Source: Candidatus Marinacidobacterales bacterium
GTDB taxonomy: Bacteria; Acidobacteriota; Vicinamibacteria; Marinacidobacterales; SMYC01
Reading direction: 5' to 3'
DNA length: 64,000 bases
Assembly: GCA_965224085.1 (NCBI GenBank)
Contig: CBDCYI010000004.1
Location: forward strand, 1,792,001 to 1,856,000
The position numbers and the translations under genes are program-made. Shown here piece after piece: positions 1-64,000 of this stretch. The notes beneath the pieces are model-generated. The model had not been told where the DNA came from. It made no database searches and saw only the letters and a list, made by a program, of their open reading frames with translations. Every line of letters starts with the position of its first letter. The stretch's first letter is position 1.

Positions 1-524
1 TCGTGACAGCGCCGCGACGAGAACTCCGAGTTCACCACGATCCGCGTCACGAGCGGCGAGACAAAAAAGCGCCACAAGCGCTCGTAAAAACGTCCTCGCT
101 CCGGCGCGTTCGGAACGCGCATGATCACCGTGCGCCCGAGAAGCCGCAGAACCGCGAGAGCGGGCGCGTTCCTCAAGACCGCGCCGAGCTCCGGCAAGAG
201 CACGTGCGTAGCCCTAAAACGGAAACTGTCGCGAAGCATGCCCAGGCTCGTGAGCAAAATGTCCCAGGCCAAGCGCAAGATGCGCACCGGATTCCTTGTA
301 TGTCGGTCGAGGTCGACCAAATATCGACCTGTCGACCAGCTCGCGCCAAGTTCGTCGACGACGGGGTGAATCCGCTCGTTGCCCCAAGAGTTCAGGATGA
401 AGTGAACCGCAACCCCCTTCGAACGCAGCGAGCGAACCACCTCGAAAGTCAGCCGCTCCATTCCCGAGATGATGACCATCCCTCCGCCGCAAACGATCAC
501 GCGGGGTCGATCTTGGGCGCTCAC
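1..524 (-). CDS. Glycosyltransferase (GT4-like) N-terminal part, runs off the window edge; frame disrupted near the 5' end
   Basis: Manual translation gives 'VIISGMERLTFEVV..HFILNSWGNE..HVLLPELGAVLRNAP..RIVVNSEFS'; directly downstream of a GT4 gene in the same orientation. Confidence 0.55.
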   Translation of the reverse strand, partial: MSAQDRPRVIVCGGGMVIISGMERLTFEVVRSLRSKGVAVHFILNSWGNERIHPVVDELGASWSTGRYLVDLDRHTRNPVRILRLAWDILLTSLGMLRDSFRFRATHVLLPELGAVLRNAPALAVLRLLGRTVIMRVPNAPERGRFYERLWRFFVSPLVTRIVVNSEFSSRRCH

Positions 525-532
525 CTAAGGGC

Positions 533-1720
533 CTAAGCCACCACCGTCTCGCAAGCGAGAACGAGGCCTCTAGTGGCGTGCTCGTAGGAATATTGGCTCA
601 CGCGATCGCGACACTTCGCCCTACGCACCACGCCGTCCGCCTTCTCCAAACGGAGTCGCGTCAGCTCACACGCCAGGGCTTGGACGTTGCCTGCAGGAAA
701 GACCTCGCCGGTCTCGCCGGGGACGATCAAATCAGGCGCGCAGCCCACACCGTCGCTCACGACACAAGGGAGTCCTGTAGCCAAAGCCTCATTGACGACG
801 AGTCCCCAAGTCTCGTGCTCGCTCGGTAAAACGAGACAGTCCGACGTCGCATAGGCACGCCCTAATTCACTTTGATTCTGAAAGCCGCGCCAAACTACCG
901 GGATATCTTTTCGCTGCGCCTCCTCGCGGCACCGCGACTCGAGCCCGCCACTTCCCGCCACCAAGAAGACGCATTCCGCGCTCATGGCGTGGATGGCTTC
1001 GATGACATCGAGAGGTCGTTTATCTGGAACGAGCTTGCCGACGAAGAGCGCGACGAAGGCATCCTCGGCTATCCCCCACCCGCGGCGGGCTTCAGCTCGA
1101 AGCTCCGTGCCGGCAAAGGCCTCCGCTTCTCGCGCGAAAAACGCGTTGTCCACGGCGTGCGGTGAATCGAATACGCGATCCGTCGGCGCGACGAAATACT
1201 CCAAATACGCGTGCGCTAGAGCACCCACACTCAACCAAGCATCGAAGCGACCGAGAAGGAAACGCGTGCGCCTTTGCCAGGCCCAACGCCTCACGCCCGA
1301 TCGATTTCCTGCGAGATTCGTGTCGCCTCGATAGACGAGCGGGATGCCCGCTCGTCGGCACTCCCAAATCGCGCGGAGCAGATAAGCGGAATGCCAGCCG
1401 CTCACGAGCGCGACGTCAGGCGCCGTAGCGCGGATGGCACCACCGAGCTCGGCAACATCCAAACCAAAGAAATGCTGACTCGAGATCGAATCACTGTCCT
1501 TCGTCGTGCGCAGCACTTGGTTGCAATAGCCCTCGCGAAGAGAGCCATCCCACGTGAACGCGCGGGCGAACGCTACACCCTGTTGATTTGCGGTAGGCTC
1601 GATCGCGTAGAGCACGGTCAAGTCCAGCTCGGGAGCTTCTTGCGCGATGAAACGAAACCACGGCGAAAAATACTGGATCGGATGGGTCATAAACACCGTA
1701 AGTCGAATCCGTCGATTCAT
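533..1720 (-). CDS. Glycosyltransferase family 4 protein
   Basis: THPIQY N-terminus, LFVGKLVPDKRP, LVLPSEHETWGLVVNEALATGLPCVVSDGVGC (GT-B EX7E motif). Confidence 0.9.
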   Translation of the reverse strand: MNRRIRLTVFMTHPIQYFSPWFRFIAQEAPELDLTVLYAIEPTANQQGVAFARAFTWDGSLREGYCNQVLRTTKDSDSISSQHFFGLDVAELGGAIRATAPDVALVSGWHSAYLLRAIWECRRAGIPLVYRGDTNLAGNRSGVRRWAWQRRTRFLLGRFDAWLSVGALAHAYLEYFVAPTDRVFDSPHAVDNAFFAREAEAFAGTELRAEARRGWGIAEDAFVALFVGKLVPDKRPLDVIEAIHAMSAECVFLVAGSGGLESRCREEAQRKDIPVVWRGFQNQSELGRAYATSDCLVLPSEHETWGLVVNEALATGLPCVVSDGVGCAPDLIVPGETGEVFPAGNVQALACELTRLRLEKADGVVRRAKCRDRVSQYSYEHATRGLVLACETVVA

Positions 1721-3045
1721 GGCTTACGCGTGACCTGATCGAAAACGCCCGCCAAACGTCCAGCGAGAGCGCGGGCGGAAAAATCCTCGACGACGCCCGG
1801 GTCGGCGCCTGCCGCTGTTTCGGCGGGTTGGTCGCAAAGTGCTTTGAGCCGTTCGTAGATGGCGTCGACACGTTGCAACGCCCCTCGTTCGCGATTGTAG
1901 GTAATGAGTCGAATACCCGGCGCTTCCCCTGCCCGGCGTAAGATCGAGACAACGCTGCTTTTCTCATGAAAGACAGCCAGTAGGGGTCGCCCCGCCATGA
2001 GCGCGGGATAGAGCTTGCTCGCGGTGTAATGCGCCTCGCTGCTCCCCATCAAGAGAATCGCGCTCGAGTTTGCGAGCACGTTTAGCGCGTCCAAATAGTC
2101 GATGCGGGCCGGCCGCTCGTCGACGACATCCGCGACGCCGAGCCGCTCCGCTTCTGGCAATACACGCCCGGGCGCGTTCTCCGTCGTCTGGTTGCTCGTT
2201 CCGTAGAAATGAAGGCTCAAGCGCGCATAGGCCTCTGGGCGTCCGTCTCGGAGACATCCCACCGCTTCGAGCACCGCGCGAAGGGTCTCGAAGCCGAGGG
2301 GCAGGAGAGTCCCTACATAGGAAATGTGGAGCCGCCCGTCATGGGCATCGAAATAAGGGTTGGGACGCGCTTGGGCACGGAGTGTTTCGAAATCCCGGCG
2401 GTCCGAGCCGATCGGTATCTCGACGCAAGGTGTATTCTCCGCCGCGCGGATGCGCTTTTGCACCGCACGAAAAGTCCCTTCGGACACGGCGGTGATGGCA
2501 TCGGCCGCACGCACCGCCACGGGTTCGAGACGAAGCGCCAGCGCTCGCGACACCCGGCTCTTCAAATCCGGGGTTCCGTTCTTGCCGCCCCCCGTCATCT
2601 GGCCCCAAGAAGACACCCACGGATCCTGATAGTCGAGCACCAAGGGGAGCGAAGCCTTCCGCTTCAACGCCGGTCCCATCAAAGCGGGATAGGTCGGATA
2701 GATGGTGATGAAGACACAGTCGAACGTCTCGCGTAGGACCAGTTCGAGTGCCGCGCGACGAAGGCCACAATAGGCGCGAAGGCCGAGATCTCCCACGCGC
2801 ATCACGCGCGTCCATCGCGGCGACCATGCACGGATCCGGACCACGCGCAGCTCCGGCGGAACGAGCTTCTCGAGATCCCAATCGAGCCGCCCTTCATAGT
2901 CCCGCGGATCGACTGTCAAGACGGTGGGCTCGAAACCGAAGGTCGGCAGATGTGGGGCGATCAGCCGGACACGGTGAGTGCCTGCTGACGTGTCCGGCGG
3001 GAAATGCGGGCTCACCATCAATACGCGGCGCACGTCTATGGACAT
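1717..3045 (-). CDS. Glycosyltransferase (GT4-like)
   Basis: VLMVSPHFPP N-terminus, LDYQDPW, YVGTL, ASKLYPALMAGRPLL; ATG at 3045 lies just after the upstream stop codon. Confidence 0.85.
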   Translation of the reverse strand: MSIDVRRVLMVSPHFPPDTSAGTHRVRLIAPHLPTFGFEPTVLTVDPRDYEGRLDWDLEKLVPPELRVVRIRAWSPRWTRVMRVGDLGLRAYCGLRRAALELVLRETFDCVFITIYPTYPALMGPALKRKASLPLVLDYQDPWVSSWGQMTGGGKNGTPDLKSRVSRALALRLEPVAVRAADAITAVSEGTFRAVQKRIRAAENTPCVEIPIGSDRRDFETLRAQARPNPYFDAHDGRLHISYVGTLLPLGFETLRAVLEAVGCLRDGRPEAYARLSLHFYGTSNQTTENAPGRVLPEAERLGVADVVDERPARIDYLDALNVLANSSAILLMGSSEAHYTASKLYPALMAGRPLLAVFHEKSSVVSILRRAGEAPGIRLITYNRERGALQRVDAIYERLKALCDQPAETAAGADPGVVEDFSARALAGRLAGVFDQVTRKP

Positions 3046-3046
3046 C

Positions 3047-3865
3047 TCACGGGTCATCTCTGGGATCTCGAGCGTCGATCGCCCGCTCGCCCCCATAGAG
3101 GCGGAAATAGTCGTCGGCGATCGCATCCATCGTTCGTGGCGCCGGGAGCGCATCCCGCCATACGGCGAGGGTCTTGCGAGGCGCAGCGACGACCTCCTCG
3201 ATCGCGGCGGCGAGCGCCGCGGGCTTGCCGGGCGTCACGAGCCGACCGCTCACTCCGTCCTCGATGATCTCGGCAAGCCCACCGATACGCGTCCCGATCA
3301 CTGGTGTTCCCACGGCATGGGCCTCGAGTGCGGGGATCTTCGAGAGCACGGCGCCCGCGCTTCGCACCAGAGAGCCGTTCGAGACGACGCAAGCGGTACA
3401 TTTGCCGGGTGCGGCGAGGCCGTCGCAAAGCTCGCGACCCCGGCGCATCATCGTACCCCTCTGGCAAACATATCCGAGACCCGGCGTGTGAAAGGTGACG
3501 ATGACGCGAGCACCGAGGCGCTTCGCCACCTTCAATTCGTCGAGCCCTAGTCCCGTCACGAGCGAGTGACAATGAAAGATGGCGGGAGACTTTGTCTCGA
3601 GCCAGCGATGTAACGCCTCCACTCCCGGGACCGGTTCCCGGCCTTGCGCCTGCGCTCGATTTGGGAATGCGGGGATCGGGTAGCGGAAAACTTCGACGCC
3701 CTCGACTTCGTACGAGTGACCTTCGATAATTCTTGAGTCCGGCACCGCGATCGCGACGCGATAGCCATGGTGGCGGAGTCTCCGCGCGAGAGCTCGAACG
3801 TAGATTTCGGTGCCCCCGAGTTTTTCGGGAAAATACCACCCAAGCGCCTGGACGACGGTCGTCAT
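3047..3865 (-). pseudogene. GT4 glycosyltransferase with an in-frame internal deletion
   Basis: N-terminal domain (GWYFPEKLGGTEIYV..TFHTPG..CQRGTMM) is joined near 3330 directly to the tail 'ALEAHAVGTPVIGTRIGGLAEII'; most of the C-terminal Rossmann domain is absent (only 272 aa). Confidence 0.7.
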
Positions 3866-5779
3866 GCCCCCACCATCCGCCAGGCTACCGGACGAATCTC
3901 TTGAGCCGGCAGATCTTCACGAGACGATGCGCCGATGGCCTGGAGCCGTTCGAGCCATGTGCTATAGGCTATGAGCGCCCACGGACGCGACCAGTGCACA
4001 CGCCCACGCGAGAGCGCGTCCCAGAGCCGGTCCACCGCTTGGCTCTCGAAAATTCCTGGCGCGAGCGCCCGCTCGCTGAGCTCCTCGCGGTGGTCGACGA
4101 GCCAGCTTTGAAAAGGGAGGGTGAAGCCTTGTTTCGGCCGGTCCCATACTTCCCGCGGAAGGGGCACATCGAGAGCACGCATCAAGAGCGGTTTGTTGAC
4201 ACGGCGTGAAAACTTGACGTGATGCGGCAGTCGAAATACGGCCTCCACGAGCGCGTGGTCCAGGAATGGCACGCGCGCTTCGAGTGAGTGCGTCATGCTC
4301 ATGACATCCGTATCGCGAAGAAGTTGATGTGGCAGGTAGATCCCGAACTCGAGCCGCATGGCGCTTCGGAGAAGATCGTCGCCCTCGAGCGTTGACGGTA
4401 GATCTCCCCGTATCTCGTACGGCTCGCTTCCAGGGACGAGCTCTAAGATTTGCCCCGGACTGAACAGACCACGAAAAAGAAGATAGAGATTGCGCGCGTT
4501 CACGCTCGCGAGATATTCGAGCTTGCCACCCGAGTGCCCCGCCATCGACGCGCTCACCAAAGGAAGCGAGGTGCCTTCGCGCAAAACGCGGAGAACGCTC
4601 GAGCCATCGGACGAACGGGGCGAGAGCGCGCAACTTTCGGAAGTGGGGATAGCCGAGAAACACTTCGTCGCCGCCGACGCCGCTAAGCACGACGGTGAGG
4701 CCGGCCTGGCGGGCGGCGTGTGAGACGAAAAAGCTGTTCACGCCGTCGACGGTGGGTGAATCCATCGCTCTAAACACATCCGGCAGTGCGCCGAGGAAAT
4801 CCTGGCCGTCGAGACGTATCTCTCGATGGTCGGTGCCGTATCTTTGCGCGACGACACGGGCATAGCGAGCTTCATTCAGCCCCGGCTCGTCGAAAACAAC
4901 GGAAAGGGTCGTGACCTTGGAGCTCGAGAACTTCGCCGCGAGTGCGATGAGCGTGGCGGAATCCATACCGCCGCTCGAGAAGACGCCGAGAGGGACGTCG
5001 CTGACGAGCCGCATACGGACGGACTCCGCGAGGAGCTCTCGCACGTGCTCGATGTCATCGTCTCGCGCATCGTTAATGGCTGCGGGAGCAGGCAGGCTCC
5101 AGTAGCGATGGACGCTCCGCGAACCCTTGCACACCTCCATATAGTGCGCGGGCTCGAGCATGAACACGCCTTCTACAGCGGTTCCCGGTCCGGGGACGGA
5201 ACCAAGAGCCAGAAAAGACGTGAGCGCCGCCTCGGCAGGCTTCGCAGGAACGAGCCCGCTCGCGACGATCGCCGATAGCTCCGAGGCAAATACGAGCCGG
5301 TCTTCCCCTTCGGCATAGTAAAGCGGTTTGATCCCTAGGCGATCCCGCACGAGATAGAGCTTCCGTTCGTGCAGCGGGCGAGCGTCGTAGAGAGCGAAAG
5401 CGAACATGCCACAGAGTCGCGGCAAAAGTCCTTGGAGGCCCCAGGACTCGTAGCCGTGAATAAGGACTTCGAAATCCGAATTCGAGCGAAAACGGTGTCC
5501 AGAAGCGCGTAGCTCCGCACGAAGCGCCTCGAAGTTGTAAATCTCCCCATTGAAGCTAACCCAGACATCACCCGTTTCATTCGGCATCGGCTGCCGCGCG
5601 GAGGCGGTGAGGTCGATCACGGCGAGCCGGGCGTGACCCAATAGCACGCTAGAAGTGCTGAAGGCGCCTTCGTCATCGGGGCCGCGATGGGCTTCGGCGC
5701 GCAACATCCGCGCGAGCGCCAAACGATCCATTGCGTCGATCCGCCCACTTCGACGAACGACACCGCCAATGCCACACAT
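3862..5779 (-). pseudogene. asnB: Asparagine synthase (glutamine-hydrolysing), polysaccharide-locus type; one frameshift near 4560-4590
   Basis: MCGIGG N-terminus, HRGPD, FNGEIYN, RDRLGIKPLYY, SSGGMDS, LSGVGGDE; C-terminal 'DVMSMTHSLEARVPFLDH' is in the other frame (ORF 3862..4584). Confidence 0.85.
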
Positions 5780-5845
5780 TTTTTTGGAGGAATGCTTTCG
5801 TTAAAGATGATAAGCCTTCTTCGCACAAAAGGCTACGAGGAAGCT

Positions 5846-5874
5846 TTGACAGAGTCGCCCGTCGCCGCTAGACT
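5846..5874 (+). promoter_or_regulatory. Sigma70-type promoter upstream of the Wza-like gene
   Basis: TTGACA-17 nt-TAGACT. Confidence 0.6.
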
Positions 5875-5908
5875 TGAAATAACCTTTTCTTCACAAGACA
5901 AATCGACC

Positions 5909-6360
5909 GTGTCAACTCTCGTGGTTCTGAGTTTCGCCGTTTCCTATGCCCTCGGCTTGCAAGCAACGGCGAATTCCAACATCCCTTCCAATGTGAGCAT
6001 CCAGCCCGGCGAAGTTCCTCTGAGCCTGTTCTTTCGTACGGCCACCCGAGAGAACATAGATTACCGACTGGGGCGCGAGGACGTCATCGAGATTCGCGTA
6101 TTCGAGCTCGACCAGCTCAACCGAACGGTGCGGATCTCGGGTGACGGGAGCATCGAGCTGCCTCTTGTCGGACGGTTGCCCGCTTCGGGCATGACAGCGG
6201 AGGAGCTTGCGGAGGAGGTCGCGTCACACCTGCGCGATCGCTACGTCCAGAATCCCCAGGTCTCGATTTTCATCCTCGAGTTCAACTCGCGAAAGGTTTC
6301 TCTTCTCGGTGCTGTGCAAGCGCCAGCGTCCTACGCCCTCTTAGGCCAGCGACGTACCGC
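5909..6360 (+). pseudogene. Polysaccharide export (Wza/Poly_export + SLBB) protein, 3'-truncated
   Basis: DYRLGREDVIEIRVF..GSIELPLVGRL..YVQNPQVSIFI..VSLLGAVQAP; similarity ends at 'GQRRT' and the ORF reads on into unrelated sequence to 6505. Confidence 0.75.
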
Positions 6361-6577
6361 GCTCTCGAGCAAGCTCCGTCTTTCTATCAGTCGCCGTTCC
6401 TCCTCGCAGCGTTCTACGCGAACCGTCTCGAGCAGCCAGAACGGATCGAGCAGAGTTTCGAGGCCGCGATTCGCCGGTTTCCCGCCAATGGGCGACTTCA
6501 TTTGACTTTTGCCGAGTGGCTCTTGACGCCGCGTATGACGGGGCCGTATCGCGCCTATCGCGAGACGGAGGGCTAGA

Positions 6578-7544
6578 GTGGGCTCTGGAATCGTGCTCCT
6601 GATGCTCACCGTTTGGATCGCCCTCTCGCTCGCGCCGCTCCCTTCCTCTTTGCTGTCCATCCTCTCGCCTCGAGCGCTTCAGCTCAAGACCGAGGCTTTG
6701 AGCTTGAGCAGCGCTTCCGGGGAGGCCACGGCGTTCGCGTGGAGTCTCGTTCCGTTTGCTCTTGATGCACTATCGAGAAGGCATTCATCTCGCCCGCGAC
6801 AAAACGAGCGCTCAAGAAGCCAAAGCTCGTACCGTGCTCTTGGGATTAGGCGTCGGCGTGATCGCTCTCAGCTTGCTATTTTCACTATCGCGCTCCGGCG
6901 TGACCTTCGCCATGATCGGTTGCGCCTTTTTCTTCTACGCGACCCGGAGTCGCGGCGAGTCACGAGGCTTGCTCGCGGCGGGCGCTATCGTCCTCACGGT
7001 GAGTGCGCTTTGGATCGGCGTTCACCCGCTTCTCTCCCGCTTCGAGGCCATTGAGCTCACGAGTGAGCAACAAGGCCGTGCGCTCGTCTGGCGGGACAGC
7101 CTCGATACAGTCTCCGATTTCTGGCTTGCCGGGTCCGGGATGAGCTCGTTTCAATACATCTTCCCTGCTTATCGAAGCTTCGGTGGGCGACGCTTCTTCT
7201 CCTGGGCCCACAACGACTACCTGCAGCTCGCGGTAGAGCTTGGGTTGCCAGGTCTCTTCTTGTGCGGGCTGCTGTTGTTCTGGATCGTCGGCCGGGCCGT
7301 CCAGGTACGCCAAAAACTCGCCCACCAAACAAGGCTTCGCGATCTGCATGCCGGCTATTGTGGCGCGACCCTCGCTGTCTCACTCCATAGCTTTACCGAC
7401 TTCGGCCTCCATCTGCCAGCGAATGCCGCTCTTTTTGCCGTTGTCCTCGGAGTGGTGACGGGTCTCTCGCCATTGCGCCGCTCGGCGAAGAGCGCGACGG
7501 CCAAGGGGGACAAAAGACTCCGTCGTTCACCGCCTATTGCTTGA
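6578..7544 (+). pseudogene. O-antigen ligase/Wzy-like membrane protein, fragmented (5' loss and internal deletion/frameshift near 6755)
   Basis: LSLAPLP N-terminal piece; SLSRSG, R..VWRDS, GSGMSSF, AHNDYLQLAVELG, HSFTDFGLHLPAN in ORF 6756..7544. Confidence 0.75.
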
Positions 7545-7654
7545 TGCGCATTCCGTTCACGTTTTTGGAGCTGGTCTAGCTTGAAACCCAACAAATCGCT
7601 TTGCACACATCCCCACATCCCCATTTCTTACGGTTGTTGGCAGCCTGCTAGAGC

Positions 7655-7684
7655 TTGACGGGCCGCGGCCCGTTCCTCTACGCT
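7655..7684 (+). promoter_or_regulatory. Sigma70-type promoter, short leader
   Basis: TTGACG-18 nt-TACGCT ending 10 nt before ATG 7695. Confidence 0.4.
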
Positions 7685-7694
7685 CTTCGCGTCA

Positions 7695-8759
7695 ATGACA
7701 TCCTTACCCGACGGGAAGCTCCCGAATCAGCTCTTGAAAGAGCTTTTGGCGAAGCTGGCTATGGACGATGTCCATCTCAAAGTCGGCCCTTCACCCGGAG
7801 AGGACGCCGCCGCCATCGACCGTGGCGATCACTATCTCTTGCTCGCGGCGGATCCGATCACGTTTTTGCCGCAGCGCATCGGATGGTACGCCGTACACGT
7901 CAATGCCAACGACATCGCGGCCATGGGCGGCACGCCAAAATATTTCATGTCGACGGTCTTGCTTCCCTCGGGCGCGGCTACCGACGAGATGGTGCGCGAC
8001 ATTCTCGGGGATATCGCGGCCGCGTGCCGCGAGCTCGGATGTCTCGCCGTCGGAGGTCATACCGAAGTCACCGGTGGCATCGACCGTCCGATCGTGGCGG
8101 GCGCGATGGTTGGCGAGGTCGAACGGGAGCGGCTCGTCACGTCGCAAGGCGCTCGGCCGGGCGACATGCTCCTTTTGACCAAAGGTGTCGCGATAGAAGC
8201 AACGGCGATCCTCGCACAGGAGCGTCCGCAGGAGATTCGCGAAAGCTTCGGCGAAGAGTTTCTCGACAAGGCGGCGCGCTTTCTCGACGATCCTGGACTC
8301 TCGGTGCTTCCCGATAGCCGCGCGGCGGTCGCCGCTGGCGGTGTCACCGCCATGCACGACGTGACGGAAGGAGGCGTCACAACGGCGCTCTGGGAGCTTG
8401 CGGAGGCCTCGGACGTGGGTCTCGTCGTGAGCGAAACCGAGATCCCCCGCTTTTGGGAGTCGAGCTCGCTGGCCGAGCGGTTTCATTTCAACGTTCTCGG
8501 CGCTATCGGTTCAGGAGCGCTCGTTCTCACCGTCGGTGAGAGCGAGACCGAAGGGGTGCTCGAGAGTCTCGAGAGCCACAGCGTCGAGGGGTTCGTGATT
8601 GGCCGCGTGGTCGAGCAAGACCAGGGGATACATTTGATGCGCGGCAAAGAAAAGACCACGCTGCCGAGGTTCACGACGGACGAGATCTCTCGCGTCCTCG
8701 GAATGTCCGGAGATGTCGTCCTCGGAACGTTTGAAGATCCAGAAAGTGACGTGAGCTGA
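7695..8759 (+). CDS. AIR synthase-related (PurM/HypE/ThiL superfamily) protein
   Basis: GKLP, GEDAA, DPIT, VNANDIAAMGG, GGHTEVT, MHDVTEGG. Confidence 0.85.
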   Translation: MTSLPDGKLPNQLLKELLAKLAMDDVHLKVGPSPGEDAAAIDRGDHYLLLAADPITFLPQRIGWYAVHVNANDIAAMGGTPKYFMSTVLLPSGAATDEMVRDILGDIAAACRELGCLAVGGHTEVTGGIDRPIVAGAMVGEVERERLVTSQGARPGDMLLLTKGVAIEATAILAQERPQEIRESFGEEFLDKAARFLDDPGLSVLPDSRAAVAAGGVTAMHDVTEGGVTTALWELAEASDVGLVVSETEIPRFWESSSLAERFHFNVLGAIGSGALVLTVGESETEGVLESLESHSVEGFVIGRVVEQDQGIHLMRGKEKTTLPRFTTDEISRVLGMSGDVVLGTFEDPESDVS

Positions 8760-8932
8760 TGTCGAGCGCGGCGACGCTCGCGCTCCCGGCGTCGGCAGGG
8801 TTTCTCCTTTTCGGACTTGTCACAGGCGTTTGGAAGTAGATGACCTTCGGGATGCTCCTTCTCATCGTGGGTGAGTTCGGCAGCATTTCCGTTCTCGTCT
8901 GGCGCTTTCTCGTTTATGCAACGAACCACTGA
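8759..8932 (+). pseudogene. Small membrane protein remnant with an in-frame stop
   Basis: ATG overlaps the upstream TGA; reads MSSAATLALPASAGFLLFGLVTGVWK*MTFGMLLLIVGEFGSISVLVWRFLVY; looks like N- and C-termini joined by deletion. Confidence 0.45.
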
Positions 8933-8945
8933 TACAGGACAGTGC

Positions 8946-11498
8946 TTGACACGGCTTTTCAGGTGGGTACCTGTCGCCATACTCATGGCACTTCCCTTTC
9001 TCTACCATTTAAAGCTTTTTTCGCCGAATCCCGAAGAACGAAGGATTTTTCGGGGCGATTTTCTCAACCAGCACTATGTGTGGAAAAGCTACGCACTCTC
9101 GAGAGCTCGCTCCGGAGAGCTCGCTCTCTGGAATCCCCACGTCCTCGGCGGCGTTGCCATTCACGCCAATCCGCAAGTCGGGATCTTCTATCCGCCGACA
9201 TACTCGCTCCTGCCATTCACTAGCGAAGGACGGCTCGACTACATCGCCCTCGAGATCTACCAGCTCCTCCATCAAGCTTTCGCCGGCCTGGGCATGCTGC
9301 TTCTGATGCGCTCGATCGGGAGCCGACCGGCCGGCGCACTGTTGGCAGCGCTCATTTTCGCATTCACAGGCTTTTTCACAACGCCTGGCCACCATACCAT
9401 CGTGATCACAGCCACTTGGATCCCGTGGGCGCTCCTCGCCACGAGGCGAGCCATGAGGCAAGGCGGACCGGGATCTCTCGCTGTGCTCGCCGCAACGCTT
9501 GCGCTCATGGTGCTCGCAGGGCATCCGCAAGTCGCTTATTACGGCCTTCTACTGACAGCTCTCTGGGCTATCGCTTGTGGAGGATTGAAACAGAGCGCAA
9601 CGCGATTCTTGCCAGCGTTGTTTCTCGCTATCGCCATCACCGGAGTTCAGCTGATCCCCACCTATCGCCTCGCCGAGGATTCGTCCCGAGCCGCACTCGG
9701 CTACGAATATTCGACGTCGTTCGGATTCTCGCCCTACTTTCTCGCTGCAGCCTTCATCCCGAAAGGTCAAGTTCGCCTCCCGGGTCAAGACGATTCCGCG
9801 CCACTTCACCTCTATGTCGGGGTCGGCACGTTGCTTCTAGCCGCCGTGGGCTTCCTGCTGTCGGAGACTAAAGGTCATCTTTTTTTCGCCGCTTCCGCTG
9901 CGACGGCTTTGTTTCTCTCGTTCGGGCGGGAGTCCCCCCTTTTCGATTGGTTCTACGCGGCTCTCCCTGGCTTCGATCGCTTTCGTGTTCCGTACCGACT
10001 ACTCGGAATCTATACGCTCGGTATGTCCGTCCTAGCGGGGCTCGGCCTCTCGGTGCTCGAAGAGCTCAGCCGCAAGCAGCGTTTGCGCCTGCGCAGCATC
10101 GTCCGGAGCGCATTCGCCTTACTCGTGGTGCTCACGTTGTGGGCAGGGTTCATGCACACGCGTGTCGTTACGCTCTCTGGCTCCTCTGAGCTCACAGCAC
10201 TTTCGCCCGCTCAAGTGGAGCGCCTCGTTGGCGGCGCATATTGGGCCGTTCTGATCGTGACGATCCACGTGCTCTTCTTGACGCTGCTTCTTTGGCGTCC
10301 ACGCGAAAAATGGGTCATCTATGGGCTCGTGGGCGCCGCGATCCTGGACGTGGGCACGTTCGTGAAGGACCGCGGCGAGCGTCCGTATCGGACACTCGTA
10401 CGGGCCGGAGAGCGCGCGGAGCATCGCCTGGTACAGGCACAAGGCTATCGAAGCCGCTACGTCTCTGAGTCCAACTTGGAGAACTATGCCGCACTCCACG
10501 AAGTAGACTTCGCGGGCGGACACGAGGCTCTCGTCGACCGCCACTACGCCGAGCTTCTCGATGCGAGCCATACGAGCGCGAACGCGCTGTCGCTTTTGAA
10601 CGCCAAGTTCATCGTACGACAAAAGCCTCAATCCGCCTTCCCCTGGTGCGGTCCGCGCTACGCGTCGCCACTTCCCCTGCTCGACATCCCGGCCGGCATG
10701 GCGCCCGCGCGTTTAGAGCTTTTGCCGCCTGTGGACGTCTCGAGCATTCGCCTCGATTGGCATCCGCTCGGCCCGGGCGGAACGGCTTCTGTCGACTTCG
10801 GTGGAGAAGTGTTTCCCCTCGAGCCCGGCCGGCCGCTCGAGCTCCGCTTCGTCGAGCGGAGGTCTATTGACGTGTTCACGGTCATGGTCGACGGCGACAA
10901 TCCGGGGATCCAAATCGAAGGCATCGAAGTCGACCTCAACCCGCTCGCGCTCGTCACGGATTTCATGCGCCTCGGCAACATCAAGATCAATCTCCACGCG
11001 CTCCCCCGGTCCTATTTCATGGTGCCTTCGGACGTCCCGGAGGAAATCCAAACGCTCGACGCGCTCCGGTGCTGGAGCGTCCACGAGGGGGTTCAAGCAC
11101 GGCACCCCGAATCCGGTGAAGGCGCGTCAGGTTTTTTCCGGAAGGACGCGACCGAAATCACCATCTATGAGCCCGAGCTCATCGAGATACGGACCCGCTC
11201 GCCGCGGGCGGGCTTCGTCATTCTCGCGGACACGCTTCGTCCTGGCTGGGTGGCGGAAGTCGATGGCATCGAAACACCCGTCCTTCGGGCGCAATGGTCC
11301 ATGCGCGCCGCCGCCGTACCCGCAGGCGAGCACGTCGTCCGCTTCCGGTACCAACCGCGCGCTCTCACGGCCGGAATGCTCGTGAGTTTGTCGGCGCTTC
11401 TCGTCCTCGTCGCACTCGCTGTGGCCGAATGGCGCCCACGCCGCAAGAAAATACCTCTCCAGGCGGACGAAGACTTCGTCAGCACCGAGCACCAGTGA
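8946..11498 (+). CDS. YfhO-family membrane protein (GT-C-like glycosyltransferase)
   Basis: GELALWNPH..G......NPQ.GIFYP, LAGHPQ, FRVPYR, C-terminal PGWVAEVDG..MRAAAVPAGEHVVRFRYQP; many TM segments; start uncertain (8871/8916/8946). Confidence 0.85.
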   Translation: MTRLFRWVPVAILMALPFLYHLKLFSPNPEERRIFRGDFLNQHYVWKSYALSRARSGELALWNPHVLGGVAIHANPQVGIFYPPTYSLLPFTSEGRLDYIALEIYQLLHQAFAGLGMLLLMRSIGSRPAGALLAALIFAFTGFFTTPGHHTIVITATWIPWALLATRRAMRQGGPGSLAVLAATLALMVLAGHPQVAYYGLLLTALWAIACGGLKQSATRFLPALFLAIAITGVQLIPTYRLAEDSSRAALGYEYSTSFGFSPYFLAAAFIPKGQVRLPGQDDSAPLHLYVGVGTLLLAAVGFLLSETKGHLFFAASAATALFLSFGRESPLFDWFYAALPGFDRFRVPYRLLGIYTLGMSVLAGLGLSVLEELSRKQRLRLRSIVRSAFALLVVLTLWAGFMHTRVVTLSGSSELTALSPAQVERLVGGAYWAVLIVTIHVLFLTLLLWRPREKWVIYGLVGAAILDVGTFVKDRGERPYRTLVRAGERAEHRLVQAQGYRSRYVSESNLENYAALHEVDFAGGHEALVDRHYAELLDASHTSANALSLLNAKFIVRQKPQSAFPWCGPRYASPLPLLDIPAGMAPARLELLPPVDVSSIRLDWHPLGPGGTASVDFGGEVFPLEPGRPLELRFVERRSIDVFTVMVDGDNPGIQIEGIEVDLNPLALVTDFMRLGNIKINLHALPRSYFMVPSDVPEEIQTLDALRCWSVHEGVQARHPESGEGASGFFRKDATEITIYEPELIEIRTRSPRAGFVILADTLRPGWVAEVDGIETPVLRAQWSMRAAAVPAGEHVVRFRYQPRALTAGMLVSLSALLVLVALAVAEWRPRRKKIPLQADEDFVSTEHQ

Positions 11499-11699
11499 AG
11501 CCCATGACTCGTTGGAAAAACAAAGAGAAGTGGGACGAGAAAATAGTTTTCTCGGCTTTATCTCCATGCCACACCCGCTGCCTTAGACAGTGGCTTTTTC
11601 CCAACAGATCGACAAAAAGCGTGACGCGTTTTCTCGCCTTTTTCGGGCGCAGGCGGGGCATTAACCCCTTGGAATCTGCACTTTAGGATTCGGGCCGGA

Positions 11700-11716
11700 C
11701 TGGTCCAAAACTTGCA
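11700..11716 (+). promoter_or_regulatory. Sigma54 (-24/-12) promoter for the HEAT/HD-GYP/GGDEF operon
   Basis: CTGGTCCAAAACTTGCA has GG-N10-GC with TTGCA; an IHF-like TAACCCCTTGGAA lies at about 11662. Confidence 0.6.
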
Positions 11717-11728
11717 TCTCCGAAAGCC

Positions 11729-13453
11729 TTGGAGCAGTCCCCGCCAATAGCCACCGAAAACGTGCTGACAGACGAATCCGTTTCAGAAACCGGTGAGAGC
11801 ACTCGGGCCGAGCAGGTTCGCGAGCTTTTGCGCTTGCTCGTGAAAGCCCAGAAAGCGCAGCGCTTGTATGAAGGGAAGAATGCGGTCTCGGAACGACTCG
11901 AAAAAGGTTTCTACGATCGACTGACGGACTTCCTCGAAACCGACGGAGAGATTCAACTCGCGGTGCACGAGTTCGAGCTCAAATATGAGCACGAAATCGT
12001 CTACGATAGCCACGACCGAAAAAACAGCCTGGCTTTTCTTCTCTATCGCGACGGCCTGAGGCGGCTGTCTCTCCACCCGGGAGTCGAGCGTTGTGAGCTC
12101 GAAGCTTTCCTCACCTGCCTCAATAGTGTCGCGCTGCACGGGAACGACCAGGACGACCTCGTTACGCTCCTGTGGGAACAAGACTTTCACAGCATTCGCT
12201 ATTTTGCGGTCGAGGAGCTCGCCACCACTGCTGACTTCCCTCGCTTGGACGAGCAGTTGGCTTCGGGTGAGCTGTCTTGCGACGGCGACGGCACAGCCCA
12301 GGCCGTGAGTTTGGACCTCGAACAGCCCGTAAGCTCCGTCCCGGTCGAAACGTGCCGTCTCGACGAAGGAGAGATCGAAGAGCTACAAGCGGCGCGCGCG
12401 CGCGAAGCCGCCATCCCGTTCGAGACTCTCGTCACGGAGCTCGCAATCGAGCTGACGCTACTCGAAGAGAACGAGACGGAGAGGGACGAGCTCATCGCGA
12501 GCCTGGTCGGAATCAGCGATAGGCTCATTTCGGAGGGCGCGCTTCGGGAGCTCGCCGCCATGGTCGAGCATATGGACGGCCTTGCGACGATGCTCAAAGA
12601 CGAGCCGGATGTCGCACGGCTTTTTTCGACGCTTTTGAATCGTCTCCGGGAGCCGGAGCGGCTCGCGCGCTTTCTCGCGAAAGTCGACGAGCACCATGCA
12701 CCCAGGCCCGACGTGCTAACAGCCTACCTCGCGCGCTTCGGGAGCCTCGCGGCCGAAGCGCTTTTGCCTTGGATGGGACGGCTCTCGTCATCCGCTTATC
12801 GACGCGCTGTGACGACCGCCGTTCTCGCGACGGAGGACGGAGGCCTTTCGGCACTGTTCACGAGTTTTCCTGTCGGTAGCCAGAGCGAAGGTGTCGAGCA
12901 TCGTCAATATTTACGAGAGTTTCTCCATGCCCTCTCGCATCACCCGGGCGAGCGCGCGCTTCCCGTGTTGACGCGAGTACTGGACACGCAGGACGTGGAG
13001 ACGCGTCGAGAGAGCTTCGTCGCCATCTCACGTTATCCGGATCCCGAAGTGGACGACCTGTCGCTCGAGCGGCTGGGAGACCCGGACCCGGAGATCCGCG
13101 CCACGGCACTCGACACCCTCGTGCGACGTGGAAGTCAAGAGCTCGGCGAGAAGATACTCGAACGCTCTCTAACTGCAAGCGATTTCGACTCCCGCAGCCT
13201 GAACGAGAAGCGCCGCCTCTTTGCAGCTGTCGCGAAACTTTGCGGTGAATCGGTGCTCGATCTCCTCAACCAACAACTGATGGGGAAGGAAATCCGCTGG
13301 TTCACGTCGAAAAAAGAAAAAGAATTTGCCGAAGCCGTGGCCCACGGGATGCGCGTCGTCGGCACGCCGAAAGCGAAGGAGTTTCTGCAGCACGGCTCCA
13401 ACGACGGCGCCCGCTTCGTGCGTGCCGCTTGCGCCAAAGAGCTCGATCTCTGA
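11729..13453 (+). CDS. HEAT-repeat protein with a conserved N-terminal domain
   Basis: LAFLLYRDGLRRL..DDLVTLLWEQDFHSI N-terminal domain; C-terminal repeats LGDPDPEIRATALDTL. Confidence 0.75.
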   Translation: MEQSPPIATENVLTDESVSETGESTRAEQVRELLRLLVKAQKAQRLYEGKNAVSERLEKGFYDRLTDFLETDGEIQLAVHEFELKYEHEIVYDSHDRKNSLAFLLYRDGLRRLSLHPGVERCELEAFLTCLNSVALHGNDQDDLVTLLWEQDFHSIRYFAVEELATTADFPRLDEQLASGELSCDGDGTAQAVSLDLEQPVSSVPVETCRLDEGEIEELQAARAREAAIPFETLVTELAIELTLLEENETERDELIASLVGISDRLISEGALRELAAMVEHMDGLATMLKDEPDVARLFSTLLNRLREPERLARFLAKVDEHHAPRPDVLTAYLARFGSLAAEALLPWMGRLSSSAYRRAVTTAVLATEDGGLSALFTSFPVGSQSEGVEHRQYLREFLHALSHHPGERALPVLTRVLDTQDVETRRESFVAISRYPDPEVDDLSLERLGDPDPEIRATALDTLVRRGSQELGEKILERSLTASDFDSRSLNEKRRLFAAVAKLCGESVLDLLNQQLMGKEIRWFTSKKEKEFAEAVAHGMRVVGTPKAKEFLQHGSNDGARFVRAACAKELDL

Positions 13454-13460
13454 TATCGCC

Positions 13461-14915
13461 ATGGCTACCCTCGCAACTGCACCGCTCACATCCCCTGACG
13501 TCGTCGAGAGCCAGTTTCTCGACGGCGCCAGAGACGCGTTGCAGCAGATCGCGGTCTTGCTTCGAAACTCCTACTTGCATGATCTCGGCAACGAGGTTTT
13601 CGAGGAGCCGCTCGAAAAGCTCCACGAGACTCTCGGCCGGCTGCTCAAAAACGAAGGACAGTTTCAGCTCGAGCTCTCCGAAGAAGAGGTCTTCGCGAAC
13701 GGCGTGCGCGTGCGGATGGAGATCAAGACACTTCACGCGTATAAATACGTTATCGGCGAGCTCCGCAAGCGCGACATCGGCGGCATCTCGTTCTCGCGAC
13801 CGTCGGTAGAGAGTCTCTCCAAGCTGCTCGAAGTGCTGGCGAAAGTTCGGGGTGCTTCGGAGGGGGGCATAGGGGCGCTCAACGCGATGTTGACTGAGCG
13901 AAAGGCTAGCGGGATCAAGCTGCTACCGGAGCGCGTTGAAGCTCCTGTCCCAGAGGACGACCCCCGTGCACCCGATCGCCGCGATCGCGCCATCAACGCT
14001 TACCAGCAGGCGCTCGATTTCATTCGCCAGTCCATGATGAGTCTCAGTTCGCCCGCACAAGTGAATCTCAGAAAGGCGAAGCGCACGGTACAAAAGCTCG
14101 TCGACTTGAGCTACGAGGAAGGCAACGGGTTCTCCCTGGCGGGCATGGCCTCCATCAAGGAGCACGACAACTATACCTTCAACCACATGGTCAACGTCTG
14201 CGTGCTCGCGATCGCCTTCGGACAGCGTCTCGGCCTGAGACGCCATGAGGTCGCCCAGCTCGGCTTGAGCGCGCTCTATCACGACATGGGGAAGCTCCAC
14301 ATTCCCGTGAAACTCTTGAACAAGCACACAGACCTCACTGAGAAGGAATGGGCGGTGATGGGCAATCACACCGTCTTCGCCGCTCGGACGCTGTTCCCTC
14401 TTATCGAGACCGACCGCAGCACGGTGCACCGCATCCTCACGGCGCTTCAACATCATCTTCGATATGACGGCAGCGGCTATCCCAAGCTTCGCCTTCGCAC
14501 CCAGCAGAGCCTTTATGCCCGTATCACGGCCATCGTCGATACTTTCGACGCGATGACGACGAAACGTCTCTACCAGCGCCAATTTCTTCCCGATGAAGCC
14601 ATAGCACTCTTGTACAAGCTCGCCGGCGGACGCTATGACCCCACACTCGTGAAGGCCTTCGTCAACTGCATGGGCATCTACCCCATCGGGTCGACTGTCT
14701 CGCTTTCCACCGGAGAGCTCGCTGTCGTGGTCGAGTCGAACCCGAACCCGGACGCTATCCACCAACCCAAAGTTCGCGTCGTCACGGACACTCACCAAGA
14801 CTTGGCGCCACCTTCTCTCGTCGATCTGACGCATCCCAGCCAGAGCGAGCGACGCATTCTGCGTTGCGTGAACCCAGAGAAATACGCCATCAACAGCGCT
14901 CATTATGTCTGCTAA
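13461..14915 (+). CDS. HD-GYP domain phosphodiesterase
   Basis: HDNYTFNHMVNV, LYHDMGK, HHLRYDGSGYP, DTFDAMTTKRLY, YPIGSTV. Confidence 0.9.
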   Translation: MATLATAPLTSPDVVESQFLDGARDALQQIAVLLRNSYLHDLGNEVFEEPLEKLHETLGRLLKNEGQFQLELSEEEVFANGVRVRMEIKTLHAYKYVIGELRKRDIGGISFSRPSVESLSKLLEVLAKVRGASEGGIGALNAMLTERKASGIKLLPERVEAPVPEDDPRAPDRRDRAINAYQQALDFIRQSMMSLSSPAQVNLRKAKRTVQKLVDLSYEEGNGFSLAGMASIKEHDNYTFNHMVNVCVLAIAFGQRLGLRRHEVAQLGLSALYHDMGKLHIPVKLLNKHTDLTEKEWAVMGNHTVFAARTLFPLIETDRSTVHRILTALQHHLRYDGSGYPKLRLRTQQSLYARITAIVDTFDAMTTKRLYQRQFLPDEAIALLYKLAGGRYDPTLVKAFVNCMGIYPIGSTVSLSTGELAVVVESNPNPDAIHQPKVRVVTDTHQDLAPPSLVDLTHPSQSERRILRCVNPEKYAINSAHYVC

Positions 14916-15984
14916 GAAAAAAGCATCGAAACCACCGACCACCCCGAAGTTCGAAAGAGCCAAGCGCCCGATCGTCTGGATCGGCGGCTCGGGGCTTCCT
15001 GGAGGAGCCACGGGGAAAAAACTCATCGCCCTCGGACACCCTCTGCACTGGGAGCCCGGCTCGTTGAAGGCCGCGGGCTCCGTCGCGACTCTTCAGCCCG
15101 TCATCGTCGTTGTCGAGTCGGAGCGCATGTCCGAGACGCTTCAGGCGCTCCTGGTCACGCTGACCGAGTTGAAATCCACCATCGACGTGGTCGTGTTCCA
15201 GCTTCGCCAGCGGGAACCGCGGCAGATAGCGGACGGGGTCGATGGGCTCTTGCTGTACGGCCCGTCGCTCGTACAACAAATCAAGACGGTCCTCGCAACG
15301 ATGGCCGGCAGTAGGGCATTCAAAGCGACGGGGCTGCGGGCTCAGAAACGCCTGAAGAAAGTACGAAGCGAGCTCGACCGGCTGCGCACGTTAGCTGTGA
15401 AGGATGACCTCACCTGCATCTACAATCTCCGCTTCTTCAACCGCTCGCTGGAGAACGAGCACCAGCGCGCCTTGCGCTTCGGTCGCTGCTATTCACTCAT
15501 TTTTCTCGATCTCGACGGCCTCCGCGAAGTCAATAGCCGCAAGGGCCACCTCGTTGGCGGGCAAGTCCTGAAGCAAGTGGCCGCGTTCGTGATGGACCGC
15601 GTCCGGCGCATCGACCTGCCCGCGCGCATCGGCGGAGACGAGTTCGTCGTTATTTGCCCAGAGACGGCGAAGCCTGCTGCCCGCCTCGTCGCCGAAAGGA
15701 TACGCAGCGGCATCGAAAGCCTGCAAGACGGTAAGGGGAAGCCTCTCGACATTACTGCGAGTATCGGCGTCGCCTGCTTTCCCGAGGACGGCCGCCTACC
15801 CGAGGAAGTGTTGCAGCGCGCCGACCGCGCTCTCTACGAAGCCAAATCCCAAGGCAAGAATCGCGTCTGCAGCTGGGGAGAGTTCGCGGCCGACGGGGAC
15901 GACATGAGCTTCGTAGGGTCGGTCCACAATACTATCGACACTCCAATCATCGAAAAGCCCGACGGGAGCGAAACGATCAACTAG
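14905..15984 (+). CDS. Diguanylate cyclase (degenerate receiver-like N-terminus, coiled coil, GGDEF)
   Basis: DDLTCIYN, DLDGL..VN, RRID I-site upstream of RIGGDEF, ADRALYEAKSQGKN; overlaps the HD-GYP stop. Confidence 0.9.
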   Translation: MSAKKKASKPPTTPKFERAKRPIVWIGGSGLPGGATGKKLIALGHPLHWEPGSLKAAGSVATLQPVIVVVESERMSETLQALLVTLTELKSTIDVVVFQLRQREPRQIADGVDGLLLYGPSLVQQIKTVLATMAGSRAFKATGLRAQKRLKKVRSELDRLRTLAVKDDLTCIYNLRFFNRSLENEHQRALRFGRCYSLIFLDLDGLREVNSRKGHLVGGQVLKQVAAFVMDRVRRIDLPARIGGDEFVVICPETAKPAARLVAERIRSGIESLQDGKGKPLDITASIGVACFPEDGRLPEEVLQRADRALYEAKSQGKNRVCSWGEFAADGDDMSFVGSVHNTIDTPIIEKPDGSETIN

Positions 15985-16102
15985 CAGCCTGTGACAGTGC
16001 CGAGATCTATGTAACGAATCACTGATACAAGTCGGGAGCGAAACGATCAACTAGCAGCCTGTGACAGTGCCGAGATCTATGTAACGAATCACTGATACAA
16101 GT
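15963..16102. repeat. Exact 70-bp tandem duplication
   Basis: CGGGAGCGAAACGATCAACTAG...ACTGATACAAGT occurs at 15963-16032 and 16033-16102. Confidence 0.95.
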
Positions 16103-16121
16103 CACCAACATTCAGAGCTTA

Positions 16122-17481
16122 GGTTCTGTTACATAATAATATTTACAAATACGAGTTCGGTAAGAATTAATACCCTCAATCAAGCACGTCGGGGATGGAG
16201 AGTGTAATTCCAGTTGCCGTGGAAGGGGTGGATTTTGAGTCGAAGCTCCTGCATTTCTTCGTTACTGACCTTCTGGCCTGTCTCGTAGGAGTTCTTGTCC
16301 AGCATGGCCTTTACCTTCAAGCCGGTTCGGGTCTTGGTGTTGCCGATAAGATTGACGACCGCCTCGTAGCTCACGAGAGGCCGTCCTTTCCAGTTCATGC
16401 TGACAAAGGAGAATAGTCGATGTTCGATTTTGTTCCATTTACTGGTTCCCGGTGGATAGTGGCATACGGTGATGGGAATCTTCAGTTGGTCCGATAGCTT
16501 TTGGAGGTGGAGCTTCCAGCCTCGCAGCCGGTTTCCGTTGCTTCCACCGGCGTCCGCGCAAACAAGCAGACGTTTCGCCATCGGATAAGACTTTTTTCCG
16601 AGTATGCGCCACCATCTCCGGATGCTTTCTACCTCGAATTCCGCAGTCTCGTGAGTAATGCCGACGTTGACCAGCGCTTCGTCGCGGGACACATCGTAAG
16701 TCCCATAGGGAATTGCTTTGCCCTCAGCCATACTGGGGAAGTCGTGTACAAGAACCGGCTCACCTCCGCCCTTCTTCTTCCTCCACGTTTTACCCCTGTT
16801 TTCAAAGGCTCCTATCAATTCCTTCTTCTTGGTATCGACGCTCACGACCGGATCCTTGCTTCGCATGAACTTGCTTACTTGCTTGTTGATGTAACGAAAC
16901 TGTTTGTCCCGATCCGGGTGCTGATCCCCTTCCAGTCTCTTCACGTTAGCTTGCAGCGAGTAACCCATTTCTCCTAGGCGTCGAGCAACTGTCACGTGCG
17001 AGACATCGTGACCTTTGCGTTCAAGCTCCTCCGCCATCGCTCTCGTGGACTTGTTCGTCCATTTGAGATGCTTCATCGGGTCGCCGGCGGTTCTTTCGTC
17101 GAGGATCTTCTTCAGCTGCCGCTCGATTCTCGGGTCTAACTCCTCGACCCGCTTTCTCCCCCCGCCAGGCTTGCGCACTCGGGCGCTGTCGTCATCAACT
17201 ATCGGCGCTTTCGCTTTGAGTTCCGCCACGCCCTTCATGATGGTCGGCCGCGACATCCCCGTAAGTCGTGACAGCCGACTGACCCCGCCGCGTCCTTCTT
17301 CAAGCGCCCGTTGAGCCACAAAAACACGCGCTTGCGCTTCGTTCAACGTCCCCAGCACCCTCAACCAGTGACGCTCAGACTCTGGTACCTTTCGATCTGT
17401 TGCCATCCTCGTATAGTCTCGCAACCAGCAGAGGATAGCAGCAATGACAGTGTATTGTAAATATTAATATGTAACATGCCC
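16122..17481 (-). mobile_element. ISAzo13-family insertion sequence
   Basis: Imperfect 27-bp IRs (GGTTCTGTTACATAATAATATTTACAA / GGGCATGTTACATATTAATATTTACAA) flanked by a TTA duplication. Confidence 0.9.
16180..17406 (-). CDS. ISAzo13-family transposase
   Basis: GYSLQANVK, HPDRDKQF, SVDTKKKE, ADAGGSNG, HYPPGTSKWNKIEHRLF, FHGNWNY. Confidence 0.92.
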   Translation of the reverse strand: MATDRKVPESERHWLRVLGTLNEAQARVFVAQRALEEGRGGVSRLSRLTGMSRPTIMKGVAELKAKAPIVDDDSARVRKPGGGRKRVEELDPRIERQLKKILDERTAGDPMKHLKWTNKSTRAMAEELERKGHDVSHVTVARRLGEMGYSLQANVKRLEGDQHPDRDKQFRYINKQVSKFMRSKDPVVSVDTKKKELIGAFENRGKTWRKKKGGGEPVLVHDFPSMAEGKAIPYGTYDVSRDEALVNVGITHETAEFEVESIRRWWRILGKKSYPMAKRLLVCADAGGSNGNRLRGWKLHLQKLSDQLKIPITVCHYPPGTSKWNKIEHRLFSFVSMNWKGRPLVSYEAVVNLIGNTKTRTGLKVKAMLDKNSYETGQKVSNEEMQELRLKIHPFHGNWNYTLHPRRA

Positions 17482-17515
17482 TTAGCTGGATGCTGGGGGT
17501 TGTTCCTGCTACCTT

Positions 17516-18751
17516 ATGCGCGTGAATACGCGCCGGATAGGACTGTCTCTGGGGGCCGACCTCTGCTGGCCTACCTGCTACGAAGAAATCCTCAGCCGCT
17601 TTAATCCAAGATTCGAGATCCGTGGGGAGACCATTGGCTTCGACGTCACGCGGCTCGATATCGAGCCTTTCGACCTTCGAAGACCCTGTCCCTATGACGT
17701 AGTTCTAGACCGCGTGACCCATTGGTACCACACGAGCCGCGAGTGGATCAAGAAATCCATCCTCATGGACGGTCTCTATGTGCTGAACAACCCCTGGTCG
17801 ATCCAGTCGATGGAAAAGCAGACGACCTATTGCGCGATGATGCATCTCGGCCTTCCCGTCCCAGAGACGTGGATGTTGCCTCCCAAGGAGTACGAGCCCA
17901 CGCCGGATCTCGAGTCGACGCTCGAGCGCTACGCGAAGCTATTCGATCTCGGTGAAGTGGGGACCCAAGTCGGCTACCCGCACTTTATGAAGCCGTATGA
18001 TGGCGGCGCCTGGGTCGCGGTGACCCGGATTGCGAACGAAGAAGCGCTACGAGAAGCCTACGAGAAGAGCGGACGGCGTGTGATGCATCTGCAACGAGCC
18101 ATCGAGCCCTTCGACCTGTTCGTTCGATGTCTCGGCATCGGGCCCGAGCTACGCTTCATCCGATACGACCCCGACGCGCCGCTCCATGCACGCTACCGCA
18201 CGGATCGTGACTTCCTGACGAAGGAGGAAGAGGGCCTTGTGCGCGACATGACGCTCATGATCAACGCCTATTTCGGATGGGACTTCAACTCATGTGAAGT
18301 CATCCGTAAAGACGGCGTCTTCTACCCCATCGATTTCGCCAACGCTTGCCCAGACGCCCAGGTAACATCGCTCCACTATCACTTCCCCTGGCTCGTCAAA
18401 ACAATGCTTCAGTGGTCACTCTACTGCGCAGCGACAAAACGCAAGATGCGTACAAATATGGACTGGAACCTCTACGAGGAGATCCGAAATAAAAAAGGCG
18501 GCTACCGCGAACGCCTCGCCGCATACGGCGCCGTAGCTAGAGACCGATTCGAAACGGAGGCCTTCGACACCTTCCGCGAGCAACACTTGAAGCCCCTCGA
18601 CGAGATCACGTGGGACTATTTCGGCACCCCCCGCGCAAAAGAGATAATCCGAGCAAAAGTCGCGACCCTCTTCCCTAAGCACGAGCACGACGAGTTCACC
18701 GACCTGTTCTGGACCCAAATCCAGGAATGGCGCGACAACGAAAATCCGTAA
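17516..18751 (+). CDS. ATP-grasp (RimK/GshB-like) ligase
   Basis: VLDRVTHW, VLNNP, PETWMLPPK, MKPYDGGAW, DFNSCE, IDFANACPD; GTG 17522 is a possible start. Confidence 0.8.
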   Translation: MRVNTRRIGLSLGADLCWPTCYEEILSRFNPRFEIRGETIGFDVTRLDIEPFDLRRPCPYDVVLDRVTHWYHTSREWIKKSILMDGLYVLNNPWSIQSMEKQTTYCAMMHLGLPVPETWMLPPKEYEPTPDLESTLERYAKLFDLGEVGTQVGYPHFMKPYDGGAWVAVTRIANEEALREAYEKSGRRVMHLQRAIEPFDLFVRCLGIGPELRFIRYDPDAPLHARYRTDRDFLTKEEEGLVRDMTLMINAYFGWDFNSCEVIRKDGVFYPIDFANACPDAQVTSLHYHFPWLVKTMLQWSLYCAATKRKMRTNMDWNLYEEIRNKKGGYRERLAAYGAVARDRFETEAFDTFREQHLKPLDEITWDYFGTPRAKEIIRAKVATLFPKHEHDEFTDLFWTQIQEWRDNENP

Positions 18752-18752
18752 G

Positions 18753-18920
18753 AGCGATCAATATTCAAAAAAGCGTAACGCAAAGGCGCAAAGTCGCCAG
18801 GGCGCGAAGGGAAAAAACGAGGAGCGTGAGAGCTTCTGCTCTTCTTGCGTTTGTTTGCGTTTGTTTGCGTCTTTGCGGCTTGGCGCCTCGGCGTTAGGCT
18901 TTTTTGGAATATTGATCGCT
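18753..18920. repeat. Long imperfect palindrome (REP/MITE-like), copy 1
   Basis: About 55-bp arms: AGCGATCAATATTCAAAAAAGCGTAACGCAAAGGCGCAAAGTCGCC vs reverse complement AGCGATCAATATTCCAAAAAAGCCTAACGCCGAGGCGCCAAGCCGC; lies between convergent genes. Confidence 0.85.
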
Positions 18921-18928
18921 TTTTCGTT

Positions 18929-20515
18929 TTATTTGCGGATGGTTGGATAGGTTATTCCTAGTTGTTCCAGGTATGTGTCGTATTTGGATTCGTCGTAGTA
19001 GAACGGACGCATTTGTTCGCGGAAAGTGTCCATTTTTTCTTTGTTTAGATGGATGGCGGGGGGGTCGCTGGCGGTGATGAACGGAGTGTATTGGTGATCG
19101 CTTGTTTGTTCGTCTTTGAAGTATTTCCAAGCTTGGTTGACTAGCTCTGGGTTCATGAATAGCTCGAGGGCGGTCATTGCCATCACTTTGGCGCCGGCGG
19201 TGGCGCCTTTGTGGGCGATGGGGGTGGCCATGGCGACGGCGTTGGCCCAATGATGGCCGGGGCCGCCGGGGACGTTGGACGGGAAGCGCATGGTTACGGT
19301 GGGAACGGTCCACGAGATATCACCAATATCGTCGGACCCCCCGCCGAGCCGGGGCTCTTCTACTGGCCCGCGTAGCTCACCGAGCTCCGTTTTGAGTCCT
19401 TCCTCCTCGACGCCCAGCTCAGCCTGCAGACCTTTGGCAAGAGCCACATCCGCGTCGCTCCACTCCGGGAGGCCGACCTTCTCGATGTTCTTCCACATGG
19501 TTTCGGCGACGACTTTGTTGAAGTGACGGGGATAAGCGTGTCCGAGAATGCGCCAGCTGACTTCGGTATCCGTCATCTGCGCAGCGGCTTGGGCCACGGT
19601 GTTCCCGATATCGAAGAGACTCTCCAGATGCTCATGGTCGAGCTCTCGGAAGTAGTACCACACCGATGCTACGGATGGTACGACGTTCGGCTGATCTCCA
19701 CCATTCGTGATGACGTAATGCGTCCGCTGCGGAAGGCGCAGGTGTTCGCGGCGGAAGTTAATGGCCGTATTCATGAGCTCCACGGCATCGAGCGCGCTGC
19801 GGCCGCGCCATGGGGCACCCGCGGAATGCGCGGATTCGCCGAGAAAGGTGTACTCGACCGAGATGAGCCCGTTGCCGCGTCCCTGGCCCCAGCTGACGGT
19901 GAAATCGTTCGAGACATGCGTGAACATGCAGATGTCGACGTCCTTGAAGTTCCCGTCGCGAACGAACCATGCCTTGGTTGCCACGAGCTCTTCGGCCACA
20001 CCCGGCCAAAGTTTCAGCGTGCCTTTTATGCCCTCGCGCTCCATGATGCGCTTGACGACGAGCGCGGCCGTCACGTTCACAGCCTGGCCCGAGTTGTGAC
20101 CTTCGCCGTGGCCCGGTGCGCCCTCGACGAGCGGGTCATGATAGGAAACGCCCGGCTTTTGCGAAGCTTTTGGGATACCGTCAATGTCGCTCCCGAAGGC
20201 GATGACGGGCTTTCCTGAACCCCAGGTGGCCATCCATGCCGTAGGGATGCCTGCGATGCCTTCTTCGAGTTCGAAGCCGTGCTCGCGGAGCACGGCGACA
20301 AGGTAGCGCGACGTCTCAAATTCCTGAAAGCCGAGCTCCCCAAAGCTGAAAATCTTGTCCACCATCACTTGGGTGAGCTTGGCCATCTCACCTACTTGTG
20401 CGCTGGCCGCCTCTTTCAGGTCATCGACTTCGTCGCTCGCGGCTGCGAAGGACGCGCCCATCAGAGCCAACGCGAGCATCCGTGAGATGAAACCGAGCGT
20501 ACGCTTTACCAACAT
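18929..20515 (-). CDS. M20-family amidohydrolase (AbgB-like) with signal peptide
   Basis: ELGFQEFET, GHGEGHN, GVAEE, AHSAGAPWRGRSALDAVELM, GGDQPNVVP, GGSDDIGD. Confidence 0.88.
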   Translation of the reverse strand: MLVKRTLGFISRMLALALMGASFAAASDEVDDLKEAASAQVGEMAKLTQVMVDKIFSFGELGFQEFETSRYLVAVLREHGFELEEGIAGIPTAWMATWGSGKPVIAFGSDIDGIPKASQKPGVSYHDPLVEGAPGHGEGHNSGQAVNVTAALVVKRIMEREGIKGTLKLWPGVAEELVATKAWFVRDGNFKDVDICMFTHVSNDFTVSWGQGRGNGLISVEYTFLGESAHSAGAPWRGRSALDAVELMNTAINFRREHLRLPQRTHYVITNGGDQPNVVPSVASVWYYFRELDHEHLESLFDIGNTVAQAAAQMTDTEVSWRILGHAYPRHFNKVVAETMWKNIEKVGLPEWSDADVALAKGLQAELGVEEEGLKTELGELRGPVEEPRLGGGSDDIGDISWTVPTVTMRFPSNVPGGPGHHWANAVAMATPIAHKGATAGAKVMAMTALELFMNPELVNQAWKYFKDEQTSDHQYTPFITASDPPAIHLNKEKMDTFREQMRPFYYDESKYDTYLEQLGITYPTIRK

Positions 20516-20589
20516 GAAGGCCTCCTTTGCCCCACCGCTCTGAGCGCTCTATTGTATGCGATTCGCCGGAAGAGACCGCGACGAGCGCG

Positions 20590-20895
20590 CTAAAGAGTCG
20601 AGGACAACTTGCAAGAAGGGGTGATGGCCAAGCGGCGCAGCGAGGGATGCCGTGTCAAAACGAGCGCGAGCTCCGTCATGATGTCATAGCTCCGACGGAG
20701 CTTTCGATGACGCGCTTCGTATTCTCGAAACCCGCCGCCGGAACTCAGCGAAGCAATCAAGTCGCGAGCGAAACGGAGGCCGAGCGCCACCCCTTCGCCG
20801 GTGAGCGCATCCAGCTAACCGGCAGCGTCGCCGACGAGGGCAACATTCCCGCGATGAACCAACCCGGAGAGCTTCAGCAGCGGAATGCTGATGAC
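20590..20895 (-). pseudogene. C-terminal fragment of an FAD-dependent (geranylgeranyl-reductase-like) oxidoreductase
   Basis: NVALVGDAAG*LDALTGEGVALGL with an in-frame TAG at 20815-20817; no 5' part present. Confidence 0.65.
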
Positions 20896-20901
20896 TGAAT
20901 G

Positions 20902-21248
20902 CTGAAAAATAAAGATTGGGCGGGCCTATCTCCGAGCGTTCCGTCTCAGTCACTCTCGAAGAAAGACCCGCCCTTTCCATAATGCCATGGAATGAGTAGG
21001 TCGTATCCGGGCTAACTCGGCAGGGTATGTGCCGGGGGCTATTAACGTCGCTCCCTGTTGCACCCCCGGCACGATTTCACTGGAACGAGCTCGAGCGGAG
21101 TGGGTGCCGGCACGCCGCCCGAGCTCAGTTCCTGTGAATCCCTTGAAACTCCACCGTTTCCGATGTCCGCTGTCCCCCCAAAAACCCCAACCGCAAGTTC
21201 CGGTGCGGAACAACTTTCCACCAAATCGGAAGAGCTCCGAGCTGATAA
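20902..21248 (-). ncRNA. Candidate sigma54-dependent structured sRNA (~340 nt)
   Basis: Six hairpins whose mismatches are G-U on the minus strand, 14 GGA motifs, last hairpin followed by UCUUUAUUUUU, sigma54 promoter upstream, no credible ORF. Confidence 0.6.
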
Positions 21249-21258
21249 TTATTGAAGG

Positions 21259-21275
21259 TGCAACTGGTATGCCAA
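21259..21275 (-). promoter_or_regulatory. Sigma54 (-24/-12) promoter
   Basis: Minus strand TTGGCATACCAGTTGCA, close to the TGGCAC-N5-TTGCW consensus. Confidence 0.75.
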
Positions 21276-21467
21276 AACCCGAAAACCTCCTGAATTCGTG
21301 TATAACCCTATTGTGCAAAATAGGTTACGCGTTAGTAACGCCTAGAAAGGACTTTTCGAGACTGGCCCGAATAGGAACAACTCGCTGTTCCACACCACGT
21401 ATGTGAAACAGGATTTGCTCGGGTCTCGGATCCGTACTAGCATCGTCTCAGGGAGGACATTTTCATC

Positions 21468-21929
21468 GTGCGGATTCGAACACATTTGGTTCTTCTCGCA
21501 AGCATCGCAGTGGCTATCCTCTGGGGATGCAATTCGAACAGCCAGGGAACACTCCCCGATGCTGACTTTTTCGCGAGCGACGGTCAGGGTTTCTCCATGC
21601 GCGTCGGAGAAACTGCGGGCGTTCAAACGGTCAGCGCCATCAACGTCATCCGCTTCAGCGGCGTCCTCAACGACAGCCGGTGCCCCGAAAGCGTGCAATG
21701 CGTAGACGCGGGCTTCGCGACGATCGTGCTCGCGGTGCAATCCGCCCTCGCCGTCACTGAAGTACAGATTCAAGTCCCCCCAAGTGGTGAGGCGCAGATG
21801 GTGGTCGAAGAGCTCACCATCGACGTGATCGAGCTACGTCCCGCAGCCCAAGAAGGCGTCGAGATCAATTTACTCGACTACGCAGTGGCGTTGAGGGTAC
21901 GGCAGACTAGCGACCTCGGCGTTACGTAA
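21468..21929 (+). CDS. Hypothetical lipoprotein
   Basis: Signal peptide ending ILWGC; DSRCP..VQCV.AG motif. Confidence 0.75.
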   Translation: MRIRTHLVLLASIAVAILWGCNSNSQGTLPDADFFASDGQGFSMRVGETAGVQTVSAINVIRFSGVLNDSRCPESVQCVDAGFATIVLAVQSALAVTEVQIQVPPSGEAQMVVEELTIDVIELRPAAQEGVEINLLDYAVALRVRQTSDLGVT

Positions 21930-22043
21930 GAAACGCAAAGTCGCCAGGGCGCAAAGAAAAAAACCAGAAGAGCAAGACGGTTTCTGATTTTCTTTCTTTT
22001 CTTGCCTTTTGCGTTACGCTGTTTCTAAGATTGATCCGCTTTC
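21930..22043. repeat. Palindromic repeat family, copy 2
   Basis: AACGCAAAGTCGCCAGGGCGCAAAG left arm; right arm reverse complement AGCGGATCAATCTTAGAAACAGCGTAACGCAAAAGGC; between convergent genes. Confidence 0.75.
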
Positions 22044-24782
<2,739 letters not shown>

Positions 24783-24849
24783 GGCAGCCTTCTAATGTAG
24801 CACTGACGAAGCTGACCCGAAAGTGGCGCTACCACACGAACAAGTGCTC

Positions 24850-25016
24850 GAAAAAAATTCAATGTTAAGAAAAGCGTAACGCCAAGGCGCAGAGAGGCAA
24901 AGGCTCGCATCCCAACCCCAAAAGATCATGCAGACCGATGGAGAGAGCGTCAGATCTCCTCTCCTCTTTTTTTTCTTTGCGCCTTTTACGCTTGTTTGCT
25001 ACTGATACTTTGTTTT
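24850..25016. repeat. Palindromic repeat family, copy 3 (degenerate)
   Basis: TCAATGTTAAGAAAAGCGTAACGCCAAGGCGCAGAGAGGCAAAG ... CTTTGCGCCTTTTACGCTTG. Confidence 0.7.
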
Positions 25017-25026
25017 CAACACGCGA

Positions 25027-25506
25027 CTAATAGGTGCGTTTGTCGGGGAGGCGGCCCCAGTCGTCGAGGAGCTTCAGGCAGGCGTCGCGCATGAAGGCAG
25101 GAACAATCTCGAGACGGCTCCCCCCCAGTGTCTTCAGCCGCTGATTCGAGATCACGAGCTCGTTGAAGCCGAGCCGCTTGACGTCGCGGACGGTCGTGCC
25201 GAACGTGACGCGACGCATTTGGGCCCAGTTGATGGCGGCAAAGCACATGACGCACGGCTCGGTGGTCGAGAAGATCTCCACCCCCTTGAAGTAAGGCCGG
25301 CTCATCTTGCGCGCCGCCCGCGAGATGGCGCACATCTCGGCATGGCGGGTCGGGTCGTTCGTTTTCAAGACTTCGTTGTGACCCTTGGCGAGAACCTCCC
25401 CTTGCTGAACGATCACCGCGCCGAATGGGCCGCCATCGCCGCGTGCGATGCCGCGGTAAGCTTCGCGGAGCGCAATCTTCATGAAGGCCGCATCCCTCCG
25501 TCTCAT
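25027..25506 (-). CDS. Nucleoside/guanine deaminase (CDA superfamily)
   Basis: GGPFGAVIV, DPTRHAE, EPCVMC zinc motifs. Confidence 0.88.
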   Translation of the reverse strand: MRRRDAAFMKIALREAYRGIARGDGGPFGAVIVQQGEVLAKGHNEVLKTNDPTRHAEMCAISRAARKMSRPYFKGVEIFSTTEPCVMCFAAINWAQMRRVTFGTTVRDVKRLGFNELVISNQRLKTLGGSRLEIVPAFMRDACLKLLDDWGRLPDKRTY

Positions 25507-25522
25507 GATGTCAGCGGTGCCA

Positions 25523-26095
25523 CTATCGGCGCGACGCCGTCCCCATGACGGCCCCAAGCGCGTTTCCCTTGGTCAACGCAGGCGACAGCGATGAGGCAGC
25601 TGCGTCTTGGTCGCCGACAAGCGTTTTCACCAGCCCAAAGTCCACAATCTTCGGCTTCCCATCAGGTCCGATCTTGATATTCGCAGGTTTAAAGTCACGG
25701 TGGATGATCGCCTTCTCATGCGCAGCTACTAACCCCTCGGCAATGTGGATGAACAGCGGGATCGCTTCGTCGATAGGAATGCGACCCTTCGCAATCCGTT
25801 CCGCCAGCGTCTCGCCTTCCACCAACTCCATGATGATGAGCTGTTGCCCGTCGTGCTCTTCAAGCCCATGGAGTGTGGCGATGTTCGCGTGATTCAATCG
25901 GGCGAGGAGTCGGGCCTCTCGTTGGAATCGGTCCCAACGTTCTTTGTCCCGCGCAAACTCCTCGGGTAAAACTTTGAAGGCGACATCTCTACCAAGTTGG
26001 GTATCTCGTGCTCGGTAGACTTCACCCATGCCATCCGCACCCATGGCTTCGACGACTTCGTACTGACCGAGCTTGGTTCCGGGGGTGAGGGGCAT
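25523..26095 (-). pseudogene. Ser/Thr protein kinase, 3'-truncated
   Basis: GMGEVYRARD, VAFK, HRDFKPAN, DFGL; ends at 'VMGTA' before subdomains VIII-XI. Confidence 0.85.
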
Positions 26096-26172
26096 GGCTA
26101 GTACTCGTCTCCCGTATCGAGCCAGCCGTCTTTCAAAGCGCCTCGCATCGCCCCGGACCCCCGATTACCAGC

Positions 26173-28794
26173 CTAGCGCATCAACCGCTGGTACCTCATC
26201 CAGTCTTCGTCCAGCAGTGAGTCATACAGCAACTCGAATCGATAGTTCTTGGTCTTGCCCAGTCCCAAAAGGTCTGTTTCGTATGTTTCAACGTTGAGGA
26301 CCCTGCGCCCGTCCCGGTCCATCAACCCAATGTTATCGAAGTGCCAGCTCCACTCGTGGTCCTCCGAGGAGAATCGGATCTCTAGCGCTCCTAGACTCAA
26401 GGTGCCTGTGCAGCTACCGAGGCGGTGATTGTGCTTGGCACGGTACGAGAGAGGCAAGGTCTTCTTCCAGAACTCGTCGTTGACCGCGACGAGTAATTCG
26501 GAAGCACCCTCAAAGGAAGGATGGGTTCGAAGAAGTGCTGTGAGCTGGTCCCTGCTACCCTCGAAGTCTCCATTTTCGAACGCGAGCCTTGCGCGGTAGA
26601 AGAGTTCCGCCTCCGCGCGTGGCGCGGAGCGTTTGGGGCTGTCTGGAGCTGGCTCACGTTCGGGATTTCGTAGTTCGCCGCGGAGCTGCTCGTTTACTTT
26701 GACAAGGAGCTCTGGAGCTCCCTCGAAGCCGGGGTTGCCGCGGATGAGTTGCTCGAGACCTGCCTTCGCGGCGTCGAGGTCACCCCGCTCGAAAGCGATA
26801 CTGGCTTGGTGATAGAGCTCGGCATCGCTTCGTTGTTCTGGTTCTGTCTCGCTCGGCTCCTCTGCTGTAATGTGGAGCTTTGAGCTTCTTGGGGGCTCGT
26901 CCGAAAAGGGGCTCGGTTCTGACAACCTCGGAGGTGTTGCCTGTGGCTCCGGAGAGACGCTCTCGTCCGCTGGCCCACCTGAGAAGGCGACGACTACACA
27001 AAGCGCGGCTGCAACGACTGCTGCAAGAGCCAATCCGAAATGGAGGCGCTTGCTTCCAAGCTGCACGGGCGCGACGTCAGCGACCGTGCCGATCTTCGAT
27101 TTCTCTCCGGTAGGGACCCCTGTGCCTATTGCCGGAGCCCCCGCGCTGGTTTTGGAGGAACCCATCTCTTTGTGCGCGGCGATGCCGTCACCAGACGGAA
27201 CCTGCAATATGCGCTTCAACTCGTTGGCGGTCGCGAATCGTTTAGCAGGGTCCTTCGCAAGGCAGCGAACGACAGCAGTACTCAGATGGTCCGGAATTGT
27301 GGCGTCGAGGCTCGACGGCGGCAACGGCTCCTCAAAAAGAATAGCCTGCGCGATGGCGGCGAAGGAGTCACCCGACAACGGTAGCGCGCCGGTGAGCATT
27401 GCGTAAAGCATCACTCCGAACGTAAAGAGATCGGTCCGGGCGTCGATAGCTCCTTTCGAGAGCTGTTCTGGAGCCATGTAGGCGGGGCTTCCAAGAACGT
27501 CCCCGGCCTGGGTCAACTCGGAGCCGACAACATGGGCGATGCCGAAATCCATGATCTTTGTCCGACCATCCTCGGTCACGAGAATGTTCGCGGGTTTGAT
27601 GTCCCGATGAACGACTCCCTTCGAATGAGCAAAGGCTAGGGCCTCAAGGATCTCGACCGAAAGCCGTTGCACTTCGTCGGTTTCGAGGTTCTGGGACTCG
27701 AGTATCTCGTCGAGCGTCCTCCCGTGAACACATTCCATCACGATGAAAGGTGTTTCTTCGTTCGTATGGCCAACATCAAAGATGGTAACAATTCCCGGGT
27801 GGAGGAGCTTTCCCGCCGCCTTCGCTTCTCGGTGGAAGCGTTCCCGGTACTTTTTGAGCTGCGAAGGACCTAGCTGCGCCGCAGTTTGCACGAGCTTGAT
27901 CGCGACCGTTCGGTCGATTGCAGGGTCTCGCCCCTGGTAAACGGCCCCCATAGCGCCGCGACCGAGGAGTCTCTCCACTTCGTAACGCCCGAGTTTCTTG
28001 GGGAGCTCGTCACTGGCAGTGGGGCTGTCTGGCGGTGATCCGTGCTGCCCGAGAGTCATCTGGGGCGTGTCGGCTATCGTAGGTAGAACTCCCTCTGGGT
28101 TCTCGACTTCCAAAACGCCTGCAAGCACGAGGGCGTAGATAGATAGTAGGGTCTTGTCCTCGTCAAGAGGCGAGTTTGAAACGATCTCTTCTATCGTGGA
28201 AACGCCGTTCGCCTGGAAAAGAATCCACTCGACGGAGGAGCTCAGGTTCCCATCCTCGTAGGGGACGAGGGGGTTGGGTGGCTGGCGGAGTACGGCTGTC
28301 AAATCGCCGAGGCCTCGCCGGACGAGCTCAGGGTCCTTGATACTGCGAACCGCCTCTCGGATCATCTCGTGGGTCGAGAGCTCGAGTACGATGTCGTTGA
28401 CGCCCGTCGCCCGCTCCTCGAAGTAGAAAGTTCCAGACGAGCAAGTGAATAGCGAACCTATGATCGACTTCGTCCTTTCGAGGGCGTGCGCTGCGATGTC
28501 CGCGGGTGAGATAAAGCCCATTTCGGTGATTGTTTTCGCGAGACTCTCTCCGGTCTCCTTCATGACCTTCAAGGCAAGTTCGAGATCGGTGTGCTCGAGC
28601 TTGCCCGCGCGGACGAGAACCTCTCCGAGACGTTCCTGTTCGTCGTCGGAGCCCGCAAAGATAATGGAGCCCCCGCCGACGTAGATGCGCTTGGAAACAC
28701 CGTCGTTCGAGATATGAAGAATCCCTTCTTCACGGCTTGCCGCAAGCCCGCGCAGGACGCGCGCGAGCTCATCTGGGGTCAGGCTTCCGCGCAT
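26173..28794 (-). CDS. DUF4388 + Ser/Thr kinase + TM + TPR-like protein
   Basis: REEGILHI..RLGEVLV (DUF4388); GRGAMGAVY, VAIK, HRDIKPAN, DFG, YMAPE; hydrophobic TM; two repeated TPR-like units. Confidence 0.88.
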   Translation of the reverse strand: MRGSLTPDELARVLRGLAASREEGILHISNDGVSKRIYVGGGSIIFAGSDDEQERLGEVLVRAGKLEHTDLELALKVMKETGESLAKTITEMGFISPADIAAHALERTKSIIGSLFTCSSGTFYFEERATGVNDIVLELSTHEMIREAVRSIKDPELVRRGLGDLTAVLRQPPNPLVPYEDGNLSSSVEWILFQANGVSTIEEIVSNSPLDEDKTLLSIYALVLAGVLEVENPEGVLPTIADTPQMTLGQHGSPPDSPTASDELPKKLGRYEVERLLGRGAMGAVYQGRDPAIDRTVAIKLVQTAAQLGPSQLKKYRERFHREAKAAGKLLHPGIVTIFDVGHTNEETPFIVMECVHGRTLDEILESQNLETDEVQRLSVEILEALAFAHSKGVVHRDIKPANILVTEDGRTKIMDFGIAHVVGSELTQAGDVLGSPAYMAPEQLSKGAIDARTDLFTFGVMLYAMLTGALPLSGDSFAAIAQAILFEEPLPPSSLDATIPDHLSTAVVRCLAKDPAKRFATANELKRILQVPSGDGIAAHKEMGSSKTSAGAPAIGTGVPTGEKSKIGTVADVAPVQLGSKRLHFGLALAAVVAAALCVVVAFSGGPADESVSPEPQATPPRLSEPSPFSDEPPRSSKLHITAEEPSETEPEQRSDAELYHQASIAFERGDLDAAKAGLEQLIRGNPGFEGAPELLVKVNEQLRGELRNPEREPAPDSPKRSAPRAEAELFYRARLAFENGDFEGSRDQLTALLRTHPSFEGASELLVAVNDEFWKKTLPLSYRAKHNHRLGSCTGTLSLGALEIRFSSEDHEWSWHFDNIGLMDRDGRRVLNVETYETDLLGLGKTKNYRFELLYDSLLDEDWMRYQRLMR

Positions 28795-29409
28795 GGTGTC
28801 TGGATCTAGGTGGGGATGACTTCTTTTTCGGTTCGGTCCCGGTTGTTCTCGACGACCATGTAACAAAGCAGGTTCGGGGCTTTTCGCACAACGTACGCCT
28901 TGGAGTTGACCTCGAAGGCGCTCGGAAGGCGTACGAGATCCCTGTCGGCCTTGTTTGAGAATGGAATCGTGTATTTGGGCATGTTGGCTATCCGGTCCCG
29001 GAGGAAGCGGCAATGGGCCCCGGCCGGGGGCCCGCCCCCGGCCTGGCACGTGTCGCTATTCGCTTTTGGGGAACCTACAAAAAGGTAACGGCGATTTAAT
29101 GGCAGACGCAAACGGTAGTCTCTAAAGCACAGCATTACCGTCGGGTTCCACCGACGATGCTTCGGGCGCGGACACAAGATGCAGAGTACTCGCGGTTCGA
29201 GCCAGCTGCTGCCTCGGTGGACTTTCGGTGCGCAGCTCATGCGCTAGAACTGCAACTCAAACTCCCACAGCCGCAGCTTGTTTCCTAGAACCGCGGCTCG
29301 TAGAGGACCCAGCCACGAGCTCTATCCGTAGGGTGCTCATCCACGTCTCCGAGCTCGCCGCGTGCCTGTCGATCCGATAGACGTCTATTTTTTTGGAACT
29401 GGGGACGAC

Positions 29410-29875
29410 ACTGTGGTTCCTTTGCCGGTAAAATCCCTCTGCGCGACGTTGGCCCTCTCGGCACTCTTCTAGAAGAAATCACGACCTACGCATTCCGCCG
29501 AGTCCATTGCAACCACGCTGTCAACTTGGCTTGCACCCGGAAGATTCGCCGGCGGATGGTAGGGACGAGCGGGAAGTCAAGCGCGAGCCGCTTCGATAGC
29601 GGTTCCGAAGGTACTGGACTCGGATTTCCAAACGGCGATATCCGGGCCGCCCGCGCATCGACGCGGAGATTCGCGAGCTCATCCGAACGATGGCGCAGGA
29701 CGGCTGGGGCGCACCGCGCATCCACTCCGACATGGAGCTTCTGCCATTGTCGACGCGCCTTCGAGCTCTTGTGTGCCTGTGGGCGTGCCTCTCACCGGCA
29801 CCTCGGATTTTCAGACCCGTGGAATCGACGATCAGATGAATCGGGTCATCACGCGCTCTGGTGGGAGAAGGCACG
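29410..29875. mobile_element. Fused IS remnants: IS481/integrase-type 5' fragment (+) and IS5-type fragment (-)
   Basis: + strand 'YWTRISKRRYPGRPRIDAEIRELIRTMAQDGWGAPRIHS' resembles 37910 ORF; - strand 'PIHLIVDSTGLKIRGAGE' resembles the IS5 transposases. Confidence 0.7.
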
Positions 29876-29899
29876 TTGACGTCTTTGTTCCGCCGTCGT

Positions 29900-30049
29900 G
29901 TGGTCCGGCGCTTTCAGGTCGACGAGATCGATGAACACGAGGGCTTTCCGTTCATTGCGATGGAGTATGGGAAGGGGAAGACGTTGAGGGAGATTCTCGC
30001 GGACGGTCCGCTCCCTAACGATAAGCTCATACGCTCAGGCGTGAGGTGA
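29900..30049 (+). pseudogene. Internal fragment of a Ser/Thr kinase
   Basis: EIDEHEGFPFIAMEYGKGKTLREILADGPLP. Confidence 0.6.
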
Positions 30050-30111
30050 TCGGTGTCCGCCTCCGAGAATCAGCCCTACTCATTTCTGCGAGGGGACCGA
30101 CAGCGAGGGCC

Positions 30112-30504
30112 TCATTCCTCTTTCATGACCGCCATCCCGCTCGCGACTTGAGTGGCGCCTTCGACATCATCGACGCCGAGAACAACATCGCCTCCGACGG
30201 TGACGTAGACGCAATCGATGTTGATTCCCGCCTCCGACATCACGAACGCCACGTCGCCCAACGTGCCCGGCTGATCCAGAACGTTCACCACGACGACGTC
30301 GCGCTTGCTGTAGGGAATACCGGACTGCTCAAGGGCAGCAGCAGCCGCTTCGGTATCGCTCGCTACAAAATGCACGACGCTTACCCCGCGGCCGCTCCGG
30401 CCTTCGATCGCTTCGAAGTTGACGTCGGCCTCGCCGAGCACCGAACCTAGCCAGGCAAGCGAGCCCGGTTTGTCTTCGAGACTGACCTGAAACTCAATGG
30501 GCAT
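30112..30504 (-). CDS. Tandem ACT-domain protein
   Basis: LEDKPGSLA..LGEADVNFEAI and VLDQPGTLG..MSEAGINIDCVY. Confidence 0.85.
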   Translation of the reverse strand: MPIEFQVSLEDKPGSLAWLGSVLGEADVNFEAIEGRSGRGVSVVHFVASDTEAAAAALEQSGIPYSKRDVVVVNVLDQPGTLGDVAFVMSEAGINIDCVYVTVGGDVVLGVDDVEGATQVASGMAVMKEE

Positions 30505-30919
30505 GACCCTTGTCCCTCCGATCATCACAGCGTTCCGTCACATTTTACTTCGGAAAGTAATTCCGGCCGTATGGGTCGTCCTGGGGTCTTCCGTGAACTC
30601 TTGGCGACGGCGACATCGTGGCAGATCGTCTCGTCGTAGCAGCGTTTGAGCGATAGGAAAAATTAAAGTTTGTCTGCCGGGGCGACGCAGAATCCCATTC
30701 TTGAGAGGTTGGCGAGAGTCGTGGTTCAAAGCCGAGCTGAGTGCGACGCTCCGCTAGCGGAATTCGTGCACAGGAGCGCGCTTGTCGTTCATCATTAATT
30801 AATCCGCCGGAACGGGAGCCGTCCGGCTCGATGAGGGACGACCGAAAACGGGGTCGTCGCCGTGTGGGCAAAATACTCGAACGCGCTGCAGGCCAGCAAG
30901 TTCCGAGGTTGTCTCGCCG

Positions 30920-31025
30920 TGTGCCTTCCATAAACTCGATCCGCAATCCTGAAGCTGCTCTCGACCCTGGGAGAGAGTTCACGCGCGTTGAATGCTTCGG
31001 TCGGCGTCGCGGTCATCGCGTAATC
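30920..31025 (-). mobile_element. Orphan right end of an IS481-like element
   Basis: TGTGCCTTCCATAAACTCGATCCGC and about 100 following bp match the reverse complement of 38995-39095. Confidence 0.7.
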
Positions 31026-31230
31026 GGACGGGTGCTTCCGCCATCGATTGTTGCTACGCCGCGACGGGCATTTGAATGCTCGTGTCCGTTGCCTGCGTAC
31101 GAGCGATACCGAAGGTGATCACGTCGTATTCTATTACTGCGGAAGCACCTTTTGGAGTCCAATGGCTTGGCTTGCCGGATAGCCGTCAAAACCTGCTCAA
31201 CAGGGGGTTTCCATTATTCACAGTGTCAAG

Positions 31231-31500
31231 AATGATGAGTCTAACCCAGAAGGTCGTCAGGCAATTCTTCTTGGCAAGCGCTAGACTAATTTGGGAAGGA
31301 AGAGATGCAGAGAAAAGGAGTTTTGGCTGCCAAAAAAACTCGTTATTGGTGCAGCAATTGGTTACGATTTTAGTGACCTCAACTTGTTTATTTCATCGCT
31401 ACGTCAAGTGGGGTATAGGGATGATATTGTCATCCTGGTCAATTGGCTGGATCCCTGGACGAAAAAAAGCACTTACCCATTTTAACGTAACACCAATCCG
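31231..31500 (+). pseudogene. AT-rich gene fragment (possible glycosyltransferase-like N-terminus), frameshifted, next to the intron 3' end
   Basis: KKLVIGAAIGYDFSDLNLFISSLRQVGYRDDIVILV; GC lower than flanks. Confidence 0.4.
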
Positions 31501-31516
31501 TCTCAGCTCGGGGATG

Positions 31517-32762
31517 GTCGAGTAGCTCAGCCATTCGGCTTTCGCCCTCACAGATCCGAGCGTGCGGCTTTCCCGCACTCGGCTCCTCCTGAAGGTATAC
31601 CCGAAATCAGACAAGGCAAGGTAGTCGGGACGGAGTGAGGTGAAGGACTGGTAGGGGAAAGCGCTCCAACAACAAGTGAAAACGAGGCCAGGTCATTCGG
31701 CGCTGACTCCGCCGACGAAGGCTTCGAAACCACAACCGTGTCACCTCCTCAGAAAAGGATTGGAGAGAGCGGATGTTGCTGGGAAGTCCGTAGTACGCGT
31801 AGTGACCGCGCAGCACCTGGCAAAGCCAGCGATGCTGGACGGCGACTGGAGCATGCATACGTTGCTTCGCGCGAAGCCGTAGCGACTTGAGTTTGGCTCG
31901 TAGCCGCTGGCTCTGCGTTTTGCGCTTCACGACGAAACGGCCATCGCGGGTTCTCCCACAATAATGAGTGAAACCCAGGAAAGCGAACGTCGCACACCGC
32001 CGAAGGCCCCGTTGCTCGCGTGACAAGGAAGGTAATCTCCCGAACTCGAGCAAACGGGTCTTGTTCTCGTGGAGCGCAAGCCCGAATCGGGCTAGTCGCT
32101 CCTTGAGCGCTCTCATCATCCTGCTGGCATCGGTCCGATGCTGGAAGCCCATGACGAAGTCGTCAGCGTATCGCACGATGGAAATACGGCCTTGTGCTTC
32201 GAGCCGGCGCCATCGATGAACCCACAGATCTAGAACGTAGTGCAGAAAGACGTTAGCCAAGAGCGGGCTCACACCTGCCCCTTGCGGTGTCCCTTCAGTT
32301 GTCTCGCTCCACTCTCCTTTCTCCAGTACGCCGGCTCGCAACCACTGACGGATGAGTCGAAGGATGCGTTTGTCGGCGACCCGGTGCGAAAGCATCCGCA
32401 TCAACCACTCGTGGTCCACCGAGTCGAAGAACTTGCGGATGTCCGCGTCGAGAACCCAGTTCACGCGTTGCGTCATGAGCGCGGTGTGGAGCGCGTGCAA
32501 CGCTTGGTGCGGGCTCCGTCCGGGCCGAAACCCGTACGAGAACCCGATGAAATCGACTTCGTAGACGGCGCTCAAAACCTCGGCTACCGCTCCTTGGACA
32601 ATCTTGTCTTCCAGTGCGGGGATGCCAAGAGGGCGCTTTCCGCCATCCGACTTAGGAATGTACACGCGCCGCACCGGTAGTGGTCGGTAGCGACCGGCGT
32701 GTACCCGCGAGCAAAGATCCTTGATGTTGCTCACGAAGTTCTTCTCGTAATCGGCGAAGTTG
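31517..32762 (-). mobile_element. Group II intron, 5'-truncated (domains I-III lost)
   Basis: Domain V GAGCCGAGTGCGGGAAAGCCGCACGCTCGGATC and domain VI ending CTACTCGAC on the minus strand, downstream of the RT ORF. Confidence 0.9.
31607..32760 (-). pseudogene. ltrA: Group II intron reverse transcriptase/maturase, N-terminally truncated, no endonuclease domain
   Basis: RRVYIPK..RPLGIP.LEDKIVQ, SYGFRPGR, DADIRKFFD, GTPQG..SPLLAN, RYADD, FLGFTH, LRGHYAYY. Confidence 0.9.
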
Positions 32763-33045
32763 GATCTCCGTCGCGATCGAAGTCTGGTCTCGACTCTGGC
32801 CCTCCACGAGCTTCGCGGAGTCGGACGTCGAAGCTACCGGAACACCCTTGCCCTCTTGCGCGATGTCGCGAACCGGATGGATTTCGAGCGTCTTCCCCTT
32901 ATCGTCACTGACGGATTCGATTTCTACGAGAAGGTGGTGCGTCGCATCTTCGGACCGGCGGCTCTCTACGGCCAAGTGCTCAAGACACGAAGAAATGATC
33001 GCATCGTGAAGGTCGAACGACGAGCATTGATGGGCGCCGGGACGC
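32763..33045 (+). mobile_element. Internal fragment of an IS1-like transposase
   Basis: LPLIVTDGFDFYEKVVRRIFG..LYGQVLKTRRNDRIVKVERR. Confidence 0.55.
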
Positions 33046-33841
33046 GCTCTACGAAGCGGGGCGAAGGAAGGACTTCTTTGGGGTGGATATCCCGCGCTGC
33101 TCTCGATTCCCGAAGACGAGGAGCGACGTGCATGGCTTCGTGATTATCGTCGAACCTACTTGGAACGTGACCTTGCTGATCTGGGGCAAGTCGCCGATCT
33201 CGATCGATTCGCCATGGCGCAGGATCTCGTGGCACTTCGTACGGGGCAGCTTCTGTCGTACTCCGATGTCGCTCGAGATTTAGGCGTCGCTCCCAACACG
33301 CTAAAACGATATATTCGTTTTCTCGAAATCTCGTACCAGGTCTATCTACTGCGTTCCGTGGCATCGACACGCCGGGAAGCGCTTGGTCAAAAGTCCGAAA
33401 ATCTATTGGACCGATACCGGGCTAGTGCGTGTCTTGGGCGGTTCGTCAGGCATCGCCCAAGGAGCTTTGTTCGAGACGTTCCTGCTCGGTGAGCTTTTGA
33501 AGTGGCGGTCGTTTCAGCCCGATCCGCCGGAGCTCTATTTCTTTCGCACGGGCGCAGGGGCGGAAGTAGATTTCCTCCTTGTCGGCCGAAAAACTGTCCT
33601 CGCCATTGAGGCGAAGTCATCGAATCGGATCACGCCACATGACGCGCGGCACGTGTCTGATCTGCTCGATGATTCCGATGCGCAGCTTCCACACGCGTCG
33701 GTCCGCGTTGGGTTGGTGGTCTACCCCGGGCGTGAGATCCATGACCTGCGGCCGAACGTTTGGGCCGTTCCGGATTGGATGCTATTTGCCTCATGGGAGC
33801 AGGCTTTCTGGGGCGAGACACGGCGAGGGCGCAAGAAATAG
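33046..33841 (+). pseudogene. AAA_14/DUF4143 ATP-binding protein, 5'-truncated and frameshifted
   Basis: GGYP, TYLERDL, LSYSDVARDLGV, VKSPKIYWTDTGL, GALFETF, GAEVDF..AIEAK. Confidence 0.8.
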
Positions 33842-33869
33842 TGGCCTCCTTCACCGTGAAGACGACTCA

Positions 33870-33985
33870 AGGTTGTCCGGAATCCGTTGCTCTGCCTGAA
33901 GCCGTTTCGTCTTCCAGGGCGGAAGCATGGATGGCGTTGAACAACAGCTTGTACGTGTTGAGGGATTGAGCCCTGAACTGGGGCT
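33870..33985 (-). pseudogene. C-terminal tail of an M14-type peptidase
   Basis: PQFRAQSLNTYKLLFNAIH..* resembles the conserved 'P.FRAQ...T.KLLFNA' tail. Confidence 0.45.
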
Positions 33986-34132
33986 CGCCGAGACAGTGGA
34001 TCGCCCATCACCGCGTGCGATGCCGCGGTAAGCTTCGCGGAGCACGATCTTCATGAACGCCGCATGTCTCCGTCTCTTGATGTCAGCGATATTACATCCA
34101 CCTATCGAGTGAAGGCTCACCGCTTCATCCAA
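33983..34132. repeat. 150-bp dispersed repeat containing the 5' end of the deaminase gene (copy B)
   Basis: Near-identical to 39351-39499; central ~85 bp match 25431-25516. Confidence 0.9.
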
Positions 34133-34458
34133 GGATCACTTGCACAACTTTGGATCACTTCCTTGGCTACCCCCATGCCTTCGAGGGCATGGGTGTGTGC
34201 AACCGCACAATAGCGGCAGTCATTTTGCATGGCAATCGTCATGGAGATCATTTGCTTCACGGTAGCAGGAAGCTGTCCCTGCAACAGCAGTCCTTTGAAC
34301 AGCCCCCAGGTAGCTTCCAGAATATCCGGCCGCCCGGATTGAGCGGTAAACAGATTGAGGGGGATGTCTTCGCCCAAACCGTGCTCGACGATTTCCTTAT
34401 AGAGAGATCCCAGTTTGGGGTTATCGGAGGGATCTCTGATTTGGTTGAAACGTGACAT
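34133..34458 (-). pseudogene. Carboxymuconolactone decarboxylase/AhpD-family protein, 3'-truncated by the repeat
   Basis: KQMISMTIAMQNDCRYCAVAH (CxxCxxxH); good RBS; similarity ends at the repeat edge. Confidence 0.75.
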
Positions 34459-34671
34459 CGTTTCCCCCTTTCAATGAGGGTGTCCTTGGTTCATGAGGAG
34501 CAGCGTACGGACCGACAGGAGTTTTCGTACGGAAAGGACAGTAGCACAAACGAGGTTCACGAAGCGAAAGGGGACAGCGCTAGCGGCTGCGCGTCGTCGT
34601 GCGGTCACTCCTCGCGACTCGAATGCCGCATTCAGATACCACCCCGAATCCGGCTTTCGATCCCTCTATTC

Positions 34672-35409
34672 TCAGGAGGCGAAAACTTTCTTGGGCTCGA
34701 CGAGGGAGGCGGACTTGCTCTTGAGCAATTCTGTTAGTCCCAGGAAACGCTCGGCAGCGGCTCTCGAAATGAGGTCGCGGCAGAATACAACGATGACGAT
34801 CATCTCGCCGCCCGAGTATGCGCCTCCCATGCCGAAAACGCTTTTGACCTTGTAGTCGGAAACAAAATCCTGTGCCGCGATGATCTTTCTTCCCTGGTCA
34901 TCGGTTGCTTCCGCGGCGTTGTCCACGAAAAACAAGCCCGCCGTACCGCCGATGGTCTCTACGATGATTTGTGCGTCGTGGCTATCGACCCAGTCCAAGG
35001 GCACCCCAAGCTCTTTGAGCAGGCGCGAGATCATCGGGACCGCGCCGACGAAAGACGAGGACATCAAGGGTATTCCGACGTGGCCTTTGGATTTACGCCG
35101 GTCCGTCCAGTCCTTTTCCTGGCCATGGGTGCCAACAAGCGACAGGACAGGCGTGCTCGCCTTCAGATCGGATCCCGAACCTGCCGATTCCGCCAGTTTT
35201 CGAACGAATTCCTGGTTCGTCGCGGGCAGCTCGCCGAAAGGAACCGTCACAAAGATCCGGGCGATAACAATCGACTCGTCGAGATGCGTATGCAGCGCAG
35301 TGGCCAACTCCTGCGCAGCTTCTTCCAGGTAGCTCGCTTGCTGCGCCCTTGACTCGACGCGCGACCATATTTCGTTAACGGTCGACGAAGTTGCTTGGTC
35401 GATTCTCAT
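34672..35409 (-). CDS. Hypothetical protein (possible GAF-like fold)
   Basis: AGGAGG RBS; globular 245 aa ORF with W.DRRKSKGH.GIPL and VKSVFGMGG. Confidence 0.75.
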   Translation of the reverse strand: MRIDQATSSTVNEIWSRVESRAQQASYLEEAAQELATALHTHLDESIVIARIFVTVPFGELPATNQEFVRKLAESAGSGSDLKASTPVLSLVGTHGQEKDWTDRRKSKGHVGIPLMSSSFVGAVPMISRLLKELGVPLDWVDSHDAQIIVETIGGTAGLFFVDNAAEATDDQGRKIIAAQDFVSDYKVKSVFGMGGAYSGGEMIVIVVFCRDLISRAAAERFLGLTELLKSKSASLVEPKKVFAS

Positions 35410-35476
35410 GCTCGTTCCTCCTTGCATTCGGACAGTGACGAGGGCTTCACCCTACGACGGTCCGTGAACGGAAACA

Positions 35477-36313
35477 TCAGGTAACTCCTGCCTGACGGGC
35501 GAGATCGCCCGCGGCTTCGTTCAAGGAGCCCTGGCGATAACCCTGTAGGTCGACGGTGACATAAACGAAGCCTTCTTCCCGAAAGCGTCGGGTGATCTCG
35601 TTACGCATCTCGGGAGCCGTCAACCGCGATAGCTCCTCGGGAGCGACCTCGACCCGGGCGAGCGTGTCGTGGTAGCGGACGCGGTAGACGCGGAAACCGA
35701 GCTCTCGAAGCACGCGCTCGCAGCGCGCGATCTGAGTAAGACGTTCCGTGGTGATTTGGGTGCCGTACGGAAACCGACTCGACAGACACGCCAAGGCAGG
35801 TTTGTCCCAAACGGGAAGATGAATCGAGCGGGCCGCTTCCCGGATGTCCGCCTTGGTGAACCCCAGCTCGTCGAGAGGGGAGCGCACGCCGAGCTCGCGT
35901 GCGGCTTGGCGGCCGGGACGCCGATCGCCTCGGTCGTCGACATTGAAGCCGTCGAGCACGTGGGGAATTCCTAGACGAGTGGCGCGCTCAACGGCCTTAC
36001 CGTACACCTCTGTCTTGCAGAAGTAGCAGCGGTTGACCGGGTTGGCGGCGTAGCGCGGATCGTCGAGCTCATAAGTTTCGACGAGGAGGTGGCGCGCGCC
36101 CAGTTGGCTGGCCAACCGCTTCGCGTCTGCACCCTCCTCCTGAGCGAGGCTGGGGGAGACAGCCGTCAGCGCCACCGCGTTCCGGCCCAAGACACCGACC
36201 GACTCGGCGAGCAGGAAGCTCGAGTCCACGCCTCCCGAGAAACAGACCACCACCTGCTCCATCTCCCGAAGCAGGTCTCGAAGCTGCCCGACCTTGGTCT
36301 CTAACGAATGCAC
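35477..36313 (-). CDS. larE: ATP-dependent sacrificial sulfur transferase LarE (TIGR00268 PP-loop)
   Basis: FSGGVDS, NRCYFCK, RPGRQAA, WDKPALACLSSRFPYG, RVRYH, DLQGYRQGSLN. Confidence 0.9.
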   Translation of the reverse strand: MHSLETKVGQLRDLLREMEQVVVCFSGGVDSSFLLAESVGVLGRNAVALTAVSPSLAQEEGADAKRLASQLGARHLLVETYELDDPRYAANPVNRCYFCKTEVYGKAVERATRLGIPHVLDGFNVDDRGDRRPGRQAARELGVRSPLDELGFTKADIREAARSIHLPVWDKPALACLSSRFPYGTQITTERLTQIARCERVLRELGFRVYRVRYHDTLARVEVAPEELSRLTAPEMRNEITRRFREEGFVYVTVDLQGYRQGSLNEAAGDLARQAGVT

Positions 36314-36321
36314 CGCGCTGA

Positions 36322-36350
36322 AGTGTAGTCAAGAGATCCCGCCCAGTCAA
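36322..36350 (-). promoter_or_regulatory. Sigma70 promoter for larE, probably leaderless
   Basis: TTGACT-17 nt-TACACT ending 8 nt before GTG 36313. Confidence 0.6.
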
Positions 36351-36441
36351 CGGCGCGGATCACCGGGCCAGATTGACGAGATGGGATGGACGGGCGGCCT
36401 CGATGGCGTTTCGGACTATAAAGAATAAATCGAAGCTGCTG

Positions 36442-37839
36442 TTATAGCCCCGCTCGGTACGCGTTCCAGAGTGCGATGAGCTCGGTCTTGACCTCGGGGT
36501 GACGAGCGGACAGCTCCTCCGTCTCTCCAGGATCTTGGACGAGCTGATACAACCGCCAGTCCGGCGGCGCGGCGTCGGGAGAAGCCGGCCGACCGCGCCT
36601 CTCTTTGATGATCTTCCACTCCCATCGAACGAGCGCGGCCTGTCGGTCCGTCGTCATCCACGGGATCGCGTCGAGTTTCCCATGAACGGGCTGCTGGCTG
36701 CCGCGCACACGCTGCCAGAACGATCGGCCGCGGATCGGTAGAACCTTACGGTCGTGAAACTCGGTTCCGGGAAGTCGTGCTCCGGTGATATCGAGAAGCG
36801 TCGGCAAGACGTCCATCATCGTCAAGTAGCTCCGATCGACGCCGCCACGATCGGCCACCGAGCTGTGCGTTAAGAACGCCGCCGCCAAGGTGCCGCCTTC
36901 GTGCAGAGATCCTTTCACGTCGCGATAAGGTGCGGTTGCCGCTTCCGCCCAGCCCCGGCCAATGGCGACGAACGAGCCTTCACGTCCCATGTTCGGCAAG
37001 CTCGAGTCGTAGTCCGTCCTCGGGAGCGTCGTCGGCCGAAAGCTCGCGTCGCTTCCGGAAGAGCCGTTGTCGGAGAAGAAGAGAATCACCGTGTTCTCGT
37101 ATTGCCCGCTTTCTTTCAAGTAGTCGACCACGCGGCCGACGTGGAAGTCCATGTTCTCCACCATGCCGGCGTAGAGCTCCATCGCACGGGAGTAGATTCT
37201 CTTGGACTCCTCGTCCAGCGCGTCCCACGCCTCGGCTTGTCCCCGGAAGCTTTCGAGGTCGAGCGCCTCGGGCAACACGTCGAGCTCCCGAGCGCGCGCG
37301 TGACGCGCTTTTCGAAACAGGTCGTAGCCTTCGTCGTAGCGCCCGGCATGCCGGTCGATCCAGTCTTCCGGTAATTGAAGCGGCCAGTGGGGTGCGGTGA
37401 GCGCCAGGTAGCCGAACCAGGGAGTGCCATCGCCTTCGTTAGCTCGGATGTAGTCGAGAAGCTTGTCGGTGTAGAGCTTAGAGGAGAACCACCCGTTTGG
37501 AAGTCGGTCGACGGGCGTGCCGTTCTCGCGGTAGGCGACGTCCTCATCGGGAAAGATGCTCGCGCCGAGATGGTTGTCGCCGGCGCGCACGAGCGCGAAA
37601 GAAGACTCGAAGCCGCGCGCTCGAGGGCTTTGCGCGTTCTCGTGCCCGAGGTGCCATTTGCCCGCCATGTAAGTGTGATAGCCCGCGTCGCGAAGGAGTT
37701 GCGGGAGCGGCGCGACGTGGTCGGCGAGCGCGCCGCCGCGTCCTCGGACACCGGCTTCCCAGCTCGTCACGCCCGACATCAACATCGCGCGAGACGGGCC
37801 GCAGCTCGGCGCGGCGTGGAAGTTCGTCAAGCGCACACC
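36442..37839 (-). pseudogene. Arylsulfatase, 5' end removed at the IS boundary
   Basis: CGPSRAMLMSG (CxPxR), GKWHLG, APHWPLQ, SDNG; the N-terminal DD metal motif and signal peptide are absent and not found beyond the IS. Confidence 0.85.
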
Positions 37840-39095
37840 TGTCCCTTCTATTTATTCATCCGCGGGCGTCGTTATTGATTTTCTCGCACGTCGACGTCAG
37901 TATCCCGGCATGATTTGGTCGCTTCTCTGCTCGCTCATCGCGGCTTTCAAAACGCGTCGTTCACTGGGTCTTGAAAATCTCGCTCTGCGCCAGCAGCTCG
38001 TCGTCCTCCTACGGTCGGTGAAACAACCGCGGTTGTCGAATGTGGACCGTGGTTTCTGGGTGCTGTTGCGAAGATTCTGGACCGACTGGACTAGGGTTCT
38101 CGTCATCGTGAAGCCCGAGACCGTTGTCCGGTGGCACCGCTCCGGGTTTAAACGCTACTGGACATGGAAGAGCCGGAGGCGTCGGCCGGGTCGACCCGGC
38201 GTCGCTCCCGAAGTACGCGAGCTGATCCGGGATATGAATCGAGCCAATCCGCTCTGGGGAGCGCCTCGAGTGCACGGCGAGCTCACGAAGCTTGGCATAT
38301 CCATTTCCCAGGCCGCGGTGTCCAAGTACATGATTCGGCATCGAAAACCACCGTCTCAGACGTGGCGGAGCTTTCTCGACAACCATGTCAAGGACTTGGT
38401 ATCGGTCGATTTCTTCACGCTTTTAACCGCCACGTTTCGAGTTCTCTTCGTCTTCATCGTTCTCCGTCACGATCGGCGACGGATCGTTCACTTCAATGTC
38501 ACAGACCACCATTCTGCAGAGTGGACCGCGCAGCAGATCGTCGATGCCTTTCCCTGGGAGAGTGCTCCTCGCTTCATGCTGCGAGACCGAGATGGAGTCT
38601 ATGGTCCGTACTTCAGCCAGCGAGTCGCAGGAATCGGCGTCGACGAGGTTCGGACGGCGCCGCGCTCGCCATGGCAAAATCCATTCGTCGAAAGAGTCAT
38701 TGGTACCATTCGCCGCGACTGTCTCGACCACGTGATCGTTCTAAACGAGCGGCACCTGAGGCGAATCCTACGCGAATATGTCGACTACTATCTTTCCTGC
38801 CGGACTCATTTGTCGCTCCAGAAGGATGCACCCGAGACACGACCTGTGCAGCGGCCCTCGATGGGGCGAGTGATAGTCGTTCCCAAGGTCGGCGGCCTCC
38901 ATCATTATTACAGTCGCTGCGCAGCCTGAGCTCGCTGGTTTTATGACGCGATGCCTTGCGCGAGTACGGCGCGCCGTCTTGCGCTGGCTCCTATCTCGCG
39001 ATACCGCGACGCCGACCCAAACATTCAACGCACGGAACACGCTGTTTGGGTCAAAGGCGGCTCGAGGAGCGCGGATCGAGTTTATGGAAGGCACA
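37840..39095 (+). mobile_element. IS481-like (integrase-core) insertion sequence
   Basis: TGT...ACA ends with imperfect IRs (TGTCCCTTCTATTTATTCATCCGCG / TGTGCCTTCCATAAACTCGATCCGCG); no target duplication. Confidence 0.8.
37910..38929 (+). CDS. Integrase-core (rve) transposase
   Basis: WGAPRVHGEL, VDFF, RDRD..YG, SPWQNPFVERVIGTIRRDCLD, GGLHH.Y. Confidence 0.9.
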   Translation: MIWSLLCSLIAAFKTRRSLGLENLALRQQLVVLLRSVKQPRLSNVDRGFWVLLRRFWTDWTRVLVIVKPETVVRWHRSGFKRYWTWKSRRRRPGRPGVAPEVRELIRDMNRANPLWGAPRVHGELTKLGISISQAAVSKYMIRHRKPPSQTWRSFLDNHVKDLVSVDFFTLLTATFRVLFVFIVLRHDRRRIVHFNVTDHHSAEWTAQQIVDAFPWESAPRFMLRDRDGVYGPYFSQRVAGIGVDEVRTAPRSPWQNPFVERVIGTIRRDCLDHVIVLNERHLRRILREYVDYYLSCRTHLSLQKDAPETRPVQRPSMGRVIVVPKVGGLHHYYSRCAA

Positions 39096-39350
39096 GGCGT
39101 CAACGTGGTGGGTTGACGCCTCAGCGTCAACCCGGACACTGGCTCGGCGCCAGGCGCAAGACGCTCACTCCCGCTCGCCCCTCAAATCATTGCCATCACG
39201 AGCTCACAAGCGCCGCTGCAACGCGCCGGCGGTTATTCGAAAGCCGATAGGATTCGGTTCATGATCTGCAGGTTCGAGAGCTCGTTCTTGTCGCGCTGCA
39301 CTAAGGACACCTACATCGAGTCGGTCGAGGAATAAACGGCATCCCGTTGA

Positions 39351-39499
39351 GCTCGCCGAGACAGTGGATCGCCATCACCGCGTGCGATGCCGCGGTAAGC
39401 TTCGCGGAGCACGATCTTCATGAACGCCGCAACTCTCCGTCACTTGATGTCAGCGATATTACATCCGCCTATCGAGTGAAGGCTCACCGCTTTATCCAA
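39351..39499. repeat. 149-bp dispersed repeat containing the 5' end of the deaminase gene (copy C)
   Basis: Near-identical to 33983-34132, same orientation. Confidence 0.9.
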
Positions 39500-39609
39500 A
39501 GCGGCGCGTTCCCGCGAACTCATTTTCGCCATGCGTCCTCAACACGTTAAAGGAACCGTTCACCGCTACGCAACGGCAAGACCCGCGTCCCCACCGACGG
39601 TTGAACGTG

Positions 39610-41184
39610 TCAGCCGGCGAAACGGCGCGCCGCTTCGCCGCGCTGCAGTTTGCCGCTCGACGTTCTCGGTAGCGAGCCCGGGTCGAGCAGCTGGATCCGA
39701 CAAGGCACGATGCCCGTTTGTGCGGAGAGGATGTCTCTGATCGCCACCCGCGCCCATTCGCTGGAAGTGTCTCTCTATCGGCGTCTCACTTCGGCCAGAA
39801 TACAGAACTCATCACCCTGCTCCGTCACGATGCCGACGGCGGCGACGTTTCCGATGCCTTCCAAACTGGCGACGATCTCTTCGAAGTGCTCTGGCGCATA
39901 GTTCGTTCCGCGCACCACGATCCTGTCGCGGTTGCGGCCCGTCAGAAAAAGCTCGCCGTCCTCGACAAACCCCTCGTCTCCCGTATCGAGCCAGCCGTCT
40001 TTCAATACGCGCCGCGTTGCATCCGGGAGGCCAAGATAGCCGGACATGAGCGATGGGCCGGAAACGAGTATCTTGCCGACGCCACCGCTCGCCCCACCCG
40101 AAATGCGCACACGAAAATCTCCGAGCGGCGGGCCCGCGCTCACGAGCGTGCGCCCCTCAAACGCGCGAGTGCGATAACTACCGCGGATCGAAGAACAGGT
40201 CACCGCGAGTCCCGCTTCAGCGATCCCGTAAGCTGGCGTCAGGGCGTTGTCTCTCAAACCGTAGGGACGAAAACGTTCGAGGAATCGTTCGAGTGTTTTA
40301 GGCGTCACCGACTCAGCGCCGTCGAGCGCCAGAAGCCAGCTGGACAGGTCCACACCTTCGAGCTCGTCGTCACGAACGCGATCCACACAAAGTGCATAGC
40401 CGAAATGAGGTGCAGGGCTGACGCTCGCGCGGTGTTTCGAGATCGTTTGCAGCCATCGCGCGGGGCGAGCCACAAACAGCTCGGGCGTCATCAAAGTGAG
40501 CGGCCCCGGTCGTACGAGCGACGTGAGAAGCGCACCGACGAGTCCCATATCGTGGTAGAGGGGCAGCCATGACACCGCGCTGTGCCTGAAGCCGTTATCT
40601 TCCGGGTAGGCCTTCAAGAGCTCGTCCAGGATCGCGCGAACGTTCGCGAGAACCTGCTCGTGGGTCAGACCGATGGGCTTGGCTACGTCTGTCGTCCCCG
40701 ACGTAAACTGCACGAGGGCGAGGTCCATCGGCGCGACCGGCACCGGCGCGGACCGACGGCGCGGAAGGTCTTGAAGCAAAAAGACACCGAGCTCGCAAGC
40801 CTCTCTCGGAATGGCGCCTTGTGCTCGCTCCGAAGCGATCGCGAGACGCGCCCCGCAGCCATCGATCATAAAAACCGCGGCGCGGGCATAGTCGCTCCTC
40901 CCGCCCAAGCGGCGCGGTTGGGGCAACGCGGCTGGGACCGCACCGGCGAAAAGCGCCCCGAAAAAAGCTTCATAAAAGGCAAAGCTCGCGGGAACGGCAA
41001 TCGCGACCCGGTCCGAAGCTTCGACGCCGAGCATCCGGAGCGCCCCGGCAACTTCGAGCGCGCGCTCGACAATCTCGGCATAGGTGCAATGGGACTCCTC
41101 GCGTCGGCCGACGAACTGCACGCCGAGCCCGACTCGACTCGCGGCGAGCTCCAGGCACGCGGGAAGTGTGTCCGGGCCTCTCAC
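39610..41184 (-). pseudogene. Fatty acyl-AMP ligase with an in-frame TAG at 39775-39777
   Basis: QFTSGTT..K, SWLPLYHDMGL, AYGIAE, WLDTGDEG; the frame continues past the TAG to LPRTSSGKLQR and TGA at 39610. Confidence 0.85.
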
Positions 41185-41194
41185 AAGGCGGAGA

Positions 41195-41947
41195 GCCTGG
41201 CGAAAAACGACGTGGTCCCAGTTTCTTCGCACCCACTGGGATACCCTCGCCGCAGCTGACTTCTTCACGACCGAAATCTGGACTCCCGTAGGCCTCGTCA
41301 CGTTCTACGTCTTCTTCGTGATTCAGATCAAGTCTCGTCGGGTTCACATCGCGACGCCGACACCGAACCCGGATCGGGTCTTCATGAAACAGGTCGCGCT
41401 CGACGTCACCGCGTTCGACGACAGCTTTCTCCGAGGCTACTCGCACCTCATCATCGACCGAGATTCGAAATACACAACGGGGATTCGAGAAATTCTGGGG
41501 GCGAACGACGTCGACGCCGTCCCGATTCCTCCGAAATCCCCGAGCGGAGCGCTTCGTTCGTTCGATCAAAGAAGAGTGCCTGGACCGGATGATCTTGTTT
41601 GGTCGAAGCGCGCTGGAACGCGCCCTCCGCGAATATCGGCTCCATATCTGCGCGAGAGAAATCACCAGGGTGTCGGAAACAAAATGCTCGGTTCCGAGTC
41701 CACAAGGTCCGCCTGGGCCCAGCATCCAGTGCCGCGAGCGACTCGGTGGGCTGCTTCGTTACTATTATCGTGCGGCGGCCTCAGCAGAACGTTGGAATGA
41801 TGCCGTCGTCGAACATCTCAACGCGTGGAGCTTTGTCGGCCAGCTCTGCCGGGTGGCCCAACGCCGAATCCTTCGCACGGCCCGGCGCCGATCGCGTCCT
41901 CCCGTCATGCCCGAACGTCGAGCTCGACGCACCTTCTGCACCGTACG
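41195..41947 (+). mobile_element. Degenerate integrase-core IS remnant (5'-truncated, frameshifted)
   Basis: TWSQFLRTHW..AADFFT, IIDRDSKY, RERLGGLLRYYYR. Confidence 0.75.
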
Positions 41948-42072
41948 GGGTTTCGGCTCCTGGTCGAGATTTTTCTCGAATTCCTTTCTTCCGCTACGTA
42001 CATCGTCTCAGAAATTTCTCCAAACAAGTTTTTTCGTACAACCTCCAACGTAACGTTTCAGCGGCCGCGAGG

Positions 42073-43159
42073 TGCCTTGGTGCACAACTCCGATAGAGGC
42101 CGAGAGCTCGCTTGGCCCCGACTCCCATCATCCGATCATCTCGCTATCAGGCATCCCGAGCGCCGTCATGGTGTTGAGAATCTTGCACCCGATCCTTGCC
42201 TCGACTCTCTGTGCCGCCAACCCTCTCGCTCGCATCGCTGAGCCCACGATAGCCTTGTAGCGATGGAACGTTGTCTCGACTTTGCTCCGTTTGCTGTAGC
42301 CCGATTCTGTGTGCCACTTTCGTTTGCCGAGCCGAGCTTGTGCTGCAATGTTGCGAATTGCGCTGTCGGCTGCTCGCCGGCCCCATGCGAGCAGGGCGCC
42401 CTTGCGCGGCGGTATCAGCACCCTCGGCGAGCGATGAGCGCTGTGATTCTCGATTGCCTCATAGACGCCGCTGGCGTCGTATGCGGTGTCAGCTCTGGCC
42501 GATGAGATGGGACTGTCGCTCTGTCCGACAAGCGATGCAACCCGCGATGAATCGCGGGCTCTTTTGCTCGTCAGCTCGCCGGCGACGACTTCGCCAGTCT
42601 GCTCGTCGACACACAGATGGAGCTTGCGATAGTCCCTGCTATTTGGTGCTCTGCGCAGCTGGCCGGCGTGGACAGCGAGACCGCTGCTGTCGATCAAGAT
42701 GTGCAACGGCGTCTTCTGCTTGTCTTGGTAGAAGGTGACCTTACCCAGCTTCGCCTTGCGCCTCGAGATCGTGGTGTGATCGGGCACATCATTGTCTAGC
42801 TTCATCAGAGCGAACAACGATCGCAGCAATCCCTCGCTCTGTCTAGATGACAGATGAAACACCATGCCCAGGGTGACAGCCGTCTCGATGGCGTGGTTCG
42901 AGTACTTGCGTTGACGGCCCGGTTTCCTCCTCCTCGGCCGGGGCGCGTCCCAGTTCACAAGCTTGCCGGCGGTGAGCGAGATCCAGACGGTCAGGCTCCC
43001 ACGGTTGCGTAGACCCGCCTCATATTCACGCCAATTCCTCACGCGATAGGCCTTCTTCACATACTTCCGCTGAGTGCGTTTGAAAATGCTCATGGGGAAC
43101 CTCGAATCCGTGAGTAAAGGACAATTGTGGACCGAGATCGCGAGTTGTGCACCAAGGCA
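42073..43159 (-). mobile_element. IS5-family (IS903-like) element, copy 1
   Basis: Perfect 18-bp IRs TGCCTTGGTGCACAACTC; flanks only nearly repeated (CGCGAGG / CGCGGAGG). Confidence 0.9.
42128..43093 (-). CDS. IS5-family transposase
   Basis: YRVRNWREYEAGLRNRGSLTVW, PDHTTISRR, IDSSGL, RKLHL, ADTAYD, RSKVETTFHRYK. Confidence 0.9.
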   Translation of the reverse strand: MSIFKRTQRKYVKKAYRVRNWREYEAGLRNRGSLTVWISLTAGKLVNWDAPRPRRRKPGRQRKYSNHAIETAVTLGMVFHLSSRQSEGLLRSLFALMKLDNDVPDHTTISRRKAKLGKVTFYQDKQKTPLHILIDSSGLAVHAGQLRRAPNSRDYRKLHLCVDEQTGEVVAGELTSKRARDSSRVASLVGQSDSPISSARADTAYDASGVYEAIENHSAHRSPRVLIPPRKGALLAWGRRAADSAIRNIAAQARLGKRKWHTESGYSKRSKVETTFHRYKAIVGSAMRARGLAAQRVEARIGCKILNTMTALGMPDSEMIG

Positions 43160-43639
43160 TCGCGGAGGCAGGAAGTTGCTACGGATGCCGAAGCTGGACG
43201 TTGGAAACGGTAGCACTTGGCCACAGAGTTCTCTTGATTAGAGACATAAACCATCGGGAGCGGCATTGCATTAGCTCGCGGACACGGGACCGCTTTACGC
43301 GTGCGGCCGACGCCGCGCGCGGTCACGCAGCCGTCGGCTTCACTCTGTCGACACCGGTGCGTTCGTCCTGTTGGGTAGGCAGGACGAGCGTTGCCTCGTT
43401 TCCGGTGTCGCTGCTCAGATAGAGCTTCGACGGGCCACCAAAGGCGGGCGTTTTGACCGGAAGGAGATCCAGCAGAATCGTACGGTTCTGCGTCGAGTTG
43501 AGCGACACGAGCTCGCCGCGGCGCTTTTATCCGCAAAGTGATGTAACGCGATGAGGTTCGTCGTCTTGCCGCCTGCCGCCGGGCCGTAATAGAGTATCTT
43601 CGTCCGAATGTAGCGTTCACGACGGTTGATGTCTACCAT
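43160..43639 (-). pseudogene. MglA-like small GTPase, frameshifted and cut by IS5
   Basis: KILYYGPAAGGKTTNL P-loop; RTILLDLLP in a shifted frame; GAGGAG RBS. Confidence 0.75.
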
Positions 43640-43693
43640 GGCTCCTCTTATCGTATCGGCCGCCGTCCATACTTCGTTAGTCCTTCCGCGAGG

Positions 43694-45118
43694 TCACGAC
43701 AGCCAGATCAAGACGTAGGCTGTGGCGAGGGCGATGTGCACGATCGCGAAAGGCAGGGCGAGGGTTACGAACTTGAGGAAGGAGACCTCGAGTCCGTGCT
43801 TGTGCATGATGGTGACCGCCACGAGGGTCGAGGCCGAGCCGATCGGAGTGAGGTTCCCGCCCAGGTTTGCCCCGAAGATGACCGACCACCAGAGAGGTGA
43901 GTCCGCGGGCGTTTGAAAGCTCCCCGAAGTAAGGATCTTGGCGAGCATCGCCGATAGCGGGATGTTGTCTGTCACGCTGCTGGCCACGGCAGCCACGAGA
44001 AGTAGAAGCCCGCCACCGACCCTTTCCCCCATCCCGATGATGGGCGCAAATCCTCGCCCGATGAGCTCCAGAACGAGCGCCTCTTCCATGACGTAGATGG
44101 TCACAAAGAGAAAGGCGAAAAAGAGAATCAGATCCCAATCGACCGCGCTATAGAAAGTATGCGGTTCAGACTTGTAGCGAAGGAGCATCACCATCGCAAA
44201 GCTCATGGCCACGAAGCCCATGCCCAGTTTCCCAATGGCCCAGCTATCGAAGGAGGCCCCGGCGATGAAGGCGATGAAGAGCACGAGCATGACCGCCCCG
44301 AACCAGAAGAATCCCATGCTCTCGATGCCGTCGTTCTCGTCGAAGGTAGCGACGCGCTCTGCTGCTTCCGCTTTCTCTTCCGAAGCGAGCCGTTCGATCC
44401 CGAATCGCCTGGAGCCGAGCCAGATGGTGATGACGGTGACCACGAGCACGTAGGGGCTGGATTTGACAAAGAAATCAACGAAACCGATGCCGGCCGTCGT
44501 ACCGACGATGATGTTGGGAACGGAAGAGATCAGAGTGAGCAGTCCTCCTACGTTCGTCAGAAGACCCTCGATGAGCAAGAAGCCCAAGAGCTTGTCGTCT
44601 CGCCCGAGCTTCTCCAACGACACGGCGGTGAGAGAGCCGATGATGATCATCGCCGTGACGTTGTTCAGTACTGCGGAGAAGACGGTGGTCATCGCTCCGT
44701 AGAAGACGAGCAGCAGCAGGGGATCCCCTTTGGAAAGCTTGGTCAGCTTGATGGCGATCCAGGTGAAGAGCCCGGACTTGCTGGTGACGTCGACGAAGAT
44801 GCTGGCCCCGAGAATGATGGTAACGACGCCCCAGTCGATGGAAGGAATGAAGACCGGGAGCTTGATGTGATGACCATCGGCGAGCGTCACCTCACCGAAG
44901 GGCAGAAGCTCCATGAACGCGCCGAGCGTGAGACAGACGATGGCGAAAAAGCCGGCAATCACTGATTTTTTTGCGTGTAGTTTCTCTTCCAACGCAAGGC
45001 AAAGAATCAAACCGACGAGAATGGCAGCAAAAAGAAGCGTTACCGAGGGTGGTACTTCTTTTGGATGCGGCGCGGTGACGCCGGATTGGACAGCGGCAAA
45101 TGTAGCTTCGGGCAGCAT
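43694..45118 (-). CDS. SLC13/ArsB-NhaD (CitMHS-like) ion transporter
   Basis: SAVLNNVT, NVGGLLTLISSVPNII, VDWDLILFF, SSVTDNIP, GANLGGNLTPIGSAS. Confidence 0.88.
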   Translation of the reverse strand: MLPEATFAAVQSGVTAPHPKEVPPSVTLLFAAILVGLILCLALEEKLHAKKSVIAGFFAIVCLTLGAFMELLPFGEVTLADGHHIKLPVFIPSIDWGVVTIILGASIFVDVTSKSGLFTWIAIKLTKLSKGDPLLLLVFYGAMTTVFSAVLNNVTAMIIIGSLTAVSLEKLGRDDKLLGFLLIEGLLTNVGGLLTLISSVPNIIVGTTAGIGFVDFFVKSSPYVLVVTVITIWLGSRRFGIERLASEEKAEAAERVATFDENDGIESMGFFWFGAVMLVLFIAFIAGASFDSWAIGKLGMGFVAMSFAMVMLLRYKSEPHTFYSAVDWDLILFFAFLFVTIYVMEEALVLELIGRGFAPIIGMGERVGGGLLLLVAAVASSVTDNIPLSAMLAKILTSGSFQTPADSPLWWSVIFGANLGGNLTPIGSASTLVAVTIMHKHGLEVSFLKFVTLALPFAIVHIALATAYVLIWLS

Positions 45119-45132
45119 GGTGAAGTGTTGCC

Positions 45133-45987
45133 TCAGATCATGAGCAAAGGAATCTGGCGAAGCTCGACGGCAAGGGGGAAAGCAAGGCCGTGCATCGCGA
45201 GCTGGTCTTCGTCCTTCGTGTTCAGCACCAGAAGCTGGACCGACTGGTCCTCGACGAGCTGCTTGTACTCGGTCAGACGGTGACCGGTTCGAACCTCGGA
45301 ATGAACCCGAAGGTCCAAGCCTTCTCCCTTCAGCTCCCGCGTGCAGCTTTCGATATAGTCGCGAGGCTCTTTGAGCAGTTGTTTGATGATCTGCTCCCGA
45401 GCGTTTTCTGTATCGATAGAAGGAATCTTCGAGATCGCCTCGATGTAGCGTTCGAAGGTAACGTCGTCCTCGATATGCGTGAGAAAGAGATCGCCGCTCT
45501 CCTCGGTGAAGCGGGCCGCGTAGCTGACCAAGCGACTGTCTCCGACAAGATGGTCGGTCACCGCCATGACCACTTCCGTGTGCTGCATCGACGCGTCGAA
45601 GGACGCATCGTCGCGCGGGTGCGGAATGACCATGACGGGGCAGCTCGTCCCTTGAGTGAGGACGTCGAGCCGAGGCCCGAGGCTGTAGGGCCAACGCCAG
45701 GCCGCGCTATGCAAGTTCCGGTACGTCACGAGCAGTTCCGGCTTCTCCTGCTCGACGAGTCCGAGAAGCTGCTCGACCGTCTTCGACTGGCTGCGGTCGA
45801 GCACCATCCACTGGGGGCCGTCTCCGAGAACGTGCAAGAAAGCACGAACCCTCGCGGCGAGCGTCTTGGCCTCTTCCGCGTCGAGGTCGGTAACGACGGC
45901 AATCTTCTCGAAGGACAGCTGTTGACGTTTGAAGCTGAGCTTCGCCGCCGATTTGAAGACGCTTTCGAATTGGTCGACTTTGATCAA
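45133..45987 (-). CDS. Universal-stress-protein-like (tandem USP) protein
   Basis: KIAVVTD, CPVMVIP, VVMAVTD, QLLVLNT..IPLLMI; start uncertain; co-oriented with the permease. Confidence 0.7.
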   Translation of the reverse strand: MIKVDQFESVFKSAAKLSFKRQQLSFEKIAVVTDLDAEEAKTLAARVRAFLHVLGDGPQWMVLDRSQSKTVEQLLGLVEQEKPELLVTYRNLHSAAWRWPYSLGPRLDVLTQGTSCPVMVIPHPRDDASFDASMQHTEVVMAVTDHLVGDSRLVSYAARFTEESGDLFLTHIEDDVTFERYIEAISKIPSIDTENAREQIIKQLLKEPRDYIESCTRELKGEGLDLRVHSEVRTGHRLTEYKQLVEDQSVQLLVLNTKDEDQLAMHGLAFPLAVELRQIPLLMI

Positions 45988-46418
45988 AGCGATCTCGATA
46001 CCGACAAGAATCGATGCGATCTTGGCGGGAGACAACTCTACCGCCGGACCGGTCTGACCGCAACCACAGCGAGCCGTTCGATCCGTGACACTACAAGACA
46101 TGCGAGCGTTGAGGCTCATGGGAGTAAGCGGCCACGATCACAAGCTGCACCGGCAATTTCCAATGCCATTGAAAGGACCGTCCCGGCATTGAGAAGAAGT
46201 TGCCCTTTCTCGTTGATGACCGGGCGGGTGAACCCGCAGGCCCGGCTCCGCCTCTTCGATGAGTGGGTTCCCACAATCCTATGACCTAGCAGCCCAGTGC
46301 ATGGACGTGCCCGGCCGCAATTCACTCAAAACCCCAATCGGCTGGCACCAGCCCAAACTTTAGGGTGGCTTTGCGGAACGCCGCAACGAAGAATCAGGAA
46401 ACCGAGGCCAGCAGCTTG

Positions 46419-48110
46419 CTAATGCACGATCTGGCGGTTCACGATGGCGAGTATCTCTTGTTCGAGAGAGATGGCTTTCGTCTCAATCTCCTTGCCTTTT
46501 TTGAGCATGTCATCCACGAACTTCTTGTCCGCGAGTCCCGCCGCGTTGGTCTTGATGTTGAGATACGCTGCCGCCACGGCTGTGCGGGCGCAGAGCGCGC
46601 CGACGCCGGCATCGGAGGCTGAGCTCGGGTTGCCGTTCTCCGCCATCGCCTTGATCACTTCCATAGAATCGTAGGAGCTCTGCATCACCCTGAACGGAAC
46701 GTCCATCGCGTATCTTGTCGCCTCCTGCATGGCGCGTTTTTTTTCGGCCTTCTGCGCTTGCGTGTCTCTCGGCATGGAGAAGACGTCCATAACCTTGTTG
46801 AAGGCTCGGGTGTCTTCGTCCACAAGGGCTAGTAGCTCGTCGTGAAAGCGTTTGCCTTTCTCCGCCCAGCTCGAGAACTCTTCCCATCGATCGTCCCAGC
46901 CCCGCTTGTGAGCTGAGAGGTTCGCCACCATCGTCGCGAGCGCCGCGCCCAAGGCGCCAACCGCGGCGGAGATGGAACCACCTCCTGGAGCGGGCGATTC
47001 ACTGGCCGTCTCGTGGGTGAAGTCTGCGACCGTCAAGTCGATCAATCGCCTTTCTGAGCGATCGGCCATGGCGTATTCGATGATCTTCTCGTCCGGTTTG
47101 AACGGATAGAGATCGCTCAATCCGAGCGACTTGACGGCGATCTTGATGAGCTCCTCGTCCGAGACGCCGGTCGAGCGCTGCTGCTTTCTGAGAAAGAAGC
47201 GGCCCGCATCGAACATCGCCTGCAGTGGGATGAGGCCGACGAGCTCGCTGCCGGTTACCCGGACACCTCTCAGCCGCGCCTTCTCGCAGACTTCGTCGAA
47301 GGCCACGTGAACCGGAGTCACGCCGAGATGGGTGAGGTTCATCGAGATCTGCGCAATTCCGTACTCCTTGATGAACCAGCCGATGGCCTTGACACTTTTC
47401 AGGGACCCTGGATTCCAAACGTCCTCGCCCTTCTCGTCCTTGACGATGGGACCCGTTAGCGGGTTCCCCTCGCGTTTCTTGCGCCCCTTCTCGCGCACGT
47501 CGAAGGCGATGGCGTTGGCGCGCCGGGTGGACGTGGTGTTCAAGTTGACGTTATAGGCAATGAGAAAGGCCCGCGCTCCGACGGCCGTGGCCCCCGACCT
47601 CGGGTTGAATGTTGCGGGACCGAAATCCGGCTTCCAATCCGGACTCGCGAGCCTGTCCTCGAGCCCCTCGTACTCACCTTCACGCACGAGAGCCAGGTTT
47701 CTTCGCTGTTCTGTTCGCGCCGCGTGCTCATAGCAATAGATCGTGAGACCCACTTCCTCTCCCAGCCGTCTAGCGAGCTCGTGGGCCTGCAGCACCGTCT
47801 CTTCCATTGTGATGTTCGCCACCGGGATCAAGGGACAGACGTCGATAGCGCCGAAGCGAGGATGCTCACCGTGATGCAGGCTCATGTCGATGAGCTCGGC
47901 GGCCTTTCTTGCCGCGCGGACCGCTGCTGTGATCACCTCCCGCGGCGCCCCCACGAAGGTGACGACCGTTCTGTTCGTCGCCTTTCCCGGATCGACATCA
48001 AGAAGCTTCACGCCCTCTACGCCCTCAATCTCCGACGTGATTTGTTTGATGACGGACAAGTCGTTCCCTTCGCTGAAATTGGGAACGCATTCGATGAGTG
48101 GTTGTGTCAT
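46419..48110 (-). CDS. ftcD: Glutamate formimidoyltransferase-cyclodeaminase (bifunctional FTCD)
   Basis: IECVPNFSEG, HHGEHPRFGAIDVCP, GARAFLIAYNVNL, SELVGL, SPAPGGGS, GNPSSASDAGVG. Confidence 0.93.
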   Translation of the reverse strand: MTQPLIECVPNFSEGNDLSVIKQITSEIEGVEGVKLLDVDPGKATNRTVVTFVGAPREVITAAVRAARKAAELIDMSLHHGEHPRFGAIDVCPLIPVANITMEETVLQAHELARRLGEEVGLTIYCYEHAARTEQRRNLALVREGEYEGLEDRLASPDWKPDFGPATFNPRSGATAVGARAFLIAYNVNLNTTSTRRANAIAFDVREKGRKKREGNPLTGPIVKDEKGEDVWNPGSLKSVKAIGWFIKEYGIAQISMNLTHLGVTPVHVAFDEVCEKARLRGVRVTGSELVGLIPLQAMFDAGRFFLRKQQRSTGVSDEELIKIAVKSLGLSDLYPFKPDEKIIEYAMADRSERRLIDLTVADFTHETASESPAPGGGSISAAVGALGAALATMVANLSAHKRGWDDRWEEFSSWAEKGKRFHDELLALVDEDTRAFNKVMDVFSMPRDTQAQKAEKKRAMQEATRYAMDVPFRVMQSSYDSMEVIKAMAENGNPSSASDAGVGALCARTAVAAAYLNIKTNAAGLADKKFVDDMLKKGKEIETKAISLEQEILAIVNRQIVH

Positions 48111-48574
48111 TGCGGTCCTATCCTTGCTAGCCTGACAGGAGGTTGAAGACACGAAAGGCGTAGGCCTCGCAGATGCTGATGGATCAGCAGAGCGCCGGCG
48201 ACGTTCCACGAGCGGTTGAATTCGACCGATGCCGTCATACGTTCCTTGAGAAAACGCCGGCCATGGATCCGGTAGGATAGCACGCTAGGTGCTAGTCCCC
48301 TGTATCAGTAGGGCGAGCTCGACAAGGCGGGAAAGCCCTCGAGGAGCTCGAGCGAGAGATGGAAAAGCTTTTACATGCAGCTCCATGTCGGCCGTGCGAT
48401 CACCAATTTCTATCGCGCGGAGCACGATCCGCTGTCGAACGAAATATTGGTGGCGGGGGGCTATGACATCAAAACGGTACCGCCACCCTTCCCCAAGAAC
48501 CCGGCGCGGGCATCAGTATCAATGAATCCAAATTTGGCTCGGACGCAACGATTCGCTTCGACGTGAGCGCATAA

Positions 48575-48958
48575 GCACTTCGCGCCGAAACCGGAAGCGG
48601 GAGCGTCGTTGTCGAGGAAACCGCTGGCGATGTCGAAGTCGAAACAGGTTCCGGCCCCGTCCGCGTGCACGGCATTCGCGGAGCTTTGGAGGTCAGCACC
48701 GGAAGCGGGGGCATCGAAGCCGAGGGCGATCTCGCAGCCGATTGGCGGTTAAACGCTTCCTCCGGCGGCATCCGCGTACGCATCCCTACCGACGCTCAAT
48801 TCGAGCTGCATGCGCGCACGCGCTCCGGTAACATCGACTCCGATCATCCCGTCGAAGTCGTGGGCAAGTTGAGCCGTAAAGAAATGAATGGGACGGTTCG
48901 CGGCGGCGGTCATCGACTCGATTTGAAGACCTCTTCGGGGAGCATCCGCATCCGCTGA
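48575..48958 (+). pseudogene. DUF4097 beta-strand-repeat protein, C-terminal fragment
   Basis: Repeated TGSG/SSGG/TSSG units and 'GTVRGGGHRLDLKTSSGSIRIR'; preceded by a stop codon with no start or signal peptide. Confidence 0.7.
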
Positions 48959-49006
48959 TCGCTGCTTGAAGCACTCGAGGAAAGTGTGCGCTAGAATCGC
49001 TCTGCT

Positions 49007-49960
49007 ATGCCACGAACCTTTCTAGCCATCACGCTAAGCGCCGCTTTCTCGGCCGGGGCTCTCTCTGAGACCCTCTTGATCGCCGACAAATCCTCGGACG
49101 CTCTACTGTATTTCGACACGGCGTCGCTCGAAGTCACGCGCACCGTGCCCGTCGGCGGAAACCCGCACGAAGTTGTCGTCACGCGCGGGGGCCGCTACGC
49201 GATCACTTCCAACTCTCGTAGCAACACCATCTCGATCGTCGACCTCGCAAAAGGTGAGGAGGTTGACCGGCTCGCATCGCCTCGATTCCATTATCCGCAC
49301 GGGATGGCCTTGCATCCAAATGGGCTGTGGCTCTATCTGACCAACGAACAGACTGAGCGTATTTTCACGATCGATTTGGAAGAGCGTCGGATCGTCGACG
49401 AGGTCTCGACCGGGATGGGCGGCTCGCACATGGTCGTTCTCACCGCGGACGGCGCGCGCGCCTACATTGCGAATCGCGAGGCCGGCACCGTGAGTCTGTG
49501 GAAGACGGCGAGCCCAAAATCCATCGTCCACGCCGAGGCCGGAACCGGAGCAGAAGGCATCGCGCTCTCGCACGACGAACGCTGGCTGCTCGTCGCGAAT
49601 CGCAACGATAACGACTTGCATTTATTCGATGCATCGGATCTGAGCCTCCAGGCCAAGATCGCGCTCGGCGAGGGCCCCGTGCGCGTGGCCGTAGCACCCG
49701 ACGATCGGCACGCGTTCGTCACTCATCGCGCTTCGGCCCAGGTTTACGTCATCGACCTCTCCGCTCGCAAAGTGACCGCCAAGATCGCGGTGGGCGAAGG
49801 ACCCGGAGGCATGGCTTTCGACGTCGCCGGCACCCGGCTTTTCGTCGCGAACACGAGCGCGGGGACGGTATCGGTGCTCGACCTCGAGACCTTAAATGTC
49901 CTCTCGACCCACGATGCGGGCAAGGGTCCCGACGGCTTGTGGGTCACCGCCCTTCGCTAA
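49007..49960 (+). CDS. YVTN/YncE-family beta-propeller protein, secreted
   Basis: Signal peptide; repeats VGGNPHEV, PHGMAL, VGEGPGGMAF, LFVAN. Confidence 0.88.
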   Translation: MPRTFLAITLSAAFSAGALSETLLIADKSSDALLYFDTASLEVTRTVPVGGNPHEVVVTRGGRYAITSNSRSNTISIVDLAKGEEVDRLASPRFHYPHGMALHPNGLWLYLTNEQTERIFTIDLEERRIVDEVSTGMGGSHMVVLTADGARAYIANREAGTVSLWKTASPKSIVHAEAGTGAEGIALSHDERWLLVANRNDNDLHLFDASDLSLQAKIALGEGPVRVAVAPDDRHAFVTHRASAQVYVIDLSARKVTAKIAVGEGPGGMAFDVAGTRLFVANTSAGTVSVLDLETLNVLSTHDAGKGPDGLWVTALR

Positions 49961-52235
49961 CCAACTTGCCGTCGATATAGACCCATCTCGGCACAACCCG
50001 ATAGTCGAACGGGTGTCCTTCGAAGACGAGGAGATCGGCATCTTTGCCGACGTCGAGGCTCCCGAGACGCGCATCCATGCCCATCATCTCGGCCGCGTTC
50101 AGCGTGAACATCTTCAGCGCTTCCTCCTCGGAGACGCCGTGGCGAAACGCCCAAGCCGCGTTGAGCGCCGGCTCGCCGCCGAGCCGCCCCGTCGGCATCC
50201 CGCGCCGCGAGCCGCTCGGCCCGTAGAAAGAGACGGTAACACCCGCCTGCGAGAGGATAGCGGGAGCCTGGACGTCGTAGCCCTCTCCGCCGCCGCGGAT
50301 GGCTTCGAGCCGCGACGCGGTGTCGCCAAGGATGACGCCCACGCTGGCGCGCGCAAGCTCGGGCGCAAGACGGTGGGCTTGGACGGCCCCGCTGACGATG
50401 AGACGCAATCCGAACTCGTCCGCGAGCCGTATCGCCTTTCGGATCTCGGCTTCCGTGCGGGCGTGAAAGATTGCGGGCACCTCACGCCGTAGAGCGGGCC
50501 CGAGCGCTTCGAGCTTGGCATTGAAATCGCCGCGCGGATCTCCCCGCGATCCTCTTCGACCGAGAAGACGAGGGCACTCGGCTCTTTCCGCACCATCGCG
50601 TCGAGATCCATCCCCGCGTTCTTGATCACCACGCCGCTTCCACCCACGAGGTTCCGGTGTCCGGGTGTTACGTTCTGCGTCGTGATACCGATGTCGCGGA
50701 TGACGTCGAAGGACGGAAACCAAGGGTCCACGGCGAAGCGAGCGTTCATCTCGGGTGTTACCCGATCCGTGATCTCATCGTTTTGAAGCTGCCATTTCAA
50801 GTCGCCAATCCAGTCGTTGGGATAGGCGAGTGCCGAAACGAAGCCCGGCAAGACGACGCGGCCGCCAAGGTCGAACGTCGGATGTTCCTCGAGCGGAGTC
50901 GCCTCGGCGCCGACGGCGATAATCTTGCCGTCTTCGACGACGAGCGTGGCGTTTTTGGCAGCGCCTTTGGTCACCGTAAACAAATGCGCGTTCACGAAGC
51001 TGAAGGACGGGCCGGCCGGGACCGCGCCGCGCATTGTCGAGAGGGGCGAGAACGGGCCGACAGCGGTCATGGAGCGGACGGGGCGGCTCGGTCGTTCGTA
51101 CTCGACGACGCCGTCGACGAGGACTCGCTCGATGCGATCGCCCGTCATGTCGAACGGGTGGCCGTCGAGGAGCACAAGGTCCGCGTCCTTGCCGACCGCA
51201 ATGCTTCCAATCCGATCGTCCAGCATCATCGCTTTCGCCCCGTTCAGCGTGAGCGCTTGGAGCGCGTGCTCTTCGCTCAGGCCGTGACGCACGAGAAAAG
51301 CTCCATATTCGCGGAAATCACCGAGCTGCTCGCGCCCTTGATCGGTTTGCACGCTGGTCACGACACCGGCTTCCGCGAGCTCTTGCACGACGTTATGGCT
51401 GCTCTCGTCGCCGTAATACTGCACGATCATCACGGGGCCGACGACCGCGATGACGCCCCTCTTCGCAAGCAGCGCGGCGATGGGAAAGGCTTTCTTCGAC
51501 GTGCGCGAGCGCCACCCGATCGAGAAAGCCGTAGCGTTCGGCAAGATGGAGCACCATCTGGATCTCGCTCGGATAGTGGCTGTGCGCATGGACCATGACG
51601 TCCCCACGGAGCACGGCAGCGAGAGCGTCGAGCCGCGCGTTCCCCGAGGCGTCACGCTCCAAGTAGTCCTTCGCGCGCCGAAAATAGTCGTCCGCGATCG
51701 CATACCAGCCCATCACCGTCGCGGGTGCGTCGTCTGGTCTCAAGTTGATGAGCGGCCGCACCGCCATCTTGAGGTCCACATAAGGTTTCAGCACCGTCGC
51801 CGCGCCCGAGCGGCCGCGAAGCTTCAGCGCAACACCTTGTCCACTCGAGACGATTCCGCTTCCCGGACGCGTGACGAGCGAGGTCAGGCCGCCGGAGAGC
51901 GCCACTTGGAGCATGGAGTGTTCGAGGTCCACGTGATCCACAGCCCGCCACTCCGCCGTGACCGGCCCAGGTGGGTGCTGCGAGCGATCGAGTGCAACGT
52001 GCGTATGCGCGTCGATGAAGCCGGGCACGACGGCGAGCGCTTCGAGCACGCGTGCCGATTCGGGTTCGGAGACATCGTTCCCGACTGCCCGGATCTTGCC
52101 GTCGCGGACGAGGATCTCCCCGTTTCGAATCACGCCGCCCGAGACGGTGTAAATCGTCCCACCACGGATGACCGTTACCTCCTGGGCGAAGCCCGCGGAG
52201 GCGCCCCATAGCATCAACGCAAGTGCGGATCGCAT
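49944..52235 (-). pseudogene. Double-domain amidohydrolase, two frame disruptions (~51490, ~50530)
   Basis: PGFIDAHTH; ALTLNGA..IGSIAVGKDADLV; second domain FTLNAAEMMG..GSLDVGKDADLLV, spread over three frames. Confidence 0.8.
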
Positions 52236-52236
52236 G

Positions 52237-53286
52237 TCAGTACAGCCTTTCCGTGTCGAGCACGTTCAAGAGAGGCTCGTCGTTCAGAAAGCGGCGCAGG
52301 TTCTCGCAGAACAAGTCCGTGAGACGCTCGTTCTCCCGGTTGCTCGTGCTCGCCGAATGCGGGCTCACGAGAACATTGGGCATCTCCCATAACGGACTTT
52401 CGGGCGGCAGGGGCTCTTTCTCGAACACATCCAGACAGGCGCCGCCGAGATGGCCGGAGTGCAACACCGCCACTAAGGCGGACTCGTCCACCAGGATGCC
52501 CCGACCCAGATTGATGAGGACAGCGCCTTTCGGCAGGAGCTCGAGCTCAGCGCGCCCGAGCAATCTTTCCGTCTCCGGGGTGTGAGGCGTTGTGAGGACG
52601 AGAAACTCCGACCGTGACAACACGTCGCGGAGATTCGCGAGCGTGTGCAGCTCGTCGAGATGAAGCGAAGCCGGCTCGATGTCTTCGATGTGCCGTTTGA
52701 TGCCGAGAACGTGCATCCGCATGGCGCGCGCCATGCGGCCGATCTCGGCGCCGACGGCACCGACGCCGACAATGCCCAAGGTACGTCCGTCGAGATCGGT
52801 GCCCGCGTGACGCTCCCAATGTTTGCGCTCCTGGTCGCGCTTCAGCCGCACGAGCTTCTTGTTGAACATCAACATCGACAGGAGACAGAACTCGGCGAGA
52901 GGCTGTACATGGACACCTCTTGCCGTCGTGAAGATGACCTCTGGCAAACGTTGGTCATAGCCTCGACGTTTCACGAACTGGCCGATGCCGGAGCTCGTCG
53001 CCTGGATCCATCGAAGCTTGGGCACGAGCTCGGGCAAATCTTCTAGATGCGTCGCGTCGAAGTCGAAGAGAATGTCCGCGCTCTCGAGCAAGCTCTGCCA
53101 GCGTCGCTCTTGCTCTTCGGTGCGCTCGAAAGTCTTTCCTTTGTGATCGGCGGGGTATCGAGGGGGTCGCAGCAAGTCTGGCTCGTAGACAACGCGCTGT
53201 CTCGCATCGACATGCCGGATGCGCTCGACGTGCTCCGGCTCCAAGTAGCTCGCGATGAGAATGGTGTAGCAGTCTCGCACCGTCAT
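52237..53286 (-). CDS. D-2-hydroxyacid dehydrogenase
   Basis: GIVGVGAVG, PHTPET, INLGRG, LDVFEKEPLP, SPHSA. Confidence 0.92.
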   Translation of the reverse strand: MTVRDCYTILIASYLEPEHVERIRHVDARQRVVYEPDLLRPPRYPADHKGKTFERTEEQERRWQSLLESADILFDFDATHLEDLPELVPKLRWIQATSSGIGQFVKRRGYDQRLPEVIFTTARGVHVQPLAEFCLLSMLMFNKKLVRLKRDQERKHWERHAGTDLDGRTLGIVGVGAVGAEIGRMARAMRMHVLGIKRHIEDIEPASLHLDELHTLANLRDVLSRSEFLVLTTPHTPETERLLGRAELELLPKGAVLINLGRGILVDESALVAVLHSGHLGGACLDVFEKEPLPPESPLWEMPNVLVSPHSASTSNRENERLTDLFCENLRRFLNDEPLLNVLDTERLY

Positions 53287-53353
53287 AGGAGGGCGAGTGT
53301 ACACTTGTCTAGTGCTTAGTGCTCACCCTGCTTGTGTTTCTCGGGCATCGATC

Positions 53354-53451
53354 TCACGAACGGAGCGCGGTCACCGGATCGATGCGGGCGGCGCGGAAAG
53401 CCGGCAACAGCGTGGCGGCGAAAGCCACGAGCACGAGCACCACGGTCGCCC
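53354..53451 (-). pseudogene. C-terminal tail of a MacB/FtsX (ADOP-type) ABC permease, cut by IS5
   Basis: VLVAFAATLLPAFRAARIDPVTALRS*. Confidence 0.75.
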
Positions 53452-54538
53452 GGCGTTGTTGCACCGCTCTTGGCTGAGCGCGAAATCTACCTATGGTGGT
53501 GGCCGAGGTAATGTTCGACCATGAAGTATCCCAAGCGCAGCCAGTACAAACACGCGAAGCAGAAGAAGTACCACGTTTCCAACTGGGCGGAATACAACGA
53601 AGGGCTGCGCCGCCGGGGCGATTTGATGGTCTGGTTTGACGAGGAGGCAATCGCGAACTGGAAGGCCGACAAGAGCGGTAAGCCTGGCGGTCAACGGGTC
53701 TATTCAGAGATGGCGATTGAAACGGGCCTGGTTGTCCGGATGGTGTACAAGCTTGCCTACCGCCAAACCGAAGGCTTCTTGCACTCGATCGCCTCGCTTC
53801 TCGGGCTCGGTATCGAGATCCCGGACTACTCGACGTTGTGTCGGCGGTCGAGGCTGCTCCGCAAGAAGCTGCGGATTGGGAAAGCCGCAAGCAATCAACC
53901 AATCCACCTGATGATCGATAGCACGGGCTTGAGGATTCATGTTGGAACCACCCGCAAACCGCCAAAGCAGCGCGCCTGGCGCAAGTTGCACATCGCCGTT
54001 GATCGCAAGACCGGCAACATTGTTGCGTCCGAACTGACGGCGTCACGAGCTCGCGACGCAACGCGAGTCCCCCCTTTGCTAACACAGATTCAAGCACCTA
54101 TAGCGTCGGTGGCGGCGGACAGTGCATACGACAAGGAAGCGGTCTACGAAGCCATCGAAGCGCACAGCCCTGGACGAAGGACGCGCGTGGTGATTCCGCC
54201 GCAACGAAACGCCACGCTCAGTCAGAATTCGAACACCGCCATGCGGGAACGCGACCGCCATATTCGTGCCATCGAAAGACACGGCCGACGTGAATGGTAC
54301 AAGCTCTCAGGCTGCACCGAGCGAAGCATGGTGGAGAACGCGGTCTATCGTTACAAGGCGATCATGAGGCCCGAGATGCGGGCTCGAACGTTGGCGAGGC
54401 AACGAGTTGAACACCGAATTGGGTGCGAGATACTCAACAAGATGACCGCGCTCGGTATGCCCGATACTTACTGCGCCGGGTGACTCTCCGACCGGCACAG
54501 GGAGGTCAGCGATTTGCTCCGGGCCGTGCAACAACGCC
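53452..54538 (+). mobile_element. IS5-family (IS903-like) element, second type
   Basis: IRs GGCGTTGTTGCAC / GTGCAACAACGCC; no target duplication. Confidence 0.88.
53521..54483 (+). CDS. IS5-family transposase
   Basis: NWAEYNEGLRRRG, PDYSTLCRR, IDSTGL, WRKLH, ADSAYD, RSMVENAVYRYK. Confidence 0.9.
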   Translation: MKYPKRSQYKHAKQKKYHVSNWAEYNEGLRRRGDLMVWFDEEAIANWKADKSGKPGGQRVYSEMAIETGLVVRMVYKLAYRQTEGFLHSIASLLGLGIEIPDYSTLCRRSRLLRKKLRIGKAASNQPIHLMIDSTGLRIHVGTTRKPPKQRAWRKLHIAVDRKTGNIVASELTASRARDATRVPPLLTQIQAPIASVAADSAYDKEAVYEAIEAHSPGRRTRVVIPPQRNATLSQNSNTAMRERDRHIRAIERHGRREWYKLSGCTERSMVENAVYRYKAIMRPEMRARTLARQRVEHRIGCEILNKMTALGMPDTYCAG

Positions 54539-55199
54539 CCCGGCACGCGCTCTTGCCGATACTTTCGCTCGAAGCCGAAGAGGCCTATTACGACCTCGTA
54601 CGGGTCGAAGCGGTGAGTCATCTGCCCGAAGACGCTTCGGTGTCGCTTCTACGAGATTCTATCCTCCAGCGAACGGAGCGCGCTAGACGGAACGCCCATC
54701 AGATTCTCCGCGCGGCGTTCATGGGCGAGCCCGGAATGCGCCTCATCTTGAGCAATTTGAACCACCCGGATCGCTATGTACGCTCGAGCGCCATCGAGGC
54801 GCTCGAAGTTCGAGTGGATCCGTCCGCGCTCGGGGGCATTCTGCCGCTGTTCGAGCACGAAAACGCCCGCGTCATCGCCGAGCATGGCGGCTCGCAATTC
54901 GAGCTTCCAATGCGCAGCCGGCGTGAAGTGCTCGCCGAGCTGACGCGCCACCGCTCCCCTGGGTACGCGCCTGCGCCATCTATGTCGTGGGACGGGCGGG
55001 AGACACCAATGATTTAGAGCCGCTCGAAGAGCGCCTCGACGATCCGTATCAGCTCGCGCGGCTCAACGCCATCGAGGCTATCGGCCGCCTAGGCAACCAA
55101 GAAAGCCTGCAACGGCTCGAAACCTTGAGATCCGAGAGCGCGGGAACCGTCAAAATCTATGCGGACGCCGCGATGGACGAAATCCGCGCCCGAATCTAG
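54539..55199 (+). pseudogene. HEAT-repeat protein C-terminal fragment, frameshifted
   Basis: LNHPDRYVRSSAIEALE and LDDPYQLARLNAIEAIGRLG in two frames; 5' part missing at the IS end. Confidence 0.7.
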
Positions 55200-55207
55200 A
55201 TCAGCAT

Positions 55208-55960
55208 TCACGGAGTATCCCGAGAAAGTTGCGACGCCACCGCATGCGTGGCCTTCGCAACTTTCTCGGGATCTCCCAGATAGTAATGCTGGACGGGTTT
55301 CAGATCGTCCTCGAGCTCGTAGACGAGTGGGATACCGGTGGGGATGTTCAGGGCGACAATCTCCTCTTCCGATACGTTGTCGAGATATTTCACGAGGGCC
55401 CTCAAGCTATTCCCGTGGGCCGCAATCAGGATTTGCTTCCCCGCCGCGATATCGGGGGCGATCGTGTCGTTCCAATAAGGCAGGAAGCGGTCGACCGTGT
55501 CTTTCAAGCACTCACCTAGCGGTAATGCGCTCTCTGACAGGCCCGCGTAACGGCGATCGTTGCCGGGGAAGCGATCGTCGTCGCGCTTTATGGCTGGCGG
55601 TTTTCTCGCATAGCTGCGGCGCCAAATTCTGACTTGATCCATTCCGTGCTTTTCTGCGGTCTCGGCTTTGTTGAGACCCTGGAGCGCTCCGTAGTGACGC
55701 TCGTTCAACCGCCAGTTGCGTCGCACCGGGATCCACATGAGATCCATCTCGTCGAGCGCGAGCCAGAGCGTTCGAATGGCGCGCTTGAGAACCGACGTAT
55801 AAGCGATGTCGAATCTATAGCCTTCTTGCTTCAGGACACGTCCTGCCTCGATAGCTTCGGCGATACCCTGCTCGGTCAAATCGACGTCCGTCCACCCGGT
55901 GAACCGGTTCTCTTGGTTCCACACGCTCTGGCCGTGACGAAGAAGAACGAGCTTTTTCAT
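55208..55960 (-). CDS. gpmA: 2,3-bisphosphoglycerate-dependent phosphoglycerate mutase
   Basis: [36 protein letters not shown]. Confidence 0.97.
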
Positions 55961-56095
55961 CTAAATCGGCAGCTTTTGGTAACTAGATCGCTCTTGCAAA
56001 ATCGCTACATCGGAGACTGGCACTCATGTGGCCTCCGGTCGAACGTTTGTCGGTCGTCCGGAAAGGCAACCCCATCGCTCTTCTTCGGTGGTCAG

Positions 56096-57700
56096 TCAAG
56101 CTGTGGCAGGGGCCGCGGCGCGGACCTCTTCGGAGACGTCGTCGCGGAAGGTCTCGAAGTTCTTATCGAACATCCCGGCGAGCTTGCGCGCTTGGCGATC
56201 GTAAGCTTGCCCATCCGCCCACGTGCCTCGCGGGTCGAGCACTTCGGATGGAACGTTTGGACAGGAGCGCGGCACATGGACGCCGAAAATCGGATGCTCC
56301 GCCGTCTCGACTTCGTCGAGGGCTCCGCTCAACGCCGCTCGCACCATGGCGCGGGTGTGACTTAGTTTCATCCGCTCGCCTTCGCCGTAAGCCCCGCCGG
56401 TCCAACCCGTGTTGACGAGCCAGACGCTCACGGCGTTCCTCTCGATGTTCTCGCCGAGCATTTTGGCGTAGACCGCCGGCTTGCGCGACATGAACGGCGC
56501 GCCGAAACACGCGCTGAAGGTCGCCTGCGGCTCGGTCACCCCGCGCTCGGTTCCAGCCACTTTGGCCGTGTAGCCCGAGAGGAAGTGATACATCGCCTGC
56601 CCGGGCGTGAGCTTCGCGATCGGCGGCAGGACGCCGAAAGCGTCAGCAGTGAGCATCAAGACTTGTTTGGGCGGTCCGCCCGAGCCAGACCGAGCGGTGT
56701 TCGGGATATGGCTAATCGGGTAGGACGCGCGCGTATTCTCAGTAAAGACGTCGCTGTCGAGGTCGAGCCGCCGGGACGTCGAATCGATGACGACGTTCTC
56801 GAGGATCGTACCGAACATGCGCGTCGTCTCGTAAATCTCGGGCTCGCCTACCTGGGAGAGTCTGATGACCTTCGCATAGCAGCCGCCCTCGAAGTTGAAA
56901 ACGCCCTTATCACTCCATCCATGCTCGTCGTCACCAATCAAGGTCCGTTCCGGATCGGCGGAGAGCGTCGTCTTGCCGGTACCCGAAAGTCCAAAGAAAA
57001 TCGCGAGATCGTTCTCGTCCGCGCCGTAATTCGCCGAGCAGTGCATCGGGAGCACGTTTTTCGGCGGCAGCAGATAGGTCATGACGGTCAGGATAGATTT
57101 CTTGATCTCTCCGGCGTAATCGGTGCCGCCGATGATCACTTCGCGGCTCTTGAAGCTCAAAACGACGAACACTTCCGAGCGCGTCCCGTCTTGCTCGGGA
57201 ACGGCGTGGAAAAGCGGCGCGTCGATCACGGTGAACTCGGGGACGTGATTCGCGAGCTTCGCGGGATGGTGCTCGCGGATGAACATGTTGCGGGCGAAAA
57301 GATTGTGCCACGCACGCGTGTTCACGACGCGGATCGGGATCTGATAGTCCGGGTGGGCGCCGGCGTAGCAATCCTGGACGAAGAGGTCCCGGCCCTGGAG
57401 GTAGGCCGTCAGGCGCGCTTTGAGCCTCTCGAAGTTCTCGGGCTCGAACGGCTTGGCCGCATCCCACCAAATCTCTTTCTCGCTTCCGGGCTCGCGTACG
57501 ATGTATTTGTCGTTGGGCGAGCGGCCCGTGTACTGACCCGTTTGAACCACGAGCGGGCCGCGATGGGCGACGAGACCCTCGCGTCTCTGGACGGCGTGCT
57601 CGTAGAGCGCCGGAGTCGAAAGGTTCCACCAAACTGCATTCGCATTGACGATTCCGTGATTCTCGAGACTATGATGGCTCCGGGATTCTCCGTATTTCAT
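56096..57700 (-). CDS. pckA: Phosphoenolpyruvate carboxykinase (ATP)
   Basis: [50 protein letters not shown]. Confidence 0.97.
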
Positions 57701-57898
57701 ATTGGTGATTCTCCCTCGATTTCGATGCTCGTTCGCAGGCACTAGAGGCCAACGAAAACCGCCAGAACGTGACAATCTACACTAGATCCGAGACCAGCAC
57801 CAAGCATATCGGCACAGAGTTCGCCAAGAATAGTGAATCCCTTGTGGCTGACGCCGCAGAGTATCGAGTACGAGCGGGATTCTCCCCGCAGACCGCGC

Positions 57899-59560
57899 TC
57901 AACGCATCGGGAAAGCGAACATCTCCGGGTTCTCGCGTTCGATACCGACGAGCTCGTAACGGGAACCGTTCTTGCGGAGGTAGACGGAAACGGCAGTGTT
58001 CCAGTAAAGATTCTCGTCGTTGAGCGAATGGATCTCGGCGCGGAGAAATTCGCTTCCGCTCTCTGGAAGCTCGAGTCTCGGCTCACGCGATGTGACTGGC
58101 TCGCTCAATCGTTGATGCTCACCGAAACGGTTGTCGAAGCTAGACCACGACATCTGATACCGCGTCTCCGCGTCGACGAAACCATATTGCTCGGACAAGT
58201 TGGTGAAGTCGAGCCAGCCCCCTTCGATGCGGAACTCGGCAATCGGGTTCATCACGTTGATGCCGAAGCGGCCGCATTTTTGCTGGCGCTCGACCAGCAC
58301 ATCCACGAGATAGGGACCATGGTCTGGATTGCTGAACGCTCCCGTTTCGACAATGGCTTCTAGCTCTACGCGGGTGAAGCGCATGAGGATCTTGGCCGCC
58401 CAGAACGCGTCGCGCGCGGTCATGCGCATGAAAGCCGGGTTCGGGTAGTCGTTGCGCCAAGCCACGCAATCGAAGAGCTCGCTCTCGATTCGCCCGATCG
58501 CTTCGTATTCCGGATAGGGGGGCCACTTTGCGCGCCGGTATTCCGGCACGCGGAAGCCGAAGCCGAGCATGTTTCGCTTCGCGTCTCGGAAGTCGAGCGT
58601 GTACGTAAAGGTGAGGGGCGCGCCTTGCATGTCGACCGAGCCGCTTCCCAGCGTCGAGCCAAAATCCAGCATGAAGTGTCGAACGTGGTGTTGGCCATTC
58701 TCTTCGACCCAGGCATCCTGCGTGTTCTGCGCGCGGGTGTCGTCGTGATTGAGCCAGGCAGCGAAGAGCCTCAACCCTCGTAGCTCGCGGCGGTCTTCGT
58801 GCGGGATCACGTCGTTCGGATCGTCGCTGCGTGTCTCGTAATAACGGAACGGCCCGATGGGGATTCCGGGGAGATATTTACTAGCCGTCACGCGCATCGT
58901 GCCGTCCGGAAGCAGCGGCACGAGACGGATGGTACGGCGGAAACGAAAATCCGTGAGCGGCATCTTGTCGCCATAGGTGTCCTCGACCTCGGTGCCGGGC
59001 TCGATCACGAAACGCTCGGGGTGGGCGTGCACGATATAGTTCTCCGGAGCGTGATAGCCGAGCGCGTAGAAGATCTTTGTCGCGATCGTTTCCGCCGCGG
59101 AGGCGATCTCCGGGATCTCGATGGGATCGAGCTTGATCACGTAGCGCTCGTCCTGCTCGTCGTAAATTTGAAAGCCAGGGGTGAGACCCTGACTCTTGCT
59201 CCGGAACACCGTCCACGTTTCTTCCGGATCGGGACCGGACCCGCGATTGGAACCGCGTACGAGCTCTTCGATGCTCATGCGCTCGAACCCGTGCCGGTTC
59301 GTGAACCAGCTGCTATTCGGCACTTCGTCGAGCGTGTTGACGTTCGTCGCCTCGCTTCCGATGGGAGAGGCTCCAAAGTCGTGAAACATGTGGCCGAAGC
59401 GGTCATACATGTCGGACAGGTCGATCTCTTCTGGCTTTTCGGGAACGTCGAGCTTGTCGTTGTCCGCGAAGAGAGGATCGTACGGATAAAACTTCTGCGC
59501 TTTGAGCGACGAGCTCAAGAAACTCATGACCATCAACGAGAACAAGATTCGTCGATGCAT
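57899..59560 (-). CDS. Secreted hypothetical protein with atypical (HipA/PI3K-like) kinase motifs
   Basis: Signal peptide; KSQGLTPGF..YVIKLD..AETIA, WLNHDDTRAQN, MLDFGSTLG. Confidence 0.75.
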   Translation of the reverse strand: MHRRILFSLMVMSFLSSSLKAQKFYPYDPLFADNDKLDVPEKPEEIDLSDMYDRFGHMFHDFGASPIGSEATNVNTLDEVPNSSWFTNRHGFERMSIEELVRGSNRGSGPDPEETWTVFRSKSQGLTPGFQIYDEQDERYVIKLDPIEIPEIASAAETIATKIFYALGYHAPENYIVHAHPERFVIEPGTEVEDTYGDKMPLTDFRFRRTIRLVPLLPDGTMRVTASKYLPGIPIGPFRYYETRSDDPNDVIPHEDRRELRGLRLFAAWLNHDDTRAQNTQDAWVEENGQHHVRHFMLDFGSTLGSGSVDMQGAPLTFTYTLDFRDAKRNMLGFGFRVPEYRRAKWPPYPEYEAIGRIESELFDCVAWRNDYPNPAFMRMTARDAFWAAKILMRFTRVELEAIVETGAFSNPDHGPYLVDVLVERQQKCGRFGINVMNPIAEFRIEGGWLDFTNLSEQYGFVDAETRYQMSWSSFDNRFGEHQRLSEPVTSREPRLELPESGSEFLRAEIHSLNDENLYWNTAVSVYLRKNGSRYELVGIERENPEMFAFPMR

Positions 59561-59564
59561 GGGT

Positions 59565-60802
59565 CTAGAACGCGGGTCCAGCACTGATGTGAAACTTGAA
59601 GCCTTCGGTGCTGTTCGCGAAATCCATCCGAAGGGTAATGCCGCCCGGCGCGTGGGTGCGGATACCAAAACCGTAGCCGGTATGCATGCGATCGAAATTG
59701 AAATCGCTCTTATCGGCGAACACTTTCCCCGCATCGAGAAAGACCGTAAAGTCCACAAAAGGCATGACCTCCCACCTATACTCCGCCGCGACATAAAGAT
59801 TGCGCGTATCCCGAAAACGCCATTCACGAAAGCCCCGGACGGTCGTGGCGCCGCCAAGCGTCTCCATCAAGTAGAACGGAACTTCTTTTCCGCTATCGGC
59901 TATGGAGTGCGAAGTGTAGAAGCGCAGCGCCAGGACGCGGCTTCTGGGTCCGAGGGGGATATAGCCTTTGACATCCGCTATGACCCGCGTGAAGTCGTGT
60001 TGGCTCAAATCGGTATCCTCGTAGCGCTCACCGGTGACGCGGGCCACGACGCCCACGGCGGGATCCGACCATTTGTCCCGCAGGTCGAACTCAGCCCATC
60101 CGCCAGTGACAAGGAAATCGGTCCGCGGGTTCATGAAGCCGGGCACTCTCCCCGGATCGAAGACGTCTTCGATGGAACTCTCCGCGTCGCCCGAATCGGT
60201 CCTCGCCGAGAGCCATCCGCCTTGAGCGCCGAGAGAGAGAAGCCCGCGAGGGTTGAGCCAGAAATAACCCATCGCCCTCTGGTCGTTGAGCAGATAAGTC
60301 GAGCGATCTTCGACCCTCGAGTCGTTCCCGAGGCCGTAGAAGCGCAGCGACGTCAAGTCACGATACTCGCCTCGGAATTTAACCTCGACGCGCCGGCCGA
60401 TTTGCGGAGGCGGGAAGACGACTTCCGCGTCCGCGGTCGTGTAGCCGCGGGTCGAGTAACGGCCGTTGGCCTGGAACTGAACGTATTGGGACTCGAGGCC
60501 GTGGATATAGCCGCCGCCGAGCGCGAAGCCCGAGCCCGAGGGCATACCGCCGAAGACTGGACGAAAGCCATGCCAGCCTTTGACGAGCCAATTTTGTGGG
60601 AACTTCGCTTTCTCCCAATTCCGAGCGCGTTTCTCGGCGCCCGAAACTTCATAGGGCTCGAGATTTGCCGCTTTCTCGCGCCTCTGCTTTTCAGGATTTC
60701 CTGACGGCTCACAGGCTGTGGTTCTTGTTCTTCCTCCTCCTGAGCCAACGCGACGATGGACGACGCCGTCAAAAAGAACGTCATCATGACAAGACGCATC
60801 AA
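59565..60802 (-). CDS. Omp85 (BamA/TamA-family) beta-barrel without POTRA domains; frameshift near 60690
   Basis: TLGG..TVRGFREWRFRD lid motif, AEYRW, FLDAGKV, terminal Phe; signal peptide is in the alternate frame (ORF 60353..60802). Confidence 0.8.
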
Positions 60803-60864
60803 GGTTTCTTCCTTTCAACTTCAACAGATATTAGCGCGACGATCCACGCAAAGGAATCGAGACG

Positions 60865-63046
60865 TCAGTGTCTTCGGCGGCGCGTCCCGCTTCGAGCGCC
60901 TCCGCCCGCTCGCCAGTTCTGATAGCCCTGAGCGCGCGCCGCACCGGTCGCGCGTCCTTGGAAGTCGCGGTTCAATTGGTTCATCGTGCTCCTGTCGACG
61001 TTGCGGTTCGCGGGCGCTTGGCGTTGTCGCTCCGCCTGCGACCAGGATCCGTTGTCGTATTTCTGCCAGCCACCTTCCGAGCGGCGATAGACATTGCCGT
61101 CTTTGCCGGCATAGACATTGCCTTGATTGCGAACGATCGCACCGGAGTTTCCCGAGGACGTTTGATAGCCGGCGATACCGCGGCTCGGCGTCGCAGCCCG
61201 CGCCGTTCTCGCCCAGTCGTCGCCCTGGCGTACGGCCGAGCTTCCCCAGCGGGCGTATGGGCTTGCTCCTTGGCGTGTTTGTGCATAGGTCCCGGTGCGG
61301 GGATTGTAGGCCTCGGCGAATCCGCGCGCTTGATAGGGCCCCCAAGCCGAGGCGCCGCGGGCATAACTCCCCGTCCTCGGGTTATAGGCCGCGCTCCGGC
61401 CCATACCGCCATAAGGGCCATAGGCGCGCGCCGCCCGACCATAAGTTCCAGTATACGGGTTGTAGAAGGCGGCGACGCCATAGGTGTGCGGGTACGGATA
61501 GTAAATCGGATAGATACCTCCGCCGTAATAATAAGGTGGGTAGTAAAAGCCGGTCCCGAAAGCGACCGAGCCCCAAGAGTAATAAACGCCGACATACCCC
61601 GCTGTATAGCCGAAGGTTACATGGGTAGAGGTCTGGTCGTAGACACTGACATAGCTCGTGTGATGGACGGGTGAGCTCGGCGGGATCGTTTGGACCTCGT
61701 CGGGGATCTCGTCCGCCACTACCCATCCCCCGGACGGCGAGGTCGAGACGAACCAAACACCTTCGAAACACAAATAGTAACGTTCGTCGATGCGCAGCAC
61801 GTCGCGTCCCGTATTGACCGCATGGGCCATCGTCGTGCTCGTCGTAGTATTGATGGGCTCGAACTGAGGCTCGCCCTGATACGACACGACCGGGGGTGTT
61901 ACCGCGTCTCGCGCCACAATTGCCTTCTGAGGGATCTGGGCGAGCAAGATCGCTTCGTCCGCCTGAGGCGTGCCTGGCACGGAAGGTAGGACACGGGCGC
62001 GGGGGTGGCTTTCGGGAATGTTCTCGAAATCCTCCGGAAGGTCTTCGGAGGCGAACGTCCAAGCGCCACCGTCGAGCGAAGGCGTTCGGAACCAGCGGCC
62101 CGCGACCAAGTAATAGTAGTGCTCGTCGCCCTGATGGAATAGAAGGTCGCTCTCCGTATTCATCACCCAGAGAATCTCTGTCTCGGGCACCAAGCCCATG
62201 TCGGGCTCGCCATCGATGAGGATCAGCTCGGAGGGCTCCTGGCTCACGTAAACGATGGGCACGTCCGCCGATGCGATGACTCGCCCGGGAACGTTCTCGC
62301 GCACGCTTTTCCAGTTGTCGTCATCGGGCAGCTCGCTGAGCGCTTCGGGGAGCGACGCCGCGGGCGACCACGAGCTCTTCAAGCTCGACGCGCCGAGCCA
62401 GCCGTCTTCGTCGAGCAAGTAGTAGCGGCCATCCGTCGGATCGACGAAAAGATCCCAATTCGTGTTGACGACGAAGCGCAAGTCGAGCTCTCGGACGGGC
62501 GCTTCCACCGGCTCGCCGTCGATCATCACGAGGATCGCGGGGCGCCGGCTGACGAAGATCTTGGGCGGCTCCTTCGAAAGCGCCACCGCGGCGAGCTGCA
62601 CCTCGCCGCGATCGAGATTCGCGAGCACGCGGTCGAGCGAGACGATGACCCCGTCGGCTGGAAAGTGCGATTCGACTTCGGTGCGAAGCTCGATGGACGT
62701 CTTCGACGACCCCGGCGGCAAGGACGGGAAGCTCGCTTTCAAAATCTCGAAACGCGTGATGCGCACCTTCCGGTTGTCGAGGTCGACCTCCGTGTCCGCG
62801 GCAAGCTCGAAGGCTCCGAAGACCGGCGGAGCACTCGCAGACGCAGAGTAGGCCAGAGCGAGCCGCGCCCCCACTCGAGTCTGATCGTCCCAGCTCTCGA
62901 TTTGCGGCTGATAGAGAACGATGCTTCGCGCCGTTATCGCCAGGAAATTCCCGAGGCCAGCTGAGCTCCTGAATCGGCTCGGCAATTTGAGTGGGCTGAG
63001 TGGGCTGTACCGCAAGCAGGACGAGAGGGAAAAAAAGGCGTGTCAT
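60865..63046 (-). CDS. Secreted protein with a WPR..YQPQ..W N-terminal domain and Gly/Tyr/Arg-rich C-terminal repeats; frameshift near 62930
   Basis: Signal peptide and WPRE in ORF 62321..63046; VNTNWDLF repeats and three YNPxTGxY units in ORF 60865..63015. Confidence 0.7.
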
Positions 63047-63250
63047 GAGCTTTCCGATCTCAGCTGCGATTCAATTCTTTTACCCATGTTTCACATCTCC
63101 TTTTTTGCGTAATGGGCGTACTGTGCGCTCGTGTCGTCAGAGTGTGAGGAATCGTCACCGACTCGCAGCGTCGAGCTCCGCGATGAGGCGCTCGAGAGAA
63201 GGGTCGCCGGGACGGAGCTTCAGAAGCCGGCGTCCGTAGCGGCTCGCCTC

Positions 63251-64000
63251 TGCCTTGGTGCACAACTCGCGATCTCGGTCCACAATTGTCCTTTACTCAC
63301 GGATTCGAGGTTCCCCATGAGCATTTTCAAACGCACTCAGCGGAAGTATGTGAAGAAGGCCTATCGCGTGAGGAATTGGCGTGAATATGAGGCGGGTCTA
63401 CGCAACCGTGGGAGCCTGACCGTCTGGATCTCGCTCACCGCCGGCAAGCTTGTGAACTGGGACGCGCCCCGGCCGAGGAGGAGGAAACCGGGCCGTCAAC
63501 GCAAGTAGTCGAACCACGCCATCGAGACGGCTGTCACCCTGGGCATGGTGTTTCATCTGTCATCTAGACAGAGCGAGGGATTGCTGCGATCGTTGTTCGC
63601 TCTGATGAAGCTAGACAATGATGTGCCCGATCACACCACGATCTCGAGGCGCAAGGCGAAGCTGGGTAAGGTCCCCTTCTACCAAGACAAGCAGAAGACG
63701 CCGTTGCACATCTTGATCGACAGCAGCGGTCTCGCTGTCCACGCCGGCCAGCTGCGCAGAGCACCAAATAGCAGGGACTATCGCAAGCTCCATCTGTGTG
63801 TCGACGAGCAGACTGGCGAAGTCGTCGCCGGCGAGCTGACGAGCAAAAGAGCCCGCGATTCATCGCGGGTTGCATCGCTTGTCAGACAGAGCGACAGTCC
63901 CATCTCATCGGCCAGAGCTGACACCGCATACGACGCCAGCGGCGTCTATGAGGCAATCGAGAATCACAGCGCTCATCGCTCGCCGAGGGTGCTGATACCG
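63251..64000 (+). mobile_element. IS5-family element, copy 2 (inverted relative to 42073-43159), transposase with a nonsense codon; runs off the window
   Basis: Same IR TGCCTTGGTGCACAACTC; ATG 63317; TAC->TAG at 63506-63508; otherwise near-identical to copy 1. Confidence 0.92.

What the first reader, a model, noticed from the sequence alone, without database searches (positions are those of the whole stretch)
18360..19260. Strand-asymmetric synonymous G->A skew centred on a palindromic element
Seen: both genes converging on the 18753-18920 palindrome change codon usage near it. In the last ~107 codons of the M20 gene I counted about 29 A-ending against 6 synonymous G-ending codons (8/8 Lys AAA, 5/5 Gln CAA, four Leu CTA), whereas mid-gene Lys is often AAG. 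In the ATP-grasp gene A:G-ending codons go from about 13:31 (first ~128 codons) to about 28:21 (last ~129). C-ending codons are retained, so this is not simple AT drift. The + strand is A/C-rich left of the element and T/G-rich right of it. Inference: C->T changes accumulated on the strands running 5'->3' away from the element. That fits repeated local single-strandedness (nicking and strand displacement, outward antisense transcription, or local replication initiation) driven by the element or a trans-acting nuclease. The polarity is opposite to that expected from 5'->3' resection of a double-strand break. This may be the footprint of an undescribed repeat-targeted DNA-processing system.
Basis: partly seen in the sequence, partly recalled or inferred. 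Interest (0 to 1): 0.8.

Follow-up and report, generated by a model that had tools for sequence, protein, structure and literature searches.

The report
Old strand-skewed codon patch at gene ends
Two genes that end head-to-head at a hairpin repeat in a marine acidobacterium really do swap G-ending for A- and C-ending codons near their ends, but the pattern is old, occurs at many gene ends without the repeat, and is absent at most other copies, so the repeat is unlikely to be its cause.

Summary
The locus is the strongest strand-skew switch in the 6.87 Mb genome. The flanking sequence is identical in contigs of three independent studies.

- The skew is not recent. The amidohydrolase (M20) tail is equally skewed in a congener (G002), and the other gene's tail is shared with G001 and G003. 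Other genera lack it.
- It arose in place. None of 79 other homologues looks like a donor.
- At 4-fold sites G is replaced mainly by C, and T is depleted too. The pattern is G+T depletion on the sense strand, not pure G>A.
- Other copies of the repeat (18 flanks in this genome, 36 in relatives) show no excess beyond 150 nt. Skews persist where the repeat was deleted and are absent beside related repeats in two other genera.
- Similar patches sit at gene tails (G-poor) and gene heads (C-poor) genome-wide. Seven of the eight tested have no repeat arm nearby. They are shared within the genus.

Best reading (confidence about 0.4): long-term local strand-specific mutation pressure at gene boundaries, probably from untranslated transcription. 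The repeat is at most a modifier.

The parts
17516..18751 (+). Similarity to D-Ala-D-Ala ligases is only weak.
   Evidence: ORF. No Pfam family at E<=0.001. NCBIfam D-Ala-D-Ala ligase models score 15-20 bits against cut-offs of 243-495. PDB D-Ala-D-Ala ligases reach E 3e-4. Orthologues were found in 12 of 40 relatives searched, all in the same family.
18330..18751 (+). G/T-poor (A/C-rich) 3' tail of the + gene; moderate skew
   Evidence: Last 129 codons A:G:C:T = 27:21:62:9 against 12:31:53:20 in the first 128. At 4-fold sites G is 13% against 32%; at 2-fold purine sites A is 46% against 38%. Rank 192 of 3,242. Shared with G001 and G003.
18753..18920 (.). Imperfect palindromic intergenic repeat. 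Outer ends GATCAATATT; arms made of CGCAAAG-type units, then an A run (T run in the other arm). It sits exactly between the two stop codons.
   Evidence: Inverted repeats I1-I4. Folds at -103.6 kcal/mol, z -10.6 (+ strand) and -72.5, z -7.25 (- strand). About 13 loci in this genome. In five relatives 16 to 89 matches each. No Rfam family reaches its threshold. Terminator-like hairpin plus T run at 18877-18900; no promoter-like site inside the element.
18929..20515 (-). M20-type amidohydrolase gene
   Evidence: TIGR01891 amidohydrolase at 179 bits, above the 153.75 cut-off. Pfam M20_dimer.
18932..19300 (-). Strongly G/T-poor 3' tail of the M20 gene; the core of the finding
   Evidence: G3 is 1, 3, 1, 4, 4, 3 per 20 codons over the last 120 codons, then 5 to 9. 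2-fold purine sites are 90% A against 37% in the body; 4-fold sites are C 65% and G 8%. The profile is the same in G002 and absent in 12 orthologues of other genera and in 79 further homologues.
21919..22011 (.). Second copy of the same repeat family in the window, with little flanking skew
   Evidence: BLAST hit at C4:1813919-1814011. Sequence. S = 0.12.
24856..25000 (.). Third copy of the repeat family in the window, with no flanking skew
   Evidence: nhmmer hit at C4:1816858-1816920, E 7e-13. Sequence. S = 0.03.

Best explanation
The skew is a real, old feature that evolved in place in this genus of marine Vicinamibacteria-class Acidobacteriota. It is the most extreme local example of a wider class of patches. 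In a small share of genes in this genome (about 1-2% of gene ends pass the cut-offs used), 0.3-0.7 kb next to a gene boundary is depleted of G and T on one strand. Gene tails are G/T-poor on the sense strand. Gene heads are C/A-poor on the sense strand. In both cases the strand that runs 5'->3' away from the boundary is G+T-rich.

I read these patches as footprints of long-lasting, local, strand-specific transition pressure (C>T and A>G) on a strand that is repeatedly single-stranded. Ordinary codon preference then filters the result.

The most likely source of single-strandedness is an inference, not shown here. I propose the non-template strand of untranslated transcription running outward from the boundary. 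That means read-through or antisense RNA crossing a convergent junction, or the 5' part of a transcript before translation couples. Such RNA is prone to form R-loops.

The palindromic repeat is an ordinary intergenic hairpin repeat, probably a two-way terminator-like element. It is at most a local modifier, for example by letting untranslated read-through continue. It is not the target of a dedicated DNA-processing system.

Shown: reality, age, in-place origin, the base pattern, the genome-wide class, and the weak link to the repeat. Inferred: mutational rather than selective cause, and the transcription/R-loop mechanism. Whether the pressure still acts is unresolved.
For: 1. Both transition types shift on the same strand by similar odds.
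- M20 tail: 2-fold purine sites 90% A against 37%; 2-fold pyrimidine sites 86% C against 70%.
- 35 pooled G/T-poor tails: 67% A against 34% genome-wide, and 89% C against 71%.
- 27 pooled C/A-poor heads show the mirror image: 51% T against 29%, and 82% G against 66%.
- With G excluded, the A:C:T shares at 4-fold sites of the M20 tail (11:39:5) are close to the genome's own (11:42:14 %). A rate change plus normal codon preference therefore suffices.

2. Position and polarity.
- Sense G>A-type windows are 25 of 3,458 gene tails against 169 of 128,473 mid-gene windows.
- Sense C>T-type windows are 12 of 3,458 heads against 82 of 128,473.
- Junction flanks favour this polarity in all four gene orientations: S>0.3 in 14 of 2,618 junctions against S<-0.3 in 2.
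- Heads of operon-first genes (n 1,509) are shifted to G+T over about 100 codons. Operon-internal genes (n 657) are shifted only in the first 20 codons.

3. Composition is not held by purifying selection.
- Pooled synonymous divergence within the genus is the same in patches and in the rest of the same genes: 174/1,013 against 403/2,368, and 146/780 against 319/1,855.
- A>G changes per A site are not reduced in G/T-poor patches: 26/106 against 25/141.

4. Protein change is faster in the tails on the branch to this genus.
- M20 identity to other genera is 0.856 in the body and 0.799 in the tail. Those genera among themselves show 0.856 and 0.854.
- The + gene shows 0.754 and 0.575, against 0.808 and 0.735.

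5. The patches sit at the same place in G001 and G002 for all 8 further genes tested. They are graded or absent in other genera.
Against: - No RNA data exist for this organism, so no outward transcript is shown.
- No sigma-70-like promoter is found in the element.
- In the within-genus polarised counts, G>A per G site is not clearly raised in G/T-poor patches: 8/38 against 35/230. A>G changes (26) outnumber G>A (8). By my rough model this fits a decaying relic (about 6:17) better than a steady state under continuing pressure (about 14:20; binomial p about 0.02). The pressure may therefore be past or episodic.
- Against a mere relic, the cmk tail patch is shared across three genera that are only 73-75% identical in protein. 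That needs maintenance.
- For the M20 tail alone, synonymous divergence from G002 is lower than in the body: 10/110 against 59/359. That hints at constraint there.
- At 4-fold sites where other genera have G, this genome has C in 8 of 12, and A in 1.
- Both tails of a convergent pair cannot both be dominated by the partner's read-through unless untranslated RNA is far more mutagenic per transcript than translated RNA. That is an assumption.
- The two tails of convergent pairs are not correlated genome-wide (rho -0.09).
- All genome-wide counts rest on my own ORF caller. Some composition outliers are low-complexity or tandem-repeat coding.
Confidence: 0.4

Rival explanations
1. Selection on RNA composition. 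C-rich, G-poor 3' ends load the termination factor Rho, or otherwise keep the RNA unstructured, so that transcription stops before it runs into the neighbour. C-poor 5' ends avoid premature Rho loading.
For: - The M20 tail is C-rich and G-poor on the sense strand: about 31-33% C against 12-18% G.
- At 4-fold sites G is replaced mostly by C.
- A Rho gene is present.
- Patches stay at the same gene positions in sister species, and the cmk patch across three genera.
- M20 tail synonymous divergence from G002 is lower than in the body: 10/110 against 59/359.
- C>T per C site is lower in G/T-poor patches: 18/247 against 57/481, p 0.07.
- C-rich, G-poor Rho sites are established knowledge. Of the papers in the listing I saw only titles and the starts of abstracts.
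Against: - The patches lie inside translated frames, where ribosomes should block Rho.
- They are 300-700 nt long, several times a Rho loading site.
- Pooled synonymous divergence is not reduced.
- A>G changes are not reduced: 26/106 against 25/141. With mutation unchanged, selection strong enough to hold the composition should cut them to about 0.4-fold (my model).
- Heads are the exact complement of tails, with A depleted as well as C. A Rho argument does not predict that.
- The + gene's tail has only a weak C excess over G.
Confidence: 0.2
2. One reading: the palindromic repeat, or an enzyme that acts on it, repeatedly makes the flanking DNA single-stranded. The route could be nicking with strand displacement, local replication starts, or outward promoters in the repeat. 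Deamination then rewrites the flanks.
For: - The genome's strongest locus sits at a full copy, and the switch of polarity is centred on it.
- The M20 tail skew and the insertion are both confined to this genus. The insertion replaced the last 7-8 codons of M20.
- Two other loci of about 13 have extreme patches on one side: the UDG gene (D_left 0.35) and the GT2 head (third-position z -4.8).
- UDG C3 depletion is strongest in the two species that keep the repeat or a remnant: C3/T3 28/85 and 32/79, against 48/65, 42/67 and 54/62.
- Outer flanks of 54 other copies are shifted in the predicted direction in the first 300 nt: 0.049 against 0.012, Mann-Whitney p 7e-4.
- The genome holds 76 matches to Y1 (HUH) single-strand DNA transposases, a possible trans-acting nickase.
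Against: - The excess at other copies is confined to the first 150 nt, where the element's own A and T tracts lie. At 150-300 nt it is 0.015-0.019 against 0.009-0.017 in controls.
- Ten or eleven of about 13 loci in this genome show nothing.
- UDG and GT2 skews are present in all five species of the genus, including those where the repeat is deleted. G009 and G010 carry a related repeat at the GT2 site with normal codon usage.
- Seven of the 8 other patch genes tested have no repeat arm within 2 kb (coordinates). The eighth, the bla junction, has only the terminal motif.
- Hairpin stability of convergent spacers does not predict skew.
- The locus is not at a global skew extreme.
- No similarity was seen between the repeat and any other genomic site (13 BLAST segments only). 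Hits were not cross-checked against the coordinates of the Y1 transposase copies.
Confidence: 0.1
3. A time-limited burst in the stem lineage of the genus, now over. Possible causes are a spell of weak uracil repair or an active DNA deaminase, acting on DNA that is single-stranded at gene boundaries.
For: - Within the genus, G>A per G site in G/T-poor patches is not raised (8/38 against 35/230), and reversions dominate (26 A>G against 8 G>A).
- Patches in M20, UDG, GT2, SpoU and purQ are strong in this genus and weak or absent outside it.
- The family-4 uracil-DNA glycosylase gene is itself one of the most skewed genes. This may be coincidence.
Against: - The cmk and HlyD patches are also present or intermediate in genera g6 and g7 at 73-77% protein identity, where synonymous sites should be saturated.
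- C>T per C site is still about 1.7-fold raised in C/A-poor patches: 17/65 against 60/383, p 0.049. T>C is raised in G/T-poor patches: 7/13 against 24/89.
- The changes are mostly synonymous, so they accumulated under selection over time and not in one hit.
Confidence: 0.12
4. A recombined patch from a donor whose genes have this codon usage throughout, or an assembly or composition artefact.
For: Tail protein identity to other genera is lower than body identity. An import from a more distant donor could produce that.
Against: - Of 79 other M20 homologues, none has a G-poor, C-rich tail or body. Only two AT-rich genomes reach tail A/(A+G) 0.57-0.66, and both are T-rich as well.
- The nearest relative in the body (0.875) is also the nearest in the tail (0.816).
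- The sequence is identical in contigs from 3 studies.
- The effect is at synonymous third positions, not in amino-acid content.
Confidence: 0.03

Closest known systems
Transcription-associated strand asymmetry (excess C>T and A>G on the non-template strand). Named from my own knowledge; the listing shows reviews such as PMC10030826, of which I saw only the title and the start of the abstract.
   Same: Both transitions act on one strand. The G+T-rich strand is the one that would be non-template for a transcript leaving the boundary. The effect is strongest near the start of operon-first genes.
   Different: Here it comes as short, very strong patches in a small share of genes (about 1-2% of gene ends), not as a gene-wide trend that follows expression. 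In gene tails it sits on the strand opposite to the gene's own transcription. No transcript data exist.
[quoted passage not shown]
   Same: Skews of opposite sign at gene heads and tails. They affect 4-fold sites and amino-acid choice. Both a mutational and an adaptive explanation are open.
   Different: The sign is reversed: fungi are C-biased at the 5' end and G-biased at the 3' end of the coding strand. The fungal pattern is general across genes. Here the average effect is small and the strong cases are rare outliers. This is a bacterium, with coupled translation.
Bidirectional strand asymmetry around a point: bacterial replication origins and human CpG islands (Polak and Arndt 2009, PMC2817419; abstract read)
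   Same: The same polarity as at an origin. The strand leaving the centre 5'->3' is rich in G and T on both sides.
   Different: The scale is 0.3-0.45 kb, not up to a megabase (CpG islands) or whole replication arms (origins). The locus is not at a cumulative-skew extreme of its contig. Most copies of the central element have no such flanks.
Intergenic palindromic repeats of bacteria (REP/BIME, ERIC, Correia-type elements; recalled, no call)
   Same: A multi-copy imperfect palindrome of about 100-250 bp lying between genes, often right after stop codons. It is present across a whole genus and family. Insertions, deletions and rearrangements occur at its sites.
   Different: No sequence relation to any named family was tested. 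Rfam gives nothing above threshold. None of those families is known to me to be flanked by rewritten codon usage.
Rho-dependent terminators (C-rich, G-poor loading sites; the listing only, titles and starts of abstracts)
   Same: The sense RNA of the M20 tail is C-rich and G-poor just upstream of a gene end. Rho is encoded.
   Different: The region lies inside a translated frame. It is several times longer than a loading site. There is no sign of reduced substitution away from the favoured bases.

Membership tests
Intergenic palindromic repeat family (REP/MITE-like) | Many related copies in one genome and in relatives | tested here: met
   13 BLAST segments. 12 arms at E<=4e-6 by nhmmer. 89, 67, 16, 39 and 16 matches in G001, G002, G003, G004 and G009.
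Intergenic palindromic repeat family (REP/MITE-like) | Imperfect inverted repeat able to form a long hairpin | tested here: met
   Arms of 43 nt at 79% and 26 nt at 88% complementarity. -103.6 kcal/mol, z -10.6.
Intergenic palindromic repeat family (REP/MITE-like) | A cognate transposase (for REPs, a Y1/HUH enzyme) linked to the repeat | tested here: inconclusive
   76 Y1_Tnp matches in the genome. The repeat matches no other genomic site (13 segments), but hits were not cross-checked against the Y1 copies' coordinates. Adjacency was not examined.
Two-way intrinsic terminator | G+C-rich hairpin with an A run before it and a T run after it, placed between convergent stop codons | tested here: met
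   The element runs from 2 nt after one stop codon to 8 nt before the other. A runs are at 18767-18772 and T runs at 18901-18906. The scan flags a hairpin plus T run at 18877-18900 on the + strand only.
Two-way intrinsic terminator | Transcripts end there | not testable with these tools
   No RNA run holds the region.
Rho-dependent terminator (loading site in the gene tail) | C well above G over about 80 nt or more of the RNA | tested here: met
   M20 sense strand: GC skew +0.26 to +0.43 on the + strand over 18800-19299, so C/G is about 1.7-2.5. The + gene shows only 1.2-1.4.
Rho-dependent terminator (loading site in the gene tail) | The site is free of ribosomes (untranslated) | tested here: not met
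   The whole patch lies inside the reading frames.
Rho-dependent terminator (loading site in the gene tail) | Composition held by selection, so fewer substitutions away from the favoured bases | tested here: not met
   A>G 26/106 against 25/141. Pooled synonymous divergence 174/1,013 against 403/2,368. The M20 tail alone is lower: 10/110 against 59/359.
Replication origin | Skew switch with the leading-strand pattern leaving the centre | tested here: met
   Left A/C-rich, right G/T-rich.
Replication origin | Lies at the extreme of the cumulative skew of the replicon | tested here: not met
   The C4 cumulative GC skew has its minimum at 1,952,026 and its maximum at 63,133. The locus is at 1,810,800.
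Deaminase hypermutation cluster (kataegis-like) | Strand-coordinated C>T hits at all codon positions in one recent lineage | tested here: not met
   The changes are mostly synonymous. They are shared by species about 9% apart in DNA. G is replaced by C at 4-fold sites.
Transcription-associated strand asymmetry | C>T and A>G both enriched on one strand | tested here: met
   2-fold purine and 2-fold pyrimidine sites shift together in tails and, mirrored, in heads.
Transcription-associated strand asymmetry | A transcript whose non-template strand is the G+T-rich strand | not testable with these tools
   No RNA runs. No promoter-like site in the element.

The most novel reading that the evidence does not exclude
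The hairpin repeat is more than a bystander. In long-lived insertions it nucleates recurrent outward single-strandedness. The route could be nicking by one of the genome's many HUH (Y1) enzymes, or stalling and uncoupling at the hairpin. Over evolutionary time this rewrites several hundred bases of both flanking genes. That would be a repeat-anchored local mutator not described in bacteria. The evidence leaves this open for three reasons: the three strongest repeat-adjacent patches all have the predicted polarity; the M20 skew and the insertion arose on the same branch; and UDG skew is strongest in the species that keep the repeat.
Probability: 0.08. Interest if true: 0.8.

Novelty: new variant of a known kind. 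Interest (0 to 1): 0.45.

Why it matters
If the patches are mutational, a bacterial lineage carries fixed sub-kilobase zones at gene boundaries where one DNA strand has long been more exposed than the other. The exposure would be strong enough to push 2-fold purine sites from 37% to 90% A and to speed protein change. That would give a sequence-only marker of untranslated or antisense transcription (or R-loops) in organisms that cannot be grown. It would also be a bacterial counterpart to the head and tail skews of eukaryotic genes.

If the patches are selected, they would mark a termination or insulation signal written into coding sequence.

Either way, the claim scored 0.8 at the first stage, a repeat-targeted DNA-processing system, is not supported. 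The locus should be treated as the extreme case of a broader, still unexplained pattern.

My four full-text searches listed no description of such local gene-end patches in bacteria. That is a limited search, not proof that none is in print.

Tried and rejected
- **Expression data.** One search for runs: no RNA holder listed. The outward-transcript idea could not be tested.
- **Laying contigs.** This confirmed the flanks. It gave too few strain differences to read a spectrum. No contig bridges the palindrome.
- **Donor patch.** Rejected.
- **Overlapping gene as the cause of constraint in the M20 tail.** A 139-codon alternative frame (18894-19313, -) is open here and in G002 (136 codons). It reads as Arg/Pro/His-rich filler, as expected of any G-poor sequence. 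I gave it no weight.
- **Promoters in the repeat.** None by the consensus scan.
- **Known RNA family.** Only a sub-threshold microRNA-hairpin match, 28.7 bits against 96.
- **Global origin.** Rejected.
- **Hairpins in general as drivers.** No correlation.
- **All-position composition scans.** They pick up Lys-rich and Pro/Ala-rich coding stretches (C5:1701151, C5:2138251, C5:1346226) and a 15-nt tandem repeat (C4:46741-47460). For this reason I moved to third-position statistics. Those lists may still hold a few such cases.
- **First polarisation of M20 against other genera.** It lost many saturated sites. The 2-fold/4-fold table and plain compositions were more useful.
- **Terminal motif GATCAAYAWT alone.** 36 occurrences, 23 outside called genes. 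Outer-flank D has a mean of 0.066, which includes the finding's own two flanks. Superseded.
- The script crashed after printing its table, so its statistics were not produced. I redid them.
- **Per-lineage counts in UDG and GT2.** Too few to decide whether loss of the repeat is followed by reversion.
- **Supplementary files of papers.** Not opened. For the two papers I cite I saw the abstract and outline only. For all others I saw search listings only.

Full report
**What is there**

The window lies in contig C4 (1,792,001-1,856,000) of a 6.87 Mb, 60% G+C genome. Titles of related records place its close relatives in the marine Vicinamibacteria-class Acidobacteriota ('Candidatus Marinacidobacterales').

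Two genes converge at the site.
- A 411-codon gene lies at 17516-18751 (+). Its likeness to ATP-grasp D-Ala-D-Ala ligases is only weak.
- A 528-codon M20-type amidohydrolase gene lies at 18929-20515 (-). It matches TIGR01891 at 179 bits, above the cut-off.

Between their stop codons sits a 168-bp imperfect palindrome (18753-18920). It folds into one long hairpin: -103.6 kcal/mol, z -10.6.

**Check of the observation**

- In the last 107 codons of M20 there are 29 A-ending and 6 synonymous G-ending codons. Lys is AAA 8 of 8 and Gln is CAA 5 of 5. There are four CTA.
- In the other gene A:G-ending codons go from 12:31 in the first 128 codons to 27:21 in the last 129.

The + strand is A/C-rich left of the element and G/T-rich right of it.

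Against the whole genome:
- The left/right switch statistic is the maximum of 342,758 positions: 1.26, SD 0.16, next 0.94.
- The M20 tail is the most extreme of 274,386 windows.
- M20 ranks 3rd of 3,242 genes for the tail-versus-body rise in A3/(A3+G3). The other gene ranks 192nd.
- The junction is first of 361 convergent junctions.

Contigs of runs from three studies match both flanks without a single difference. The sequence is therefore real.

**Age and origin**

The skew is not a recent event in this genome.
- G002, a congener with 95% protein identity, has the same M20 tail: A3/G3 is 28/13 against 28/12 in the last sextile. It also has the same 20-codon profile and keeps the M20-side half of the repeat.
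- Twelve M20 orthologues from other genera have 1-10 A3 against 30-41 G3 there.
- For the + gene, G001 and G003 share the A-rich tail. There is no excess of G>A on the branch to this genome: 8 G>A against 7 A>G over 18415-18715 in comparison with G001.
- The repeat site is a place of rearrangement. G001 keeps only the first 20 nt or so, followed by other DNA. G003 lost the repeat and most of M20. In G002 other DNA follows the half repeat, and the + gene is reduced to a fragment 14 kb away.
- The insertion replaced the last 7-8 codons of M20.

A donor with this codon usage is not in sight.
- Among 79 further homologues, no G+C-rich one has a G-poor tail.
- The nearest relative in the body is also the nearest in the tail.

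The tails did evolve faster in protein on the branch to this genus.
- M20 identity to other genera is 0.856 in the body and 0.799 in the tail. Those genera among themselves show 0.856 and 0.854.
- The + gene shows 0.754 and 0.575, against 0.808 and 0.735.

**What kind of change it is**

It is not simply G>A.

| M20 site class | Tail | Body |
|---|---|---|
| 2-fold purine, % A | 90 | 37 |
| 2-fold pyrimidine, % C | 86 | 70 |
| 4-fold, % G | 8 | 29 |
| 4-fold, % C | 65 | 47 |
| 4-fold, % A | 18 | 12 |
| 4-fold, % T | 8 | 12 |

Where other genera have G at a 4-fold site, this genome has C in 8 of 12, T in 2, A in 1 and G in 1.

The sense strand is therefore depleted of both G and T. Equivalently, the opposite strand is depleted of C and A. 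Once G is set aside, the remaining shares at 4-fold sites are close to the genome's usual ones. Two raised transition rates on one strand plus ordinary codon preference would be enough.

**The repeat family and its other copies**

The element belongs to a family with conserved ends (GATCAATATT) and arms built of CGCAAAG-type units.
- It has about 13 loci here, two more of them in this window.
- It has many more in relatives: 89, 67, 16, 39 and 16 matches in five genomes.
- No Rfam family matches above threshold. No promoter-like site is seen in it.

Of the 12 other loci here, one has a strong one-sided skew: the UDG locus, with D_left 0.35. The rest have S from -0.07 to 0.18, against a control mean of 0.02-0.04 and SD of about 0.1.

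| Flanks | 0-150 nt | 150-300 nt | Beyond 300 nt |
|---|---|---|---|
| 36 outer flanks in relatives | 0.087 +/- 0.019 | 0.019 | about 0 |
| 18 outer flanks here | 0.065 | 0.015 | -0.03 to 0.03 |
| 5,500 control flanks | 0.016 | 0.009 | about 0 |
| Finding's locus, left | 0.23 | 0.22 | 0.18 in the third bin, then 0.01-0.08 |
| Finding's locus, right | 0.42 | 0.32 | 0.04 in the third bin, then about 0 |

The small first-bin excess lies where the element's own outer A run (left) and T run (right) sit. I do not read it as rewritten coding sequence.

Two natural experiments speak against dependence on the repeat.
- The UDG gene (C3-poor over its whole length) and the head of a GT2 glycosyltransferase gene are skewed in all five species of the genus. 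That includes species in which the neighbouring repeat is deleted.
- G009 and G010 carry a related repeat at the GT2 site with normal codon usage.

One point goes the other way. UDG is most skewed in the two species that keep the repeat or a remnant of it.

Across 361 convergent junctions, spacer hairpin stability does not predict tail skew (rho -0.075, p 0.16).

**A genome-wide class**

I used third positions only and my own ORF calls.
- G-poor/A-rich windows with normal T are 25 of 3,458 gene tails against 169 of 128,473 mid-gene windows.
- The mirror type (C-poor/T-rich) is 12 of 3,458 gene heads against 82 of 128,473.
- A combined A+C versus G+T score gives 65 genes with strongly G/T-poor windows, mostly within 40 codons of the stop. 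It gives 48 genes with strongly C/A-poor windows, mostly within 40 codons of the start.
- Junction flanks favour this polarity in all four gene orientations.
- Heads of operon-first genes are shifted over about 100 codons.

The patch genes are ordinary housekeeping genes: purQ, a SpoU methylase, coaE, cmk, an FtsW/RodA homologue, DsbD and an HlyD-type protein.
- For all 8 tested, the patch is present at the same place in G001 and G002.
- In other genera it is graded. The cmk patch is present in g6 and g7, HlyD and purQ are intermediate, and g9 has none.
- Seven of the 8 have no repeat arm within 2 kb (coordinates).

**Mutation or selection**

Within the genus, pooled synonymous divergence is the same inside and outside patches: 174/1,013 against 403/2,368, and 146/780 against 319/1,855.

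I polarised changes by majority among three species.

| Change, by patch type | In patch | Rest of gene |
|---|---|---|
| G/T-poor: A>G per A site | 26/106 | 25/141 |
| G/T-poor: G>A per G site | 8/38 | 35/230 |
| G/T-poor: T>C | 7/13 | 24/89 |
| G/T-poor: C>T | 18/247 | 57/481 |
| C/A-poor: C>T | 17/65 | 60/383 (p 0.049) |

- Selection strong enough to hold the composition should cut A>G to about 0.4-fold, with about half the observed number of purine changes. That is not seen.
- A steady state under continuing mutation pressure predicts about 14 G>A to 20 A>G. A decaying relic predicts about 6 to 17. The observed count is 8 to 26.
- The numbers are small and the models are mine.
- The M20 tail alone is more conserved than its body: 10/110 against 59/359.

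I conclude that a mutational origin is more likely than selection on RNA composition. Whether the pressure still acts is open. The cmk patch, shared across genera, argues for long maintenance.

**Mechanism**

The base pattern (C>T and A>G on one strand) and the polarity are those of a strand that is often single-stranded. The G+T-rich strand leaves the boundary 5'->3'.
- For gene heads this is the non-template strand of the gene's own transcript near its start.
- For gene tails it is the non-template strand of RNA that enters the gene from its 3' end. That means read-through from a convergent neighbour, or antisense starts.
- Such RNA is untranslated and, by established knowledge, prone to form R-loops.

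This step is inference. No RNA data exist and no promoter is seen in the repeat. The idea also needs untranslated RNA to be far more mutagenic than translated RNA.

The repeat may modify the outcome, for instance as a leaky two-way terminator. The data do not support it as the target of a special DNA-processing system. The genome's 76 Y1 transposase matches keep a nicking scenario formally open.

**Comparison with what is known, and verdict**

The closest known phenomena are:
- transcription-associated strand asymmetries;
- the opposite head and tail GC skews of fungal genes (PMC3315797, abstract only);
- origin-like bidirectional asymmetries (PMC2817419, abstract only).

None of these is a short, very strong, gene-boundary patch in a bacterium. 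My four full-text searches listed no such description.

I rate the finding as a real and unusual pattern. It is a new variant of a known kind, with an unproven mechanism.

Noticed in passing
window 21919-22011 and 24856-25000: Two further copies of the same palindromic repeat family flank the radical-SAM gene at 22044-24782. Neither has notable flanking skew (S 0.12 and 0.03).
   Followed up: partly
window 16180-17424 (-): An ISAZ013-type DDE transposase gene lies directly upstream of the + gene. Genes of the same 414-codon length with identical codon-window counts recur at many places in the genome.
   Followed up: no
G000, whole genome: There are 76 matches to the Y1 (HUH, IS200/IS605-type) transposase family, dozens of them near-identical. 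These enzymes act on single-stranded hairpin DNA. No link to the repeat or to the patches was shown.
   Followed up: partly
L037:1259-1966 (G000:C11:1398759-1399466, -): The family-4 uracil-DNA glycosylase gene is C3-depleted over its whole length in all five species of the genus (C3/T3 from 28/85 to 54/62). In the other family-f1 genera the gene totals are roughly 75-107 C3 against 16-34 T3. This is curious for an enzyme that removes deaminated cytosine.
   Followed up: partly
L018:3088-4458 (G002): In G002 the half repeat after M20 is followed by a 452-codon ORF on the other strand. The + gene is reduced to its first 67 codons about 14 kb away. In G003 the repeat and most of M20 are gone, leaving two short pieces of its 5' end. 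The repeat site is a rearrangement hot spot.
   Followed up: partly
L057 (G002), upstream of the GT2 gene: The repeat copy there carries a run of more than 15 AAG units in its centre.
   Followed up: no
G000:C4:348716-348949 (-): A second ORF has a Rho RNA-binding domain (41.9 bits, above the cut-off). It lies next to a gene with no Pfam match whose head is among the most C/A-poor (C4:349305-350378, z -4.8).
   Followed up: no
G000:C5:1791181-1795416: scpB and cmk both have strongly G-poor tails in a row, just upstream of rpsA. The cmk patch is conserved in three genera.
   Followed up: partly
L198:1541-2260 (G000:C4:46741-47460, -): This ORF ends in about 18 tandem 15-nt units (an A-E-P-E-A-type repeat). 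It has no C at 80 consecutive third positions, which makes it a false 'patch' in composition scans.
   Followed up: yes
G000:C5:1751541-1753254: A methyltransferase gene and a Beta-lactamase2-family gene converge with a 46-nt spacer. Both have G/T-poor tails (summed z 6.43, second of 361 junctions). The spacer holds only the repeat's terminal motif ATTATTGATC.
   Followed up: partly
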